Shown here: positions 1 to 64,000 of the stretch, piece after piece
Position numbering within the stretch: position 1 is the stretch's first letter
How the letters are laid out: each line of letters opens with the position of its first letter
DNA from: Candidatus Obscuribacterales bacterium
GTDB taxonomy: Bacteria > Cyanobacteriota > Vampirovibrionia > Obscuribacterales > Obscuribacteraceae
DNA: 64,000 bases
Direction: 5' to 3'
NCBI GenBank assembly: GCA_965228855.1
Contig: CBDDIJ010000003.1
Location: forward strand, 1,760,001 to 1,824,000
Made by a program: the position numbers and the translations under genes
Notes under the pieces: model-generated
The model's database searches: none
Seen by the model: the letters and a program-made list of their open reading frames with translations, nothing else
What the model was told of the DNA's origin: nothing

Positions 1-2695
1 CATCTCGAAGACTTACGTTCGCTGAAGCTAGATAAGGAGCAATTGTCTCAATTTCCAGTTCCGGAAAGCGCTCGACGGTTTCGCACTCTAAAATTCTCCA
101 ATTCAACCAGCGATCGCCTCCGTAGTTCGATAATTCGCGTGCCAATTCGATTGCATCCGAAATTGAATCGGCGTCAACCAGATCTGGAAAACACTGCTGC
201 AGTGTTAGCGCGGCGCGGTGAAACATTAAAGTCACGGCGTTATCATCATCAGATGGATTTCTGAAGCAGAGCGCGAGAAACGTTCTTATATGCTGTTCAG
301 AAGGTAGCTCTTTTCGCGGAATAGAATTTGCAGGTTTTGAAAACAGAATCTCTAACGTTCTGAAAGCTGCTATCTGCGCCTCATCATCGTTAAATCGAAG
401 AAGTCTCTCGATGGGCTCAAGCAGGTCTGTCTCACCCCAAACGCTCAATGCAACAATTGCGGATGACGCGATTTTTGCGTTGTGATTAGTTAAACCAAAT
501 TTGAGCAACTTCCAGAGGGCACCACAAACGGTCTCAGGCGAAACGATCGCCGTGACATTGGAGGAGTCTGCAAATCGAACGAATGTGTTTGAGATCGTGC
601 AAAGGAAGTCATCCCATGGAATCGCAGCAAGCCCGATGTCATAACCCTCTTTAGTCGAAATCTCCGCCTCGAATTCGCCAATGATCTCAATAAGTCGAGG
701 AAGCACCGCATCGCACCCCATCAAACTGAGCAGTTGAACAGCCGCTTCTCGTTTGTGGTGATATTCCTCGACATGACTCAACTCATCCAGGCACCATCGC
801 TCTAGGCGAAGGTCAAGGGAGCCTTGCGTTCTACCGATAATCGGCATAAGCCCGAGCATTCGAGGACCATCTTGATATATCGATGACCAGATGAACGGCT
901 GCAAGATCTCACTCTTGTTCTGTCCCAACCAATGACCCACACCTGTGGCTTCATCTTCGATAAGACAGTCGTCGCGCACGAACCCGCGGTCGCGGATAAA
1001 ATCGAAGGACTTCCACTGCAATTCATAACCGGGCAATTGGCGAGCAGCCTTTTCAAGCTGCGCCATGGTGACGTCGTCCTTGACACTGTCCCAGGCTCGG
1101 TCGAGAATTAGTGCTAACTTCTCCTCTTCATCAACTGTCTCAAGTTCTGCAGCGATTGCAGAAGCAATTGACTGCGCGCGCTCAGCATCAGCAACAGCAC
1201 GCTCCGTTTTCTCCTTCTCACGCTTACCTGCGCGCTCAGGAGCCAGATCCAGAGAAAGAAACTTCTCACGAACTTCATGGATGTTACTTATCGCTTTTCC
1301 AATCTGAGTGCGACCGTTTTCAATCTCTTCAATTAGTGATACCAAATCCCGTACCACTCTTGCAGAATGATTTCCGTAGGCGGAACAGCATTTTCTCAGC
1401 CGCTCAGTTTGTTTAAACCAAAAGAAGCGCCACAAAAGATAAACGGCTGTAGTGGCAAGACGCTCTCCGGTAGCAAGAAGAACCTCGAACTGCTCCTCAT
1501 CGAGGACTTTGTTCCAATTAGGATAAAAGCAACTTTTAACATCCTCCCAGTTACGTCGGTCGTCCTCCTTCAGAAGCTCGACTATCCATTGAGCTCTCCA
1601 GAACAGTCCGCGAATTGAGTTTTTCGGATCTAAATCCTCACCAAACTCTTCTTCACCAACAGTGTCCATTCCATCTGTACAAGCCCAGTGGGTCTGGCAC
1701 CGACCAATCAATTTCTGCCACGCGGCTCTGGTTGCGGCAGGAGACAAACGCTCGCGCTCGACTGCATCGGAAATCGCGATCCGGAATGCGAAGTCGTCGA
1801 GAGTAAGAGCCAGCACGTCGTCTATATGATAGGTATCATGACTCCAGTAGTAAACGGCGTTGGGCTGGGGAACCTCCTTTAAAGGTCGCAAAATTGTTGA
1901 GTAGATGTAATCGCTGTCGCCAAATCCACCGATTTTGACGGCACCCATAAACATGGATCCAATTTCTTCCGATTCGTTTTGCCAGCAGTGGCAAATCAGG
2001 CTCTCCCACAAATTAGTCTCATCGAACATTCGCCGGTCCGTAGTCAAATTGAACGTGCACGCTTCCCTACTGGCCGTTTTGATAAATTTGTCGATTTCCG
2101 GAGCGGTTACACCCCAGAGTTCTTTCAATTGAAGCAAATCCTCTCCATGGACTTGCTGGCGATCAGGATCGATTGCGTCAGCAACATTCGCTGCATATTT
2201 CTCAAGGTATCCATCCGGCTCAGCCGCACCGATTATGGTATCAAGGTCATAAGCACTGTCGAGGGGGCGCCCATCGGAAGTACATTCAGTTCCATCCTTC
2301 AAAAACCAGCGCATGTTTTTCTCTTCCCAGTTTGCCTGGCTATCGAACTCATATCGCCATGTTTCATCATTGGACGGATAGTTTTCATCGCTCGGGTTTT
2401 CGCTTCGGACAAAAACAAAGTGCCCGAATCGACTTCCCTTTTTCCAGACGCCACTGCTCGCCAACGTGCCGTCATTGTGAAAGCGTTCAAGCACTCCATC
2501 CTGAAATCCTTCGTTGTCGAAATTAGCTACGCAGCAGAGACTTCCGTCGGCCCTCCAATACCGCCATTCTCCGACCGGACACTCTTGCTTGCGTTTCTTT
2601 CCCCTAGTAATGGATTTCCCAAGTTGCCATTCGCGTTCCTGGCTCGACCATACAGCCTCTTGCGGCACACAACTTGGACGTTTGGGCTCGTTCAT
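1..2695 (-). CDS. Large multidomain protein, 3' end runs off the window: YwqK/MORN-variant-like N-terminus, SMI1/KNR4 (SUKH)-like middle, HEAT-like helical C-terminus
   Basis: Manual translation from ATG at 2695 (MNEPKRPSCVPQEAVWSSQEREWQLG) has no stop to position 1 (898 codons). Motifs: VGEWRYWRADGSL, DGVLERFHNDGTLASSGVWKKG; IGGFGDSDYIY...NAVYYWSHDTYHIDDVLALTLDDF; KREAAVQLLSLMG, ASSAIVALSVWG. Absent from the ORF track because no stop lies in the window. Confidence 0.85.
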   Translation of the reverse strand, partial: MNEPKRPSCVPQEAVWSSQEREWQLGKSITRGKKRKQECPVGEWRYWRADGSLCCVANFDNEGFQDGVLERFHNDGTLASSGVWKKGSRFGHFVFVRSENPSDENYPSNDETWRYEFDSQANWEEKNMRWFLKDGTECTSDGRPLDSAYDLDTIIGAAEPDGYLEKYAANVADAIDPDRQQVHGEDLLQLKELWGVTAPEIDKFIKTASREACTFNLTTDRRMFDETNLWESLICHCWQNESEEIGSMFMGAVKIGGFGDSDYIYSTILRPLKEVPQPNAVYYWSHDTYHIDDVLALTLDDFAFRIAISDAVERERLSPAATRAAWQKLIGRCQTHWACTDGMDTVGEEEFGEDLDPKNSIRGLFWRAQWIVELLKEDDRRNWEDVKSCFYPNWNKVLDEEQFEVLLATGERLATTAVYLLWRFFWFKQTERLRKCCSAYGNHSARVVRDLVSLIEEIENGRTQIGKAISNIHEVREKFLSLDLAPERAGKREKEKTERAVADAERAQSIASAIAAELETVDEEEKLALILDRAWDSVKDDVTMAQLEKAARQLPGYELQWKSFDFIRDRGFVRDDCLIEDEATGVGHWLGQNKSEILQPFIWSSIYQDGPRMLGLMPIIGRTQGSLDLRLERWCLDELSHVEEYHHKREAAVQLLSLMGCDAVLPRLIEIIGEFEAEISTKEGYDIGLAAIPWDDFLCTISNTFVRFADSSNVTAIVSPETVCGALWKLLKFGLTNHNAKIASSAIVALSVWGETDLLEPIERLLRFNDDEAQIAAFRTLEILFSKPANSIPRKELPSEQHIRTFLALCFRNPSDDDNAVTLMFHRAALTLQQCFPDLVDADSISDAIELARELSNYGGDRWLNWRILECETVERFPELEIETIAPYLASANVSLRD

Positions 2696-2904
2696 ACTGA
2701 CCTCGCTACACGCGAACAACAATCATACGTTCCTATAACTGTATCCAGCGAGACTTTAGGGGGCTGAAACAGAAGTGCTACAAAAGCCCACCTGTTCTAC
2801 TCCGAAGCCGGCTGTCAAGAATATAAAGTTTTGACAACTTTTCACCGTTTTCCGTCACCAGGGTGAGAATATGTCAGAAGCCCGGCAAACTGTCAGGAGT
2901 TTTT

Positions 2905-3300
2905 ATGAAACAAAAACTGCAAGAGCTCGTTCTGGTAAGCTGCATGTGCACACTAGGACTATCCTGGGCTGGTTTAAGTTGCGAGCCGGCGGCTGCTCAG
3001 TCTCTATCATTAGGCGATGACTTCTTGTCGCTAGACGTCGAAAATGGCGAAGTAAACGGGTCTACCATTTTCGGACATCATTTAAATAATACGCAAAGCA
3101 TCGCCCTTGGTGGCACGATCGTAGCGCTGATTTGTTCCGCCTTTCTGTTCCAACGTGTCGTTCTCCGCACATGCAATTGCTGCTGCGGTCCCGGAAAGTG
3201 CGAATGCGGGTGCGGCTGCAAAAACGACTGCCCTTGCTTCTATCGCGATAAAAGTGAGCACAACGATCAGGCGCGAAGGCGCCACTACGATTGGTACTAG
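2905..3300 (+). CDS. Small membrane protein with signal peptide, one TM helix and Cys-rich metallothionein-like tail
   Basis: AGGAG precedes ATG 2905; hydrophobic N-terminus ending AAAQ; TM IALGGTIVALICSAFLF; CNCCCGPGKCECGCGCKNDCPC. Confidence 0.7.
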   Translation: MKQKLQELVLVSCMCTLGLSWAGLSCEPAAAQSLSLGDDFLSLDVENGEVNGSTIFGHHLNNTQSIALGGTIVALICSAFLFQRVVLRTCNCCCGPGKCECGCGCKNDCPCFYRDKSEHNDQARRRHYDWY

Positions 3301-3383
3301 AATCGAGCAGCTAAGTGGTTCTGGAACTCACGAGGTTACGGCTTAAGCTCAAGCGGGTTCTCTGTTTGCATAAGAGCCACCGT

Positions 3384-3779
3384 TTAAAAGGCGGCGGCGC
3401 CTGCTTCGGCAACGGCGTGATCTTGGTCGCCGGAACCGCCACTAACACCAATACTTCCGACGACTTTTCCATCTTTCTTCAACGGAATACCACCGGCGAA
3501 AATCATTATCTTGCCATCGTTGGAAGCATGAATTCCATAAAACTGTTTGCCAGGCGCAGCGTGTTCAGCCAGATCTTTGGTCGAGATATCGAATGCGCGC
3601 GAAGTAAATGCTTTCTTCATCGAGATATCAATGCTTCCTAACCATGCGCCGTCCATGCGAACATGCGCCACCAAGTTCGCACCTGAATCAGCAACAGCGA
3701 TGTTCATCGGTTGACCGATTTCAGCCGCTTTCTTCTCGGCTGCTGCGATGATTCTTCTTGCATCTTCCAACGTGACCAT
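3384..3779 (-). CDS. GlcG/HbpS family heme-binding protein
   Basis: AVADSGANLVAHVRMDGA, SIDISMKKAFTS, GGIPL...GSIGVSGG...DHAVAEAG; 131 aa; AGGAG RBS. Confidence 0.92.
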   Translation of the reverse strand: MVTLEDARRIIAAAEKKAAEIGQPMNIAVADSGANLVAHVRMDGAWLGSIDISMKKAFTSRAFDISTKDLAEHAAPGKQFYGIHASNDGKIMIFAGGIPLKKDGKVVGSIGVSGGSGDQDHAVAEAGAAAF

Positions 3780-3911
3780 TCTCGTCTCCTTAATCGTGAC
3801 AACCTGGCGGCAACAAAAACCGCACTCCAGAGGAATGCGGTAATTGTACTTCAGTACGACATGTCAGCAGTTAAGCTGAAAGGTCCTCTAATATCGGCGC
3901 AAGTGAAAACC

Positions 3912-5207
3912 CTAAGCAGCCTTAGATTTTCGGGTTGATGCTTTTTTACTTTTTGCGCTGGCCACCGGCTTCTTGACAGTTGTCTTTTTAGCCGTAGCCT
4001 TTTTCTTGGTCGACGCAGCCGCTACCTTTTTAGGTTTGGCTGCCGTTTTTCTCGCGCTGGGCTTGACGGTCGTTTTCGTAGCTCCCGTTTTCTTAGCTAC
4101 AGTTTTTTTAGCTGTAGATTTCTTGACAGGGCTCTTTTTCGCCGCAGTTTTCTTGACCGCAGCTTTTCCGGACGAAGTTTTCCTAGCTACCGCTTTTTTC
4201 GAAGCGGGCTTAGCCGCCGAAGTTTTCTTCGCCGCGCTCTTCGTGGCGGTCGATTTCACCGCAGATTTTCTTGTAGATACCTTTTTAGTGGTCTTGGAGG
4301 TCGTCTTCTTAGCCGGCGTCTTTTTGCCCACGGACTTTCCACCAGTGGCAGCCGATCCTCTTTTCGTTGATGCTTTCTTCGTTGAACTCGACTTAGCTGG
4401 GGTCTTTCTCGAGGCGGCTTTAGATGCTGGTTTCTTCCCTGAAGATTTCTTAGGTGACGATTTGCTTCCTCCAGTTTTCTTAGCCGTAGTTTTCTTAGGC
4501 GCAGTTTTCTTCGCCGCGCCTTTAGCTGTAGACTTTGACGACTTCGCAGGTGCAGCTTTTTTCGCAGGCGCACGTTTTGCTGCTCGAGTTACTGTCCGTC
4601 TCGGTTTATGCATTACAGGCTCCGGAGCCTCGGCTTCCGGTTCAAATGTCGCATTTTGCTCCTTCAACTCCTCTTTCTCATCTTGAAACTCGCGACCAAG
4701 TTCTTCCAATTCTTCCTTCGACTCATGCAATTTTGGAAGCAAGTCGAGTTCCTCTTCGGTGACGTGATGTTTAATCATTTCTTGAAGAACTTTCACCTTT
4801 GCTTCAAAGTTCTCTTCGTCACCGGAAAACTTAGACAACTGCGAAATGAGCGTCTGGGCTGCTTCGTGCTCCTCGAACGCCTCATGGACTTTCTCCTTCT
4901 CATCTTCATCATTCGCTTCGCCAAGCTTAGAGTAGACGAGCTTTTCCTCGGCAATTGTATGAAGAGTCAACTCCTCGAGGATTAAACGAAGGATTGCGAC
5001 TTTCTCCCTTTTGCCGTCTGCATTTTCAAAATCTTTAAATAGTCTTTCTACTTTGCGGTGATCGGCTTTAAGCAAATCGATCACATTTTCGGAGGGAGGC
5101 GCTTCACCGAATTGCAGTACTGTTTTAATCGTTTCGTTAATTGGCGCGATCAGTTTTTCCTGGATCGTCTCAGTAATCGTTTCTGCCAGTGGCTTTTCGT
5201 TGTCCAT
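3912..5207 (-). CDS. Hemerythrin (HHE) domain fused to a histone H1-like Lys/Ala-rich tail
   Basis: LLKADHRKV, LHTIAEEKLVY, EEHEAA, KHHVTEEE; ~230 C-terminal residues of PAKK/TAKK/AAKK motifs; GGAGG RBS. Confidence 0.9.
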   Translation of the reverse strand: MDNEKPLAETITETIQEKLIAPINETIKTVLQFGEAPPSENVIDLLKADHRKVERLFKDFENADGKREKVAILRLILEELTLHTIAEEKLVYSKLGEANDEDEKEKVHEAFEEHEAAQTLISQLSKFSGDEENFEAKVKVLQEMIKHHVTEEELDLLPKLHESKEELEELGREFQDEKEELKEQNATFEPEAEAPEPVMHKPRRTVTRAAKRAPAKKAAPAKSSKSTAKGAAKKTAPKKTTAKKTGGSKSSPKKSSGKKPASKAASRKTPAKSSSTKKASTKRGSAATGGKSVGKKTPAKKTTSKTTKKVSTRKSAVKSTATKSAAKKTSAAKPASKKAVARKTSSGKAAVKKTAAKKSPVKKSTAKKTVAKKTGATKTTVKPSARKTAAKPKKVAAASTKKKATAKKTTVKKPVASAKSKKASTRKSKAA

Positions 5208-5300
5208 CGTGTTACCTCCATACGATGCTCAGAATTGTTGTTAAATTCTGGTCAGTTACGAGACAGGTAATCGACTAATTAGTTCCCATAAATAATCAGT

Positions 5301-6281
5301 TTATGAAAAACCGAGCACCGGATGGGGCACATAGTCGGCCTCCAGCACTCTCAATTCATCACCGTTTAATTTCAGAGAAACAGATGCGACTGCATCCTTC
5401 AAATGTTCCATTTTGGTGGCACCAATTATCGGCGCGGTGATACCATCCTGTTGCAGCAGCCAGGCTAGCGCAACTTGAGCCCGTGAAACTTTACGCTTCT
5501 CTGCTATTTTCGCTACTGCCTCGACAACCTTTCTATCGGCATCAGCTGTGGTGGCATAGAGACGCTTTCCAAATTCATCTGTCTCCGAGCGCTCAGTTTT
5601 CTCGTCCCAATCTCTTGTTAAACGACCGCGCGCCAGAGGACTCCACGGAATGATGCCCACACCCTCTTCACGACAAAGCGGAATCATTTCACGTTCTTCT
5701 TCCCTGTAAAGAAGATTGACGTAGTTCTGCATGCTTACGAATTTTGCCCAGCCATTTTTCTCCGATAGATGAAGAGATTTAGCGAATTGCCATGCGTACA
5801 TCGAAGAGGCTCCTATGTAGCGAGCCTTACCTGCACGGACGACATCATTTAAAGCATCCAGAGTTTCCTCAATCGGAGTCGAGTAATCCCACCTGTGAAT
5901 CTGGTAAAGGTCTACGTAATCCGTTTCAAGTCTTTTCAAACTGTGATCTATTTCGGTGAGAATTGCCTTGCGCGATAATCCTGCGCCATTGGCTCCTTTC
6001 CGCATACGACCATTAACCTTTGTGGCAACAACTACATCGTCGCGTTTTGCAAAGTCCTTGAGTGCTCGACCAACAAATTCTTCGCTTGTACCATCCGAAT
6101 ATACGTTCGCCGTATCAAAAAAGTTTATACCGAGGTTCAAAGCCTCTTTGATGAAACCGCGACTGGATTCCTCATCCAAAGTCCACGAGTGCGCCCCACG
6201 GTCCGACACTCCATAACTCATACAGCCCAGGCAAATGCGCGAGACATCGAGTCCAGTCTTCCCCAGTTTTACATATTCCAT
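5301..6281 (-). CDS. yajO: Aldo/keto reductase, YajO-like
   Basis: LGKTGLDVSRICLGCMSYG, GINFFDTANVYSDGTSEE, VATKV, DYVDLYQIHRWD, PWSPLARG; closely resembles E. coli YajO as I recall it. Confidence 0.9.
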   Translation of the reverse strand: MEYVKLGKTGLDVSRICLGCMSYGVSDRGAHSWTLDEESSRGFIKEALNLGINFFDTANVYSDGTSEEFVGRALKDFAKRDDVVVATKVNGRMRKGANGAGLSRKAILTEIDHSLKRLETDYVDLYQIHRWDYSTPIEETLDALNDVVRAGKARYIGASSMYAWQFAKSLHLSEKNGWAKFVSMQNYVNLLYREEEREMIPLCREEGVGIIPWSPLARGRLTRDWDEKTERSETDEFGKRLYATTADADRKVVEAVAKIAEKRKVSRAQVALAWLLQQDGITAPIIGATKMEHLKDAVASVSLKLNGDELRVLEADYVPHPVLGFS

Positions 6282-6307
6282 ATAATAGATGACTCCGGAT
6301 TCGAATT

Positions 6308-6973
6308 TCAGCGACCGTTTCTAATCGGCGAAGCACCGAAATTCTTCAGCAAATCAGAGGGACCATCATAGATCTTGATCGCACCCGATTCAACAAGAAG
6401 ATCTTCCTCGAAGCCACCACTCAAAAATCCTATCGTGGACAAACCGATTTTAGATGCAGCAATCACGTCGTAGGGGGTATCGCCGACTACGATTGTGTTT
6501 TCAAAAGTCGTGCCAAGCTTTTTCAAAGCAACCTGAAAAATATCAGGATCAGGCTTGCTTTCATCTACGTCATCAGCACTAGTCGTGACATCAAACAAAT
6601 CGGTGGCGCCCAGCAGTTTCAAATAATGGTCCAGTTCATCTTGCTTCGCGGAAGAGCCCGCTGCCAGAAGTTTTTCACTCTGCTTTGTTGTTGCAAGCAA
6701 CGCATGTGAGTCGTGGAAAGCCCTTACTTTGTGAATATAGTTCTTCTTATAGTGCTCGCCGCGCCATTCTTCCAGTTCCGGTCCGAAATCATCGATTTGA
6801 GCCTTTGTTAGAAAGGTCGGCATGAGTTTGTCACCGCCCTTCCCGATCTGATTTCTAACATCAACGAACTTAGTTTCGATCTTAAAGTGGGCAAATGCCT
6901 CTTGCCAGGCTTTCGCATGCAAATCCACTGAATCTATCAAGGTACCATCGACATCAAAAATTACTGCTCTCAT
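6308..6973 (-). CDS. HAD-superfamily hydrolase
   Basis: Motif I FDVDGTLID, KPDPDIF, VGDTPYD. Confidence 0.92.
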   Translation of the reverse strand: MRAVIFDVDGTLIDSVDLHAKAWQEAFAHFKIETKFVDVRNQIGKGGDKLMPTFLTKAQIDDFGPELEEWRGEHYKKNYIHKVRAFHDSHALLATTKQSEKLLAAGSSAKQDELDHYLKLLGATDLFDVTTSADDVDESKPDPDIFQVALKKLGTTFENTIVVGDTPYDVIAASKIGLSTIGFLSGGFEEDLLVESGAIKIYDGPSDLLKNFGASPIRNGR

Positions 6974-7312
6974 ACGCCTCCGCTTTCAGGCTCAAATACT
7001 TCGCGAGAATGACCGCGGCTCTCGCTATGGTTGATAGGCAGCTCTATAGCAAAAGAACAGAATTTAGATGAATTAAGTTCTTTAGCATAACTTGGCAACA
7101 TTTTTGCTATAGGCCCGTCTAACTTGCAATGAACTGTTGATGCTTAATCCGATCCTCGGAAAAACTGACAATTTAGGGTTGGCAAGCGCGAATGTGATCG
7201 CCAATAAGCTACCATAACCGTTTATTGCAACTAACCGCTTGGATTTACAAGCGTCGGAGAGAGACTCGCGCAGCGGCGCACACGCATTTAGCTCAACTAA
7301 GGAGTATTCACC

Positions 7313-8995
7313 ATGCGAAAACAAGTTGCCAGAACACTTTTAGCTTTGGCAGCCACGATACCACTGACGGTTCTCGCCGTTTCAGCGCAGAGTAATAACG
7401 ACGAAGATATTTCTTTTTATGCTCAAGAGCTGAATCAGCGTATCGAGGCTGGACGCAATTCGATTTCATCGGATAACTACAATAATTTGCGTAATCTGTA
7501 CAATCAGATCGACATGATCCGCAGACAGTACGGAAACAAGAAAATGGGCGATGCCGAACGCAACAACATGATGGCGTCGTTAATGAATCTCGACAGAGAA
7601 CTTACGAAAAATCTGCACGACGATCAAAATGCACGCTGGCAGAACTGGGACCCGAACACGAGAAAGTGGCGTAACAACTGGTGGAGTAATAAGTTAAACG
7701 GAAATGTATCCAGCAACACCTACAATTTCAACGACGAAATCGACGCCTATCAACGTGATCTTAAAACTCGTATTGACAGAGGGCGTCAATCAGGACGTCT
7801 GAGTTCTTCTGAATACAACCGCTTGTGGAATCAGTGGGGAGTGATCGATCGCTCTCAGCAAGATTACAGGCGCGGCGGTTTCGATATGAGAGAGCGCAAC
7901 AATCTTATGGGAATGTTGACGCAACTCGACCGCGATATCACAGCACAACTACGTGATGATAACGATTCACGATTCCGCTTCTGGGACCCGAACAAGAATG
8001 CGTGGAATCAAAACTGGTGGAAGCCGGGTTGGACAGCAAGCAACGCACCCGGATGGAACAACAATAACAACTCCGGATGGAGCGGCGCCAGTCAATTCAA
8101 TGATGAAATCGACTCTTATCAGCGCGATTTGAAAGCACGAATCGACAAAGCCCGTCGCATGGGCAAGTTGAGTCCAAGTGAACTGAATAGCCTGACCAAT
8201 CAATACACTGAAATTGACAGATTGCAGCAGGATTACAGACGTGGTGGCTTCAATCTAACTGAGCGTAATTCTTTGATGACAAAGCTCACCAGACTCGATC
8301 GTGATATCACCGCTCAAGCGAGAGATGATGAAAATTCCCGGTACCGTTACTGGGATACCAGCAAAAATGCCTGGAATCAAAACTGGTGGAAACCTGGTTG
8401 GACAGCGCAAACCAATCCGAGCACCAACGTGAATCCAAACGACACGATGCGAAACTCGATGCAATTTAACGAGGAAGTCAATTCCTACCAGGCAAGACTT
8501 CGTCAGGAAATCAATCGCGGCGAGCGTTCCGGCAAGCTGACAGCAGCTGAAGTTACTGATCTCAACCGCCAGTATGAACAAATCGAAAGTGCACAAAAAT
8601 CTAGCAGAGGTCGAGGTTTCACACGCGGCGAACGCGATAGTCTGATGAATCAGCTCAGGTCTCTCGAAACCAACATCAACAATGCACAGCGCAATGCGAT
8701 CACGCAGAACTCAGCGACCGAGCAACGCCGAGATTGGAAACAAGACCAGCTCGATGCACGCAACGAACGACGTGACGATCGCAGAGGTTGGAGCAAAAAC
8801 GATAGCAACAACCCGACGGGACGGACGACAACACCACCTGTAGGCCCACCTACGGTATCACCTGCTCAGCCATCATCCTCGGTACCAGCTACAACGGCAC
8901 CGGCTCCCAATGCCAGTAACAGCAATAGCAACGACGACGATCGCGAACGCGGTCGCGGTCGCGGTCGAGGCGGACGAGGTCGCAACAACGACTAA
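7313..8995 (+). CDS. Secreted protein with four helical repeats and Trp/Asn-rich linkers
   Basis: AAGGAG RBS; signal peptide ending VSAQ; repeats FNDEIDxYQRDLKxRIDxxRxxGxLSxSE...LTxLDRDITAQ; linkers WDPNKNAWNQNWWKPGW. Confidence 0.88.
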   Translation: MRKQVARTLLALAATIPLTVLAVSAQSNNDEDISFYAQELNQRIEAGRNSISSDNYNNLRNLYNQIDMIRRQYGNKKMGDAERNNMMASLMNLDRELTKNLHDDQNARWQNWDPNTRKWRNNWWSNKLNGNVSSNTYNFNDEIDAYQRDLKTRIDRGRQSGRLSSSEYNRLWNQWGVIDRSQQDYRRGGFDMRERNNLMGMLTQLDRDITAQLRDDNDSRFRFWDPNKNAWNQNWWKPGWTASNAPGWNNNNNSGWSGASQFNDEIDSYQRDLKARIDKARRMGKLSPSELNSLTNQYTEIDRLQQDYRRGGFNLTERNSLMTKLTRLDRDITAQARDDENSRYRYWDTSKNAWNQNWWKPGWTAQTNPSTNVNPNDTMRNSMQFNEEVNSYQARLRQEINRGERSGKLTAAEVTDLNRQYEQIESAQKSSRGRGFTRGERDSLMNQLRSLETNINNAQRNAITQNSATEQRRDWKQDQLDARNERRDDRRGWSKNDSNNPTGRTTTPPVGPPTVSPAQPSSSVPATTAPAPNASNSNSNDDDRERGRGRGRGGRGRNND

Positions 8996-9027
8996 TCGGC
9001 ATCATAACGAGTTTGATTAATTGATTG

Positions 9028-9065
9028 AACGGCTGCGTTGGTTACCTACCTAACGCAGCCGTTTT
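9028..9065 (+). terminator. Intrinsic terminator after 7313..8995
   Basis: AACGGCTGCGTTG...TAACGCAGCCGTT stem followed by T run. Confidence 0.75.
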
Positions 9066-9118
9066 ACAGAAAGCGAACAAAGAAGAAAAAGAAAGTAAAA
9101 GAGAAAGAATACGACTAG

Positions 9119-9156
9119 AAAGAAGGATCGGTAGTTCAGCCGATCCTCTTTCTTCT
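9119..9156. terminator. Second hairpin between convergent genes, likely terminator of 9211..10053
   Basis: AGGATCGG/CCGATCCT stem; the upstream purine tract reads as U-rich on the minus strand. Confidence 0.6.
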
Positions 9157-9210
9157 CTCTCTTCTTCAAAATAAGCTTTTCTGCGTGCGTGGCGGCTGCT
9201 AACGAGAATG

Positions 9211-10053
9211 CTATGTCACCGACGATTCATGAGCCTTCTCTTCAACCTTCTGCGTATCGCGTTGCATCGCTTTGATTTCTCCCCGCGAACTGCCCATCAT
9301 CTTCAGAATCTTCGAGCGATTTCTCCAGACCAGGAGCGCCGCGATAGGCGTTCCTATCACAACCAGCAAGCCAGCACCAATCACGGCTATGAGAATCGCT
9401 GTGCTGGTGACTCCAACGACTTCCTTTAGACCCTTCATATCGGATTTTAGAGTCTGAAGGTTGCCCCGTACATTGTTGACCGGTCCCGCCATGGCTACAA
9501 CCGGCTCCTTGAGTTTCACAACCGGCTCATAGATGCGATTTAGATTATGCTCGACTTTGCCTAGCGTTTTGTCCACGTTTGTAGTTTGCTGTTGAACACC
9601 GGATATGTCCTGGTGAATCTCACCCATCTGCCCGTGCACGTTCACCATATCCTGCCTGAGACCAACCATCGGCTTCTGCAAGTCTGTAATCGGGGTTTCA
9701 ATGTGCGTAATGCGCTTGCCCAGCCTGCGAACCTCTTTTTGAGTATCCGTAACAGGCTTGAAAATCCACTTAAACGGATTCAAGTCACCGATAGTAAAGC
9801 CTTTCTTCTCTTCGTCCACATCGAGGTTAACGCCATCGACCTCGCTCACCGCGTCACTCTTTACTTCCTTGAGCTGCTCCTTTTGAGCCTTGTCCTGAGC
9901 TTTCTTGGGTGTCTCGCTTTTCTCGACGCGGCTATCCTCGGTTGATTTCGCAGGGGCGCTTGCTGTGTCCGCGGCCAATGCCACCGGACTTATTGACAGC
10001 CACATAGCAGTTGCAAGAGCTACGTTCCTCAAGGATTCCGATTTGCAGTTCAT
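9211..10053 (-). CDS. Exported coiled-coil protein with C-terminal TM anchor (paralog of 18210..19256)
   Basis: Signal peptide ending ALA-A; NPFKWIFKPV; heptads with periodic Pro; TM AILIAVIGAGLLVVIGTPIAALLVW. Confidence 0.8.
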   Translation of the reverse strand: MNCKSESLRNVALATAMWLSISPVALAADTASAPAKSTEDSRVEKSETPKKAQDKAQKEQLKEVKSDAVSEVDGVNLDVDEEKKGFTIGDLNPFKWIFKPVTDTQKEVRRLGKRITHIETPITDLQKPMVGLRQDMVNVHGQMGEIHQDISGVQQQTTNVDKTLGKVEHNLNRIYEPVVKLKEPVVAMAGPVNNVRGNLQTLKSDMKGLKEVVGVTSTAILIAVIGAGLLVVIGTPIAALLVWRNRSKILKMMGSSRGEIKAMQRDTQKVEEKAHESSVT

Positions 10054-10137
10054 ATGTTATCTCCGATTCTCAACCTCTCTCCTAGCAAATTAGCGGAGCG
10101 GCGATGAACGGCACACAACAACGGCTTGGTGAAAACA

Positions 10138-10719
10138 TCACAGAGGTCTTCGGAAATACTCGCCTTTCTCCTCCAGCGATTCAAGCTGTGGAAGGATCTG
10201 GAGCGCCAGATTTGCTATGTTACGGGCGTCATCGATGCCACGGTGGTGAGTTCCCTCCAGATTCAGTCCAGCCAGTTCAAGAGCCTTTTCCATCCCCATG
10301 GGTTTTGTGTTATGGAGACGCGAAAATTCCTTTTTGAGATTGATGTGGTTGTCGAGCCTCGACGGAAACCTTAGATTAAACCGACTGCAATCGCTCTTCA
10401 GTTGACGGAGGTCGTAAGCACCCCAAGAGCAAAAAATGAACGGTTCATCACCTATCCACTGCATAAACTGGGTAAACACAGGTTTGAATGACTCAGCAGC
10501 ATCGACATCCTCTTGCCGAATGGTGGTCAGGGCCGTGCAAAAAGCGCTCAGGATCGGAGAGAAGGTCGGCCTGATAAATCTAGAGAATTCACCGCCTACA
10601 GGACCAGTCGCGGAAAGAAGGCACACTGCGCCAATTTCGATAGTTTCCATCACGTCATCAGGCAGCCGCCGCTCACGGTCCCAACAAGTCGCTTCCAAGT
10701 CTGTGACGATGTATCGCAT
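10138..10719 (-). CDS. DEDDh 3'-5' exonuclease, ERI-1/KapD-like
   Basis: YIVTDLEATCW, ETIEIGAV, SWGAYD, GTHHRGIDDARN; ATG 10719 chosen to fit the domain start. Confidence 0.9.
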   Translation of the reverse strand: MRYIVTDLEATCWDRERRLPDDVMETIEIGAVCLLSATGPVGGEFSRFIRPTFSPILSAFCTALTTIRQEDVDAAESFKPVFTQFMQWIGDEPFIFCSWGAYDLRQLKSDCSRFNLRFPSRLDNHINLKKEFSRLHNTKPMGMEKALELAGLNLEGTHHRGIDDARNIANLALQILPQLESLEEKGEYFRRPL

Positions 10720-10863
10720 AGCATTACGCAAAAACGGGTCTCCGAGTGATGCATCCGCAGCCACCGGGCACGTCGAATTATGGCACAATCACTCGCTCTT
10801 TGTCGCAAAGTCTGAGAGAATGTCGCGATAAGCCAAGTTAAAATCAGCAGAGCACCTGAATCT

Positions 10864-12450
10864 ATGAAACTACTCGGTCGGCGAATACTGATCTCCGTGG
10901 CGATTGCGGCGAGCATTTGTTTGTTCGAACAAGCAGGTAAAGCGTTCGCTCAAAACGTGGACACTTCAAATTGGCAGGATTACGGAGCAGCGGACAACGC
11001 TTTTACTATGCGAGTGCCACGTGGATGGAGCGTGAATCTCGATGAGCCGACGGGCCGAATTGACGTTACCAACGAGAGCGGGGCCGTTTTATCGGTACTA
11101 CCGTTCGCAGTGTCGAACATTACTCTTGAAAAGCTCAACCCGAAACTATTTTTCGAGATGATAATCAAGTCGTTCGCACCGAACGAAACCTGGTCCTCAC
11201 CGCAATCAGTGGGCAAGAACGCATTCCGAGCGACCTACACGAATGCGACCGAAAATGCCTCATCGGCAATTGTGGTGTCACAAAATGGTCCCAGTGTCCT
11301 TGGTCAAATCTGCATCGTCAAGCTACCTGTCGAAGGCAGGACAACAGATGCTAAAGAATTTGCTGCCATTCTGGGAACCTTAAAATATAATGCCTCCGCG
11401 GCTGGTGCTAATCACGGTGGCAGTGGTGGCTCTAGTAGTGGCACAGAGTCCGGTGGCCCATATGGTGGCACGCTGAACAATGGCACCCCTTCAGGCCAAA
11501 GCTGGACAAAATTCACCGATCCCAGCGAGCAGTCTTTCTTTGTCGATGTGCCGGTGGGTTGGAAAGTCGAGGGCGGTTTAACCAGATATGGTGCACTCGA
11601 CGTGCGCCCCTGGGTCAAAGTTGTTTCTCCGGATAGTCTCATCACGGCCTTCATCGGCGACGGCAAAATTTCGCCTTGCACAATGCCGACCGCACAAGGC
11701 ACCGCGCTCGGCTTCGGCATTGGTTCTCGTTATAACGGAACAATTGTGCAACCTTACGTACCAGCTCGTCAATTCGCAGAGCGCTATGCAAAGACGCTGT
11801 TGAAGACCTTCTTGACCGATGTCCAGGTCACGGAAGAACACAATCATCCGGACGTAGCAGCAGCGGTCAATGGCACTGTAGGCACAACCAAGTCTGAAGC
11901 CGCTTCTATAAAACTTACCGGCATGTACGGAAGCACTCCAGCGGTCGCGTACTTCCTGGCGGTAACCAAAGCAACCGTAGCTTACGGAACCGGAATGTGG
12001 TGGGTGACGAAGATAGCAGGAGTCGTAGGTCCAGCAGAACGAGATGCTGAGGGTCTGGCAGTAATTTTACATATGCTGCAGACTTTTGAGGTTAACCCGG
12101 CATGGGAGAGCAATTCCTTGCGAAACACCGCAGCAGTATCGCAACACTACCGCCAGGTTAGCCAACAAGTTTCCCGCTCGATTTCCGAAAGATATTGGAG
12201 CCAGCAAGCCCACAACGACAAAATGAATCAGGCTTATTGGAACCGCCAGGCGACACAAGATCGCGCGGCAAACAATTTCAGCAACTACGTACGTGGAGTT
12301 GAGAATGTTCGTGACGCAAGCACCGGTGAAAACTTCCAGGTTCAATATGGCCCGGCAAGCCACTACATCGATTCCGGAAGCAACTATATAGTCGGTAGCG
12401 ACCAGGGAGCGCCGGCTCCTGACTGGAGAGAACTGATTCGCCTTCCCTAA
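10864..12450 (+). CDS. Secreted hypothetical protein with two PsbP/DcrB-like modules
   Basis: Signal peptide ending AFAQ; two modules opening AFTMRVPRGW and SFFVDVPVGW, separated by a Gly/Ser linker; Gln-rich C-terminal helix. Confidence 0.8.
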   Translation: MKLLGRRILISVAIAASICLFEQAGKAFAQNVDTSNWQDYGAADNAFTMRVPRGWSVNLDEPTGRIDVTNESGAVLSVLPFAVSNITLEKLNPKLFFEMIIKSFAPNETWSSPQSVGKNAFRATYTNATENASSAIVVSQNGPSVLGQICIVKLPVEGRTTDAKEFAAILGTLKYNASAAGANHGGSGGSSSGTESGGPYGGTLNNGTPSGQSWTKFTDPSEQSFFVDVPVGWKVEGGLTRYGALDVRPWVKVVSPDSLITAFIGDGKISPCTMPTAQGTALGFGIGSRYNGTIVQPYVPARQFAERYAKTLLKTFLTDVQVTEEHNHPDVAAAVNGTVGTTKSEAASIKLTGMYGSTPAVAYFLAVTKATVAYGTGMWWVTKIAGVVGPAERDAEGLAVILHMLQTFEVNPAWESNSLRNTAAVSQHYRQVSQQVSRSISERYWSQQAHNDKMNQAYWNRQATQDRAANNFSNYVRGVENVRDASTGENFQVQYGPASHYIDSGSNYIVGSDQGAPAPDWRELIRLP

Positions 12451-12503
12451 AACTGTAAGCATCTCGATAGCGTCGGAATCGACAGGTTGCCGCCTGAGCG
12501 GCG

Positions 12504-13235
12504 TCATCCGCCGGAGCGCTTAGGTTTGTACCCGAGCTTTTGAAGTTCCGCTAAAATTTTTGCTACATGGTCACCCTGAATTTCTATGTCACCATCTTTA
12601 ACAGTGCCACCACTTCCGCAAAGTTGTTTTAACTGCGCTCCAAGCTTCTCCAGTTCGTCATCATCAAGTGGCAGACCAGTCACCACCGAAACCTTCTTGC
12701 CCTTTCGACCTTTCGCATCTAGCGCGACTCTAACTTTGCTGTTTGCTTTTTCTGATTTGGATAATTCAGCTTTCTCTACTTTAGCCGCTGCCACAATCGG
12801 CGCTCGCTTGCCGCCTTTCAGGATCAGTCGAACAATCAAACTGGACACGCTTTGCCTCAAAGCGCCGGCATTCTCAAAACAATTGGTGGTTTTCCAGACC
12901 TCGCTGTTTCCCGAATAACCAGGAAATAGCTTTCGCAAATCAGCCTCACCAACGCCCTGCAGGTGTACGACCAGATCAGCCTTTTTTAAATCTTCGATGT
13001 TCGCCTGTGTCATAGTTCTTGTGACTGCAATCGCATCTGCGATGCCAAACTCGCTCAACACAGCAAGCTCATTCTCGGTCAATTGCTGTTCGCTAAATTC
13101 ACCCGTCGATGTTCTCGACAGCGATGTCCAGAAGACATCATTTTTCAGAGCTTCCGATTCGAAAACTAACTCAGCCAATTTGCTATCGCGGTTAGACTTG
13201 GCAATAAATAAGAGTACTTTCGGCTTATCATTCAT
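12504..13235 (-). CDS. yciH: SUI1/YciH translation factor domain with N-terminal LMW-PTP/ArsC-like domain
   Basis: C-terminal KGRKGKKVSVVTGL, LKQLCGSGGTVKDGDIEIQGDH is canonical YciH. N-terminus follows the LMW-PTP layout but lacks the catalytic Cys. Confidence 0.85.
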   Translation of the reverse strand: MNDKPKVLLFIAKSNRDSKLAELVFESEALKNDVFWTSLSRTSTGEFSEQQLTENELAVLSEFGIADAIAVTRTMTQANIEDLKKADLVVHLQGVGEADLRKLFPGYSGNSEVWKTTNCFENAGALRQSVSSLIVRLILKGGKRAPIVAAAKVEKAELSKSEKANSKVRVALDAKGRKGKKVSVVTGLPLDDDELEKLGAQLKQLCGSGGTVKDGDIEIQGDHVAKILAELQKLGYKPKRSGG

Positions 13236-13332
13236 TTGAGCATTCCAGATCGATTCGGGTATTATTTTTGCACACGACGCGATATTAGTAGCGCCATTTC
13301 AGGACTGAAGCTAAACAAAGGTTAGAAACGGC

Positions 13333-13821
13333 ATGGAACAAATTGACGAGCAAAACTCGAGCGGTGCGGTTTATGCCATCGCGCTGTCACTTCTAACGGT
13401 CGCGTCCTTGACCTTTGGATACTTCGGTATGCAACAGCGAGTTGCAAACGGTTGGCCAAGTACTCAAGCGAAAATCGAGTCGGTAGTAGAAGAGGATGAA
13501 CCTCAACCGACCGAGTCGAATAAGTTTCGGCATCACATTAAGGTCGTTTACGATTACACGGTAAACGGAAACTCATATCGCACTGAAGAAATCGCGGTTC
13601 CGCTTGTTAAGGAGCCGGAAGCCGATGAATACTTGAAAAAGTATGCTCCCGGCTCGACCCACGAAGTGAAATATAATCCGGAGTCGCCTCAACAGTCACA
13701 ACTGGCAGCTGTTTCTAAGAATGCCCGCCACTTTCTGATGATTGCGGTAGGTTTAGCGATTTTAGTTGTGTTCGGAATTGTGTTTCGCAAACGCATCCTC
13801 AAACAGACCGGTCGCTCTTAA
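13333..13821 (+). CDS. DUF3592-like membrane protein
   Basis: TM, WPSTQAKI, VVYDYTVNGNSY, VKYNPESPQQSQL, second TM. Confidence 0.8.
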   Translation: MEQIDEQNSSGAVYAIALSLLTVASLTFGYFGMQQRVANGWPSTQAKIESVVEEDEPQPTESNKFRHHIKVVYDYTVNGNSYRTEEIAVPLVKEPEADEYLKKYAPGSTHEVKYNPESPQQSQLAAVSKNARHFLMIAVGLAILVVFGIVFRKRILKQTGRS

Positions 13822-13950
13822 GTTTCCCGCCAGAGCGACACCACATTCAGTGCGGTTGTTTCAATTGAACGAGCCAGCTCGAGACTCAGACTGATGCTGC
13901 ATGTGGTATCAGGAATTGGAACCACTGAAGCGTGATTCTCCTGCATCACC

Positions 13951-14017
13951 AAAAGCAAATCCCGCAGACAGAATCTGCGGGACAGCCTCTTATGACTGGA
14001 GAATTAGGCTCCAGTCA
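13951..14017 (-). terminator. Twin hairpins downstream of 14035..14463, including a likely terminator
   Basis: TCCCGCAGA/TCTGCGGGA (13960-13982) followed on the minus strand by TTTGCTTTT; TGACTGGAG/CTCCAGTCA (13993-14017). Confidence 0.6.
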
Positions 14018-14034
14018 AATCTGAACAGTACTGA

Positions 14035-14463
14035 TTACTCAGTTTTAGTTTTCTCAGTCTTAACCGAGGTAGACGAGCCATCAGCGCCAACGGTTTGGGC
14101 TGCTTCAGTTTTCTTATGAGTTGAACCTGCCGCATCGACTTCGTGCTTCTCTTCTGTTTTAGCGGAGCTAACGCTTCCATCGAGGTTCTGGCGGACAGCT
14201 TTCTTTTCTTTACTTACGCTAGCACCATTCGGACCAGCTTTAGCTTTGAACGTCGTCGAGTTAGCACCATCCAGGGTGGCATTTTCCTTTTTCACGCTGG
14301 TAGACGAGCCGGTAGCGTCTGTCTTTGTTTTAACGCTGGTCGAGCGTTTCGCCAAAGGTGTAGACGACTCAACGGTGGTCGATTGGATTTCATCAGCGAG
14401 TGCGGCACCAGCATTCAACAGAAATGCAGCAGCGAGCGTCGCACGTGTTAGAAAATTCGACAT
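14035..14463 (-). CDS. Small secreted Ser/Thr/Lys-rich protein
   Basis: AAGGAG RBS; signal peptide ending ALA-D; repeated DGSSTSVK-type segments. Confidence 0.8.
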   Translation of the reverse strand: MSNFLTRATLAAAFLLNAGAALADEIQSTTVESSTPLAKRSTSVKTKTDATGSSTSVKKENATLDGANSTTFKAKAGPNGASVSKEKKAVRQNLDGSVSSAKTEEKHEVDAAGSTHKKTEAAQTVGADGSSTSVKTEKTKTE

Positions 14464-14768
14464 AAATCACTCCTTTAAAGTGTTGGTTTGTTTCGCGGTT
14501 TCCAGCCGCACTTCAAGAGAACAGCTCCTGCAAGTGCCGCAACCGGGTCACAAGGGAGGCTCTTCCGAGCAGCCGGTTGTGTGATGGAATCAAGAAGGTT
14601 TAAGTTCCCACTGAGTCGATTAAACTTTCAACAGTTTCTGGAACGAAATGATGAAAGCCAGACAAAAGGTCCATAAACCGCACGAGTGGACACTATAAAG
14701 GGTTCGGCATTCAATTCTCTTGCGTCTGCTATACACCCCGAGGTACATGAAACATTCGTGGAGGATGT

Positions 14769-15329
14769 ATGAAACATACGAAAATTGGTGCAGGCGTAGC
14801 ACTGTCGACGCTCGCGATCTTATCGGTTTGCTCGCTCAGCGGATTCGCTAGAGACACCACGGTGTCGGGCAAGATGTCGACTTCAGAAACTCAAGACATC
14901 GTCAATACTCTTAGAAGTAGAGGCGCCTTCCACAAGACTCTCGAAGGTATGAGCACAGCTTATGATCTCGATAACGAATTGAAGGGCAAAGGTCCATTCA
15001 CTGTATTCGCAGCTGATGACAAAGCTTGGGCGAAGATAAATCAAGCTGACCAGGACACTTTGTTCAACAACAAGAAGAAGCTTTCTCAAGTTCTCTCATA
15101 CCAAGTATTGAAGGACCAGAAGCTGGATTCGAAGGCATTAGAAGGCATGTCTTCGGTGAAATCAATGGAAGGTCACGATATTAAATTGTCGGTAAAGGCC
15201 GGCAATGAGGATAAAAAAGATGACGGTCTTTACGTTGATAAAGCTCACGTAAAAGAAGCGGACATCCAGTGCTCGAATGGAATTATCCATATCGTAGACC
15301 AGCCTATCATGCCACCTTTGGCTCAATAG
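14769..15329 (+). CDS. Fasciclin (FAS1) domain protein
   Basis: GGAGG RBS; signal peptide; GPFTVFAADDKAW and ADIQCSNGIIHIVDQPIMP. Confidence 0.9.
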   Translation: MKHTKIGAGVALSTLAILSVCSLSGFARDTTVSGKMSTSETQDIVNTLRSRGAFHKTLEGMSTAYDLDNELKGKGPFTVFAADDKAWAKINQADQDTLFNNKKKLSQVLSYQVLKDQKLDSKALEGMSSVKSMEGHDIKLSVKAGNEDKKDDGLYVDKAHVKEADIQCSNGIIHIVDQPIMPPLAQ

Positions 15330-15348
15330 AGTTTGACCACAAACCGCT

Positions 15349-15384
15349 AACGACTCGATGCAGTTCACTGTGTCGAGTCGTTTT
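15349..15384 (+). terminator. Intrinsic terminator between convergent genes
   Basis: AACGACTCGATGCAG/CTGTGTCGAGTCGTT stem plus TTTT. Confidence 0.7.
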
Positions 15385-15401
15385 CATGTAGCCGAACGAG
15401 C

Positions 15402-18080
15402 TTATCCACGCATTTTCAGAACTGCCACTGCACACGGTGCATGCCTGAGGATGTAGTTTATAGTATGCCCGAAAAATAGCGTCTTGCCGAGCTTCGGTTC
15501 TGCGCCAAGAACAATCAGATCAATGTCATGCTGCTGGGCGGTGAGTATGGCGGCCTGTGCCGGGTGTGAACTTGTTTGAACAAGCATTGATTCAAACTCT
15601 ACGTTTAGCGCGGAAGAGAGTTCCTTCAACGTTGTTTCAATCTCTTCGCTCACATTATGTTGGATCTTTTGCCCGCTCTGAGTCGCCTCGCCGTAAAGAT
15701 CAACGGCGTCGGTTTCTGTAACAAATAGACAAGAGACATTCGCGTTTAACGCCTTAGCCAGTTCGATACCAAACTCTGCGGCGCTGATGCTGAGCTCACT
15801 GCCACTGACCGGAACTAGAACCTTTTTAATATCTCGCCGTTTTTCCGGCGCCGGATCATAAGCGACTAGAACACGAACATCAGTGTTCATGATCACTCCA
15901 TCGACCAGCGGACTGAAAACATAATTCGCGTCGCCCGGCGGTTCATCAGCAGCCAGCACGAGCAGGTCGTAACCGCGCTCGGCTTCCTCCGCAATTTCTT
16001 CAATCAAGTTTTTCCCGACAAGAGTTTTCTCAAGAACACCGACGTGTTTTCTGTCTATGTGCTCCGTTACGCTTGCAAACGGTTTTTGCTCCTTCGAACC
16101 CGGCGTTTTAACCCACAGTGCCGTAGTCTCCATTATTTGAGTCTGCCCGAGACTGTTCAACAGTTTGATTAAAAACAGATTGCGCCCTCTTCCGGAAGTC
16201 GGACAAAGCACTCGCCTGATTGAACTGAGAATTGTCCGAGATTTGCGCTCTTCCTTTTTAATTCGCTCGCGCTCTTCGTCGGAAACTTGAACTTTCGCCA
16301 TCATCATTTTCATCAAAGGCGCTGCAATGCCGGTTGAGAACAGAGATATAAAGATGACGACTGCAAACATATCCTGCGAGATGATACCTAGTGAAAAACC
16401 TAACATCGCAAGAATTAAACCAAGAGAGCCTTTCGCATTAGCGCCGACTCCGATTGAAAGCGACTCCCAGGTCCCCAATCCGACGACCTTACCAGCGCCA
16501 TAGCAGGTGACCAGTTTTAAACCCAGCGCAGCTATTGCCAGCGCAATTGTAATTGACCCCAGTCCCGGTTCCAAGAGCGTACTCAGATTTACGTTCAGAC
16601 CGCTGGAGGCAAAAAATATTGGAGCAAAGAATCCCATCGTCACGATCTCCAGTGGACGAACCACTTTATGGTTGATTACCGGAGCCTGGGACAAAATCAG
16701 CCCAGCAGCAAACGCACCGAGCACGATGTGAACACCAAGGGCTTGTGTGACAGCGGCGCTAGCCAGTAGCAGTACAACCATGGAAGTGATCAATCCTTCC
16801 CGACTCGAGACGTGATCGTTGACCCAGCGTAGTCCCGTGAAGAAGATCGAACGACCGAAGTAAACAACGCTAACGAAACAAATGGTGCCGATGATCGCGA
16901 TCACGACCGGATTCGTGCCACCGCCCTCGGTGCCGGAGAGCACGACAATTATCGCGAGTAGAAGACAACAGAGCAGATCATGAGCCAGAGATGTCGCAAT
17001 GATCAGTTGTCCGATGTCCAACTTCAGCATCTTCATGTCCATCAAAACTTTTGCAACGACGGGTACAGAGGAAGCCGCGAAGACGGTTCCGATGAAAACA
17101 GCAAATGCAAGTCGGTTAGGTGGGTTTCCCATCAAGCTCTCCGGAAGTACAAGAGAGATAATTCCACCTGCTATAAGCGGACCTAGCAACCCTAGAAAAC
17201 CAAAGGACATTAGCGGCTTGCCTAGCCTTTTCAGCATAGCAGTGTCGGTTTCCATCCCGGTCAACATAAGAATCAGCGATACGCCAATCCATGAGATAAC
17301 CTCGATAAGTCTGGATTGAGAACCGTCCCGAGGAAACAGGTTTGAAGATAGATCGGGGAAGAATGCACCGAAGAACGTCGGACCAAGAACAAGCCCGGCA
17401 AGTATCTGTCCGATGATAGCTGGCTGTCCGAGTCGAACCATCAACTCGCCGAACACGAGAGATGCGAATAACAACAGCGAGATTTCTATAAATAGTAGGA
17501 GCACTGCGTGCTCGCTCAGACTGGAGTTGTTTTTCTCAGGCTTTGCCTTGGCGGCGGTACCCTCCCTGGTTCCAGCCTTAGTGGCCGCGATTCTATCTTC
17601 TTCATCCTCCTGCTCACGCACTTCAGTTATGCGCGAGATCAAGCGAGCTCGCCACTCTTCAGCGAGCATTGTCGCTGGCTTTTGAGCCTCAGCGGCGTCC
17701 CATTGCGTGACGGCGACAATCACTTTATCGCCCACGCAGATCACCGGTACACCATCCATACCGGTCTTTATCGTGAGGTCCTCAGGTTTCACCGTGCGAT
17801 CGGTAACTACGTCGTTGATAAACTCATTGACCCGCTCACCTCGTTCCAGCGCCGACATGAAGTGGGTATTGGTGACTGAAAATATCTTCTCCTGCCCAAC
17901 ATAAACGTCGCAAAATTCGAGCAAACACCAGGCCGGCAGAGAGCAAAGGAATTGAACAAGAATTAGAATAGCTGATAAAGAAGCGCTCCAAAGAAGACGA
18001 CGAGGGGCTTTCCGATGAACGCATCGCTCGCCTCGATCCCCTAATCCGTCCACCACTGCGCGTTTTCGAGCCAGACTCAT
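15402..18080 (-). CDS. Cation:proton antiporter (CPA2) with N-terminal extracytoplasmic domain and C-terminal USP domain(s)
   Basis: RLGQPAIIGQILAGLVLGP, SSVPVVAKVL, GAFAAGL, FFAPIFFASSGL; KKVLVPVSGSELS and ILRHAPCAVAVLK (USP). Start codon uncertain. Confidence 0.9.
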   Translation of the reverse strand: MSLARKRAVVDGLGDRGERCVHRKAPRRLLWSASLSAILILVQFLCSLPAWCLLEFCDVYVGQEKIFSVTNTHFMSALERGERVNEFINDVVTDRTVKPEDLTIKTGMDGVPVICVGDKVIVAVTQWDAAEAQKPATMLAEEWRARLISRITEVREQEDEEDRIAATKAGTREGTAAKAKPEKNNSSLSEHAVLLLFIEISLLLFASLVFGELMVRLGQPAIIGQILAGLVLGPTFFGAFFPDLSSNLFPRDGSQSRLIEVISWIGVSLILMLTGMETDTAMLKRLGKPLMSFGFLGLLGPLIAGGIISLVLPESLMGNPPNRLAFAVFIGTVFAASSVPVVAKVLMDMKMLKLDIGQLIIATSLAHDLLCCLLLAIIVVLSGTEGGGTNPVVIAIIGTICFVSVVYFGRSIFFTGLRWVNDHVSSREGLITSMVVLLLASAAVTQALGVHIVLGAFAAGLILSQAPVINHKVVRPLEIVTMGFFAPIFFASSGLNVNLSTLLEPGLGSITIALAIAALGLKLVTCYGAGKVVGLGTWESLSIGVGANAKGSLGLILAMLGFSLGIISQDMFAVVIFISLFSTGIAAPLMKMMMAKVQVSDEERERIKKEERKSRTILSSIRRVLCPTSGRGRNLFLIKLLNSLGQTQIMETTALWVKTPGSKEQKPFASVTEHIDRKHVGVLEKTLVGKNLIEEIAEEAERGYDLLVLAADEPPGDANYVFSPLVDGVIMNTDVRVLVAYDPAPEKRRDIKKVLVPVSGSELSISAAEFGIELAKALNANVSCLFVTETDAVDLYGEATQSGQKIQHNVSEEIETTLKELSSALNVEFESMLVQTSSHPAQAAILTAQQHDIDLIVLGAEPKLGKTLFFGHTINYILRHAPCAVAVLKMRG

Positions 18081-18209
18081 TAATACTGTTTCCCTTCGGA
18101 GGCAAACTCCAGACCGTTACACTGATTATATACTTCTACAAAATATGGACTTTGCCCCCTAAAATCGCTGAACTCGGCGTCAGGTCCTAAGCACACTATC
18201 GAGGTCCAG

Positions 18210-19256
18210 ATGAATATTGTTCGCGCTCTGAGTTTTTTCAGTCTGACTCTGCTGATAACTACATCGTCGGTGACGGCACAGACCGTCGACGCCGGCAAGG
18301 AGAAAACGGTTGGCTCTTCGACACAAGCGCAGCCGGCAAAACAAATCAAGGGAAAGGTTGCAACGATTCGATTCACCTCAGATGGAAAACCGACACCAGA
18401 ACAGTTGAAGGAGTGGAACAAACCCATATCAGGATTTCACCCTATTCGAAAGATGATTCGCCCGGTCTGGAAACTGCGCCAGGAGGCGCAAGAATTACAG
18501 GACGAATTGATAGAACTGAAGAAGCCTATGCAAGGCTTACAGCCCGCCTTTTCCAGCATGGAAAGCCGAATGGGCGGCGTAGAATCTCGCATTGATTCTA
18601 TGTCTGTTCAACTTTCCGGTCTTAGCAACAATCTTACTAAACTGTCTTCAGATCTAAACCGAATCAGCGACATCTCGCCTGCAGTAAATAACGTCCACGG
18701 TGATCTCAAAGAAATCGTCAAGCTTCGACAGGACATTCAGGAAGTTTCAAAAGTGACTGCTGAGGTTCGCTCCATCGGCAAGCAAATGAAACAAATTCAA
18801 ACGCCGATCGAAAATCTGCAGAAGCCTATTCGCGAAGTCACAAAACCGCTCAACAACGTTCAATCCCAAGTCACCGCGGTTGGCGAGAAGCTCGACAACG
18901 TAGAATCGCAGGTGGTGGCAATGCAAGGTCGCCTCGACAATCTGGGCAAGCAGATTGAAGACTTACACGCACCGATCAAAAGCGTGTCGGATCCTTTGAA
19001 CTCGGTAAGGATAGAGCTGACCGAATTGAATAACCTATTAGTAGCAGTGGTCGTAGTGACAATCATGTCCGTTATCGCAGCAGCTGTTGGTATCACCGTC
19101 GCGCTCGCTTTAGCCTATCGGTTCAGACATGCCGCTATAGACTTTTTGAGCCGCATTGGTACCGCCCAGCGCACGCGTGGGGTCGACATTATAGACCAGT
19201 TTCAGTCGGAAGAACGCTCAGCAAATCAAGACAATAAAGTATCGAGTCGTAGATAA
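18210..19256 (+). CDS. Exported coiled-coil protein with C-terminal TM anchor (paralog of 9211..10053)
   Basis: GAGG RBS; signal peptide; FHPIRKMIRPV; LKKPM/LQKPI heptads; TM LLVAVVVVTIMSVIAAAVGITVALALAY. Confidence 0.8.
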   Translation: MNIVRALSFFSLTLLITTSSVTAQTVDAGKEKTVGSSTQAQPAKQIKGKVATIRFTSDGKPTPEQLKEWNKPISGFHPIRKMIRPVWKLRQEAQELQDELIELKKPMQGLQPAFSSMESRMGGVESRIDSMSVQLSGLSNNLTKLSSDLNRISDISPAVNNVHGDLKEIVKLRQDIQEVSKVTAEVRSIGKQMKQIQTPIENLQKPIREVTKPLNNVQSQVTAVGEKLDNVESQVVAMQGRLDNLGKQIEDLHAPIKSVSDPLNSVRIELTELNNLLVAVVVVTIMSVIAAAVGITVALALAYRFRHAAIDFLSRIGTAQRTRGVDIIDQFQSEERSANQDNKVSSRR

Positions 19257-19286
19257 ACTGGAGCTTCCGCGCGGTTGACTACCGCA

Positions 19287-21158
19287 TTACTCATCTTTCC
19301 GATAGAGCTCAAACATATCATTCTCTAGTTCTGGGACAGGTCCAGAGTCTAGCTTTTCGAGCTTCTCTCCAATACTTCTTTTGCCCTTCTCCGAAAGGAA
19401 CTTGCAACTGCTCACGTTCAACGAACGCAAAGTTTTCATCTGCCCTAGATATTCAAGAGCTTTATCCGTGATGGGAGTAAATCGGATATCCAGGTCACGA
19501 AGATTCAGCTTCGCCAGCTCCCTGACGTCTGAATCGTTCAACTCAACACCTGAAATTCGAAGCACTCTTAATCGTTTAAGCTTATGCAAATTCTTCACGG
19601 TCTGGCTGGAAATCCGGGTTTGACAGATGCTTAAGAATTCAAGATTTGGAAATAGCTCGAACAAGTGTTTCGCTACGTTGTCGTCGATTTCAACTAAATT
19701 CTTGACGTCGAGATGTTTCAATCTGGGACTTGCGGCAAATTGCATGATCCCCTGGCCCGTCACTTTGCTGTTTTGAAGATCAAGCCATTCAAGTTCTTTA
19801 AGTTGGTTGAGCAGAGGAATAACGTCATCGCCAACGCTCGTCCCCCTGAGTTCCAGCCGTGTCAAAGGCATTCCAGCAGAAACAAGCGCCTCCACGCCCT
19901 TCCGAGTAACATTATGGTTATCGTAGAACCGCAAACAGACAATTGGTTCTCCGGCGATCAGAACAAGATCGTCGTCAGTTACTTGTTCTGAGGCGATATA
20001 CGCACTAGGCGCTTGGTCCGGCATGAACCTCTTGGAGAGCACTTCCCTCACGGCAGTCTCTTTGTTTATGCCATGCGTTTTTTCATGAACTTCTTTAGCC
20101 GCTTCAACAATCGCTTTTGCCTCAAGTTTTGCTTGCCTCTTTGTCTCACGCTTGTCGACATTGATGAGATAAACCGCTGATGCACCAACGCCGAACACAA
20201 CCAACAAGATCACGATTGGGAGAGTAAAATTCCTTCTTTGAGGCTCGATTGTTCTCTGCGGAAGCGGCGTTCGCTCTTTGATTTGCTCAGCAACAGAAGA
20301 TAGTGCGATTCGAAAGTCGACGGCGCTTTCGTATCTGTCGGATTGATTGAAAGCTAGAGCTTTCTGTAATACTTCGTTTACGACGTCATTTGTAGTTTGA
20401 TCCGGTACAACAGACAGAGGGATGTTTAGCGGCGCTCCGTTTAATCGCTCGCCGATGATTTTCATAATATTGAGGTCTTCAAACGGCAATTTACCCAGCA
20501 CCATTTTCAGTATCACTAGCCCGAGCGCGAAGATGTCAGAGCGCTCGCCGGACTCCTCGCCGCGTAGCTGCTCGGGGCTCATGTATAAGATCGTTCCAAC
20601 CGGCTGTCCAGGTCTGGTTAAGCGCCAATCGGTTTCATCCATGTCCACGATACGAGCGACACCAAAGTCGAGAATCTTAGCGGTGCCATCATTGCAAATC
20701 ATGATGTTCCCAGGTTTTAAATCTCGATGAATGACGTCGTTTGCATGAGCGTGCTCAATCGCTATACAAAGTTGCACCCCTATGCTGATTGCCTCTTCAA
20801 CTGATACTCGGCCACGTTCTTCCAATAAGGAGTCCAGGGTTCGACCAGATACTTTCTCCATCACGAGGTAGGGTTCACCGGCTTCGGTGTAACCAAAATC
20901 AAGAACCTGAACTATGTGCGGATTATTGAGCTTGCTAACCGCTTTGGCTTCCTGATGAAACCGCATTACGAGAATTGCATTTTCAAAATTCGGCGGCAAC
21001 AGTTTAATAGCCACCGGTCGGTTAAGATGCCCATCTTGCGCACCAATAACGCGCCCCATACCTCCGCGCCCGAGGAGTTCGAACGCAGAGTAGCGCACGC
21101 ACAAATCTGGTGGCGCGAGATTATCAAGATTTTCGTTTGAGTTCATCTTGTCGGACAC
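19287..21158 (-). CDS. Hanks-type Ser/Thr kinase - TM - leucine-rich repeats
   Basis: GRGGMG, VAIK, RFHQEAKA, HRDLKPGN, DFG, YMSPE; TM; LRRs such as LEWLDLQNSKVT. Confidence 0.93.
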   Translation of the reverse strand: MSDKMNSNENLDNLAPPDLCVRYSAFELLGRGGMGRVIGAQDGHLNRPVAIKLLPPNFENAILVMRFHQEAKAVSKLNNPHIVQVLDFGYTEAGEPYLVMEKVSGRTLDSLLEERGRVSVEEAISIGVQLCIAIEHAHANDVIHRDLKPGNIMICNDGTAKILDFGVARIVDMDETDWRLTRPGQPVGTILYMSPEQLRGEESGERSDIFALGLVILKMVLGKLPFEDLNIMKIIGERLNGAPLNIPLSVVPDQTTNDVVNEVLQKALAFNQSDRYESAVDFRIALSSVAEQIKERTPLPQRTIEPQRRNFTLPIVILLVVFGVGASAVYLINVDKRETKRQAKLEAKAIVEAAKEVHEKTHGINKETAVREVLSKRFMPDQAPSAYIASEQVTDDDLVLIAGEPIVCLRFYDNHNVTRKGVEALVSAGMPLTRLELRGTSVGDDVIPLLNQLKELEWLDLQNSKVTGQGIMQFAASPRLKHLDVKNLVEIDDNVAKHLFELFPNLEFLSICQTRISSQTVKNLHKLKRLRVLRISGVELNDSDVRELAKLNLRDLDIRFTPITDKALEYLGQMKTLRSLNVSSCKFLSEKGKRSIGEKLEKLDSGPVPELENDMFELYRKDE

Positions 21159-21336
21159 GGAGCTAAACGAATATTGTGAGCGGTTGGACGCAGGCGTTGA
21201 GTTAAACCGTTAATAGTTTATATCAAGTGTTGAACTGATATGGTTTTTCAAGCACAATTTGGACAGTCCGGTCAAATGTCCTGTTTCAACCCACCCCGGC
21301 AATTGTTAGAAACAACTCTGAACCCTGGTAATTGAA

Positions 21337-22578
21337 ATGCACTTCATTGTCACCGCCATTGGTAGCGCCGGCGATATCAACCCGCTGCTGATGATTGCAT
21401 CAGAGATCCGCAGGCGAGGTCACGATGTGGATTTTATAGCCAACGCCTACTTCGAACAAAAAATACTTGCTGCAGAATTGAATTTTCTCGCACTGGGAAC
21501 GCTTGAAGACTACCAACGCGCCGTCGCAGATCCTGAGATGTGGAACCCTAAGAAAGGGTTTCAAGCGGTCTGGCGAACACTGAGAGAAGCTCTTCCCATT
21601 AACACGGATCTTATCGAGAGCCGCCTCAGAAAAGAGACTGTTTTAATCGGCTCCACCCTTGCGTTTGCTAGCCGTATTATTCAGGAGAAGCACGGCAATA
21701 AAGGCTCAACAATACATCTTGCGCCCAGCTGCATAATTTCAGGGCATGAGCCGATGGCGATGCCGGGAATTTACTGGCTGCCCAAAATGCCCCTGGCGTT
21801 CCGCCACTGGATGATGAGCACGATTGATTCCTTCTGGCTGGACGGCGCATGCCGAGAAGATCTGAATAAATTCCGCGCCACACACGGTCTCTCTCCAGTT
21901 AAAAGCATAATGAAAAACTGGATGCATTCGCCCGATCAAGTTATATGCGCATTTCCTGAATGGTATGGAAAACCGCAATCGGATTGGCCACCAAATACGG
22001 TGACGACTGGATTTCCAATCTATGACCGACCGGAAGATCAATCGTTAACACCAGAGCTGGAGAACTTTCTACTCAGCGGAGAAGCGCCTCTGGTCTTCAC
22101 CGCCGGCTCAGCCATGGCACATGCCAGAGAGCATTTTGAAACTGCTGTTGCGGCTACCGAATTGGCAGGCATGCGAGCAGTTCTCGTTTCAGCATATCCG
22201 GAACAGATTCCTACTTCATTACCAGCTAATATCATTCACGTACCCTACGCACCATTCGCGGTGCTCTTCCCACGGGCGGCCGCAGTTCAGCATCACGGCG
22301 GAATTGGAACCAGCGCCCAATGTTTAGCCGCAGGAGTTGCACAGTTAGTTTCTCCTTTTGCTCACGATCAGTTCGACAACGCGTTTCGACTGCGGCGTCT
22401 GGGCGTTGCTAAAGAAGTGAACAGTTTAAACCCGCGAGCATGGTCGAAGGTTTTAAAGGAATTGGCATACGATGAGCAAATAAAGAATGCATGCAGTTAT
22501 GTGAAATCACTCATGAATAGCGGTCCGCGGGCAACTGAGCTGATTGCAGAAGCAGTGGAAAAATTGGGACAAAAATAG
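21337..22578 (+). CDS. GT1 family glycosyltransferase, RhlB-like
   Basis: AIGSAGDINPL, VFTAGS, HHGGIGT, PFAHDQFDNA. Confidence 0.9.
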   Translation: MHFIVTAIGSAGDINPLLMIASEIRRRGHDVDFIANAYFEQKILAAELNFLALGTLEDYQRAVADPEMWNPKKGFQAVWRTLREALPINTDLIESRLRKETVLIGSTLAFASRIIQEKHGNKGSTIHLAPSCIISGHEPMAMPGIYWLPKMPLAFRHWMMSTIDSFWLDGACREDLNKFRATHGLSPVKSIMKNWMHSPDQVICAFPEWYGKPQSDWPPNTVTTGFPIYDRPEDQSLTPELENFLLSGEAPLVFTAGSAMAHAREHFETAVAATELAGMRAVLVSAYPEQIPTSLPANIIHVPYAPFAVLFPRAAAVQHHGGIGTSAQCLAAGVAQLVSPFAHDQFDNAFRLRRLGVAKEVNSLNPRAWSKVLKELAYDEQIKNACSYVKSLMNSGPRATELIAEAVEKLGQK

Positions 22579-22807
22579 TAACCCCGCAGAGCTAACTTGC
22601 CTGCGGGGAAGAGACCTGAGTCCCTTTTTAAATAATGTGATTCCACAGCCATTCAATACTTTGTTGCAGATACAACTCTGCAGAGTTTGGAGTGGAATCA
22701 CGTTATGCATACTAGAGGGGATGAGTCTTCGAAAAGTTCCAACTCTTGAAAAACTTTTTGAGGAAATCCTTCACGAACCGTTCTCATCACAGGAGCTGAT
22801 GCGAGTT

Positions 22808-23224
22808 CTACAGAGCCGACTCCGCACGCTGTTTGATGTACTGCAGTCTCTTGTCCATGTCCTTCTCTGCTTGCGAATTCAAAATCTGATCTTTGAAGGG
22901 AAACTGCAGTTCAATATCGAGGTTCGCTGTCAAATCGACATCAGTGGTACCACCGTTAGGACGAATAACCCACGCGCCTTCGAACACGGAAAGTTTGTCT
23001 CCCCGCACCAATTTGAAATCGATCCGGCTGAAAGGCGTTTCGGTTTCCTCATAAACAACCTTCGAACTTCCCACCATTGGAAGCCCGCCAAATTCTTCTT
23101 CGACTACGGTCTTCGGTCCTTCCTGGAAGATCACTGATCTGGCCGATGGTTCAGAGGTGCGGTAGCTTATGATTGCGTCCCATACGGCTTGAGGACTGGC
23201 GTTGACTGTGATCGACTTTTTCAT
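22808..23224 (-). CDS. SRPBCC / polyketide cyclase-dehydrase family protein
   Basis: SITVNASPQAVWDAI, LVRGDKLSVFEGAWVI, LQYIKQRAE. Confidence 0.8.
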   Translation of the reverse strand: MKKSITVNASPQAVWDAIISYRTSEPSARSVIFQEGPKTVVEEEFGGLPMVGSSKVVYEETETPFSRIDFKLVRGDKLSVFEGAWVIRPNGGTTDVDLTANLDIELQFPFKDQILNSQAEKDMDKRLQYIKQRAESAL

Positions 23225-23563
23225 GACTTCCCTTAAAGTGCCAAACTGCCATTTTAACCGACTTTCGTAGATCAGTAATCCTCATGAAAGCCCCCAGATT
23301 GGCGGTTTTTACAGAATGCTGCGCAGGAAGCTTAAGAGAGCCTTTCTTTTAGTCAATTCTCACAATCTTGACCTTATATATAAGGAATAAACCAACGAAG
23401 TGCACAGTCCGTCAGAGAACTTGGAACGTGGAACGTGGATTTCGATTAAACCCGTAAAAGCTGACCCGGGAGGGTCTCCATCCGAAACACTGCGACAGAT
23501 TCAGCGTCATTAGTTTCAGGTGGATATGCCATAAAAGGCGTAGCCGGCAAGGAGGCCAGGCAG

Positions 23564-23788
23564 ATGGTAGCAAGATTACAGCATTTAAGCCCCAGTATTT
23601 GGGTCTTTCGCCACGATGGCATGAACATGGAGTTCAACTCCCTGGAAGCTGCAATTGCTTATGTGCGCGGGTTTAAGTCCGTTTCGGACTCTTCAAAACT
23701 TCGCTCCCTCTACGGAGAGCGGCTGATAATAAATCCGGCACAAATAAGTGAAACGGCGAATTGCTGCGTCGAACTCCTAGCTAACTGA
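23564..23788 (+). CDS. Small hypothetical protein (74 aa)
   Basis: AAGGAGG RBS 8 nt upstream of ATG; no family recognised. Confidence 0.5.
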   Translation: MVARLQHLSPSIWVFRHDGMNMEFNSLEAAIAYVRGFKSVSDSSKLRSLYGERLIINPAQISETANCCVELLAN

Positions 23789-24042
23789 TCCTTTTATTCG
23801 GCTTTCAAAAGAGTAGTAGCAGTCGTTTAAACAGTGAATCCGTCCGGCTTCGCCGGAAATTCCCTGACGGACCTCCATATCTTGGCATTTTCATAATTTA
23901 TTTAGATTTCACGCACAATGCCACCATATGCGCTACCATTCGGGCACATTATATGGGTACATCCCATGTAAACTAATCCGAAATTGCAGAGCGCGAAAGT
24001 CTAGATTGGAGCAGCATTAAACGAAATAAACTTCTTCAACTC

Positions 24043-24071
24043 TTGACACCCCACCCACTTGTAAACATGAT
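24043..24071 (+). promoter_or_regulatory. Putative sigma70 promoter for 24111..25319
   Basis: TTGACA (24043-24048), 17-nt spacer, CATGAT (24066-24071). Confidence 0.5.
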
Positions 24072-24110
24072 GGATAAGGGACCCCACGCGAAGCAAAGGT
24101 ATTCCACTCA

Positions 24111-25319
24111 ATGAATCAACGAACCGCAGCCATAATCATCGATACAGGTTTTTCGGAAGAGTCCATGAAGACCGCGAAAAACATCCTGGCGATACTCGAC
24201 GTGCGCACAGGCAGTGTGATTAGCGGCTTCCCCTACCTCTCCTGGGAGTACAACAAGGAAGCGTTGACCTCTTTTGCCGGTGACCCTTACAACCACGGCA
24301 GTTCGGTCTTGTCAGCTTTGATGCAGCAGTCTCCGGAACTCCCGGTGATTCTTGTGCGCGCGTTCAACGATGGAAAGTTTATTCGGACAACGTTTGTCGA
24401 TGGTCAAATAGTTAAGCCTGGCTGGACCGAGGCGTATAAGACCGCAGTAGCCATCTGCAAAAATCTCGGAATCAGCTCCGTAGCTAACCTCTCATTCGGC
24501 GGCTACACCCACGCAGCCGATGGAAGCGGATGGGAATCATTCTGCCTGGGCTCCGCAACGGGACCCGGCAAGCCCGGACACATTGTCGTTGCCGGCGCAG
24601 GCGCCGGTGGCGGCGACCCTATCCACTCATCGTGGAGAACCGAGCCGGGACAGAGCACCGAAGTCACCGCCTACCAGCACGACACGACAACCTACAATTT
24701 CTGGTGTTCAGCCGAAGCTGACTCACATCAATTCAATGACTGGTTGCTTGAGGTTTTCCTAGACGGCAATAAGCTCGGCGAAGAATTCGGCGGCGATTTG
24801 ATACCCAACTTCTGGAACAATCGAAAGCAAGTAACATTCCAAGTCGATGGACCGGGAACAGTTACAATTCGCACGACCCGCTTCTGGGGTGCCGATCGTC
24901 GGTTCAAAGGCTTGCAGGTTGCTCACAACTTCGCTCAGAACCACGATCAATTCCATTGCGCAAAACCGCGTCCAATCAATCTTCATCGCAGAGATCCGCT
25001 CAGATTCGATTGCTGGATCAATCAGGCGACTGCGCATTTTGCAGATCACCATGATGCGATGACGATTGCAGAACCGGCAATTTTCCCTCACGTGATTGCA
25101 GTAGGTTTAAACCAAGGGAAGTATTCGGCTGATCAATTCGAGCGTGGCGCGAAACCGGATCTCTTGATCGACGGCGACGGTCCTGTGAGTTTCAGACTAC
25201 CGGAGGTCGTTGCAGAAATCGCAAGATATCTCGACGAAGATCCGTCACTGGATATGGTGGCAGTAAGAAACCGCCTCCTAGGTATCGACGTCGCGGTTGC
25301 AGACGAGCAAACAGCTTAG
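24111..25319 (+). CDS. Divergent S8 subtilase-fold protein with internal insertion (Csp-like layout)
   Basis: IIIDTGF (Asp), NHGSSV (His), VVAGAGAG (AAGN position), TIAEPAIFPHVIAVG, KPDLLIDG, PVSFRLPEVVA (Ser position). Confidence 0.75.
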   Translation: MNQRTAAIIIDTGFSEESMKTAKNILAILDVRTGSVISGFPYLSWEYNKEALTSFAGDPYNHGSSVLSALMQQSPELPVILVRAFNDGKFIRTTFVDGQIVKPGWTEAYKTAVAICKNLGISSVANLSFGGYTHAADGSGWESFCLGSATGPGKPGHIVVAGAGAGGGDPIHSSWRTEPGQSTEVTAYQHDTTTYNFWCSAEADSHQFNDWLLEVFLDGNKLGEEFGGDLIPNFWNNRKQVTFQVDGPGTVTIRTTRFWGADRRFKGLQVAHNFAQNHDQFHCAKPRPINLHRRDPLRFDCWINQATAHFADHHDAMTIAEPAIFPHVIAVGLNQGKYSADQFERGAKPDLLIDGDGPVSFRLPEVVAEIARYLDEDPSLDMVAVRNRLLGIDVAVADEQTA

Positions 25320-25344
25320 TCTTCGAATCAAATTAACGAAGTTT

Positions 25345-25373
25345 CAAAAGCCGTGTTAGTCACACGGCTTTTG
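25345..25373. terminator. Bidirectional intrinsic terminator
   Basis: CAAAAGCCGTGT/ACACGGCTTTTG between convergent genes. Confidence 0.8.
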
Positions 25374-25403
25374 CTTTCTGACAGGATTCAAAAGTTTCAC
25401 CAG

Positions 25404-25742
25404 CTAGTCTTCAACGAATGCCTTCAAGCGCGACAACGCGTCATCCCATTGCGAAGAAACCAGATCAAGGTAATCTCGCAACTCATTCAGAGGATGGGCG
25501 TTAAGCTCGAATAAATTCTCGCGGCCAGACGGCCTGCTATTCACGATTCCGACGCCCTCAAGAACGCGCAAGTGCTTCGTCACTGCTTGCCGGGTCAACT
25601 CTGTACCTTCAGTGAGTTGTGAAATTGACTGCGGCTCACCGTTCGAGAGTCTTCGCACAAGCGTGAGCCGCGTCTCGTCTCCGAGCGCGGCAAACACCGG
25701 TGCATGATTTTTCTGCTTTGCTCTTCGACTAGCTGACATATT
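25404..25742 (-). CDS. ArsR/SmtB family transcriptional regulator
   Basis: VFAALGDETRLTLV, LTRQAVTKHLRVLEGVGIV, GRE, WDDALSRLKAFVE; likely start is the ATG of MSASRR overlapping the upstream stop. Confidence 0.88.
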   Translation of the reverse strand, partial: NMSASRRAKQKNHAPVFAALGDETRLTLVRRLSNGEPQSISQLTEGTELTRQAVTKHLRVLEGVGIVNSRPSGRENLFELNAHPLNELRDYLDLVSSQWDDALSRLKAFVED

Positions 25743-26184
25743 TTTGAATGTTGAGCATCTGCTCCTCCCAGCCACCTTCATTCATACGGAAAGCCTCATC
25801 ACGACGGTCTGCCGGTAGCTTCTCGAATCCGGATTCAACGACTGTGAGCAACGTGCCACCATCGATTGGCTTGAGAGTGAACTCAACAAGGGTAGTAGGC
25901 TCGTCCGAATAATCCTTCTCTGTGTCACACGCATATGGATGCCACGACAAAGTAAAAGTATGCTCCGGTTCTATCTTTTCGATTGTTGCCATCCACCTCA
26001 GGTGCTCGTAACCAGGGTAAGTGATGTGACCAGTCGACTTCTGCCCAACCTCAAACGGTGCATCGATCTTCACTCTAAACCATTCGCCGAACTTCTCGTG
26101 ATCGACGAGCGCCTGCCAAACTTTTGACTGCGGAGCCTTGAGCTCGATGTGTTTTTCAATTTTTGATTTCATTTTCGTATCCAT
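25729..26184 (-). CDS. SRPBCC (AHSA1-like) domain protein
   Basis: APQSKVWQAL, FGEWF, SWHPY, TLVEFTL, GTLLTVVESGF, GGWEEQM. Confidence 0.9.
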   Translation of the reverse strand: MDTKMKSKIEKHIELKAPQSKVWQALVDHEKFGEWFRVKIDAPFEVGQKSTGHITYPGYEHLRWMATIEKIEPEHTFTLSWHPYACDTEKDYSDEPTTLVEFTLKPIDGGTLLTVVESGFEKLPADRRDEAFRMNEGGWEEQMLNIQKYVS

Positions 26185-26190
26185 AAATTA

Positions 26191-26243
26191 GCAACCTCCA
26201 GGTTGCGTATTATTATAAACCAAAAACGCAACCTTTTTGTTGC
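26191..26243. promoter_or_regulatory. Two GCAAC-N6-GTTGC palindromes, likely operators of the adjacent ArsR
   Basis: GCAACCTCCAGGTTGC (26191-26206, overlaps GGAGG RBS on minus strand) and GCAACCTTTTTGTTGC (26228-26243). Confidence 0.7.
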
Positions 26244-26302
26244 ACATTGGATTAACTTTCGCCTGACGAAGGTGAAGAGTAACTATAAGCACTGACTGGT
26301 TC

Positions 26303-27262
26303 TCACTTGATCCGTTTAAAAACACGGACATAATCAACCACAAATTTTGCCGGAAACGGCGTCGTCACGTCAGGCGCGCCAGGCAGGTCACCACCCACAG
26401 CCAGGTTCAAAATCATATACATCTTTTCATGAGGTACGCCATCTTGAGAGACCGAAATACGCTTCCCATCGATGTAGCAAACGATTTCGCGCTCATTCCA
26501 AACTCCGGTAAGCGTGTGAAATTCTTCGGAAAAATCAGGGTGAAGCTCATAGCGTTTAGGCCCGTGCCAGGGATGAAAACCGTTGACGTGCGTACCATAA
26601 TGATTAGTCACTTCAATTATTTGGGGACGATGACCTAAAATCTCCATCCAATCAATTTCCGGCGGCCAGTTGCCGGAGGACGGCAACATCCAGAACGCAG
26701 GCCAATAGCCTTTGCCGGAAGGGACTTTGAAACGACAATCAAACCGTCCATACCGGACTGCAAACTTTTTTCTCGTGTCTAATTTTCCAGAAGTGAAGTG
26801 CTTTTTCTTGTCACCATCTTCGGTATCTTCTTTGCGTGCCTCGATGAAGAGGTAGCCATCATGTACGGTGCATGCTTTCGACCGATATGCTTGCAGTTCG
26901 TTATTGGCATTGTCCCAGTTGTTCACGACATTCCATTTCTTCAAATCGCTCGGACTGTCAAACTCGCAGTTCCAAATCAGCCTCCAGTGTTTACTTGAGT
27001 TCAACTCATCATGATTACTTTCGAGTGCATCGCCGGACTGAAGGACATTCAACTTGTACAGGTCAACCGGAACAACATGAGCGTCAGGAGCGTGTAAAAC
27101 TTCCTCAGCGTGCGCCGCCATTGCAGGCGATGCACTCGCGAATGCGAAAGCTACAATTGAAGTACTCGCGAGCGAAGTTATGGGAAACGCTTGCGCACAC
27201 AGTCCCGCCTTCGCAAACATGAGCGAGGCGAGTATCTCGATAGACGAGTTTAAGCGAAACAT
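26303..27262 (-). CDS. GH16 beta-glucanase/laminarinase-like, probably exported
   Basis: NNELQAY, FTSGKL, YGRF, GYWPAFWML, EIDWME, MYMILNLAVGG, VDYVRVF. Confidence 0.92.
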   Translation of the reverse strand: MFRLNSSIEILASLMFAKAGLCAQAFPITSLASTSIVAFAFASASPAMAAHAEEVLHAPDAHVVPVDLYKLNVLQSGDALESNHDELNSSKHWRLIWNCEFDSPSDLKKWNVVNNWDNANNELQAYRSKACTVHDGYLFIEARKEDTEDGDKKKHFTSGKLDTRKKFAVRYGRFDCRFKVPSGKGYWPAFWMLPSSGNWPPEIDWMEILGHRPQIIEVTNHYGTHVNGFHPWHGPKRYELHPDFSEEFHTLTGVWNEREIVCYIDGKRISVSQDGVPHEKMYMILNLAVGGDLPGAPDVTTPFPAKFVVDYVRVFKRIK

Positions 27263-27407
27263 GATTAGCCTCAGGAAATCGAATCTAGCTTAACTGATTG
27301 CGACAAGAGGTTAATTGCCTGACGATTGTTGATTAATCCGGAAGGAAATCAAGAGGAGGGATTTACTCTGGTACCTTAGAAAAGACAAGCGATTTTCTCA
27401 AGAAGCT

Positions 27408-28013
27408 ATGAAAAGCCCAGTACACCACATTTTTAGCCCGGCAGGCAGGTTTGAGACTTATGCGGAGTTCCGCAGACAAATCACTGCAGTCGCACGCGAG
27501 CAACTCTTCGAGAAGTATGCTCCGGTAGACAGTGCCGGCGATAAACTCGAGCAGTACACGAAATTAGGAACATTCCAAGACCCGAATGTAATCGAATTTG
27601 CATTCGTAGCCAGTAATAATAAGCTATCAGCTGTAATGCGAGCTGAACTGGTAGAGCCACCTCTTGGCGGAACCGAAATTTTGTACAGCATGGTCAACTC
27701 ACGTTTCAACTTCGTCCTGGTTTTCGCGCTCTCTATATACGTCATGTTCATGTTCATGTACATGCTGCTTGCTTGCACAGAAACCGTACCTCGGCTGGGA
27801 CACGATGCTACATACTGGGCTGTAGTCACGACTCTCACTGCAGCTATGTTAATCTGGTTCGAAATCGTTGGCGTAATTTCAACCAGGCGCAGACTGCAGG
27901 CAGTCATTAAAAGAGTCGTTGCCGAACTCCAGGTCGCGAAACGGCGCGAACCTTTCCCCTCAAAACGGCGAACACGTTGGCGCGAACTCAAAGCCCGCTT
28001 CAAATCATGCTAA
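27408..28013 (+). CDS. Hypothetical membrane protein (two TM)
   Basis: Two hydrophobic segments and a basic tail; fills an otherwise empty gap. Confidence 0.6.
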   Translation: MKSPVHHIFSPAGRFETYAEFRRQITAVAREQLFEKYAPVDSAGDKLEQYTKLGTFQDPNVIEFAFVASNNKLSAVMRAELVEPPLGGTEILYSMVNSRFNFVLVFALSIYVMFMFMYMLLACTETVPRLGHDATYWAVVTTLTAAMLIWFEIVGVISTRRRLQAVIKRVVAELQVAKRREPFPSKRRTRWRELKARFKSC

Positions 28014-28104
28014 GTTCACTCTTCGTCGGCAGGAACCGAGACGCAGGGAAGCGATAACTCCGGAGAAATGAGATAAACTCATCACATATCTTGGAGAAAA
28101 CATA

Positions 28105-28704
28105 ATGTCAACCGCCTCAACCTTGCTCGACATGCTTCACGCTCCTGCAAAACCAGCGACGCTGTCGAAAAGCGCCGTCATAATTGTCGACGCTCAAAGG
28201 GAGTATCTCGACGGCAACGTCAAACTCAGCGGTATCGAAGACGCATTGGTAGAGATTAAGAAGTTGCTCGCCAGAGCGCGCGCAGAAAAACGGCCGATTT
28301 TTCACATTGTTCATCACACCGCCCCTGGTGCGCCGATTTTTGCACCTGATAGTCCTACTTCAGCGATTATAGACTCGGTGAAACCTGAAGGCTCGGAGCC
28401 TGTAATTGCCAAGCCCCTGCCGAGCTCATTCGTGAATACGGACCTCGACAAATTCGTCAAGGAAACCGGCTGCGAAGAACTTGTGATTGCCGGCTTCATG
28501 ACTCATATGTGCATCAATGCCACCACGCGTAGTGCCGTAGACCTGGGCTATAGACCTACGGTTATTGGTTCGGCATGTGCAACTCGTGATTTACCTTCAC
28601 CTGATGGCAAAGTGATTTCGGCTGCAGTCCTACATGAAAGCAATCTCGCATCTCTTGCCGATTTACTTGCATGTGTTTGCAAAACGACCGACGATCTTAG
28701 CTAG
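28105..28704 (+). CDS. Isochorismatase/cysteine hydrolase
   Basis: IIVDAQREY, IAKPLPSSF, AGFMTHMCINAT. Confidence 0.92.
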   Translation: MSTASTLLDMLHAPAKPATLSKSAVIIVDAQREYLDGNVKLSGIEDALVEIKKLLARARAEKRPIFHIVHHTAPGAPIFAPDSPTSAIIDSVKPEGSEPVIAKPLPSSFVNTDLDKFVKETGCEELVIAGFMTHMCINATTRSAVDLGYRPTVIGSACATRDLPSPDGKVISAAVLHESNLASLADLLACVCKTTDDLS

Positions 28705-28746
28705 AGCGCCGGTCCTTTTCGTTTTCGTTAGAACTTAAATGCCAGT

Positions 28747-29232
28747 TTAAAGCGTATTCGCAACTTCGACGAGTTGATCGAAGCACTGCCCCCAGCCCTG
28801 CTCAAAACCCATCTCCTTGTGCTTCTTCTGTGTCTCTTCGTTGCCGTGGATTGCATAAGCAGTATATTTTGTGCCACCACTTCCGTTCGATTCGATGGTG
28901 ACAATTGCGGAGAAAAATGGTTGCGCTGCTGGACGATAACCCTTCGTCAGGCAGTCGCTCCAGACAAACTTCTGGCCTTCAACAACTTCGAGAACGCAGC
29001 CGCTGCAGGGCATATCCTCACCATCAGGAGAGCGCATAGTTGTAGTGAATTCACCGCCCGGAAAAAGTTCGAGCTTGCAATCAACCACTGTCCATGGCTT
29101 CGGCGCAAACCACTGTTTTATGATTTCCGGAGTCGTCCAGGCTTTCCAGACTTTCTCCGGCGACACGTCCGTCGTGCGCTCGAGAACAAGATCGAACTTC
29201 GGATCGATTTTTTGTGGTGCAGTAACTGTCAT
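28747..29232 (-). CDS. SRPBCC (AHSA1-like) domain protein
   Basis: SPEKVWKAWT, QWFAPKPW, PGGEFTTTMRSPDG, HKEMGFEQGWG. Confidence 0.92.
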   Translation of the reverse strand: MTVTAPQKIDPKFDLVLERTTDVSPEKVWKAWTTPEIIKQWFAPKPWTVVDCKLELFPGGEFTTTMRSPDGEDMPCSGCVLEVVEGQKFVWSDCLTKGYRPAAQPFFSAIVTIESNGSGGTKYTAYAIHGNEETQKKHKEMGFEQGWGQCFDQLVEVANTL

Positions 29233-29564
29233 TGATCACTCTCCGTTTCTTTTAAATAGGCTTCAAGCTGGTCGAGCCTTCGTTCCCACATCGAGCGTTG
29301 CTTCGCCATCCAATCCTCAGCGGCTTGTAGCGTAGCCGGCGCAAGCTCGTAAGTTCGCACACGCCCGGTCTTCTGGGAGCGAACCAATCCGCAGCTTTCC
29401 AACATCTTCATATGCTGCAGGAAAGATGGCAAAGCCATGTCAAACGGCTCGGCGAGAGAACTCACGGGAGCAGGTCCCGAACCCAGTTTTTCAAGAACCG
29501 CGCGCCGTGTAGGGTCCGCAAGTGCTTGAAAAACCGAGTCGAGTGCTACAGATTGGTTAGGCAT
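29229..29564 (-). CDS. ArsR/SmtB family transcriptional regulator
   Basis: VFQALADPTRRAVL, FDMALPSFLQH, KTGRVRT, WERRLDQL; 4-bp overlap with the SRPBCC gene. Confidence 0.92.
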   Translation of the reverse strand: MPNQSVALDSVFQALADPTRRAVLEKLGSGPAPVSSLAEPFDMALPSFLQHMKMLESCGLVRSQKTGRVRTYELAPATLQAAEDWMAKQRSMWERRLDQLEAYLKETESDQ

Positions 29565-29609
29565 TTACCTAACTATACCGAGTCTTAATAGTTAGGTCAA
29601 TACCTTAGT
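29555..29609. promoter_or_regulatory. Two imperfect palindromes, likely ArsR autoregulatory operators
   Basis: GGTTAGGCATTTACCTAACT (29555-29574, over the start codon) and AGTTAGGTCAATACCTTAGT (29590-29609). Confidence 0.65.
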
Positions 29610-29901
29610 ATTCTTAATTCACTTTTCATGCCAACTACTGAAGTTCCATAAACTGTTTCGCTCTTTCGAGACCTGGCAACAGTTTCGGACCTTGAAGACA
29701 GACCGTACCACAGAGTGTGCAGCAGATTTAAAACATATATACTGTACTTCTCGTTGAACAGTCGAATTATCGAATTTTCGGAAAGTCTATTGTTTCCATA
29801 TTCGATCGTCTAAACTGGCTCAGGAAGCTGATTCTAGCAATCAACTTTTCGAGACGAATATCATACGCGAATCGATCACGCCGCACAACAGATATCTAAT
29901 T

Positions 29902-30921
29902 ATGAGCACTTTAGGAAAACTACCTGTTTCTTTACTCGGGAAATGTGGAGATCTAGGAATCGATCTGCACAGCGTCATTCCGCTAGCCGAAAAGGATGAA
30001 GCCTTCTGGCTCAAACTCACAACTTCGACAGGCTCAGTTGAAGGTAAATTACTCATACCTCGCGTTGAGCCCACCAGGCTTTTGATTTACATGCCCGGCT
30101 TTCCTGGCGGCGGATCAACTGATTTCGAAGCAAATCATCTGGCGAAGTTCCTTGAGTCAAATTACACAGTCTTCACCATTCGCCATAATGGCTCGCTGCT
30201 GACCGGTGAACACTCTGACTATTACATAAACTGCCAACCCAGACAGAAGAAAGCAAAAGTCGAGCATCAAGACTGCATCGGAGCACCGGCAAAATACAAT
30301 ATAGGAGACTGGCTGCTAGAACCGTTTATCGCAGTTGAGGCGCTTGGCGAAGTGTTCGAGGAAATAGTGATCGCCGGACACTCATTCGGCGGACTGTCGC
30401 TCTTTTATTCAATGCGCGAGCTTGTTCGCACACGATCAAAACAGCTGAGTAAAATAAAGCGAGTGGTGTCACTAGCGGGTGCAACGGGTCGGGTTCGCAT
30501 GGAAGAAGAAGACCCCATTCTCGTTCAATGGGCTGAGTACCTGGAAACGGACTGGGCGAGAGAGCGAGTAGCCATCGGTGACACTTCAAACAACGTCGAA
30601 AGATTGAAAGAAGCCTATCACGCTATCCACGACGGACAATATAAACCGCCATCAAACATCAGCTTCGTCCTGGTCGTCCCATGGGGAGACACCGCCGATA
30701 GTACCGATGAGTACATCAACCCCGTCGAAGCACTAGATATGGTTGTGACCCTTGGACGCGGCACTCTTATTATTGATAAAACCAGTCGAAGTGATTCGGA
30801 AACTGGCGAACTCGCTCACGATATGTCGCGGTTTACGACAGATATGTTTTTAAAAATCGCTGATTCCAACTGGAATCCGGCCAAGCAAATTTTGTGTATC
30901 GACGATAAAGGACTACACTGA
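29902..30921 (+). CDS. Alpha/beta hydrolase fold protein
   Basis: IYMPGFPGG, nucleophile elbow GHSFG, candidate acid and His (TDEYI, LAHD). Confidence 0.78.
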   Translation: MSTLGKLPVSLLGKCGDLGIDLHSVIPLAEKDEAFWLKLTTSTGSVEGKLLIPRVEPTRLLIYMPGFPGGGSTDFEANHLAKFLESNYTVFTIRHNGSLLTGEHSDYYINCQPRQKKAKVEHQDCIGAPAKYNIGDWLLEPFIAVEALGEVFEEIVIAGHSFGGLSLFYSMRELVRTRSKQLSKIKRVVSLAGATGRVRMEEEDPILVQWAEYLETDWARERVAIGDTSNNVERLKEAYHAIHDGQYKPPSNISFVLVVPWGDTADSTDEYINPVEALDMVVTLGRGTLIIDKTSRSDSETGELAHDMSRFTTDMFLKIADSNWNPAKQILCIDDKGLH

Positions 30922-32753
30922 TGAAATTGGTATCCCGTTGCGCATTTGCTGTTACGCTCGCGGTGTCCTTGACGCTTATAGCGCCAACGCAGGCTTTCGC
31001 AAGACTTGAAGGTCTAGAGCGCACCGAGAATAGTGCGCAAGACGCGAACTGCAAGAGCAAAAATGAATCCGCAGATGATACCAAATATGATGCCAACGGC
31101 AGCTCGAAGGAAATCGTTTCAAATCCAGACTCAAAGCCTTCAAATAAGAAGATGACTGATGAGGCTAGAAGAGACCTTGCAATTTCGCTTATCGACAGAG
31201 GCAACTTCAGCGAAGCTGAAGAAATTCTCAAAGACCTGGCGAAGAAGGGCGACTCCGACAGCCTGATGGACCATGCTGCCGGACACTTCCGGAGCGACAA
31301 ATACGACGAAGCGCTCAAACTCTGCCAGGAAGCTTTTAAAAAGAACAATGGAAAGCATTACGACAAGGCGATGATCAAACTAGGCATTGCAGAATGCTTG
31401 TACAAGCGAAAATCTTACGCAGAGGCAGAGAAGGAATTTCAAGAGAGCCTTTCGCTGTTAACCAAAAACGACTCACCTTTGATCGCTATCTTCGCGCTCG
31501 AAGGATTGGGCGGTTGTTATTTACAGCATAAAGAATTCGATAAAGCAGCCGACACCTTGGAGGAACTCGCGAAACTCAACCGAGATGTTTACGGCAACAA
31601 AGATATTGGCTACGGCTGGGCCTTATTCCAACTGAGCGAGGCGTACAAAAAGGCCGGGCGCCATAAGGCTTACCAGCCGATTTACGAGAAGTCTATTTGG
31701 ATTTTTCGTGAGACAAACCGTAAGCGCCTTGCTACCGAATTCAGTGACCCTAAGCTTCAGGCGCAACTCTCGAAGATGGTTTTTGGTAGCGGCAATCGAG
31801 TCGGGGACGACTCCAAGCTCTCAGGAAGAAGCAAATACTTCGACTTAATCGATCCTGAAGTAGAACTGCCACGTTGCGCATGGCGCCGGCAGTTTCGTCA
31901 GGTGGACGCGCCCGGCTATGTATGGTGCGATCCGAATGTAGAAGCGAAGGCGGTTTTAATCTGCGTGCATGGGCTAGGCTTGCACCATAAATCTTTTAAT
32001 TCTTTCGCTCGCAGGATTGCGCCGAGAGGCATCGTTACAATCTCGTTCGATGTTCGCGGTTTTGGAACATATCTGGCATCAAAGGGGCAAGACGATCTGC
32101 AAATTGATGACTGCGTAAAAGACCTGAAAGAAATCATAAAATTGATTCGCGACGACAATCCGGACAAACCTCTGTTTTTACTTGGCGAATCTATGGGCGG
32201 TGCGATCGCTCTCCACGTGGCTGCTGAGGCACCTGAGTTGTTGGATGGTGTAATCTGCTCGGTGCCATCCGGTGCGCGCCATCAAGGAGCGTCCACCGCG
32301 CTCAAGGTCGGTCTCAAATACATTAAAGGCAAAAACAAGCCGATGAACATTGGAGAGCAGGTTATAAAGCAAGCGACGGAACAAGAGTCTCTGAGGAACG
32401 ACTGGTCGAATGATCCCTCGGCGAGATTGAAGTTGACGCCGAAAGAACTTGTCAGCTTTCAAACTTTTATGGGTCAAAATGTTGAGGTCGCAAAAAGGAT
32501 CAGAAAAACACCCGTCATTCTTTTCCAGGGAGATAATGATCGGCTAGTGAAGAAGACTGGAACCTATGATTTGTTTGAAGCAATCAGCTCCAAAAAGAAG
32601 ACCCTGATTCTGCTGGGCAATACGGAGCATTTGATTTTTGAAGCGGGGCAGTTTCAAGATGATGTCACCCTCGGTGTCATAGATTGGATGATGTTCCACG
32701 GACAAAGACATCATGAGGAAGTGAGTGAAACCGAGTCTGTTCGAACCGACTGA
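30921..32753 (+). CDS. Exported TPR + lysophospholipase-like (Hydrolase_4) protein
   Basis: Signal peptide ending AFA; TPR helices; CVHGLG, FDVRGFG, GESMGG, QGDND, EHLIFE; TGATG overlap with the upstream gene. Confidence 0.9.
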   Translation: MKLVSRCAFAVTLAVSLTLIAPTQAFARLEGLERTENSAQDANCKSKNESADDTKYDANGSSKEIVSNPDSKPSNKKMTDEARRDLAISLIDRGNFSEAEEILKDLAKKGDSDSLMDHAAGHFRSDKYDEALKLCQEAFKKNNGKHYDKAMIKLGIAECLYKRKSYAEAEKEFQESLSLLTKNDSPLIAIFALEGLGGCYLQHKEFDKAADTLEELAKLNRDVYGNKDIGYGWALFQLSEAYKKAGRHKAYQPIYEKSIWIFRETNRKRLATEFSDPKLQAQLSKMVFGSGNRVGDDSKLSGRSKYFDLIDPEVELPRCAWRRQFRQVDAPGYVWCDPNVEAKAVLICVHGLGLHHKSFNSFARRIAPRGIVTISFDVRGFGTYLASKGQDDLQIDDCVKDLKEIIKLIRDDNPDKPLFLLGESMGGAIALHVAAEAPELLDGVICSVPSGARHQGASTALKVGLKYIKGKNKPMNIGEQVIKQATEQESLRNDWSNDPSARLKLTPKELVSFQTFMGQNVEVAKRIRKTPVILFQGDNDRLVKKTGTYDLFEAISSKKKTLILLGNTEHLIFEAGQFQDDVTLGVIDWMMFHGQRHHEEVSETESVRTD

Positions 32754-32807
32754 ACGGCTGCGGCGTGACTCTGCGCCTATTCGTCAAGCTGCGGACGGAA
32801 AGGACCT

Positions 32808-35384
32808 CTAAGGATCGAGCATTTGAGAAGAGTCTTTTGCATCCCTTGGATCGATGTCGAAAAATTTCGAAAACTCCGTGTCTCCTACGAGATCGAGAAG
32901 TTTTCTGGAAGTGATTTTGAACCGAGACTGCGCCTTTTTGAGACCAGCAACCGTCAAATTTGGACACTCGTTACAGGTGATCTCTTTCAAGTTGGGCATC
33001 TTCGCGAGTTTATCGAAAACACCGTCGGTAACTTGAGTATTCGTAAGGTCTAAGGACCGCAGATTTGGCAAAGTCATTATCGGAGCCAACTCAGACTCTT
33101 TGAACCGGATTCGCGACAAGCGCAAAAAGGTAAGCTTCTTCATCTCAGCAATGGTTTTGAAACTGGCAGGCGTAACCGAGGTGTCATCAATGGCCAGCAA
33201 AGTCAGATCCGGAAAAGTATTTGCCAACATTCGGATGCAGCTGTCGTCAACATTTGGACAGACACCAAGTTCCAGTCGAGTGAGCGGCATATGACTGAGC
33301 GCGCGAAGCCCCTTCTCGGAAACTTTGGTATCAATAGCGCATAGACAATTCAAACGTGCCTTTCCGGAGGCAAGGGTGCGCAAAGTCAAATCGGTCATCC
33401 TCGTATGCGCACCCCAAAGTTCCATCAGGGGCAGCTGAGTCAACTGACAAAAACCAGCATCAGAAACATTGCAGTCGCTTACGTTTAGCAACGTCAGGCT
33501 GTGCATCTTCGCGATGTGCGCCATGCACTTATCCGTTATATCGGATTCCGAAATCCCGAGGGTCTGCAGTTGTTCACTCAATGCCATCACACCCTTATCT
33601 GTTATCTTGCATTGTCCAAGACCGAGCCCTCGGAGGCTCGGTATTGAAGCAAGACTGAGAAGCCCATCATCTGTGACTCTGCGAGCCATCAACAACATGT
33701 GTTGAATCGGCAATCGTGAAATTATTTTGCATCCAGCGTCGGTAAGATCCGGTTGCTCGTTCAAAAATAATTGTTGAACCGGGCGTCCAAGCAGCATCTC
33801 CAGATCAGAATCAAGCAGATCAGTTTTGGCCGTAAACTTTGTCCCTTTGGATTCCTTATCAACTTCGAATAATTCTTCAAAAGATTTTTTCGGTGCGGCC
33901 AACCGAGTTAGTTCCGTGGCGGTCTTTGGCTTACCTTCTTTCTTTATGATGACTACTTCCTGGGGCGGCTTTGTCAAAACAGTAGCTGCCACTGCGCATA
34001 GTGCTACTATCGCTAGAGTGGCGATGATAGCAATCCAAGCGCCGCTTCCTACGCGATTGGAAACCGTATCTACATCAGAATCCATTCTGCTCGAATCAGC
34101 TTTCGGAACGTATGCACGCTCGTGCGCCCTTAACACCCGCTTCAAGGCGATCATCAGATCTGTTGCCGAGTGATATCTATTGCCGGGTCTTTTCTCGAGA
34201 CACTTGCTTACCACGTCTTGTACGTCATCAGGAATCTGGGCAGATGGATTCACATCTGCCATCGCCGGAGGCTGCATTTCGGCGTGCATCTTCAATGTTT
34301 CAAGAGATGTGTCGGAAATAAATGGTGGTCGACCAGCGATGCACTCGAACATAATGCATCCGAGCGAGTAGATATCGGAGCGCGTAGAATAGGGCAATCC
34401 AGTGGTCGCATCCGGACTCATGTAGGCCGGCGTTCCAACAATCGCTGACGTCATCCTTCTCGTAGCTTCGGCACCACCCACGGGGTTACTAGCGGTGCCG
34501 GCACCATATTTGCTACCGCCCACGCCGCTATCGGCGATATCAGGTCTGGAACCGCCTTTACCCGCGCCTATCTCAGCCACGCCAAAATCTATCAGACAGA
34601 CGTCCGGGTGTGGAGAGTCTATTTGAGACACTAGCATGTTACTCGGTTTCAGGTCTCGGTGAAGAATGCCCGACTCGTGAGCGTACCCGAGGGCGTCGCA
34701 CAGATCTACCATCATGGTAAATACGGTTTCCCATGGCAGGTAGCCTTTTTGCTGCCTGACTTCATCTAACCCACGGCCATTAACAAAATCCATGACCATA
34801 AAGGGCGAGCCCTGTGCGCTGACTCCAAAGTCCAGGATCTGAACTATTCGTGGATGGTTTAGTTTACTGTTCGCCTTGGCGGCATTCTGAAAGTTGATCA
34901 ACTCATTAGGCGAAAGCTGCCTGAGCGTTTTAACCGCGACCTTCTTGCCTAGTACACGGTCACGGCTGAGATAAACCCGCCCGGATACTCCTTCACCAAT
35001 TATCGAAAGAGGCTTGTAGCGTTCGAGCGGATACTCTCGAGCATTAACGGAGAGTTCCTCTTCGTTCTCGTCCACATATTCAACCGGCTGCTGGGCAACC
35101 AATGAGCCGGACTGCGTTTGACTGCCCTTAATAATTTTGGGTTCCGCACAGCCACACAAATCCTGCCTGAAAATCCACTGCGTGAACGAACCGGAGCGAC
35201 CTGCGTAAACTCGCTTTCCGCAAGTCGCGCACATGGTGACTTCGATGGTGCTGCCTTCGCCACTACCGGCGGTGAGGGCGCTATCGCAGGTGCAAGCAAC
35301 GATCCATTGCGTCAAACTCCCGGACGATTTGACTTCTTTTGGTCTTCCGCACTTAGAGCAATTGGTGGCCGTCACAACCATCAC
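32808..35384 (-). CDS. Ser/Thr kinase with N-terminal tandem Cys motifs, TM and LRRs
   Basis: CSKC...SGSLTQWIVACTC and CATC...SGSFTQWIFRQDLCGC; GEGVSG, VAVK, HRDLKPSN, DFG; TM; many LRRs. Confidence 0.92.
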   Translation of the reverse strand: MMVVTATNCSKCGRPKEVKSSGSLTQWIVACTCDSALTAGSGEGSTIEVTMCATCGKRVYAGRSGSFTQWIFRQDLCGCAEPKIIKGSQTQSGSLVAQQPVEYVDENEEELSVNAREYPLERYKPLSIIGEGVSGRVYLSRDRVLGKKVAVKTLRQLSPNELINFQNAAKANSKLNHPRIVQILDFGVSAQGSPFMVMDFVNGRGLDEVRQQKGYLPWETVFTMMVDLCDALGYAHESGILHRDLKPSNMLVSQIDSPHPDVCLIDFGVAEIGAGKGGSRPDIADSGVGGSKYGAGTASNPVGGAEATRRMTSAIVGTPAYMSPDATTGLPYSTRSDIYSLGCIMFECIAGRPPFISDTSLETLKMHAEMQPPAMADVNPSAQIPDDVQDVVSKCLEKRPGNRYHSATDLMIALKRVLRAHERAYVPKADSSRMDSDVDTVSNRVGSGAWIAIIATLAIVALCAVAATVLTKPPQEVVIIKKEGKPKTATELTRLAAPKKSFEELFEVDKESKGTKFTAKTDLLDSDLEMLLGRPVQQLFLNEQPDLTDAGCKIISRLPIQHMLLMARRVTDDGLLSLASIPSLRGLGLGQCKITDKGVMALSEQLQTLGISESDITDKCMAHIAKMHSLTLLNVSDCNVSDAGFCQLTQLPLMELWGAHTRMTDLTLRTLASGKARLNCLCAIDTKVSEKGLRALSHMPLTRLELGVCPNVDDSCIRMLANTFPDLTLLAIDDTSVTPASFKTIAEMKKLTFLRLSRIRFKESELAPIMTLPNLRSLDLTNTQVTDGVFDKLAKMPNLKEITCNECPNLTVAGLKKAQSRFKITSRKLLDLVGDTEFSKFFDIDPRDAKDSSQMLDP

Positions 35385-35426
35385 ACATCATTAACACTTG
35401 ATATTTATACCAAACTTGCAGTCGCT

Positions 35427-36188
35427 TTACTCGTCCTGGACACTGTTTTCGCAATCTTCAACAGTGCAGTTGACGGTCTGGGTACTTTTAAGCTTACATC
35501 GAGTCAGACAGGAGTCGGAGAAGGCACTTCCGTCGAGACTGGAATCATGAAAAGACAAGCTTTTGCCCTTGCAATCGCAGACTTTAGACTTGCTGATCTG
35601 GCAATCTTCAAACCGACAGTCATCAAAACTGCTGTCCTCGAGCCCACAATCCTCGAACTTGCAGTCCTCGAAACGTCCATCCTGCAATTTACAGTCATTA
35701 AACTTACAATCGATAGAACGAATGTTTTTCAAACCGGCATTCTCGACACGGCAATCTTCCATGCCGCCATCTTCAATCTGACAGTCGCTGACTTTTACGT
35801 CATTCAACCGGCAATTCGTGATACCACAGTTTTCTACTTTTGAATTTTCGAGACGGCAATCGTCCAGTTTGCAATCGGTAATTTTAGAATCATCAAATCG
35901 TATATTCGTCAAACCGCAATTCTGGATTTTTACATTTTCAAATCTGCAATTATCCAGCTTGCAATCGCTGATTTTGCAACTCATAAATTTGCAATTGTTG
36001 AGGTCTCCACTGCTTATTGTGCAATCTTCAAACGCGCAGTTCTCAAATTTACAGTCTTCGATCTTACAGTCTTCAAACCGACAATCGTCAAAGTCTCCGC
36101 ACTTTATAGTGCAACCGCGGATCAACTTACCCGACATTTTGACATCCTGAATGCTCTGCTTTTCTATCATCTTGTCGTCGTTATCCAT
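35427..36188 (-). CDS. Cys/Asp-rich pentapeptide repeat protein
   Basis: Almost the whole chain is DCKFE/DCRLE/NCGLT pentapeptides; ATG 36188 has a GGAG RBS and overlaps the upstream stop. Confidence 0.88.
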   Translation of the reverse strand: MDNDDKMIEKQSIQDVKMSGKLIRGCTIKCGDFDDCRFEDCKIEDCKFENCAFEDCTISSGDLNNCKFMSCKISDCKLDNCRFENVKIQNCGLTNIRFDDSKITDCKLDDCRLENSKVENCGITNCRLNDVKVSDCQIEDGGMEDCRVENAGLKNIRSIDCKFNDCKLQDGRFEDCKFEDCGLEDSSFDDCRFEDCQISKSKVCDCKGKSLSFHDSSLDGSAFSDSCLTRCKLKSTQTVNCTVEDCENSVQDE

Positions 36189-36765
36189 GCTTCGTCTCCT
36201 CCCTCCCGCACATCTTGAGTAGTTCGTCGGTAGATAATACAGTTGCAAACTCCCCATGCAGGCTTGCTAGAGCATATTGATGTACTTCATCAGCGGTGAA
36301 CTCCCTGCCGTCATATCCGGTACGGTTGAAAGTAGCGGTGGCATCGCCAACGACGTAGGTATCGAAACCCAGGTTATCTGCCATACGGGTCGATGTTGAA
36401 ACACAGTGGTCGGTGGTTAAACCAACGAGCACAACTGTTTCAATACTGTGACCGCGCAAATATGCTTCCAGCTCTGTGCCGATGAAGGCACTATTCACAT
36501 TTTTTTCTTCAATTCTTTCTCCCGCAATCGGAGCCGTGCCTGGTTTAAACTCATTACCTGACTGATTGGGACGCAATGGGGAATCCTGTTCCACACTCAT
36601 GTGACGAACATGCACAACCGGACGCCCAGTGCGTCTCCAGGCATTGAGAATACGTCTCATATTTTCTTCAGCTTGCGGATTGTTGCGAACTCCCCAGTAG
36701 GATGAGTCGAATCCATTCTGCACGTCAATTAAGATTAAAGCCGCCGAATCCGGGAGATCTTTCAC
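36181..36765 (-). CDS. Isochorismatase/cysteine hydrolase
   Basis: ILIDVQNGF, EKNVNSAFIGT, GLTTDHCVST; GTG start with AGGAG. Confidence 0.92.
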   Translation of the reverse strand: MKDLPDSAALILIDVQNGFDSSYWGVRNNPQAEENMRRILNAWRRTGRPVVHVRHMSVEQDSPLRPNQSGNEFKPGTAPIAGERIEEKNVNSAFIGTELEAYLRGHSIETVVLVGLTTDHCVSTSTRMADNLGFDTYVVGDATATFNRTGYDGREFTADEVHQYALASLHGEFATVLSTDELLKMCGREETKHG

Positions 36766-37031
36766 TGTTTATTTGCTCCTGCGGTTTTTGAAAACGCCAT
36801 TTTGAGCGTTTATATCAAGCTCTTCGAAGAAACAGCATCTAGCGACTGGCACCGAAGGCGGTGTCAACCGTTTCCTCTATGCGGCACGTCATCCCACAGC
36901 CAAGGCGTTTCCGCGCACCAATTTCCAGCGTATTTCAACTTCGATATTCTAACAGACTCAAGCTCCTGACATGATGTATAGTACTGGGGTTTAGCAAGCC
37001 AGCCTTGAAAGTACAAAGGAGCTTTTCCTAC

Positions 37032-37787
37032 ATGGGTTTCACACAGATATCAGGTCTAAAGTGCTTTTCAAGCGTAGCTATGTTCACCTTGATTGTGTTA
37101 ACTCTAAGTAGCCCTGCGACATGGGCGCAAGGAGCCGAAGGTATTGGTCTGGACCCTGAATCGCAGAGGCTTCCAAAACCAATTGAAATCGAAGGCGAAA
37201 CAGACTATGCCGACGGTTCTGACGAAAGTTCAAAATCAGCGAGAGACCGTTCAAGCACTTCTAGAGATGAATCGAAGCACGGCAAGAAGGGAAAAAAACA
37301 AATTATGAGCGAATCGGTTTACGACTTCCATGCCAAAAGTCTCGACGGTCAAGACATCGACCTGTCCACGTACAAAGGCGACGTGATACTAATCGTCAAT
37401 ACCGCGAGTGAATGCGGATTTACGAATCAATATAAGGGTCTTGAAGAACTTCACGAGAAGTACAAAGATCGCGGCTTGAAGGTTCTTGGATTCCCATGCA
37501 ATCAGTTTGGAGGACAGGAACCAGGTGATAATCATCAGATCGCAACTTTCTGCCAGAAAAACTTTGGCGTCAACTTTCAGATGTTCGAAAAAATTGATGT
37601 AAATGGCAAAGATGCACATCCTCTGTACAGATATCTTACAAGCGCTGCTCCGGGAGCGCTCGGCACGAAAGCCATCAAATGGAACTTCACAAAATTCCTG
37701 GTAGACCGTCAAGGGAAGGTGTTGAAACGCTACGCACCTACGACAAAACCAGAAGATCTGGCCGCGGACCTCGAGAAACAGCTTTAG
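37032..37787 (+). CDS. gpx: Glutathione peroxidase (Cys type), probably with signal peptide and charged linker
   Basis: VNTASECGFT, GFPCNQFGGQEPG, IKWNFTKFLVD. Core begins at ATG 37305; the in-frame upstream part looks like a signal peptide. Start uncertain. Confidence 0.9.
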   Translation: MGFTQISGLKCFSSVAMFTLIVLTLSSPATWAQGAEGIGLDPESQRLPKPIEIEGETDYADGSDESSKSARDRSSTSRDESKHGKKGKKQIMSESVYDFHAKSLDGQDIDLSTYKGDVILIVNTASECGFTNQYKGLEELHEKYKDRGLKVLGFPCNQFGGQEPGDNHQIATFCQKNFGVNFQMFEKIDVNGKDAHPLYRYLTSAAPGALGTKAIKWNFTKFLVDRQGKVLKRYAPTTKPEDLAADLEKQL

Positions 37788-37834
37788 AGCTGAGAACAGG
37801 TTTCGTCAGGCATTGAAACTGGCAAAGTCTCAAC

Positions 37835-39352
37835 TTACATTTCCAAAACGATAAAGCCCCAGGGGCTCAGATCGACAGAAAAGCCTGCTTCGCTTACGTT
37901 CGTAATTGCCAGCGGAGTACGCGACGTTTCACTCGAAATTATATGCGTCAACCTGAGGGCGTTGGAAACAGGAGCGCGCACGTAGCTTTGAGCTTGAGAA
38001 TCGGAGTAATTCACTATCGCGCAAAATTTATAGCCGCTCTCATCCGTCCAGGAGAATGCAACAAAACACTCGGCCGTCCAATTGCCCTCCCAGACAGGTG
38101 CGCACTCTAACAACTCCCACGCGCCTGCGTGCACCACCTGTAGTTTCAAACAAGAAAGCAATTCGTCATAGAACATCTCAACGTTCTTATCGACCGGCTC
38201 TGTTGGTTTACGAGATATGTGGACTGACACACGCTTGCGAAAGCCCTCGAATTGACCTTGATGAAGGAAGCGCAACCCCGGACAAAGATAGGTTAAAACA
38301 GCAGCAGCCTTATGTTGCTCGAACGGAAATATACCAGCTGCGCGAGGTTCATCATGATTCTCCAGAAAGCGCGCTGATTTTTTCTGATACTCGATATCAG
38401 CGAGCAAATGATCGCGAATCTTTCTGACATTGCCCTCTCTGAGTCTATCGTAGAGCCGTTTGTCATAAGTGAAATCGAATCCCAACTGTTGCAGATCCCA
38501 TTCTCTGTCCCAGTAGACTTCCGCCATGAACGTAAAGTCGGGATGTTCGTCTCGAATGGCATTGATCGTGTCATTCCAGAACGGATCAATGTCGATGTTC
38601 CAAGTCCGCTGAAAAACATCCGGCAAGATTAACATTGCCATATCGCAACGCAAGCCATCGCAGTTAGTGGCAATGCTCGCTATCTCCTGTCGCATAGCAG
38701 AACAAAACTCGGGACTGCCGTAGTTCAATTGAAGAGTGTCCGGCCAACCGTCAAAATACGGATCGCGACCATGGGCAAAAATCTCCTTACCCACACGAAT
38801 ATAGTTCTGAGGAGCCGCCTCGATAGCGCCTTCGTCACCTCTCACGAAATACTCCGGATGCGATTGTACCCACTCATGATCGATCGCCGTATGATTAGGC
38901 ACGAGATCAAGCATCAGTTTTAAACCAAAGTGGTTGACGCGGTTGTGCAAACGTTTTAGCGCTTCAGGTTCGCCAAAGTGTTCATGCAGCGTGTATTTCG
39001 TGATGGCGAAACCAGAACCACAAATCTCGTCGTCCTTCAAATCGGGAACGTCTTCTCGAAAAGATTCTTTCCATCCTGGATGACTTTGTGAAATTTGCTG
39101 ACCGATCTTGCCAGTTTGCCAGACGCTTAAAAAGTAGACCCACGCAAAGCCCTGTTGCGCCAGTTCTTCAAAGAACTCATCCGGAATATCGTCAAGAGTC
39201 GCTTGTCGACCGAGTTTTCGACTCAGCTCCGAAAGCCAGACCCGTGTGTTTACTTGATATAGAGTGGGATTCGTTAACAGCTTGTTAGGGAGTGTCGTCG
39301 CCGAATCTCCAGGTTTTCCTTTCGTTTTCGTCTTCGGCATAGAATGCTTCAA
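37835..39352 (-). CDS. GH13 alpha-amylase family protein
   Basis: LDLVPNH, DGLRCDMA, FMAEVYW, FLENHDE. Confidence 0.92.
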   Translation of the reverse strand: MKHSMPKTKTKGKPGDSATTLPNKLLTNPTLYQVNTRVWLSELSRKLGRQATLDDIPDEFFEELAQQGFAWVYFLSVWQTGKIGQQISQSHPGWKESFREDVPDLKDDEICGSGFAITKYTLHEHFGEPEALKRLHNRVNHFGLKLMLDLVPNHTAIDHEWVQSHPEYFVRGDEGAIEAAPQNYIRVGKEIFAHGRDPYFDGWPDTLQLNYGSPEFCSAMRQEIASIATNCDGLRCDMAMLILPDVFQRTWNIDIDPFWNDTINAIRDEHPDFTFMAEVYWDREWDLQQLGFDFTYDKRLYDRLREGNVRKIRDHLLADIEYQKKSARFLENHDEPRAAGIFPFEQHKAAAVLTYLCPGLRFLHQGQFEGFRKRVSVHISRKPTEPVDKNVEMFYDELLSCLKLQVVHAGAWELLECAPVWEGNWTAECFVAFSWTDESGYKFCAIVNYSDSQAQSYVRAPVSNALRLTHIISSETSRTPLAITNVSEAGFSVDLSPWGFIVLEM

Positions 39353-39371
39353 CCCTCGTTAAGAAGACAGA

Positions 39372-42137
39372 TCAACTCAGACGTTGTGCCATATGCGCAA
39401 TTTTGCGCATTGGTGATGGCTCCAACCAGGTTTCCTCATTCATCAGTGACTGGATGTAGAGAAGCTTCGCAATGTTTCCAGTCCAACCGGTCTGGTGCGA
39501 TGCGCCAAGACCAGAGCCATCATCGCCATGGAAATATTCGTAGAACATAATGTACTCTTTGAAATTAGGATCCGTTTGAAACTTGTCGGAGTCACCATAT
39601 ACGGGGCGCCGTCCGTTTTCATCCGGCAAAAAGATGCTGGTCAAGCGAGTAATCAAATCATCAGTAATTTGATACAGATTCATCATCTGACCAGATCCCG
39701 TCGGATACTCCACCTTGAAGTCATTTCCGTAATAACAGTAGTAGCTCAGGAGGGAACGGATCAGCAGGAAGTTAACGGGGAACCAAATTGGTCCACGCCA
39801 ATTTGAGTTGCCGCCAAACATACCGGTATTCGACTCACCCGGCACATAATCGACACGAAATTCATTGCCACCAAATTCGATGACAAAAGGATTCTTTTCG
39901 TGGTACTTAGACAGACTGCGAATACCGTATGGGCTGAGAAACTCTTCTTCATCGAACATATGTTTAAATATGCGGCGAAGCTTCGTTTCATCGCAGACTG
40001 CGAGCATCCGACGACCGTTAACTCCAATAGTTTCCGGCGTATGAATGTTCTCGCAGGTCTCCTTCTGGCGCTGCATAAACTTGGCAGCTCTCTCCATGAA
40101 TTCTGGAACGTTAGTCCAGATTTCTTCTTCCATTACCACTGTTGACGCAAGTGGAAGCAAACCAACCATCGAACGAACCTTCAACCGCATCGCCTGTCCA
40201 TTCGGCAACCGCAAAACGTCATAGAAGAAACCGTCATCTTCGTCCCAGAGTTCATCTCGATGGCGACCAGGTCTGTCCATAGCGCCAGCAATCCAAACGG
40301 TGTGCTCGAAAAACTTCAAAGCAAAACGCTCGTAAAAGGGGTTGTCCTGGGCAAGTTCCAACGCGATGTTCAACATCTGTTGGCTGAAAAATGCCATCCA
40401 GGCTGTTCCATCAGCTTGCTCAAGGTGCCCGCCGGTCGGAAGCGCGTGGCTTCGATCGAATACTCCGATATTGTCTAAACCGAGGAATCCACCTTCAAAG
40501 ACGTTATGTCCCATGGGGTCCTTGCGATTAATCCACCAGGTGAAGTTGACGAGCAGTTTGGAAAACGCATACTTCAAGAAGTCCCGATCACCCACGCCAT
40601 CATGCTGCCATCGATCGTACAGATACGCCCAATACGTGGCAAAAGCGTGTACAGGAGGGTTCACATCGCTGAAGTTCCATTCATACGCAGGAATCTGTCC
40701 GTTTGGATGCAGATAGGAACTTTTCAACATCATCTCCAGTTGATGTTTGGCAAAATCAGGGTCTATCATGTTAAGAGACATAATATGGAACGCCAGGTCC
40801 CATGCCGCGTACCACGGATATTCCCACTTGTCCGGCATAGAGATAATATCTTCGTTGTACATGTGAAACCAGGCACTATTTCGCACGTTCGACTGGGTCA
40901 TCGGCTGCACGTTGTGTTCTCGCAGCCATTGGTCGACATCGTAATAGAAGAACTGTTTGCTCCACATCATGCCACCAAGGGCGGTTCTTAAGATCTTTGA
41001 TCGTTCTTTGTCTTCCAGCAATTTATCGGGTGTAAGACCTTCGTAAAAATGGTCGGCTTCCCTCGTGCGCAGTTCCATAACTTCATCGAAGTTTTTCATG
41101 GGCTCACCATATTCAGTGGCACCCATTCGAAAACGGATCGAGGCGCTCCCGCCGGCTGGAATGGTCAGTTTATACTGCGCCGACATCTTCGTGCCAACCT
41201 GCGCCGGATTAACTGCGTCCAGATTTCCATCAACAACATAATTGTTTATCCCATCTTTGACATAGGGACTCTGGTTGGGCGAGCCCCACAGTCGCTCCAG
41301 ATTCGTTTCGTTCTCAGTAAATAGAAGAGGAACTGTGCGGTCAAAGTAGATATGGTATTCGGAGAGTTTATCGGAATAGTTTTTATCAGTGTGCTGAGCA
41401 CTTGCGGCCGACAATCCATCCTTTGTCAAGCCTCGTATCATCGGCTTTGACGCATCCCCGCCCCAGGACCAGGTGTTGCGAAACCAGAATGTCGGCAATA
41501 CATCAATCTCGGCTTCCTCACCAGCTCTATTGAAGATAGAAACCTTTATCAAAAGATCTTCCGGGGTCTCCTTCGCGTATTCGATAAAGACATCGAAGTA
41601 CCGGTTATCATCGAATACTCCGGTATCAATCAGTTCGTATTCCTTTTCAAACTTGCTGCGATCGCCATTACCCATCAGAAGCTTGTCGTAAGGGAAACGG
41701 TGTTGCGTATATTTGTACAGGTATTTCATGTACGAATGCGTCGGTGTACTGTCGAGATAGTAGTAGATCTCTTTGACGTCCTCGCCATGGTTGCCTTCGC
41801 TGTTGGTCAGACCGAACAATCGCTCTTTGATAATTGGATCTCTTCCGTTCCACAGACCAAGGGCGAAACAGAGAATCTGATGCTCATCACTGATGCCGCC
41901 CAGACCATCTTCACCCCAGCGATACGCACGCGATCGAGCATGATCATGCGGAAAATAGTTCCACGCATCACCGTTTTCGCTGTAGTCCTCGCGCACAGTT
42001 CCCCACTGCCGCTCACTGAGATAGGGTCCCCATTTTTTCCACGGCGTGCCTTGCGTTCGAGCGTCGAGCAGTCGCTGTTTCTCAGGATTAATAGTATCGA
42101 GCTTAGCTGCATGTCTTTCGCGTTCGTTCTGCGCCAT
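39372..42137 (-). CDS. GH63/MGH1-like glycoside hydrolase
   Basis: WGPYLSERQWGTVREDYS, SMPDKWEYPWYAAWDLAFH, GGNSNWRGPIW, EYFHGDDGSGLGASHQTGWT. Confidence 0.93.
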   Translation of the reverse strand: MAQNERERHAAKLDTINPEKQRLLDARTQGTPWKKWGPYLSERQWGTVREDYSENGDAWNYFPHDHARSRAYRWGEDGLGGISDEHQILCFALGLWNGRDPIIKERLFGLTNSEGNHGEDVKEIYYYLDSTPTHSYMKYLYKYTQHRFPYDKLLMGNGDRSKFEKEYELIDTGVFDDNRYFDVFIEYAKETPEDLLIKVSIFNRAGEEAEIDVLPTFWFRNTWSWGGDASKPMIRGLTKDGLSAASAQHTDKNYSDKLSEYHIYFDRTVPLLFTENETNLERLWGSPNQSPYVKDGINNYVVDGNLDAVNPAQVGTKMSAQYKLTIPAGGSASIRFRMGATEYGEPMKNFDEVMELRTREADHFYEGLTPDKLLEDKERSKILRTALGGMMWSKQFFYYDVDQWLREHNVQPMTQSNVRNSAWFHMYNEDIISMPDKWEYPWYAAWDLAFHIMSLNMIDPDFAKHQLEMMLKSSYLHPNGQIPAYEWNFSDVNPPVHAFATYWAYLYDRWQHDGVGDRDFLKYAFSKLLVNFTWWINRKDPMGHNVFEGGFLGLDNIGVFDRSHALPTGGHLEQADGTAWMAFFSQQMLNIALELAQDNPFYERFALKFFEHTVWIAGAMDRPGRHRDELWDEDDGFFYDVLRLPNGQAMRLKVRSMVGLLPLASTVVMEEEIWTNVPEFMERAAKFMQRQKETCENIHTPETIGVNGRRMLAVCDETKLRRIFKHMFDEEEFLSPYGIRSLSKYHEKNPFVIEFGGNEFRVDYVPGESNTGMFGGNSNWRGPIWFPVNFLLIRSLLSYYCYYGNDFKVEYPTGSGQMMNLYQITDDLITRLTSIFLPDENGRRPVYGDSDKFQTDPNFKEYIMFYEYFHGDDGSGLGASHQTGWTGNIAKLLYIQSLMNEETWLEPSPMRKIAHMAQRLS

Positions 42138-42334
42138 GACGACCTCGAATGTGGGGAATAGGCTTCAACGATATGCCACGCAATTCATACCTAACTTCGC
42201 CTGCAGCATTAAACCGTTCATTTATATGGAAAACCGTTAGCGCCGAACGGTTTATTAACTGAACGTCGCCCCGACAAGTGCGCTCGTTCCACTGCTCTAA
42301 TGAATGAACAACGGCACTGGAGAGGACAAATTCC

Positions 42335-42715
42335 ATGGACGAGTATACGAAAGCAGCAAACGAATTTCGCAAAGATAACGATAAAACAGCAGGCATGGCA
42401 GGAGCGGGCGCGGGCGTTCTCGCTGGTGCGCAGGTGGGAACCGTGCTTCTCCCGATTCCAGTAGTTGGAACCTTTACAGGAGCGCTGGTTGGTGGTCTCA
42501 TTGGGACGAAGATCGGGAAGAAAGTGGGCGGCGTCTTACTGGACAAGATGGCGCCGGCAGAGCAGGCATTCACAAGCGGCTCAACTGGGGGAACGCCAGG
42601 AAGCGGCAAAGTAGATGTAGCGGGTGAACTGGCTAGACTGGCTGAGTTACGTGCAGCCGGCGTACTCGATGAAGATGAATTCCGAGCAGCGAAGGCGAAA
42701 TTACTGGGACTTTAA
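42335..42715 (+). CDS. Glycine-zipper + SHOCT domain protein
   Basis: GxxxG series; C-terminal ELARLAELRAAGVLDEDEFRAAKAKLLG; GAGG RBS. Confidence 0.85.
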   Translation: MDEYTKAANEFRKDNDKTAGMAGAGAGVLAGAQVGTVLLPIPVVGTFTGALVGGLIGTKIGKKVGGVLLDKMAPAEQAFTSGSTGGTPGSGKVDVAGELARLAELRAAGVLDEDEFRAAKAKLLGL

Positions 42716-42792
42716 GCAAGTTCCAGCAGACTGAATCGGATCTGCAAACGATGACGAGAGGGGAACGATGACTAGTAAGACCGCCGGAGACC

Positions 42793-43509
42793 TCAAAGGG
42801 GAGTGAACGAGCTGTTTATCTCATCCACCTTACGCTGGTAGATCTCAGCCTCTTTTGGACGTTTTCGCTTCCTCATCAATTCAGCATAGCTTGCGTAAGC
42901 AGACATCAAGCCAAGTTTATCGGCCACGCCGTTCGGTCCCTTTGTCGCGATCAGACGCTTGATGTGAACCTCGGCATTAGTCAATTCATTTGCACCAAGT
43001 TCTGCCGTGATCAACTGCGGAAGCAGCTCTTGCATCATCTCTTCGTACGGGTATGGAGTGCGAACAACCTCGGCGGAAACAACGCCTCCGGGATGGTGCC
43101 TCTCTATGATCTTCTCAGGCGTCCGTTCCTTCGTCGGAGAGGGCTTCATCGCCCCGCCATCGATAATTGCCAGAGCTTGTTTTAAAGTTCTAGACGCGTC
43201 TTGAAACCGATTAGCTCGGTTGTAGTGCATACCTAAGCCGAGAAGACTGCCAATGTACTCTCTGCTGTTTCGTCCCTTGCGCAAACTCTTTTTGACGATG
43301 GCCGAATAGACCTGCTCAGTATCAGGCATCCCTTCTGAACCTGATACCGCTTCTGAGACACCGGGCACCACACCTGGTTCTTCATCTTGCGAAAAACTGG
43401 GAGCAACGCTGGCGGCAAACACTGTGGTAAGAAGAAGAGCACCTGTAAAAACCTTCCGCATCAGGAACCTCTGGTGGTTAATGGTGGCATGACCTGTTTC
43501 AAAGCTCAT
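42793..43509 (-). CDS. Exported TPR-like protein
   Basis: Signal-like MRKVFTGALLLTTVFAAS (true start may be this Met); LLGLGMHY...ASRTLKQAL; YASYAELMRK...EAEIY. Confidence 0.7.
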   Translation of the reverse strand: MSFETGHATINHQRFLMRKVFTGALLLTTVFAASVAPSFSQDEEPGVVPGVSEAVSGSEGMPDTEQVYSAIVKKSLRKGRNSREYIGSLLGLGMHYNRANRFQDASRTLKQALAIIDGGAMKPSPTKERTPEKIIERHHPGGVVSAEVVRTPYPYEEMMQELLPQLITAELGANELTNAEVHIKRLIATKGPNGVADKLGLMSAYASYAELMRKRKRPKEAEIYQRKVDEINSSFTPL

Positions 43510-43534
43510 TCTAGACGTTCAGCTCCAAAGAGTA

Positions 43535-43569
43535 AATGAGCACGGAGAGTCTCAAACTCCATGCTCATT
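43535..43569 (-). terminator. Hairpin after 43614..44927
   Basis: AATGAGCAcGGAG/CTCCaTGCTCATT stem; weak U tract. Confidence 0.45.
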
Positions 43570-43613
43570 GTGCTCGTTAAACTAAGAAACGGTTTCAACC
43601 GGCGGCAGTGCGT

Positions 43614-44927
43614 CTACGGACCGCCCATAGGAGGAAGACCGCTGTTGGGACCGTAGGGTGGAACAATAGCGCCTACGTTCGTAATGCTGCATCCTTTGCC
43701 TGTCGCAGGAGAACCGCTCGCGAGTTCATAGGTTTGCACGGTCCAGGCACGTGGTCGGTACGTGTCTTTGTTTACCGGCGCCCAGAGCGTACTCTCTTGA
43801 ACATACTGCGGATTGACGAGGGAAGCGGCTAACGTCGTCGTGTTGCCGGTTACGTGATATTGAACATTGCCCCCGTTATCCAAACTTTGCGTCACGGGAA
43901 CGTTGATAGCGCCACCATATATGATGCAGTCTTTGACCTTGACCGTGCCAACTCCGTTAGTGGAAAACTGCCTGTCATACATCGCGTGCTGAGAGAAATT
44001 CGAGACCAGGTTGGGTTCATAAAGAGTGCATCTGGTCAAATTGACTTTGACCTTCGAGGCGGTGTCTGTCGGCTCGACGGATACGTTCGCATGGTTTGCT
44101 CCTAAGAATAGGCAATCGACAATCGTTGCTTGACCTTGAACGATATCAATGCCCTTGTTGTATACCGGTCCAAAAACACATTTGCTGGCGCGAATTAAAG
44201 ATTGATACGCTGTTCCATTCGGTCTTGCACCGAGTATTCCAACACCCCATTCGCCCCACCAGCCATAACCGCCTTCGAAGATGCAACCTCTAAAAGTAGT
44301 AGCATTGGGCTGTCCCGCCACCGGTCGTTCAACCGCGCCAGCCTTCACGTTGGTGAAGCGACAGTTGACGAAATTATTATCATAGCCTCCGAATACAACG
44401 GCACCGACCCGTCCACCACCATAGGGAGGGAAACCATATACGGTGCCAAACTCTATATTGCGAAAGGTATTGTTGTTGGTTTGAACCTTTACGTTCTCAC
44501 CCGAGAAGTTTGTAATTTTAATTCCGGAACGCGCATTTGCGATCAGCTGAACGTTGGAGCCGGTTATGGTCACTCCAGTTTGCACGGGAGTGCCGGAGGC
44601 CGCTGCAATTGTAACCACTCCATTATGGTTCGCGGCGGGCGACTGTCTGATTGTCAGGAAGTTTGTTGGAACAGTGAACGGACCTGTATAAGTGACACCA
44701 GAAGCGCCACCATCCACTATAATCTGATCCCCTGGAACTACCGACGACCAGTTGATCGATTGGAATGATTTCCAGGCTTTCTTCCAATTGGTTCCGTCGC
44801 CATCGTTGCCGTCCGGCGATACATAAAGATTGCGCGCACTTGCGTCCGCGCCGCAGGCCAGCGTCGAAGCCAGCGCCACTATAATTCCCGCTATAAATCT
44901 GAATTTATAGTTGAGTTGAAATCTCAT
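43614..44927 (-). CDS. Secreted right-handed beta-helix (pectin-lyase-like) protein
   Basis: Signal peptide from ATG 44927; LYVSPDGNDGDGTNWKKAWKSF, PGDQIIVDGG, repeated FxNCxF coils. Confidence 0.82.
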   Translation of the reverse strand: MRFQLNYKFRFIAGIIVALASTLACGADASARNLYVSPDGNDGDGTNWKKAWKSFQSINWSSVVPGDQIIVDGGASGVTYTGPFTVPTNFLTIRQSPAANHNGVVTIAAASGTPVQTGVTITGSNVQLIANARSGIKITNFSGENVKVQTNNNTFRNIEFGTVYGFPPYGGGRVGAVVFGGYDNNFVNCRFTNVKAGAVERPVAGQPNATTFRGCIFEGGYGWWGEWGVGILGARPNGTAYQSLIRASKCVFGPVYNKGIDIVQGQATIVDCLFLGANHANVSVEPTDTASKVKVNLTRCTLYEPNLVSNFSQHAMYDRQFSTNGVGTVKVKDCIIYGGAINVPVTQSLDNGGNVQYHVTGNTTTLAASLVNPQYVQESTLWAPVNKDTYRPRAWTVQTYELASGSPATGKGCSITNVGAIVPPYGPNSGLPPMGGP

Positions 44928-45098
44928 TTGGTTTCTCTCCCAAGCTATCGAACACTTATGTAGAACAGTTTTGTAGAACACAACCACGTGAACAGTCGCA
45001 CGAAATCCGTGAGCACATCTGAGTGAGCTCGGCGGTTTTCGATAAACGCGCATCCAATTTCCACTTTGGAATGCGATTGCTCAACAATAGTCAGCGAA

Positions 45099-45204
45099 CG
45101 TGAACTCAATGTGAGTCAAATGTGAAACGAGCGTGAAGTCAACGCAAGCACCGTACAGGTGGGCAAAAACTTTCGGAATTTATTCTCTTCACGACAACTT
45201 CACG
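45099..45204. promoter_or_regulatory. 11-bp-period direct repeats (OmpR/PhoB-type boxes) in a divergent promoter region
   Basis: CGTGAACTCAA TGTGAGTCAAA TGTGAAACGAG CGTGAAGTCAA (45099-45142) and two TTCACG at 45188 and 45199 in the opposite orientation. Confidence 0.55.
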
Positions 45205-45236
45205 CATCGTCTCTAGACTGAACTGAACGCATTTAT

Positions 45237-46838
45237 ATGGATAGATCATCAATGCAGACTCAAGGTCGACGCAAAGTCGCGCATAGAAATGAACGTGGAA
45301 ATCTCTACGTTCTCTATATCGGTTTTGCAGCGATGATTGTAGTTGTTTGGAACTTGTATGCTCAAGTCGGTTTATCCTTCATAATCAATTATCGAAGCAA
45401 GTGTGCACTGGAAGCCGCCTCCCTTGCGGCGGCCCGCGACCTCTCAAGAATCGTCATCGACGATCCTAAGTGGGGGTACGTGGCACTCACAGATCAACCT
45501 CCCGTTGGAGATGACACAAAGGCGGGAGATGGTTATCCACTTCCCGTGACCGGAATAAACACAATCATGGCGACGGTGCGACTGGAGATGCTGGTCGCGC
45601 AGTCACTTGGCACTAACGAAGCGATGGCTTGCGCGTTGGATGACCTTCGCACCGCACGCGCTGCTTCAAGACGTCTATCGAGGACCTTGCGCAATTCGCT
45701 CAAGAGAGAAAGAAGCAGCAATGAAGATGATAAGGAACTGGTAGCTCGAGATATCTTTGGAAACGTAGTTCGTCCCATGGACAGTGCCGCGACCGTGTAT
45801 CGCAAAAATGCCGATCAAATGCTTAGCGGTATGGGATGGAAACTTGAAAGTATGAACGCCGACCTTGGTTCGTTAACTCAGGAAGGCACGACAAATACAC
45901 CAAGTCCGGAGCGCGGTTTGTCCAACCGGACGGCGTCGGTATTCGAGCCGGAGTTGAAAAATTATCCAGCGTTTGAAGACGTCCCAGCGGCAGGCGAATC
46001 ATTCTACTTCGCCGGACTCGGGAAACAGACAAGTCTTGTTGAGCCTGCACTTTTCGATGCGTCACGCTCCGTTCAAAACAGCTCCGTGATACGTCTTGTC
46101 GCTCAGCTGAAACGAAACGACACTGATAACTGGATAAAATCTGTCGCGTGCGCTCAACCGGCATACATGGAGGATAAGGTACCTGCATCATATATGGTGC
46201 TTCGATTCCCAAACGGGATTCCAAATGGCACGGACTGCTTGAGGAGTTTGCTGACTTCCGACGGTCTATCGAAAAGAATTCCGTTGTACACCGCTTGTGG
46301 TGGCGACTTCCCGACCGATCGGGGCGCCCTGTTAAAAGAGAATCCGGACACGTCGTCCGCCACTGTTCGCCAGGCAGTTACCCGCGCATTTTTCGACTGG
46401 TTGAGAACCGCACATGCAAAACCGAAGCTAGATTCGATCATCAATGCGCTTGATTGTCAATTCAACAGCCAACACCCTTCAGCCACGTACTTATACACCT
46501 TCGACGACTGCGGCGAAATTGAGGTCGCGGCTTCTAAAGATTATCCGTTCCTCGCTCAAACTGCCTACGAAAGCCAGCTCTACGCAGTCGCAACCAATGT
46601 CATCAATCTGCACGGTGTTGTCTGGTCGTTGCGACTTCGCGATCAGGTCCATCGACTCGGCAAGCAGGAGGGCGGCAAACATGCCGGTCAACCGATGCCA
46701 TCCACGGTGGCGGTCAATCACAATCAAGACCAGGAGAAGCGGTTGCTTGCGACTGCCGGCAGCAGATACGACAGATCAAGGCTTGGTTTGGAACTCGAAA
46801 TTTCAACTCCGATAATGACTAACGGAGGCGATCTATGA
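45237..46838 (+). CDS. TadG-like pseudopilin / Tad domain protein
   Basis: RNERG followed by hydrophobic helix, then ALEAASLAAARDL. Confidence 0.65.
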   Translation: MDRSSMQTQGRRKVAHRNERGNLYVLYIGFAAMIVVVWNLYAQVGLSFIINYRSKCALEAASLAAARDLSRIVIDDPKWGYVALTDQPPVGDDTKAGDGYPLPVTGINTIMATVRLEMLVAQSLGTNEAMACALDDLRTARAASRRLSRTLRNSLKRERSSNEDDKELVARDIFGNVVRPMDSAATVYRKNADQMLSGMGWKLESMNADLGSLTQEGTTNTPSPERGLSNRTASVFEPELKNYPAFEDVPAAGESFYFAGLGKQTSLVEPALFDASRSVQNSSVIRLVAQLKRNDTDNWIKSVACAQPAYMEDKVPASYMVLRFPNGIPNGTDCLRSLLTSDGLSKRIPLYTACGGDFPTDRGALLKENPDTSSATVRQAVTRAFFDWLRTAHAKPKLDSIINALDCQFNSQHPSATYLYTFDDCGEIEVAASKDYPFLAQTAYESQLYAVATNVINLHGVVWSLRLRDQVHRLGKQEGGKHAGQPMPSTVAVNHNQDQEKRLLATAGSRYDRSRLGLELEISTPIMTNGGDL

Positions 46839-47380
46839 CCATTTGCAAAAATCGAACACGGACCAGCCGCGACCGCCGACTGGGTTCATCAATCGCAGAG
46901 TTTGGTGCAGCCTTTTACGCTTTCTTCTTCGCAATCATCATTCCAACAATCAATTTGCTGAGTTTTGCAATTGCGTTTTCCTACGCACATTTTGCCGCTA
47001 ACATGACAGCGGATTCAGTGGCTCAGTCAATGACTTTAAAGCGCGCCAGACAAATCGTAGAATGCGCACCATCAGATCTAAAAGGCGATTCGCTTGCCAA
47101 TTTTCTGAAGGTCGAACCCGGTTCCGAGCGGTTCAAACTCGACCTTGTCAGAACCAATATGCAAGGCGAAAACGAGATTCTCACCGCTAAGAACTTGAAA
47201 GATAAAGATCACAGTAAAGGGCTAATTCAGTATCGAGTCCTGGCAAATTACACCCTGCGACCGCGGCTCGATCTCGGCTCGGTTCCATTCATAAACACCA
47301 TTCCAATCATCGGCAAAGAGTCCGAGCTCACGTTTAACCTGATTAGAAACATTGAGCACGCCGATGAAATAATGAATTAA
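46835..47380 (+). CDS. TadE-like pseudopilin
   Basis: RRLG-SSIAEF prepilin motif followed by TM; ATGA overlap with the upstream gene. Confidence 0.72.
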   Translation: MTICKNRTRTSRDRRLGSSIAEFGAAFYAFFFAIIIPTINLLSFAIAFSYAHFAANMTADSVAQSMTLKRARQIVECAPSDLKGDSLANFLKVEPGSERFKLDLVRTNMQGENEILTAKNLKDKDHSKGLIQYRVLANYTLRPRLDLGSVPFINTIPIIGKESELTFNLIRNIEHADEIMN

Positions 47381-47478
47381 GTTTCCTGTGTAGTACTGCT
47401 TAACGATCCGTTGACTATCGTCAGCCTGCACTCATAATGGAATAACTGTTCATTTATCGAGTGTACTGAGAAACGATC

Positions 47479-47574
47479 ATGTTTACGAATACGTGCCACT
47501 ATATGCCGGAAATTTCCCTACGCGCCGTACCCGCGCAGTGGGTGGAAGCCGCACGTGTTCGCAACAGGGAGTGA
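47479..47574 (+). CDS. Putative leader peptide (31 aa) of an attenuator
   Basis: ATG 47479..TGA 47574 encodes MFTNTCHYMPEISLRAVPAQWVEAARVRNRE and overlaps attenuator segments 1 and 2; RBS weak. Confidence 0.55.
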   Translation: MFTNTCHYMPEISLRAVPAQWVEAARVRNRE

Positions 47575-47602
47575 TAACACTCTACTGAACTTAGCGAATC
47601 GT

Positions 47603-47633
47603 GTGAGCTTCCCAAAAGGAAGCTCATTTTTTT
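47603..47633 (+). terminator. Attenuator terminator upstream of the ABC-2 operon
   Basis: TGAGCTTCC-CAAAA-GGAAGCTCA then T7; an upstream segment can form an antiterminator. Confidence 0.8.
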
Positions 47634-47698
47634 CGCGTCCACACTTTTCAAACCGAATCAATTGGTTTGAAACAGAAACAATCTAGTTCTTATTCAAA

Positions 47699-48535
47699 AT
47701 GGTGATAGTTATGAACCTCGCAGTTGAAGTAGATAATTTACGCAAAGTGTACGAAGTGCACAAACGGCGTGGACTTTTCGCGAGAGAAAGAACTGAAGTT
47801 GTCTCGGTAGACAACGTCAGCTTCTCGGTGCCTGAAGGACAAGCGCTGGCATTTGTCGGACCAAACGGAGCCGGAAAATCTACGACCATTCGGATGTTGA
47901 CCGGCATCTTGAGACCGACAAGCGGATCTGCGCGAGTTCTGGGATTCGACCCGTGGAAGGATAGAGCGCGTATGGCGTTTCACATCGGAGCGGTGTTTGG
48001 TCAACGGTCACAGTTGTGGTATCACTTGCCTGCAGGCGATACATTCGACCTGCTCGCAAGGATCTACAACATCGATCCGCGTGAGTATAAGAAACGCCGA
48101 GACGAGCTTGTCGAGCGCTTCGACCTCGGAGCGTTGATAGACGTTCCGGTCAGAAAGTTATCGCTCGGTCAGAGAATGAGAGCTGAGGTGGCCGCAAGTT
48201 TGCTGCATAAACCCAAATTGCTTATGCTCGACGAGCCGACAATCGGCCTCGACATCAACGCGCGCCATCAATTGCGCGAACTCATCCGGGAGTGGAATCG
48301 TCGAGATGGTCTCACCGTCTTCTTAACGAGCCACGATACCGGCGACATCGAAAGTGTCGCAGAGCGCGTGATAATCATAAATCACGGTCGCATCGTTCTC
48401 GATGATACCGTCGACGATCTCCGGAATAGAAAGGAATTCGCCGGATTGAGCCTGGAAGATGCTCTCGCTCACATTTACGGACTTGAGCATGACGCCAGTC
48501 TCGACGACGACAAAGTGGAGGCACTCATATCATGA
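47699..48535 (+). CDS. ABC transporter ATP-binding protein (ABC-2 drug-exporter type)
   Basis: GPNGAGKST, FGQRSQLW, LSLGQRMR, LDEPTIGLD, LTSH. Confidence 0.95.
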   Translation: MVIVMNLAVEVDNLRKVYEVHKRRGLFARERTEVVSVDNVSFSVPEGQALAFVGPNGAGKSTTIRMLTGILRPTSGSARVLGFDPWKDRARMAFHIGAVFGQRSQLWYHLPAGDTFDLLARIYNIDPREYKKRRDELVERFDLGALIDVPVRKLSLGQRMRAEVAASLLHKPKLLMLDEPTIGLDINARHQLRELIREWNRRDGLTVFLTSHDTGDIESVAERVIIINHGRIVLDDTVDDLRNRKEFAGLSLEDALAHIYGLEHDASLDDDKVEALIS

Positions 48536-49329
48536 GCGCTTTGAAAAAATACTGGGCCATCGCCTGGATATCCGCGAAATCGAATCTCGCTTATGTCAGT
48601 GAAGTTTGGAGCAGATTGTTCTTCCTCGCTGTCATCCTCTACGTCTTCATGTGCGTTTGGAAAGCGACATTCGCTAATAATCCGGCAGGTCGATTCGAAG
48701 GATTCACCTTGAATGAAATCGTCTGGTACCTGGCCTTCGCGGAAGCGATCATAATGTCTTCTCCGCGCGTGACTCCACTCGTTGATGAGGACGTGAGAAC
48801 CGGAGCCATTGCCGTGCAGTTGGTGCGACCTCTGTCGTACCCTCTGTACAGGCTCGCCTCCAACTTTGGAGAACAGATTGTTCGCTTTGCCACCACATTC
48901 TTTGCGGCGGCAGTGATAGCAGTTGTTCTTGGCGGAGTCCCCGACAACTTCGCGACCGGATTGCTCTTTGCCTTGATCGTGTTGCCTTTCGCATTTGTTC
49001 TCGACTTCCTTGGATATTTGCTGGTAGGGCTCAGCGCTTTCTGGTTCGAAGATACGACCGGACTCGCTCTCATCTATTCACGATTGACGATGATAGCTGG
49101 AGGCATGCTTCTCCCGCTGGAATTGTTTCCCGAGAACTTTCGGCTTATATTGAAGGGTTTGCCCTTCGCATACATCGTGAATGGACCGGCCGGTTTGTTC
49201 GTACATCCGGACTTAACGGTATTAGGAATGGTGCTGGCCAATCAGCTAGTCTGGATAGCCGTGTTCAGTTTGCTCGTCGCGGCTGTATACAGAAAAGCGC
49301 TTGGACGCATCGCCTTGAATGGAGGATAA
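48532..49329 (+). CDS. ABC-2 type permease (DUF990-like)
   Basis: Multi-TM; DVRTGAIAVQLVRPLSY, GGMLLPLELFP, LPFAY; ATGA overlap. Confidence 0.9.
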   Translation: MSALKKYWAIAWISAKSNLAYVSEVWSRLFFLAVILYVFMCVWKATFANNPAGRFEGFTLNEIVWYLAFAEAIIMSSPRVTPLVDEDVRTGAIAVQLVRPLSYPLYRLASNFGEQIVRFATTFFAAAVIAVVLGGVPDNFATGLLFALIVLPFAFVLDFLGYLLVGLSAFWFEDTTGLALIYSRLTMIAGGMLLPLELFPENFRLILKGLPFAYIVNGPAGLFVHPDLTVLGMVLANQLVWIAVFSLLVAAVYRKALGRIALNGG

Positions 49330-49330
49330 A

Positions 49331-50128
49331 ATGTGGAATAGATTATTCAACTATCTCGGTCTTGCTGTTGCCTACTTTGGATTCAACTTCAAAGCGCAAC
49401 TCGAGTACCGCACTGCATTCGTCTCTCAATCGTTCGCAATGTTTTTGAACGACTGCATATGGCTTGTTTACTTCATCATGTTCTTTGATCGATTCAACGT
49501 CGTCAAAGGATGGCAAGCTGAAGACGTAGCGACACTATGGGCGGTGACTGCCGCGGGTTTCGGAATCGGGCACAGTCTGTTCGGTAACTCGCTCGGTTTA
49601 GCCCGGATCATTGCGAATGGCGACCTGGACGGATGGCTCTTGTATCCAAGGGCTCTTCTGCCGCACGTCGTCCTCGGCAAAATGAGCGCCAGTTCGTTCG
49701 GAGACGCTATATTCGGATATGTAGTGTATCTGGTCGTAGTGAGACCGGATTTGCCACACTTTCTCCTGTTCACAGCACTCACGTTCAGCGTAGCATTGCT
49801 GTTTCTAGGGTTCAGTGTTCTCACCGGCAGTTTGAGCTTTTTCATAGGCAACGGAGATAGCTTAAGCGAAGGCTGGCGCAACGCCCTGATTGCATTCAGC
49901 ACCTATCCGATGGATCTGTTTGACGGTAAAACCAAGCTGTTGTTATTGACGATAATACCTGCAGCTTACGTCAGCGGATTTCCAGTCGAGGCGCTCAGGA
50001 AGCTGTCGCTTTTGCACGCGGCATATAGCCTTCTTGGAGCACTGGCAGTAGTGGCAACAGCCGCGATCGTGTTTCATCTCGGATTGAGGCGCTACGAGTC
50101 AGGCAATATGGTGGCAATGCGCGGGTAG
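49331..50128 (+). CDS. ABC-2 type permease (DUF990-like)
   Basis: LEYRTAF, GDLDGWLLYP, FSTYPMDLF, GLRRYESG; GGAGG before ATG 49331. Confidence 0.9.
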   Translation: MWNRLFNYLGLAVAYFGFNFKAQLEYRTAFVSQSFAMFLNDCIWLVYFIMFFDRFNVVKGWQAEDVATLWAVTAAGFGIGHSLFGNSLGLARIIANGDLDGWLLYPRALLPHVVLGKMSASSFGDAIFGYVVYLVVVRPDLPHFLLFTALTFSVALLFLGFSVLTGSLSFFIGNGDSLSEGWRNALIAFSTYPMDLFDGKTKLLLLTIIPAAYVSGFPVEALRKLSLLHAAYSLLGALAVVATAAIVFHLGLRRYESGNMVAMRG

Positions 50129-50130
50129 AG

Positions 50131-50166
50131 AGAAACGGGAGAGCGGAAACGCTTTCCCGTTTCTTA
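50131..50166. terminator. Terminator between convergent genes
   Basis: AGAAACGGGAGAGCG-GAAA-CGCTTTCCCGTTTCT. Confidence 0.8.
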
Positions 50167-50217
50167 TGCGCAAAACCTTCGAGATTACCGTATACAAACC
50201 GGGGTGAACGCGAAACA

Positions 50218-51282
50218 TCAACAGCGAGCGACAGCCGGGGTGACAGGCTCTTTTCCTATTAAACGAGAAGCGTGCGAGGTGGCAGCAAGATAGATCGGTT
50301 TAGGATTCAAACTAAACTCGCGCAGACACGCCTCGGCAAATTTCACAGCATGTTCGTCTTTTGTATTTACAGCCCTGTCAACTAGCTCCTCATGTGTTTC
50401 TTCAACATGATCGCAACCAGTGAATCTGCCATCCTGACCAGATACTGAATACAATCCCATAGCGGTCTGCCAGGCATAACTCAATACTGAATCATAATCA
50501 TTGCCATCAATGTAAGGAAGCAATATTCGCAGCATGCTCGGAGCCGTCACGGTGTGGATGAAAGTAATCGCATGTCCGATGTGACTTGCGTTGGCAAGGT
50601 AGCAACCAGCAGTCATCTCGGTAAGTTCCGATAGGAATCGATTGGCATCGCCTGTGACATCAATATCATTCACGACCGGTTTAAAATCAACGAACTCAAG
50701 AGCCTGCATCGATTCTTCGATCAATTTATACTTTCCGAGTTCTTCTCGCGGAACGATGGGAACGCTCTCAATCGCAGTTCCAGGTCGCATCTTGCCCGCA
50801 TCTCGTTGCCGTTCTCCCGGCAGGTGATGAAACGAGGAAGCCCAGTAGGCAAGCCCCTCAGCCAGTTCATTCAAACGAAGTTGGTTTTCCCCGTGAGTGA
50901 GAGTTCGAACTGCATGACCTGTTCGAATGATGCCGTGCGTTCCACCTGCCATCATTCCTGGTGCTAATGTCGGCGCCCACTTCCGAATTACGGACTGCCA
51001 TGGTCTTTCTTTCAACTGGTTCTGAAAGAAAACATCCCAATCGCCGCAGCGTTCAAACTTACCAAGCGCCTCTTGCCAGTTCTCGACGCTTATCGGGTCT
51101 CGCGGCTGGGGATGCTCGCGCAGCCGCTTCCTGTAACTCTCCGCCCAGGAGATGACACCGTCTGGTCTACCAAGAGTTATCATCGCCTCAGAGGCCATAG
51201 GACCATGATTTGAAAAGCCTACTCCGAACTCCGGTCCTGTATTCTCTAAAATCTCCAGAGCTTCATCAATTGTGGTTTCCAT
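50218..51282 (-). CDS. Questin oxidase / DUF4243-like protein
   Basis: FSNHGPMASEAM, THGIIRTGHAVR, ELAEGLAYWA, FIHTVTAP, DEHAVKFAEA; ATG 51282 with GAGGA RBS. Confidence 0.82.
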   Translation of the reverse strand: METTIDEALEILENTGPEFGVGFSNHGPMASEAMITLGRPDGVISWAESYRKRLREHPQPRDPISVENWQEALGKFERCGDWDVFFQNQLKERPWQSVIRKWAPTLAPGMMAGGTHGIIRTGHAVRTLTHGENQLRLNELAEGLAYWASSFHHLPGERQRDAGKMRPGTAIESVPIVPREELGKYKLIEESMQALEFVDFKPVVNDIDVTGDANRFLSELTEMTAGCYLANASHIGHAITFIHTVTAPSMLRILLPYIDGNDYDSVLSYAWQTAMGLYSVSGQDGRFTGCDHVEETHEELVDRAVNTKDEHAVKFAEACLREFSLNPKPIYLAATSHASRLIGKEPVTPAVARC

Positions 51283-51383
51283 GCTGTCCTCGTTGGCAGA
51301 GACAGATACATCATAGCAGTGATGAGATATGATCATATTTGAAGTTCCTCAGCCCGTTTGAAATTGTTCGGAGTATAGAGTTG

Positions 51384-52283
51384 ATGACTAAACACAGACT
51401 GTGTTTTTCGGTCGTATCACTGGCAGTGGTATCACTTATATCCAGCTGCCTCCCTATGCAAGACCTACCCCGTCCCGGTGATGACGAGGCTGCTGATGCA
51501 GAGGGTTTCTTTACATCACACAAGTATGCAGAAGCCATCCCGCTCCTGGAAACGGCTGTGAAGAAACAGGCCATGTTCGGCTCGGCAAGCAGGGATCTGA
51601 ACTATTCAAAATTGCAGTTGGGTCAGTGTTACGCAAGAACGGGCAACTATGAGGAGGCAACAAAAAATCTCTTACAGTGTCTTCCTTATGTCACCCTCGT
51701 GCAAGGAGAATGCCTTGAAGAACTGGGCGACGTCGCAGTTAAGCAGAATCAACTTTCCTCTGCTGAAGCGTATTATTCGGATGCTATAAAATGGCACGAA
51801 AAGAATAAGGATCAATTCAACGTTGTCGTCGAGAAGCAGAAACTGGCACGTGTAGCTGAGAAGCTGAAGAAATACGAGCTTGCCGAATCACTGCTGGTGT
51901 GGCTAAACGACAACGAATGCAAAAGATACACTGGCATTGCAAAAGCTTATGGTCCCTTCGATCTGGCCGAGTACTACGATCGGATTGGCAAGAAGGACAA
52001 GGCGCAGTCCTTTTATCTGGAAACTATCAACATCATGGAGAAGGAGCATAAGGGTGGTCCTCAATACACCGGCTATTACTACATGAAACTGGGCGACTTC
52101 TATGCAAAAAACAAGGATACAACGAAGGCTAAGGCTTCATATCAAAAGGCCCTGGACCTCTATAAAGGACGAAAGCTGCTGAGTGAGCCACCGCCGGACA
52201 ATGGCATAATAGAGGAACATCCGTCGGTCGAGATTTATGAAACCGACCGCATCGAAACACAGAAGAAGCTCGACGCGATCTAA
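51384..52283 (+). CDS. TPR-repeat putative lipoprotein
   Basis: Lipobox-like LISSC; multiple TPRs (LGQCYARTGNYEEA, LGDFYAKNKDTTKAKASYQKAL). Confidence 0.8.
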   Translation: MTKHRLCFSVVSLAVVSLISSCLPMQDLPRPGDDEAADAEGFFTSHKYAEAIPLLETAVKKQAMFGSASRDLNYSKLQLGQCYARTGNYEEATKNLLQCLPYVTLVQGECLEELGDVAVKQNQLSSAEAYYSDAIKWHEKNKDQFNVVVEKQKLARVAEKLKKYELAESLLVWLNDNECKRYTGIAKAYGPFDLAEYYDRIGKKDKAQSFYLETINIMEKEHKGGPQYTGYYYMKLGDFYAKNKDTTKAKASYQKALDLYKGRKLLSEPPPDNGIIEEHPSVEIYETDRIETQKKLDAI

Positions 52284-52373
52284 CGCTGCTATCTTGACAT
52301 TTGACAGATCACCTCGTGGGCTGGGGATTATGCTACGATCAGGCGTTCAAGGAATTCTCGCACGGAGAGTCAT

Positions 52374-53153
52374 TTGATTCTTATGATTAAAACTGTCGCG
52401 CCTGCTCTGAAAGCATTAGTTTCGGATCTCATAGATTATGCCGGACTCTATCCGCCGGCAAAACTGCCTATCGAGGATGCAATCGCAAACTTCGTCGAAT
52501 ATGAATCCGGAAACCATTCCTGGATGCTGCGCTGGTTTGTTGTAGGCGCCGGAGAGCTCGATAAAGTTCCCGACAGTTTGAACGGCAAGTTGTCCGTTCT
52601 GACCGACAGCGAGGAGAAACGTGCCGCAAGTCTGGAAACCAGCACCATTTTTGCTGCCGCGCGACCTGTCTACTGCGAGATCCCTTTCACAGATCTACAA
52701 AAGCTCGACGAGATAAAATCGTCAGGGTGTTTTGCGAAAATGCGCACCGGTGGTATAAAGCCTGAAGCCATTCCGTCACCGTCAATGGTGTCATCTTTTA
52801 TACTGGCTTGCGCAGAGCGACGACTGCCGTTTAAAGCTACCGCAGGTCTGCACCACCCTATCCGAAAGGAATACGCCCTCACATACGACGCGGATGCTCC
52901 GAGAGGCACGATGCATGGTTTTATTAACGTGCTGATGGCATCGGCGTTTGCATGGAGCGGCGATAAAGAGATCGAGAAGATCATCGAAGAAACCGATCCA
53001 ACCGCTTTTCGTTTCGACGACAAAGCTTGCTGGCGAGACAAATCATTGAGCGCCGACCAAGTTCGTGACGCTCGACAAAACTTCATGCACGCTATCGGCT
53101 CGTGCTCCTTTGAAGAACCTGTTCAAGACCTGCAGGCACTGGGTCTCCTCTAA
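52374..53153 (+). CDS. Conserved hypothetical protein (IDYAGLxPP / KATAGLHH family)
   Basis: LIDYAGLYPPA, AKMRTGG, PFKATAGLHHP, MHGFINV, GSCSFEEP; ATG 52383 is an alternative start. Confidence 0.8.
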   Translation: MILMIKTVAPALKALVSDLIDYAGLYPPAKLPIEDAIANFVEYESGNHSWMLRWFVVGAGELDKVPDSLNGKLSVLTDSEEKRAASLETSTIFAAARPVYCEIPFTDLQKLDEIKSSGCFAKMRTGGIKPEAIPSPSMVSSFILACAERRLPFKATAGLHHPIRKEYALTYDADAPRGTMHGFINVLMASAFAWSGDKEIEKIIEETDPTAFRFDDKACWRDKSLSADQVRDARQNFMHAIGSCSFEEPVQDLQALGLL

Positions 53154-53154
53154 A

Positions 53155-54360
53155 ATGAGCAGTGAAAACAACATCCATCTCTCAGATCGAGTTATCGCAA
53201 TTCCGAGTTCAAACATTCGCGATTCAATGAAAAGGGTAGCTTTGGAAACGGCTCGCGGCGAAGTCGTAAATCTGGCGCAGGGACTACCAGAATTTCCAGC
53301 ACCAGATGTAGTGAAGCAAGCGGCAAAAGACGCTATCGACTCAAATCACAATCAGTATTGCGACACATGGGGTCATCCGCCTCTTCGTGAGGCGATAGCA
53401 AACAAATATTTGAACCATTACGGCTTGAAGGTCGACCCGCAGAACGAAATTACAGTAACCTGCGGTGTCAGCGAAGCTGTTAATTGCGCACTACTGACGG
53501 TGCTCAACCCGGGCGACGAGGTTATAGTTTTCGAGCCGTTCTATGAAAACTATTTTGCAAATATCATCATCGCCAACGCGACTGTGAAATACGTCAAATT
53601 GCATAAGCCCGATTACACGTTTTTCGAAGAAGAACTAGCCTCCGCATTTAATGACAAAACGCGCGCAATTATCATCAACAATCCGAACAATCCGACGACA
53701 CGGGTTTTCACGAGAGAAGAGTTAGAATCGATCGCAAAGCTTTGCCAGAAGTGGAATACAGTAGCGGTGTGCGATGAGATCTATGAACATATGGTTTACG
53801 ACGGACGTAAGCACACAGTGATGGCAACACTGCCGGGAATGGAAGATCGCACTTTCACATGTTCCGGTCTCTCAAAGTCCTACAATCTTACCGGTTGGCG
53901 TGTCGGCTGGGTAATAGCGCCGGAAGCTTACACTGCAAATCTGCGAAAAATTCACGACTATTTGACGTTGGTTGCACCGACTCCGCTGCAGTATGCAGGC
54001 ATAACAGCGTTGCAACTGCCAGCCGAGTATTACACTGACCTGACCGAGAAATACACCGTTCTTAGAGACCAACTGAGCGACTCACTTCTCGATGCTGGAT
54101 TTGAACTTTTGCGCCCGCAGGGGACTTACTTCGCGCTTGCTGATTGTTCAAAACTCGGTTTCGCCAACGATCGTGAAGCGGTTGACTTCATGGCAAGAGA
54201 ACTACGGGTAGTGGCGGTTTCCGGATTTAGTTTCTTCCGTCCCGACACCGTAAGCCAGGCAATTCGCTTCTGTTTTGCAAAGCAAATTCAGACACTCGAA
54301 CGCGCCGGTCAACAACTGCGTCCAATGAAAGAAATGCGGCAAAAAGAAAGGAGCGTTTAA
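53155..54360 (+). CDS. PLP-dependent aminotransferase class I/II
   Basis: NLAQGLPEF, NNPNNPT, DEIY, SGLSKSYNLTGWRVG, IRFCFAK. Confidence 0.93.
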   Translation: MSSENNIHLSDRVIAIPSSNIRDSMKRVALETARGEVVNLAQGLPEFPAPDVVKQAAKDAIDSNHNQYCDTWGHPPLREAIANKYLNHYGLKVDPQNEITVTCGVSEAVNCALLTVLNPGDEVIVFEPFYENYFANIIIANATVKYVKLHKPDYTFFEEELASAFNDKTRAIIINNPNNPTTRVFTREELESIAKLCQKWNTVAVCDEIYEHMVYDGRKHTVMATLPGMEDRTFTCSGLSKSYNLTGWRVGWVIAPEAYTANLRKIHDYLTLVAPTPLQYAGITALQLPAEYYTDLTEKYTVLRDQLSDSLLDAGFELLRPQGTYFALADCSKLGFANDREAVDFMARELRVVAVSGFSFFRPDTVSQAIRFCFAKQIQTLERAGQQLRPMKEMRQKERSV

Positions 54361-54362
54361 AA

Positions 54363-55247
54363 GTGGAAGTTCATTTACTGGATGGCACCTACGAACTTTT
54401 TAGACACTACTTTGGTGTGCCCAAATCATTGAATGCTGACGGACAGGAAATCGGTGCCGTTCGCGGAGTGCTCGCATCGGTCGTTTCAATGTTCGCGAAG
54501 GGCGCGACACACGTAGGCGTAGCCACTGATCATGTGATCGAGTCGTTCAGGAACGAACTATTTCCTTACTACAAAACCGGCGAAGGCATCCCCGAAGACC
54601 TCTGGTCACAGTTTCCACTGCTCGAAGAAGCACTAGACTCCATGGGAGTAAAGGTCTGGGCGATGGTCGAATTCGAAGCAGATGATGCTTTAGCTGCAGC
54701 GGCACAGAAAGCCGCCCAAGATTCTAGAGTAGAGCGAGTGATAATTTGCACTCCGGACAAAGATCTCGGTCAATCTGTCGTTGGCACAAAAATCGTTCAA
54801 ATGGACAGGCGCCGTGATACTATCCGCGATGAAGCCGGAGTGATTGAAAAGTTTGGGGTTCGTCCCGAATCGATACCGGATTTTCTCGGAGTAGTTGGTG
54901 ATACCGCCGATGGTATTCCAGGTCTGCCTAGATGGGGAGCCAAGGCGGCAGCCTCGGTATTATCGGTTTATCCGCATTTAGAAGACATTCCTAAAGATCC
55001 GAAGCAGTGGCCGTCTTCTATAAGAGGCGCCGGCACCTTAGCAGCGACCTTATTCGAGAAGTGGGAAGAAGCGCTTTTATATAGGAAACTGGCAACGTTG
55101 AGAACGGATGTCGATGTTTTCTCGAACGTTGATGAGCTGGAATGGAAGGGTCCGCAACCGGCGTTTGAAGAAAACTGCAAGCGATTGAAAGCGCTAGACG
55201 TGTACAAACGTGCTCAAGCTGTAGCCGCGCCAAAGCTGAAAGCATGA
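54363..55247 (+). CDS. Stand-alone 5'-3' exonuclease / flap endonuclease
   Basis: LLDG, YKTG, EADDAL, DKD, GDTADGIPGLPRWGAKAA; no polymerase domain. Confidence 0.92.
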   Translation: MEVHLLDGTYELFRHYFGVPKSLNADGQEIGAVRGVLASVVSMFAKGATHVGVATDHVIESFRNELFPYYKTGEGIPEDLWSQFPLLEEALDSMGVKVWAMVEFEADDALAAAAQKAAQDSRVERVIICTPDKDLGQSVVGTKIVQMDRRRDTIRDEAGVIEKFGVRPESIPDFLGVVGDTADGIPGLPRWGAKAAASVLSVYPHLEDIPKDPKQWPSSIRGAGTLAATLFEKWEEALLYRKLATLRTDVDVFSNVDELEWKGPQPAFEENCKRLKALDVYKRAQAVAAPKLKA

Positions 55248-55256
55248 GGCGACAAA

Positions 55257-56096
55257 GTGTTTTACATTTTCACCAGTCTAGTTGCCGCCGGCATGATGGG
55301 AGCTGGCGATTTCTTCGGTGGACTCGCGGCTAAGCGGGCACCGGTAGCGCTGGTCGGTTTCATCGGACAAATAATCGGCTTGATTGTGGTGGCCGCGCTT
55401 CTTCTGGTTGGTTCTGAAAACTTTGCATACGCACCATTCATCATTGGCGTCAGTGCGGGTGCATGCGGAAGCGTCGCTCTTCTGTCGCTTTATCGAGGGC
55501 TTGCGATCGGACGAGTCGCAATCGTTGCACCGGTATCAGCGGTTCTCGGAGCATTATTGCCGGTCGTGGTCGCCATTTTCACCGGCCACGAATTTGGCAT
55601 ACCAAAATGGATAGGAATAATTTCCGGACTTGCAGCAGTCTACGTATTATCACTTCCAGGCACAGAGGAAGACGAGCAAAGTAAGGAAAGCGGACTGATG
55701 CTCGCCATAGTCGCTGGAGTCGCGCTAGCGTTTTTCTACATGCTATTGGGCAATGAAGAAACCCATGGCAGTATCTGGACGTTACTCGGCGAACGCTGCT
55801 CCGTCGTCCTGGTCATGCTTGCGGTTATGCTGATCCGCCGTCAGTTTTCGATCAGCAGAAAAACTCCCGCGCTTTCCTACATTATTACGGCGGGAGTCTG
55901 CGACATCATCGGCAATTTGTCATTCCTGCACAGCGCAGCTCACGGACCACTACCGATGGTGGCACTTATAAGTTCTCTTTACCCGGCAATGACAATCTTC
56001 CTGGGCTGGCTGCTGTTAAAAGAACCTCTCACCAAAAGACTCTTCCTCGGAATTTCGTTGGCTTTCATATGTATCACTCTGTTCGCGCTGCATTGA
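55257..56096 (+). CDS. EamA/DMT family transporter
   Basis: About ten TM segments; GDFFGG, VAIVAPVS, SSLYPAMTIFLG...KE. Confidence 0.9.
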   Translation: MFYIFTSLVAAGMMGAGDFFGGLAAKRAPVALVGFIGQIIGLIVVAALLLVGSENFAYAPFIIGVSAGACGSVALLSLYRGLAIGRVAIVAPVSAVLGALLPVVVAIFTGHEFGIPKWIGIISGLAAVYVLSLPGTEEDEQSKESGLMLAIVAGVALAFFYMLLGNEETHGSIWTLLGERCSVVLVMLAVMLIRRQFSISRKTPALSYIITAGVCDIIGNLSFLHSAAHGPLPMVALISSLYPAMTIFLGWLLLKEPLTKRLFLGISLAFICITLFALH

Positions 56097-56102
56097 GAGA
56101 CA

Positions 56103-56483
56103 TTATGCCTCGCGCTTTTGCGCATTAATGCGATCTCTATCTCGAGAAGGTTGCGTGATCTTGTCAATCACTAGCTGAACAACCATTGCCATGATACCCG
56201 CAACGAGAATCACAGGCATAAAGGAAATTCCGACTGCTAATTGCCCTAACTCGTCGGAGTTGTCCGCGATGCTCAGCAGCAGGTTTGACGAGTGAAGGCT
56301 ACTCGCTGCCGAATAGATATGGGGAACGACATAAATCAGCCAAGCTGCTCCCAGAATGGTACCGAACAAGCAAGCCAGAGCAGTAAATCCCTGTATCTCT
56401 CCTTTCCTAATTTTCGCCGTTGCGCGCAGGGAACGGCGCGACATTTTTTTCCACTCTTGCTCTTTGTCGTTAAAATTACTCAT
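56103..56483 (-). CDS. Hypothetical two-TM membrane protein
   Basis: Two hydrophobic helices flanked by charged termini. Confidence 0.6.
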   Translation of the reverse strand: MSNFNDKEQEWKKMSRRSLRATAKIRKGEIQGFTALACLFGTILGAAWLIYVVPHIYSAASSLHSSNLLLSIADNSDELGQLAVGISFMPVILVAGIMAMVVQLVIDKITQPSRDRDRINAQKREA

Positions 56484-56649
56484 GATGGCTCACCGAACTG
56501 ATTTTACTAGTATTACTTTTGCCCGACCGAGGACGAACTTCCTACAGGTTTTAATTAATGAATTCTGCCGAGGTGGTCACAAAAGTTGCTTTCTAACACG
56601 AAGAGCAACTTCTGTAGTTCGCAATACAGTCGAGTCGAATTAATAAAAT

Positions 56650-56847
56650 CGGAAACGCAGCGAGATCAAGGAGCAATTGCAGACAAGGCTACTGGCAGGG
56701 GCTTTCACTGGGCTAGGCAGATTTCGGATCTGCTGATAGGATAGTAACAAGAAAACAAAATAAGCTTTTGATTCGGGGTCCCAGCGTGGTCCCCGTTTCT
56801 CCTTTTTGAGCTCGCCCTGCCGGTTTCCGGCGGGGTCGTTTTCTTTT
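56650..56847 (+). ncRNA. Candidate structured RNA (6S-like RNA or terminator/antiterminator switch)
   Basis: 56649-56677 pairs over ~25 bp with 56795-56830; internal hairpins 56717-56733 and 56774-56795; terminator 56815-56847 with no adjacent upstream plus-strand gene. Confidence 0.6.
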
Positions 56848-56875
56848 GGAGTCAAAATATCCGAGAGGGCAGCAA

Positions 56876-57166
56876 ATGTCACCTTGCAAATTCTGTCAAA
56901 AACAAATTGATGAATCGAGCCTCTGGTGCCGGTTCTGCCAGCGAGTCGTAAAGGAGGAGCTTGCCAAACTTTGCCCCAGTTGCGCTGAATCTATAATAAG
57001 GTGGAGCCGCGTATGTCGATTCTGCGATGCTGCGATTTCCTTCAGCCAGACAAAAGACGACGATAACGATGAGTTCGGGGGCATCTACGCCAAAGTTTCG
57101 CCAGACCCACCCGAGGGCCCATCTTACGCCGCGTACTTGATTCCCAGAGGCGTGGAAAACAAGTGA
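56876..57166 (+). CDS. Double zinc-ribbon protein
   Basis: CKFC, CRFC, CPSC, CRFC; GAGG before ATG 56876. Confidence 0.72.
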   Translation: MSPCKFCQKQIDESSLWCRFCQRVVKEELAKLCPSCAESIIRWSRVCRFCDAAISFSQTKDDDNDEFGGIYAKVSPDPPEGPSYAAYLIPRGVENK

Positions 57167-57241
57167 CCGCAACGCCGAGTTTTGTGCGACACTTTGTTCA
57201 TTAGACTAACCGGTCTATCAACTCCGGACTTCAGGTGAATC

Positions 57242-59047
57242 ATGTTCAGCGGCGCTCCTCCAGTTCATCTCATGTGGTCGAATATGTTCGACCCGAAGAA
57301 ACAGAAAATCGAAAAACCGATCAACTGGTCGCGAATCACGAATCTCTTTCGCCCATACGCTAAAGAAATTGTTTTCGTACTTATCTGTGTTCTTTTCATT
57401 TCAGTTCTCGGACTTCTGCCGCCGCTTCTATCGATGTGGCTCATTGATAAGGCCATTCCATCCGGAAATTTCACAATGGTCATGCAACTGGTCGCCGCGA
57501 TGATTGCCACTGCGCTTGTCGGAGCTTTAGTAGGCGTCGCGCAAGGATACTTCAATGCCACCATAGGCGAAGGCATCATGAGAGACTTGCGCGTCAATCT
57601 AATGGCACACATGCATCGCATGCCACTTGAATTTTTCACAAATACTAAAACCGGGGAGATCATGAATCGCGTCTCCAACGATGTTGACAGCATAGACGGA
57701 TTGGTTTCCGGAACTCTCGTCTCCATGGTCACGAACTTCATTACGATTGCCACCACGCTCGTAACTATCCTGTGGCTCGATTGGAGATTAGCGCTGGTCT
57801 CAATACTCGTGATTCCCTTCATGGTCTTTCCCATGTGGCCCGTTGGGCGAAAGATGTATGAAATAAGGCGCACGACCAGACAGAAGCGCGACGAGATCCA
57901 TGCTATCGAACAGGAAACTCTTTCGGTTTCCGGCATCATGTTGTTGAAATCATTCGTGCGTGAAACCTACGAGCGCGATCGCTTTCACAACCTGAGTACG
58001 GATTTGATGAGGACCGAGATAAGCCTGGCGATGGTGGGTCGCTGGTTTATGGCCGCAATTGCAGCGATGGTGACAATCGGACCATCGATTATCTGGCTTG
58101 CTGGAGGCTGGCTCTGCATCAAGGAAGGAATAACGGTCGGCACTGTCGTATCTTTCGTCGCGCTGCTTACGAGATTGTATACACCTGCGGCTGCTCTTGC
58201 CGGCGTTCAAACTCAGATAGTCAGCGCTCTTGCGGTTTTCGAGCGCATATTCGACTACCTGGACATGCACGAAGAGAGCACTAAAACCAGTGGGCTCGCA
58301 CTGGAGAAAGTAAACGGCGATATTAGATTCGAGAATGTCAGTTTCTCATACACCGACCGTGCCGATGCGCTTAAGAATGTGACCATTTCGATAGAAGCTG
58401 GACAGGTAGCGGCTCTCGTCGGACCATCCGGCGCAGGCAAAACGACAATGACAATGCTGGTGCCACGCTTTTACGAACCCCAGGATGGCACCATCACGCT
58501 GGATGGTCGCGACATCACATCCATCGGTTTATCAGAGCTTAGAAAGCACATCGGGATCGTCACACAGGAAACATATCTGTTTCACGACACGATTAAAAAC
58601 AACTTGCGTTATGCGAAACCAGACGCGACAGATGAGCAAATCGAGGCTGCGACCAGAGCCGCTAACATTCACGATTTTATTGCGGCATTGCCGAATGGTT
58701 ACGAAAGCATTGTTGGAGAACGCGGACATAAGCTAAGCGGTGGTGAGCGTCAACGCCTTGCGATTGCGCGCGTGCTTTTGAAAAATCCTCGCGTTTTAAT
58801 CTTCGACGAAGCCACCAGTTCTCTAGACTCAGAGAACGAGACTCTCATACAAGCCGCGCTAGTGCCGCTAATGAAAGGACGAACCAGTTTAGTGATCGCC
58901 CACAGACTGTCCACGATTCAATCAGCGGACAAAATATTCGTAGTGGAAGGCGGAGAGGTCGTAGAATCAGGAGACCACACCACGCTTCTCGCGAAGAATG
59001 GATTGTACTCGCGCCTGTATAAACAGCAGTTTCGCGAAGGTGCTTAG
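57242..59047 (+). CDS. ABC exporter, fused permease/ATPase (MsbA/MdlB-like)
   Basis: TM domain then GPSGAGKT, VTQE, LSGGERQR, FDEATSSLD, IAHRLST. Confidence 0.95.
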   Translation: MFSGAPPVHLMWSNMFDPKKQKIEKPINWSRITNLFRPYAKEIVFVLICVLFISVLGLLPPLLSMWLIDKAIPSGNFTMVMQLVAAMIATALVGALVGVAQGYFNATIGEGIMRDLRVNLMAHMHRMPLEFFTNTKTGEIMNRVSNDVDSIDGLVSGTLVSMVTNFITIATTLVTILWLDWRLALVSILVIPFMVFPMWPVGRKMYEIRRTTRQKRDEIHAIEQETLSVSGIMLLKSFVRETYERDRFHNLSTDLMRTEISLAMVGRWFMAAIAAMVTIGPSIIWLAGGWLCIKEGITVGTVVSFVALLTRLYTPAAALAGVQTQIVSALAVFERIFDYLDMHEESTKTSGLALEKVNGDIRFENVSFSYTDRADALKNVTISIEAGQVAALVGPSGAGKTTMTMLVPRFYEPQDGTITLDGRDITSIGLSELRKHIGIVTQETYLFHDTIKNNLRYAKPDATDEQIEAATRAANIHDFIAALPNGYESIVGERGHKLSGGERQRLAIARVLLKNPRVLIFDEATSSLDSENETLIQAALVPLMKGRTSLVIAHRLSTIQSADKIFVVEGGEVVESGDHTTLLAKNGLYSRLYKQQFREGA

Positions 59048-59157
59048 TTTAAATCGGCAAGTGGAACGGTATCCGCTGCTTGTTTTACGGCATTTTCTTC
59101 ACCACATATACGATCGATAGCCTCGACTAGCCGCACGGGCTGCGGTAAAATCCCGAC

Positions 59158-59883
59158 ATGCATACTGACAAAATCCCACGAAAGAACTCCGACAAAGCTG
59201 AATACCAGCGTAGTGACGAGCTGCGGACGATTCCACTTCCGCCGGAGGAGCCTGCGCGAACCCAGTCGCTCGCTATCAAAGCCGCCCTGGCAGCGGACGA
59301 TAAGAAGGCCCTGCAAATCGCCTGTAAAGACTTGCTGGAAACGCTAGCCACCGCATACGGTGTCGCAGCTCCAAAGATAAAAGTTCTGGCGAGCAGACCG
59401 CAGAAGGTTACAGACAATTGGGTGTTTGAAACCTTTGGTGACTACGATCCGGAGACTACCCAAATTCGGCTCTGGATGAGGACCGCAATTCAAAAGAAGG
59501 CGACCTCATACGGCACATTTCTCTCCACTCTCTGCCACGAATTCTGCCACCACCTCGACATGGTTCAGCTCGACCTACCCGAGACGTATCATACGCGGGG
59601 CTTTTACGAACGAACTGCCGCCATCTACCACCACATCCAGAACACGCCTCACAAGCGCATAGCCTGGCGCGAACAAAAGGATGGTACTTATGCGGTAGAT
59701 TGGTCGCAAATGCGAAGAGAGGCAGCGCCGAACGGTCCGAAGTCAAATGTCGCAACATCCAACAATCCGACCGATTCGACCTCTGCTAGCTCATCATCTT
59801 CCGGTTCAAAATCCTCTTCTCAAACTCGTGTAGTGCCACCAAAAGCCTATGTGCCTGAGGTGATTCAGCAGAAGCTGTTTTAG
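59158..59883 (+). CDS. HExxH zinc-metallopeptidase-like protein (SprT/YgjP-like)
   Basis: STLCHEFCHHLD...YHTRGFY; Ser-rich tail. Confidence 0.78.
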   Translation: MHTDKIPRKNSDKAEYQRSDELRTIPLPPEEPARTQSLAIKAALAADDKKALQIACKDLLETLATAYGVAAPKIKVLASRPQKVTDNWVFETFGDYDPETTQIRLWMRTAIQKKATSYGTFLSTLCHEFCHHLDMVQLDLPETYHTRGFYERTAAIYHHIQNTPHKRIAWREQKDGTYAVDWSQMRREAAPNGPKSNVATSNNPTDSTSASSSSSGSKSSSQTRVVPPKAYVPEVIQQKLF

Positions 59884-61241
59884 CCACGCGCCGTCGGACG
59901 GTGCTGATTTTGCGTCGTGTCGATACTAGCGACTGCAGCTCCTGACGGTTTCTCGGCCATTGCAATCAACTCAGCGGCTTCGTCCATGCTGGCATTTACT
60001 TTTCGCGCATAATCGGCCGGTTCCGCCGGTCGCTGTGATGCGGCAGCTGCCTTGCCTGGATCAGAATAGTTCTGATCGATCTTTGCTAAGTTGCCGAGCG
60101 ATACCTCCGCGTTCGTTCTTGGATCAAACGCCTGCTCCTTGGTTAGACCTGCGTCAGTAAGCATTCCACCCTTGTGCAATTGATAGAGACCAAAACTCGT
60201 GCCGTTATCACCAACAGCTCTGTTATCACCACCGCTCTCTACCAGCATCATTGCAACTGCGAGTTTAGGATCTACGCCAACTTCTTTCGCGACCTCTACA
60301 ACCGTTTTCACGTTGTTTAAAACAGTCTGCTGGTCAGCGTTCGGAGTGGAACCGCTGGACGCTCTCTCGCTGTGCTCGCCGCCGCTGCGATATCTTCCCC
60401 CTTGATCGAAGCCGGCGCCCTGTCCGTCACCGCCACCACGACCGCTACCACCAAAATTTTGCATAAACGGCATTCCGCCACCACCAGCAGTACCGCCTCC
60501 CATATTGCCACCAGGTCCCATTGGAGGAACATCAGACTTCGGCGAGGAAGGAGCCTGGCGAGAAGGCGCCGGTTGCGGCTGCCTCTCTTGAGGTTGAACC
60601 TGCGGGCGAGGATTAGCCTGGCGCATGGGAACCGGCTGCGTATCAGTGGGTACGTCCGGCTGACTGTGAAGAATGTCATTCCACCAGCCCGGATAATTGG
60701 TGCCCGGATGATTAACCTGCCATGCAGCTATCAACTCGCGATAATACTCTTTCAAACCTTTGTCGGCTTCGGCCAGCGCCTTTTGCAGGTCTTTGCCTTT
60801 CGTGTCCATCTCAATGTTCAACTCGCCGTCAGCAAGCGGGTCGCCATCGCCGACCTTCTCCAGCACGAGTTGCCCGTTATCCCCTTGGACGACTCGATAA
60901 TCGGGCTGTGTGCCACTCGCCTGATTTTCTGCGGCACTGCTCAGTTTTAATGACTGGGCGCCTTGCAATTGTTGTGATATCACCGAGTCCAACATCGGTG
61001 TCGACGTAGCCGGAGCTGAGACCTCTGCTGCCGGCGCGACCACTTCTATTCTCGGTGCAGCCTTGTATGGATTCGTCAGCGTCAGACTTTCCACGCTGGC
61101 GGGAGAAAGCTGCACGTCTGCCGAGGGACGCGGAGCTGCATAGCTCTGTGTGAGCGCCGAATCTCCAAAAAACCGGTCTGACAAATCGGGCAGCGAATCC
61201 GCTCCCCGTCCAGCTCCTAGTTCCATTCCCTTATGAGACAT
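59880..61241 (-). CDS. Protein with C-terminal lytic transglycosylase (SLT-like) domain
   Basis: AKEVGVDPKLAVAMMLVESGG, SFGLYQL, AFDPRTNA; long Pro/Gln/Gly-rich N-terminal region; AAGG RBS-like context unclear. Confidence 0.85.
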   Translation of the reverse strand: MSHKGMELGAGRGADSLPDLSDRFFGDSALTQSYAAPRPSADVQLSPASVESLTLTNPYKAAPRIEVVAPAAEVSAPATSTPMLDSVISQQLQGAQSLKLSSAAENQASGTQPDYRVVQGDNGQLVLEKVGDGDPLADGELNIEMDTKGKDLQKALAEADKGLKEYYRELIAAWQVNHPGTNYPGWWNDILHSQPDVPTDTQPVPMRQANPRPQVQPQERQPQPAPSRQAPSSPKSDVPPMGPGGNMGGGTAGGGGMPFMQNFGGSGRGGGDGQGAGFDQGGRYRSGGEHSERASSGSTPNADQQTVLNNVKTVVEVAKEVGVDPKLAVAMMLVESGGDNRAVGDNGTSFGLYQLHKGGMLTDAGLTKEQAFDPRTNAEVSLGNLAKIDQNYSDPGKAAAASQRPAEPADYARKVNASMDEAAELIAMAEKPSGAAVASIDTTQNQHRPTARG

Positions 61242-61605
61242 CTGCGACCTGTTGATTCCGTCAAGAAACGAGTAACCTACCTATCAGGGTCAGGCTTCTT
61301 CTCTGCAAGCAACTGCTGAATCAACAACGAGTATAGCTCTCCGAGCATTACGGAGATGTGATTATCGACTGAGTTTGACTCACCGCAATGCGGTCAATTT
61401 GATCACCGGGAGCGAGCCGATGTCGAGCAGCGTCTTGCTTTCTCACTAATTGGGAATGCGAGCGATTCCAGAACGAATAAATTGTCAATCAGTGAGCGCG
61501 AGATTTGAGTCTATTCCAAAATTTCGATTTTTGGACAATTAATTTTGATATTCCGTGGGGTAATCACGAATGGTTTATGATGTTGGCGACTTCGACAAAA
61601 CATTC

Positions 61606-63264
61606 ATGAAAGAAATTACTCGACGCCGTTTCATCAAAAGCTCCGTCATCGGAGCCACCATGTTTGCCGCTGGAAAGCTTGACCTTGCTGCGATTGCAGA
61701 CGACGCCACCGGAGAGAAAACCGTTCCTGTCGATTCGCCGCTCGCTGATTCCTTTAAGAGCCTTCTAAGTAGCTTGAAGGTCAAGGGGCGGGTTGTCACC
61801 GCGTTAGACTCGGATTACCTGAATGCCCGCGAGGACTACAACGGTAGATTCAACTCTCATCCCAGAGCAATCGTTTATTGCGAAAACGAGCTTGATGTCA
61901 GCGAAACCATAAAATGGGCTCGCCAAAACCGACTCAGAGTTTCCATCCGCAGCGGTGGCCATAGCTACGAAGGATTTTCAGTAGTAGACGACGGCATTGT
62001 CATTGACGTAAGCAAGCTCGATAAGATTGCCATAGATTCGAAGAAGAAAACAGCGACAGTCGGCTCCGGTGTAACTCTGCTTCCTTTATATCAGGCGTTA
62101 TGGGCTAAAGGAATGGTTGTGCCTGCCGGCTCCTGCTCGTCGGTTGGAATAGGCGGCTCGACTCTAGGAGGCGGTTTCGGTCTGCTGGCAAGAAATATGG
62201 GATTGACGTGCGACAACTTGATTGGTGTAAAACTGGTCGACGCAAACGGCAAGGTGCTCGAAGCCAACGACACGGAGAATAGCGATCTCCTCTGGGCATG
62301 CAAAGGCGGTGGCGGAGGAAATTTTGGGGTCGTGACGGAATTCACGTTCAAAACACATGCGATTCAGAACGTCACCATATTCAGAGTCAAATGGAAGTAT
62401 GATGACATGGCGGCTGTCATCAAGGCGTGGCAGAAATGGGCTCCCCATGCGGACGATCGAGTTACATGCGTTTTGACGATGACATCGAAGAAGTCGAACA
62501 GAGTGTCATGCGTGGGAGTCTTCCTCGGGAGTCAATCGGAAATTCGAAAGCAGATTGCGCCCCTGATTCAGGTCCCCGCGCCCATCAGTGTAACTGTTAA
62601 TACCTCAAGCTGGATGGATGCCGTCATGCGTTTTTCCGGCTTGCCCAAGTCTAAACCGACAGAGGCTTCCGCAAACCGCTCCGATACCAGAGGCGGTGCG
62701 CCAGTAACGAGTCAGAAAACAGCGCAAAAACTTGCCCTCGCTCCTGCTGCGATTTCAGCACGCAGCACTCAACCGACGGCACCACCGGATACGGTGCACA
62801 TGCACATTCATCCACGCTTTAAAAACACATCGGATTACGTAAATAAGGAACTGACTGATGAGGGAATACACACGATCGTGAGTTTTCTGGAACATCCCCC
62901 CGTCGACAGCAGCTGCCTCCAGTTCGATAGTTACGGCGGAAGAATTACTCAAATACCCGTTACTGATACCGCCTTTTGCCATCGCGCCGATACGAAATTT
63001 TGCATGCACTATCAAATAAGTTGGCGCAATCCATCACAAGACGAGCGGAACATGCAATGGGTCAATGACTTCAAGAAAGCTATGAAACCTCACGTCTCAG
63101 GCTTCACCTACGTCAACTATTGCGACCGCGAGATTGAGGACTTTTCTCGCAGTTACTACGGAAATAACTTGGAACGTTTAATCGAGATCAAAAAGAAATA
63201 CGATCCGAGTAACTTCTTCAGTTTCGCCCAAAGTATTCCGATGGAACCTAGTCCAAAACTTTAA
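61606..63264 (+). CDS. Tat-exported FAD-linked oxidoreductase (berberine-bridge-enzyme-like)
   Basis: TRRRFIK Tat motif; RSGGHSYEG, GSCSSVGIGG, GGGGGNFGVVT, YVNY, KKKYDPSNFF. Confidence 0.92.
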   Translation: MKEITRRRFIKSSVIGATMFAAGKLDLAAIADDATGEKTVPVDSPLADSFKSLLSSLKVKGRVVTALDSDYLNAREDYNGRFNSHPRAIVYCENELDVSETIKWARQNRLRVSIRSGGHSYEGFSVVDDGIVIDVSKLDKIAIDSKKKTATVGSGVTLLPLYQALWAKGMVVPAGSCSSVGIGGSTLGGGFGLLARNMGLTCDNLIGVKLVDANGKVLEANDTENSDLLWACKGGGGGNFGVVTEFTFKTHAIQNVTIFRVKWKYDDMAAVIKAWQKWAPHADDRVTCVLTMTSKKSNRVSCVGVFLGSQSEIRKQIAPLIQVPAPISVTVNTSSWMDAVMRFSGLPKSKPTEASANRSDTRGGAPVTSQKTAQKLALAPAAISARSTQPTAPPDTVHMHIHPRFKNTSDYVNKELTDEGIHTIVSFLEHPPVDSSCLQFDSYGGRITQIPVTDTAFCHRADTKFCMHYQISWRNPSQDERNMQWVNDFKKAMKPHVSGFTYVNYCDREIEDFSRSYYGNNLERLIEIKKKYDPSNFFSFAQSIPMEPSPKL

Positions 63265-64000
63265 CGTGTTCGAATTCGAAGGGCAGCATGGCGCTGCACT
63301 CCTCAAACTTGCTTTCCAGATGCTCGTACGAGTCGGCACCAATGTTGACCAACCCGTAGCGAAAACTTCCGGCATCCTGAATTTGGTCGGAGAGATGCTT
63401 GCCAACTTGAGCAAGTATTTCAACTTTGGCATCAGGATATGTAGCGACAAGACGTTCTAACTCCAACGCACCTGGAACACTTTTCACAAGCCGGTCTTCG
63501 AACGTTCTTAGAACACAACTTCCAGCAACGGGAAACTCGCCGAGTCCGTGCTTGAATTCCGGTCGCTCACCCAGCGCGATTTTCAAAATGGCATCATATG
63601 GGTTGCTACCGTCCACTTTTTCGAACATGTCCCAAAACTGCGATGCCAATCTTGCATTGATCTCGATTATGTGAATCCGCTCAGTGACCGGGTTATACAT
63701 CATCTCGAAGTTGAACGCCGAGTTGTCGTATTTGATACCGCGCAGGTAGCGAACCGCGATGTCACGCATCCGAGATTGAACTGCTTCGGATAAGCATGAC
63801 GGATATTGAAAACGTTTGAACGATATCGTTCCAGGAAACATAAGTGAATCAACGATTCCCATGATCGTGACTTCACCATTGAAAACGAAACCTTCAAGTG
63901 AAACCTGCCAACCTTCGAGCAGCTCCTCAACCAGGAAGTAATCGGCATTGTATTCGAAATTTGAATACTTAGAGATCAGATCATTGAACGGCTTCAGAAA
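63248..64000 (-). CDS. ATP-grasp domain protein, 5' end outside the window
   Basis: Frame is open to 64000 (FLKPFND...FLVEELLEGWQVSLEG...); FNFEMMY, IIEINARLA. Confidence 0.88.
   Translation of the reverse strand, partial: FLKPFNDLISKYSNFEYNADYFLVEELLEGWQVSLEGFVFNGEVTIMGIVDSLMFPGTISFKRFQYPSCLSEAVQSRMRDIAVRYLRGIKYDNSAFNFEMMYNPVTERIHIIEINARLASQFWDMFEKVDGSNPYDAILKIALGERPEFKHGLGEFPVAGSCVLRTFEDRLVKSVPGALELERLVATYPDAKVEILAQVGKHLSDQIQDAGSFRYGLVNIGADSYEHLESKFEECSAMLPFEFEHVKVLD

Follow-up and report, generated by a model that had tools for sequence, protein, structure and literature searches.

The DNA analysed here (the window, 64,000 nucleotides from a Candidatus Obscuribacterales genome) carries a leader element ahead of an ABC-2 exporter operon. 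The element is real and conserved, and its sequence and computed folds indicate that it is very likely a ribosome-controlled transcription attenuator, which partly supports the preliminary description made from the sequence of the window. We consider it probable that the attenuator allows read-through when a ribosome stalls anywhere from codon 1 to about codon 15, thereby sensing shortage of any of many charged tRNAs; many rather than a single amino acid, since the sensor zone holds one-of-each residue content. The switch mechanism itself is textbook, and what is new is a leader that appears tuned for amino-acid diversity.

The exporter operon and its leader RNA

A same-strand ORF that ends at 47380 precedes the element, which is followed by the exporter operon with genes for one ABC ATPase and two permeases (Table 1). 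These two permeases are the only PF06182 matches in their genome, and PF06182 is, we take it, the same family as DUF990; an ABC ATPase with two PF06182 permeases is the make-up by which EVE/DUF990 exporters are recognised. The closest named record of the exporter permease is a Candidatus Obscuribacterales genome at 99% identity, and we found no solved structure related to it. For the ATPase, the best NCBIfam model is DrrA, with a score under its cut-off. The DUF990 family corresponds to TCDB 3.A.1.141, and ethyl viologen, exported by Synechocystis EvrABC, is the sole recorded substrate that we met for it (PMC5417439); this compound has no tie to tRNA charging, which counts against the reading preferred below. 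The ATPase probably starts at ATG 47711 and not at 47699, because homologues share a GGTGAT motif before the former, and in two of them (L003, L010) the earlier ATG does not lie in frame. The stretch from terminator to ATPase start would then measure 77 nt; the 65 nt of the preliminary description counts to ATG 47699.

Upstream, positions 45237-47380 (+) hold two ORFs of 533 and 181 aa with pilin-like N-termini. Neither matches a Pfam or NCBIfam family, and the earlier label “tadE” for the upstream gene finds no support there. Downstream, a questin-oxidase-like gene (PF14027; 50218-51336, -) is convergent with the exporter operon.

Table 1 Features of the leader and exporter operon, in positions of the window.
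Feature	Position	Strand	Basis or remark
ACTGCTTAA element, 7 nt upstream of -35	47395..47403	+	conserved; rare at own genome's other promoters
Promoter, sigma-70-type consensus TTGACT-N16-CATAAT	47411..47438	+	consensus match, upstream of leader
Leader ORF, 31 codons (MFTNTCHYMPEISLRAVPAQWVEAARVRNRE)	47479..47574	+	ORF list; conserved in relatives
Candidate sensor zone, codons 2-17	47482..47529	+	15 different amino acids in 16 codons
Segment 1, anti-antiterminator arm	47483..47496	+	leader codons 2-6; 47486-47496 paired
Inner hairpin nested in 1:2	47513..47547	+	folding and covariation in close relatives
Segment 2, pairs with segment 1 or 3	47544..47564	+	leader codons 22-29
Hairpin around leader stop codon, caps antiterminator	47565..47587	+	folding; also in relatives' folds
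Segment 3, antiterminator 3' arm	47591..47612	+	includes terminator 5' arm 47603-47612
Intrinsic terminator: 10-bp stem, 5-nt loop, T7	47603..47633	+	-14.9 kcal/mol
Segment 4	47618..47627	+	terminator 3' arm; T7 at 47627-47633
ABC ATPase	47711..48535	+	PF00005 E 4e-28; frame open from 47699
ABC-2 permease 1	48532..49329	+	PF06182 E 2e-14
ABC-2 permease 2	49319..50128	+	PF06182 E 1e-23

Transcription is predicted to start near 47444-47445. Upstream of the promoter, the ACTGCTTAA element may be an activator site or an UP-like element: CTTAA occurs at matching spacing at 12/30 exporter-leader promoters versus 1/205 promoter-like sites of the window's own genome, the one being this site. Since its carriers belong mostly to one clade, part of this conservation reflects common descent. 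The Shine-Dalgarno match of the leader is weak (-3.1 kcal/mol). Whereas the mRNA of most relatives would begin at the ATG, the clade of the window carries about 20-35 nt of 5' untranslated sequence at 47439-47478; longer leaders occur in other branches too. The leader ORF belongs to no Pfam or NCBIfam family, and Rfam covariance models gave no match to the leader region at gathering score (best E 0.99).

The region 47445-47640 folds at -67.3 kcal/mol (z = -3.63), with 1/200 shuffles equally stable. This fold contains the 10-bp terminator and helix 1:2, and the alternative 2:3 duplex reaches -27.8 kcal/mol over about 19-20 pairs. The four segments and the T7 tract of the preliminary description are all confirmed (Table 1), as are the alternative 2:3 pairing and the 3:4 terminator. 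Helix 1:2 stands where it had been placed, with 11 pairs (47486-47496 with 47551-47561) and not the 14 then claimed, and the preliminary description had missed both the inner hairpin and the hairpin around the stop codon. The main stem of the inner hairpin shows double-sided changes in 5/10 pairs among nine close relatives. A wastewater RNA run yielded a single 214-nt contig (depth 2.4) that spans 47468-47681, terminator included; since contigs show neither ends nor strand and DNA may be present, we do not count it as evidence of transcription.

Distribution of the leader and of related elements

The permease was found in 44/60 genomes of the family versus 0/40 genomes of other families, and later in 75/103. 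Two of the 44 loci taken lacked upstream DNA, leaving 42 assessable. Promoter, leader ORF and terminator occur together at 31 of these (30 by pattern, L036 by hand), and this combination is missing at 11; the promoter consensus pattern precedes 30/44 orthologous loci. As leader start we took the first ATG after the promoter, with two hand-chosen exceptions, and the terminator arms were hand-set at 7 loci. The ORFs are 23-38 codons long in 30/31 leaders. Their ATG lies 6-9 nt past the -10 hexamer in 22/31 leaders, which suggests leaderless mRNA in most relatives, and 27-41 nt past it in the other 9, the window included.

Reading frame was compared in 27 leaders, after removal of three near-duplicates and one 69-codon leader. 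Frame 0 combines at least 22 open codons with a stop 15-50 nt before the terminator in 27/27, versus 1/27 and 10/27 for the other frames, and most gaps that separate close relatives within the ORF have a length divisible by three. These observations bear on the proposal that the element is a translation-independent RNA switch, answering to a ligand or protein, with an incidental ORF. Both alternative folds are stable without a ribosome, and the weak Shine-Dalgarno match of the window would suit such a switch too. The lack of an Rfam family, the frame specificity of ORF conservation and amino-acid diversity, and the spacing of the gaps make it very improbable.

Equally tied to distribution is a reading in which nothing is regulated and the terminator merely ends the upstream gene, the other helices being by-products; it is the case that the preliminary description had named against itself. 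The upstream ORF does end close by on the same strand, and the 11 loci without such a leader among the 42 are compatible with this reading. The upstream gene, however, was seen only at the window's locus (L001) and its 99% relative (L002/L046) in the short flanks examined, and promoter, leader and terminator, unlike that gene, accompany the exporter across loci. Together with the promoter consensus in front of the leader and the co-variation of 2:3 (see below), this leaves the reading next to no probability at the level of sequence, and the leader is linked to the exporter as first proposed.

Of six family loci without the leader, several lie directly behind another gene; on the transporter tree (a quick tree with a provisional root) the leader label changes three times. 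In genus g19, five deviant leaders precede the same terminator (L040, L279, L280, L276, L277), with ORFs of 63-69 codons or more and internal repeats, or with shifted composition. Outside the lineage, sister transporters in Blastocatellia (L111) and Kofleriaceae (L121/L252) have leader ORFs of 33 and 28 codons with downstream hairpins, and the L121 leader combines a clear antiterminator fold with low amino-acid diversity. Inspection by eye revealed no obvious leader plus terminator at distant plasmid-borne members in Sinorhizobium, Bacillus and Deinococcus. The Deinococcus member (L155) has neighbours reminiscent of a biosynthetic cluster, with a gene for a phosphopantetheine-binding protein on one side and one for a PEP/pyruvate-binding enzyme on the other. 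At 20 oxygenic cyanobacterial orthologues (L070-L116) the leader is absent, and a repeated, partly palindromic GTA.TA...TGTA motif, from a pattern tuned by eye, lies about 15-40 nt before the ATPase in 20/20. We take this motif to recall GntR/YtrA operators. It suggests that control systems were swapped on one transporter.

A profile search for paralogous leaders of the exporter type in the window's own genome gave none, and the next match (E 1.7) was a Met leader. This leaderless, Met-rich leader with a terminator (L156, G000:C2 near 1924133, -) precedes cystathionine gamma-synthase; a promoter and a short Met leader ORF occur at 24/30 such loci, relatives L159-L188 included. Met and exporter leaders may share ancestry because their scaffolds resemble each other (a weak profile match). 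Two further leaders with terminator and antiterminator folds lie on G000:C3, a leaderless Thr-rich one before threonyl-tRNA synthetase (L157, near 2639744, +) and one with a Ser run before seryl-tRNA synthetase (L158, near 873570, +). With the Met leader, these two suggest that leaderless leader-peptide attenuation (Met, Thr, Ser) is in wide use among Obscuribacterales.

Pairing, folding and proposed operation of the switch

Pairs could not be counted reliably in a MAFFT alignment of 32 distant leaders, and we therefore used an alignment-free test in which duplexes of the 27 leaders with their own partner segment (cognate) are compared with duplexes formed with partner segments of other leaders (non-cognate). 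Cognate pairing was stronger for 2:3 (-21.8 vs -16.5 kcal/mol; 0/20000 permutations), for 3:4 (-16.5 vs -10.4 kcal/mol; 0/20000) and for 1:2 (-13.6 vs -11.6 kcal/mol; 0/20000, or 21/20000 with one own-genus member), and the control pairings 1:3, 1:4 and 2:4 were null. The 1:2 helix, strong in the window, is better than its own shuffles in only 7/27 leaders. For nine close relatives, 0/500 shuffles reach the covariation score of the OFF fold, and 41/500 match that of the ON fold. Of the covariation expected from the preliminary description, 2:3 and 3:4 thus co-vary by the cognate test, and the ON column score alone is not significant.

The computed switch of the window amounts to 6.6 kcal/mol and is reached by 0/40 shuffles. 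Across 30 leaders it outdid at least 38/40 shuffles in only 15, and it is negative in 6. At equilibrium the terminator state is lower in energy in 30/30 leaders, even with a ribosome mask, so read-through must be kinetic, and it may be partial. Constrained folding, put forward earlier as a check, gives no clean switch at equilibrium alone.

We computed the co-transcriptional folding path without a ribosome, hiding the last 10 nt as if within RNA polymerase. Along this path the lowest energy belongs to 1:2 between 47566 and 47618. Further on, between 47622 and 47630, the 2:3 fold is up to 2.4 kcal/mol better, yet the barrier leading to it from 1:2 is about 18 kcal/mol; the barrier from the 1:2 fold to the terminator is about 3 kcal/mol. 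When the start region is masked, 2:3 builds from 47610 on. In the window, about 9 kcal/mol must be overcome to pass from the ON fold to the terminator, which lies 2 kcal/mol lower. For stalls at codons 1-15 the terminator arm is sequestered in 21-27 of the 27 leaders, falling to 13/27 at codon 17 and 7/27 at codon 19.

In the mechanism that we propose, transcription would start near 47445 and a ribosome would load on the leader, whose ATG in most relatives would coincide with the predicted transcript start. Without a ribosome, 1:2 is computed to form first and to be kinetically trapped, after which 3:4 would terminate transcription. A ribosome running through the ORF would cover segment 2 from about codon 19, again with termination by 3:4. 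A ribosome stalled at codons 1-15 would block 1:2 and leave segment 2 free; 2:3 could then take the terminator 5' arm ahead of segment 4 synthesis, which would allow transcription of the exporter. This retains the stall logic of the preliminary description and drops its limit to the first codons, as the computed permissive zone reaches about codon 15.

Leader composition, candidate signals and known systems

For codons 2-17 of the window, the probability of 15 or more distinct residues under the proteome background is 0.0007. The 27 leaders average 13.5 distinct residues in these codons, versus 10.2 for the proteome and 11.0 for column shuffles, and 0/5000 shuffles reach the observed average. 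The p-values given for sets of leaders overstate, since the leaders share descent, and the diversity shuffles ignore phylogeny. The excess persists under gapped alignment (0/3000) and in 27 leaders less than 40% identical; codons 18-27 show no excess over the proteome. The high-diversity zone coincides with the computed permissive stall zone.

Because the excess was noticed after the fact, new loci were fetched as a held-out set. Of 64 assessable new loci 29 had a leader, and 15 leaders were kept after removal of 12 near-copies, one long leader and one Myxococcota leader; three of the 15 had already been seen before the diversity test. These 15 average 13.3 distinct residues versus 11.1 after column shuffling (0/5000), and the controls gave 10.3-10.7 (other frames) and 10.5 (nucleotide shuffles). 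Manual reading of five more leaders, which the filter had not caught, gave two that fit with 13 distinct residues, two sisters with 10 and one of the long type. The counts omit the long leaders L040, L279 and L280, as well as L276/L277 (10 distinct) and the Myxococcota leaders L121/L252 (9 distinct). A set of 22 Met leaders, chosen for at least two Met, shows no diversity excess (9.09 vs 9.01).

Individual residues follow the same pattern. Tyr occurs in codons 2-17 of 42/42 leaders, and it stands elsewhere in the zone in 13/13 leaders without Tyr6 versus 2/29 with it; likewise, Met stands elsewhere in 9/12 leaders that lack it at its usual codon versus 0/30 that have it. Tyr and Met are thus present at about one copy each, in shifting places. 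The commonest residue has at most 2 copies in 23/27 leaders and 3 copies in 4/27, and Ala is not enriched (1.01x). Asp (3/42), Trp (1/42) and Gly (12/42 leaders) are mostly missing from the zone, which weighs against the tRNA-charging reading; the window's own leader lacks Asp, Gly and Lys and has Trp at codon 21. A sensor of a single amino acid was rejected, there being no run of control codons for one residue. Sensing of queuosine codons was likewise rejected: codon 6 (Tyr or His) is never Asn or Asp, and NAC predominates.

Codon 6 is Tyr or His in 26/27 leaders and codon 7 is Met in 20/27. Codon 6 is paired within the OFF fold in 18/27 leaders, and part of its conservation may therefore be at RNA level; counts of synonymous versus non-synonymous changes within one genus, with 8 variable codons of which 3 are purely synonymous, do not decide the matter. 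The codon 6/7 pattern is kept in 9 leaders in which the codon is predicted unpaired. It could form the core of a ligand-dependent arrest peptide that stalls when the exporter substrate enters the ribosome tunnel, on the model of TnaC and SpeFL. Arrest motifs need fixed spacing, however, and with a median pairwise identity of 12% across codons 2-17 and Tyr and Met moving independently over positions 3-15, we find this explanation improbable.

Under the tRNA-charging reading, which we prefer, the selected signal would be a hungry codon for Tyr, Met, Ile, Leu, Val, Thr, Ala, Gln, Pro or others, brought about by starvation, tRNA-synthetase inhibitors or amino-acid analogues. The pump would then likely expel the offending compound, and we infer this as the weakest step of the mechanism. 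Ribosome antibiotics that stall early would induce as well.

Such antibiotics might even be the main target of selection, with stalls near the start codon or in drug contexts as for bmrB, vmlR and toiL. Stalls at codons 1-5 trip the computed switch in 23-25/27 leaders and the target is an ABC-2 exporter, which would suit a drug sensor; a varied peptide might offer many drug contexts. To our knowledge, though, no known drug stall context demands exactly one Tyr and one Met at movable positions. The macrolide motif R/K-x-R/K occurs in codons 2-18 of only 1/42 leaders, and a Y-M leader pattern precedes this exporter in 23/26 family matches and no other resistance gene (the remaining 3/26 lie away from the exporter, none with the promoter-leader-terminator layout). 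Among characterised systems, bmrCD is induced by antibiotics in this way (PMC4191407), and toiL senses five drug classes at different codons (PMC12121999); the start-codon sensors of vmlR and cplR, in turn, are only 3-4 codons long (10.1101/2022.12.05.519065). Stalling at the start codon or by macrolides would leave the residue composition unexplained. We therefore regard selection mainly by drugs as unlikely, and the drug stall on the first codons, which the preliminary description took as the main signal, has no need of the zone's one-of-each content.

Going one step further than tRNA-charging sensing as such, we tentatively suggest that the leader is an evolved checklist of aminoacyl-tRNAs: selection would keep one codon each for as many residues as fit the 15-codon window, so that any tRNA-synthetase inhibitor or toxic analogue would induce the pump. 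If so, these bacteria would have in their EVE/DUF990 exporters a broad protection from tRNA-synthetase inhibitors and toxic amino-acid analogues, and amino-acid diversity in upstream ORFs (uORFs) would be a searchable signature for such sensors. For this lineage, it would also give a first clue to the function of an exporter family that is poorly characterised. In titles and abstract openings, subscription journals and supplementary tables aside, we found no literature on this element, on Obscuribacterales attenuators or on diversity-selected leaders.

The 1:2 / 2:3 / 3:4 logic is shared with the classical amino-acid leader attenuators of the trpL/thrL type. The Met leaders of the same lineage resemble the exporter leader in length, leaderless position and spacing, but have 2-6 Met in codons 2-17, where no residue occurs more than 2-3 times in the exporter leader. 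The 20 oxygenic cyanobacterial orthologues carry their short repeated motif upstream in place of a leader, and EvrABC is likened to the present exporter by its layout of one ATPase and two permeases.

In Bacillus subtilis, too, translation of the bmrB leader governs transcription attenuation ahead of an ABC exporter, bmrCD, and loss of the bmrB start codon results in low, uninducible expression (PMC4191407); its terminator lies inside a 53-codon ORF, whereas here it follows the stop codon by 28 nt, and transporter family and phylum differ. For vmlR, cplR and lsaA, a stall on the uORF likewise relieves premature termination, but these uORFs span 3-4 codons (MIN, MRI, MAGN) compared to 23-38 here, the targets are ABC-F proteins, and the cplR terminator hides the ribosome-binding site of its gene (10.1101/2022.12.05.519065), whereas the gene here starts about 77 nt downstream. 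Mycobacterial poly-Cys short ORFs are leaderless sensory ORFs at the operon head as well, yet they respond to a single amino acid and act on translation of the downstream gene instead of on termination (10.1101/834739).

Closest in breadth is actinobacterial whiB7/wblC, with a uORF, an intrinsic terminator and an antiterminator, in which complete translation leads to termination and a stall to read-through. Antibiotics elicit a response, as does a lack of amino acids for which the uORF has codons, and in M. smegmatis this uORF codes for all amino acids but Cys (PMC10274678, PMC11550727); uORF composition decides which starvations induce whiB7, and in mycobacteria a single Trp codon sets the response to Trp shortage (PMC10274678). 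The accessible parts of these papers report no selection for diversity (PMC10274678, PMC11550727). That system controls a transcription factor with feedback through an Ala-enriched uORF, in contrast to the exporter and unenriched Ala here, where 16 codons concentrate the diversity and Tyr and Met move in a compensating manner. In summary, known leader attenuators are either single-amino-acid meters with codon runs or drug sensors with short or motif-bearing uORFs, and a leader under diversity selection would be a compact third design that reports tRNA charging in general.
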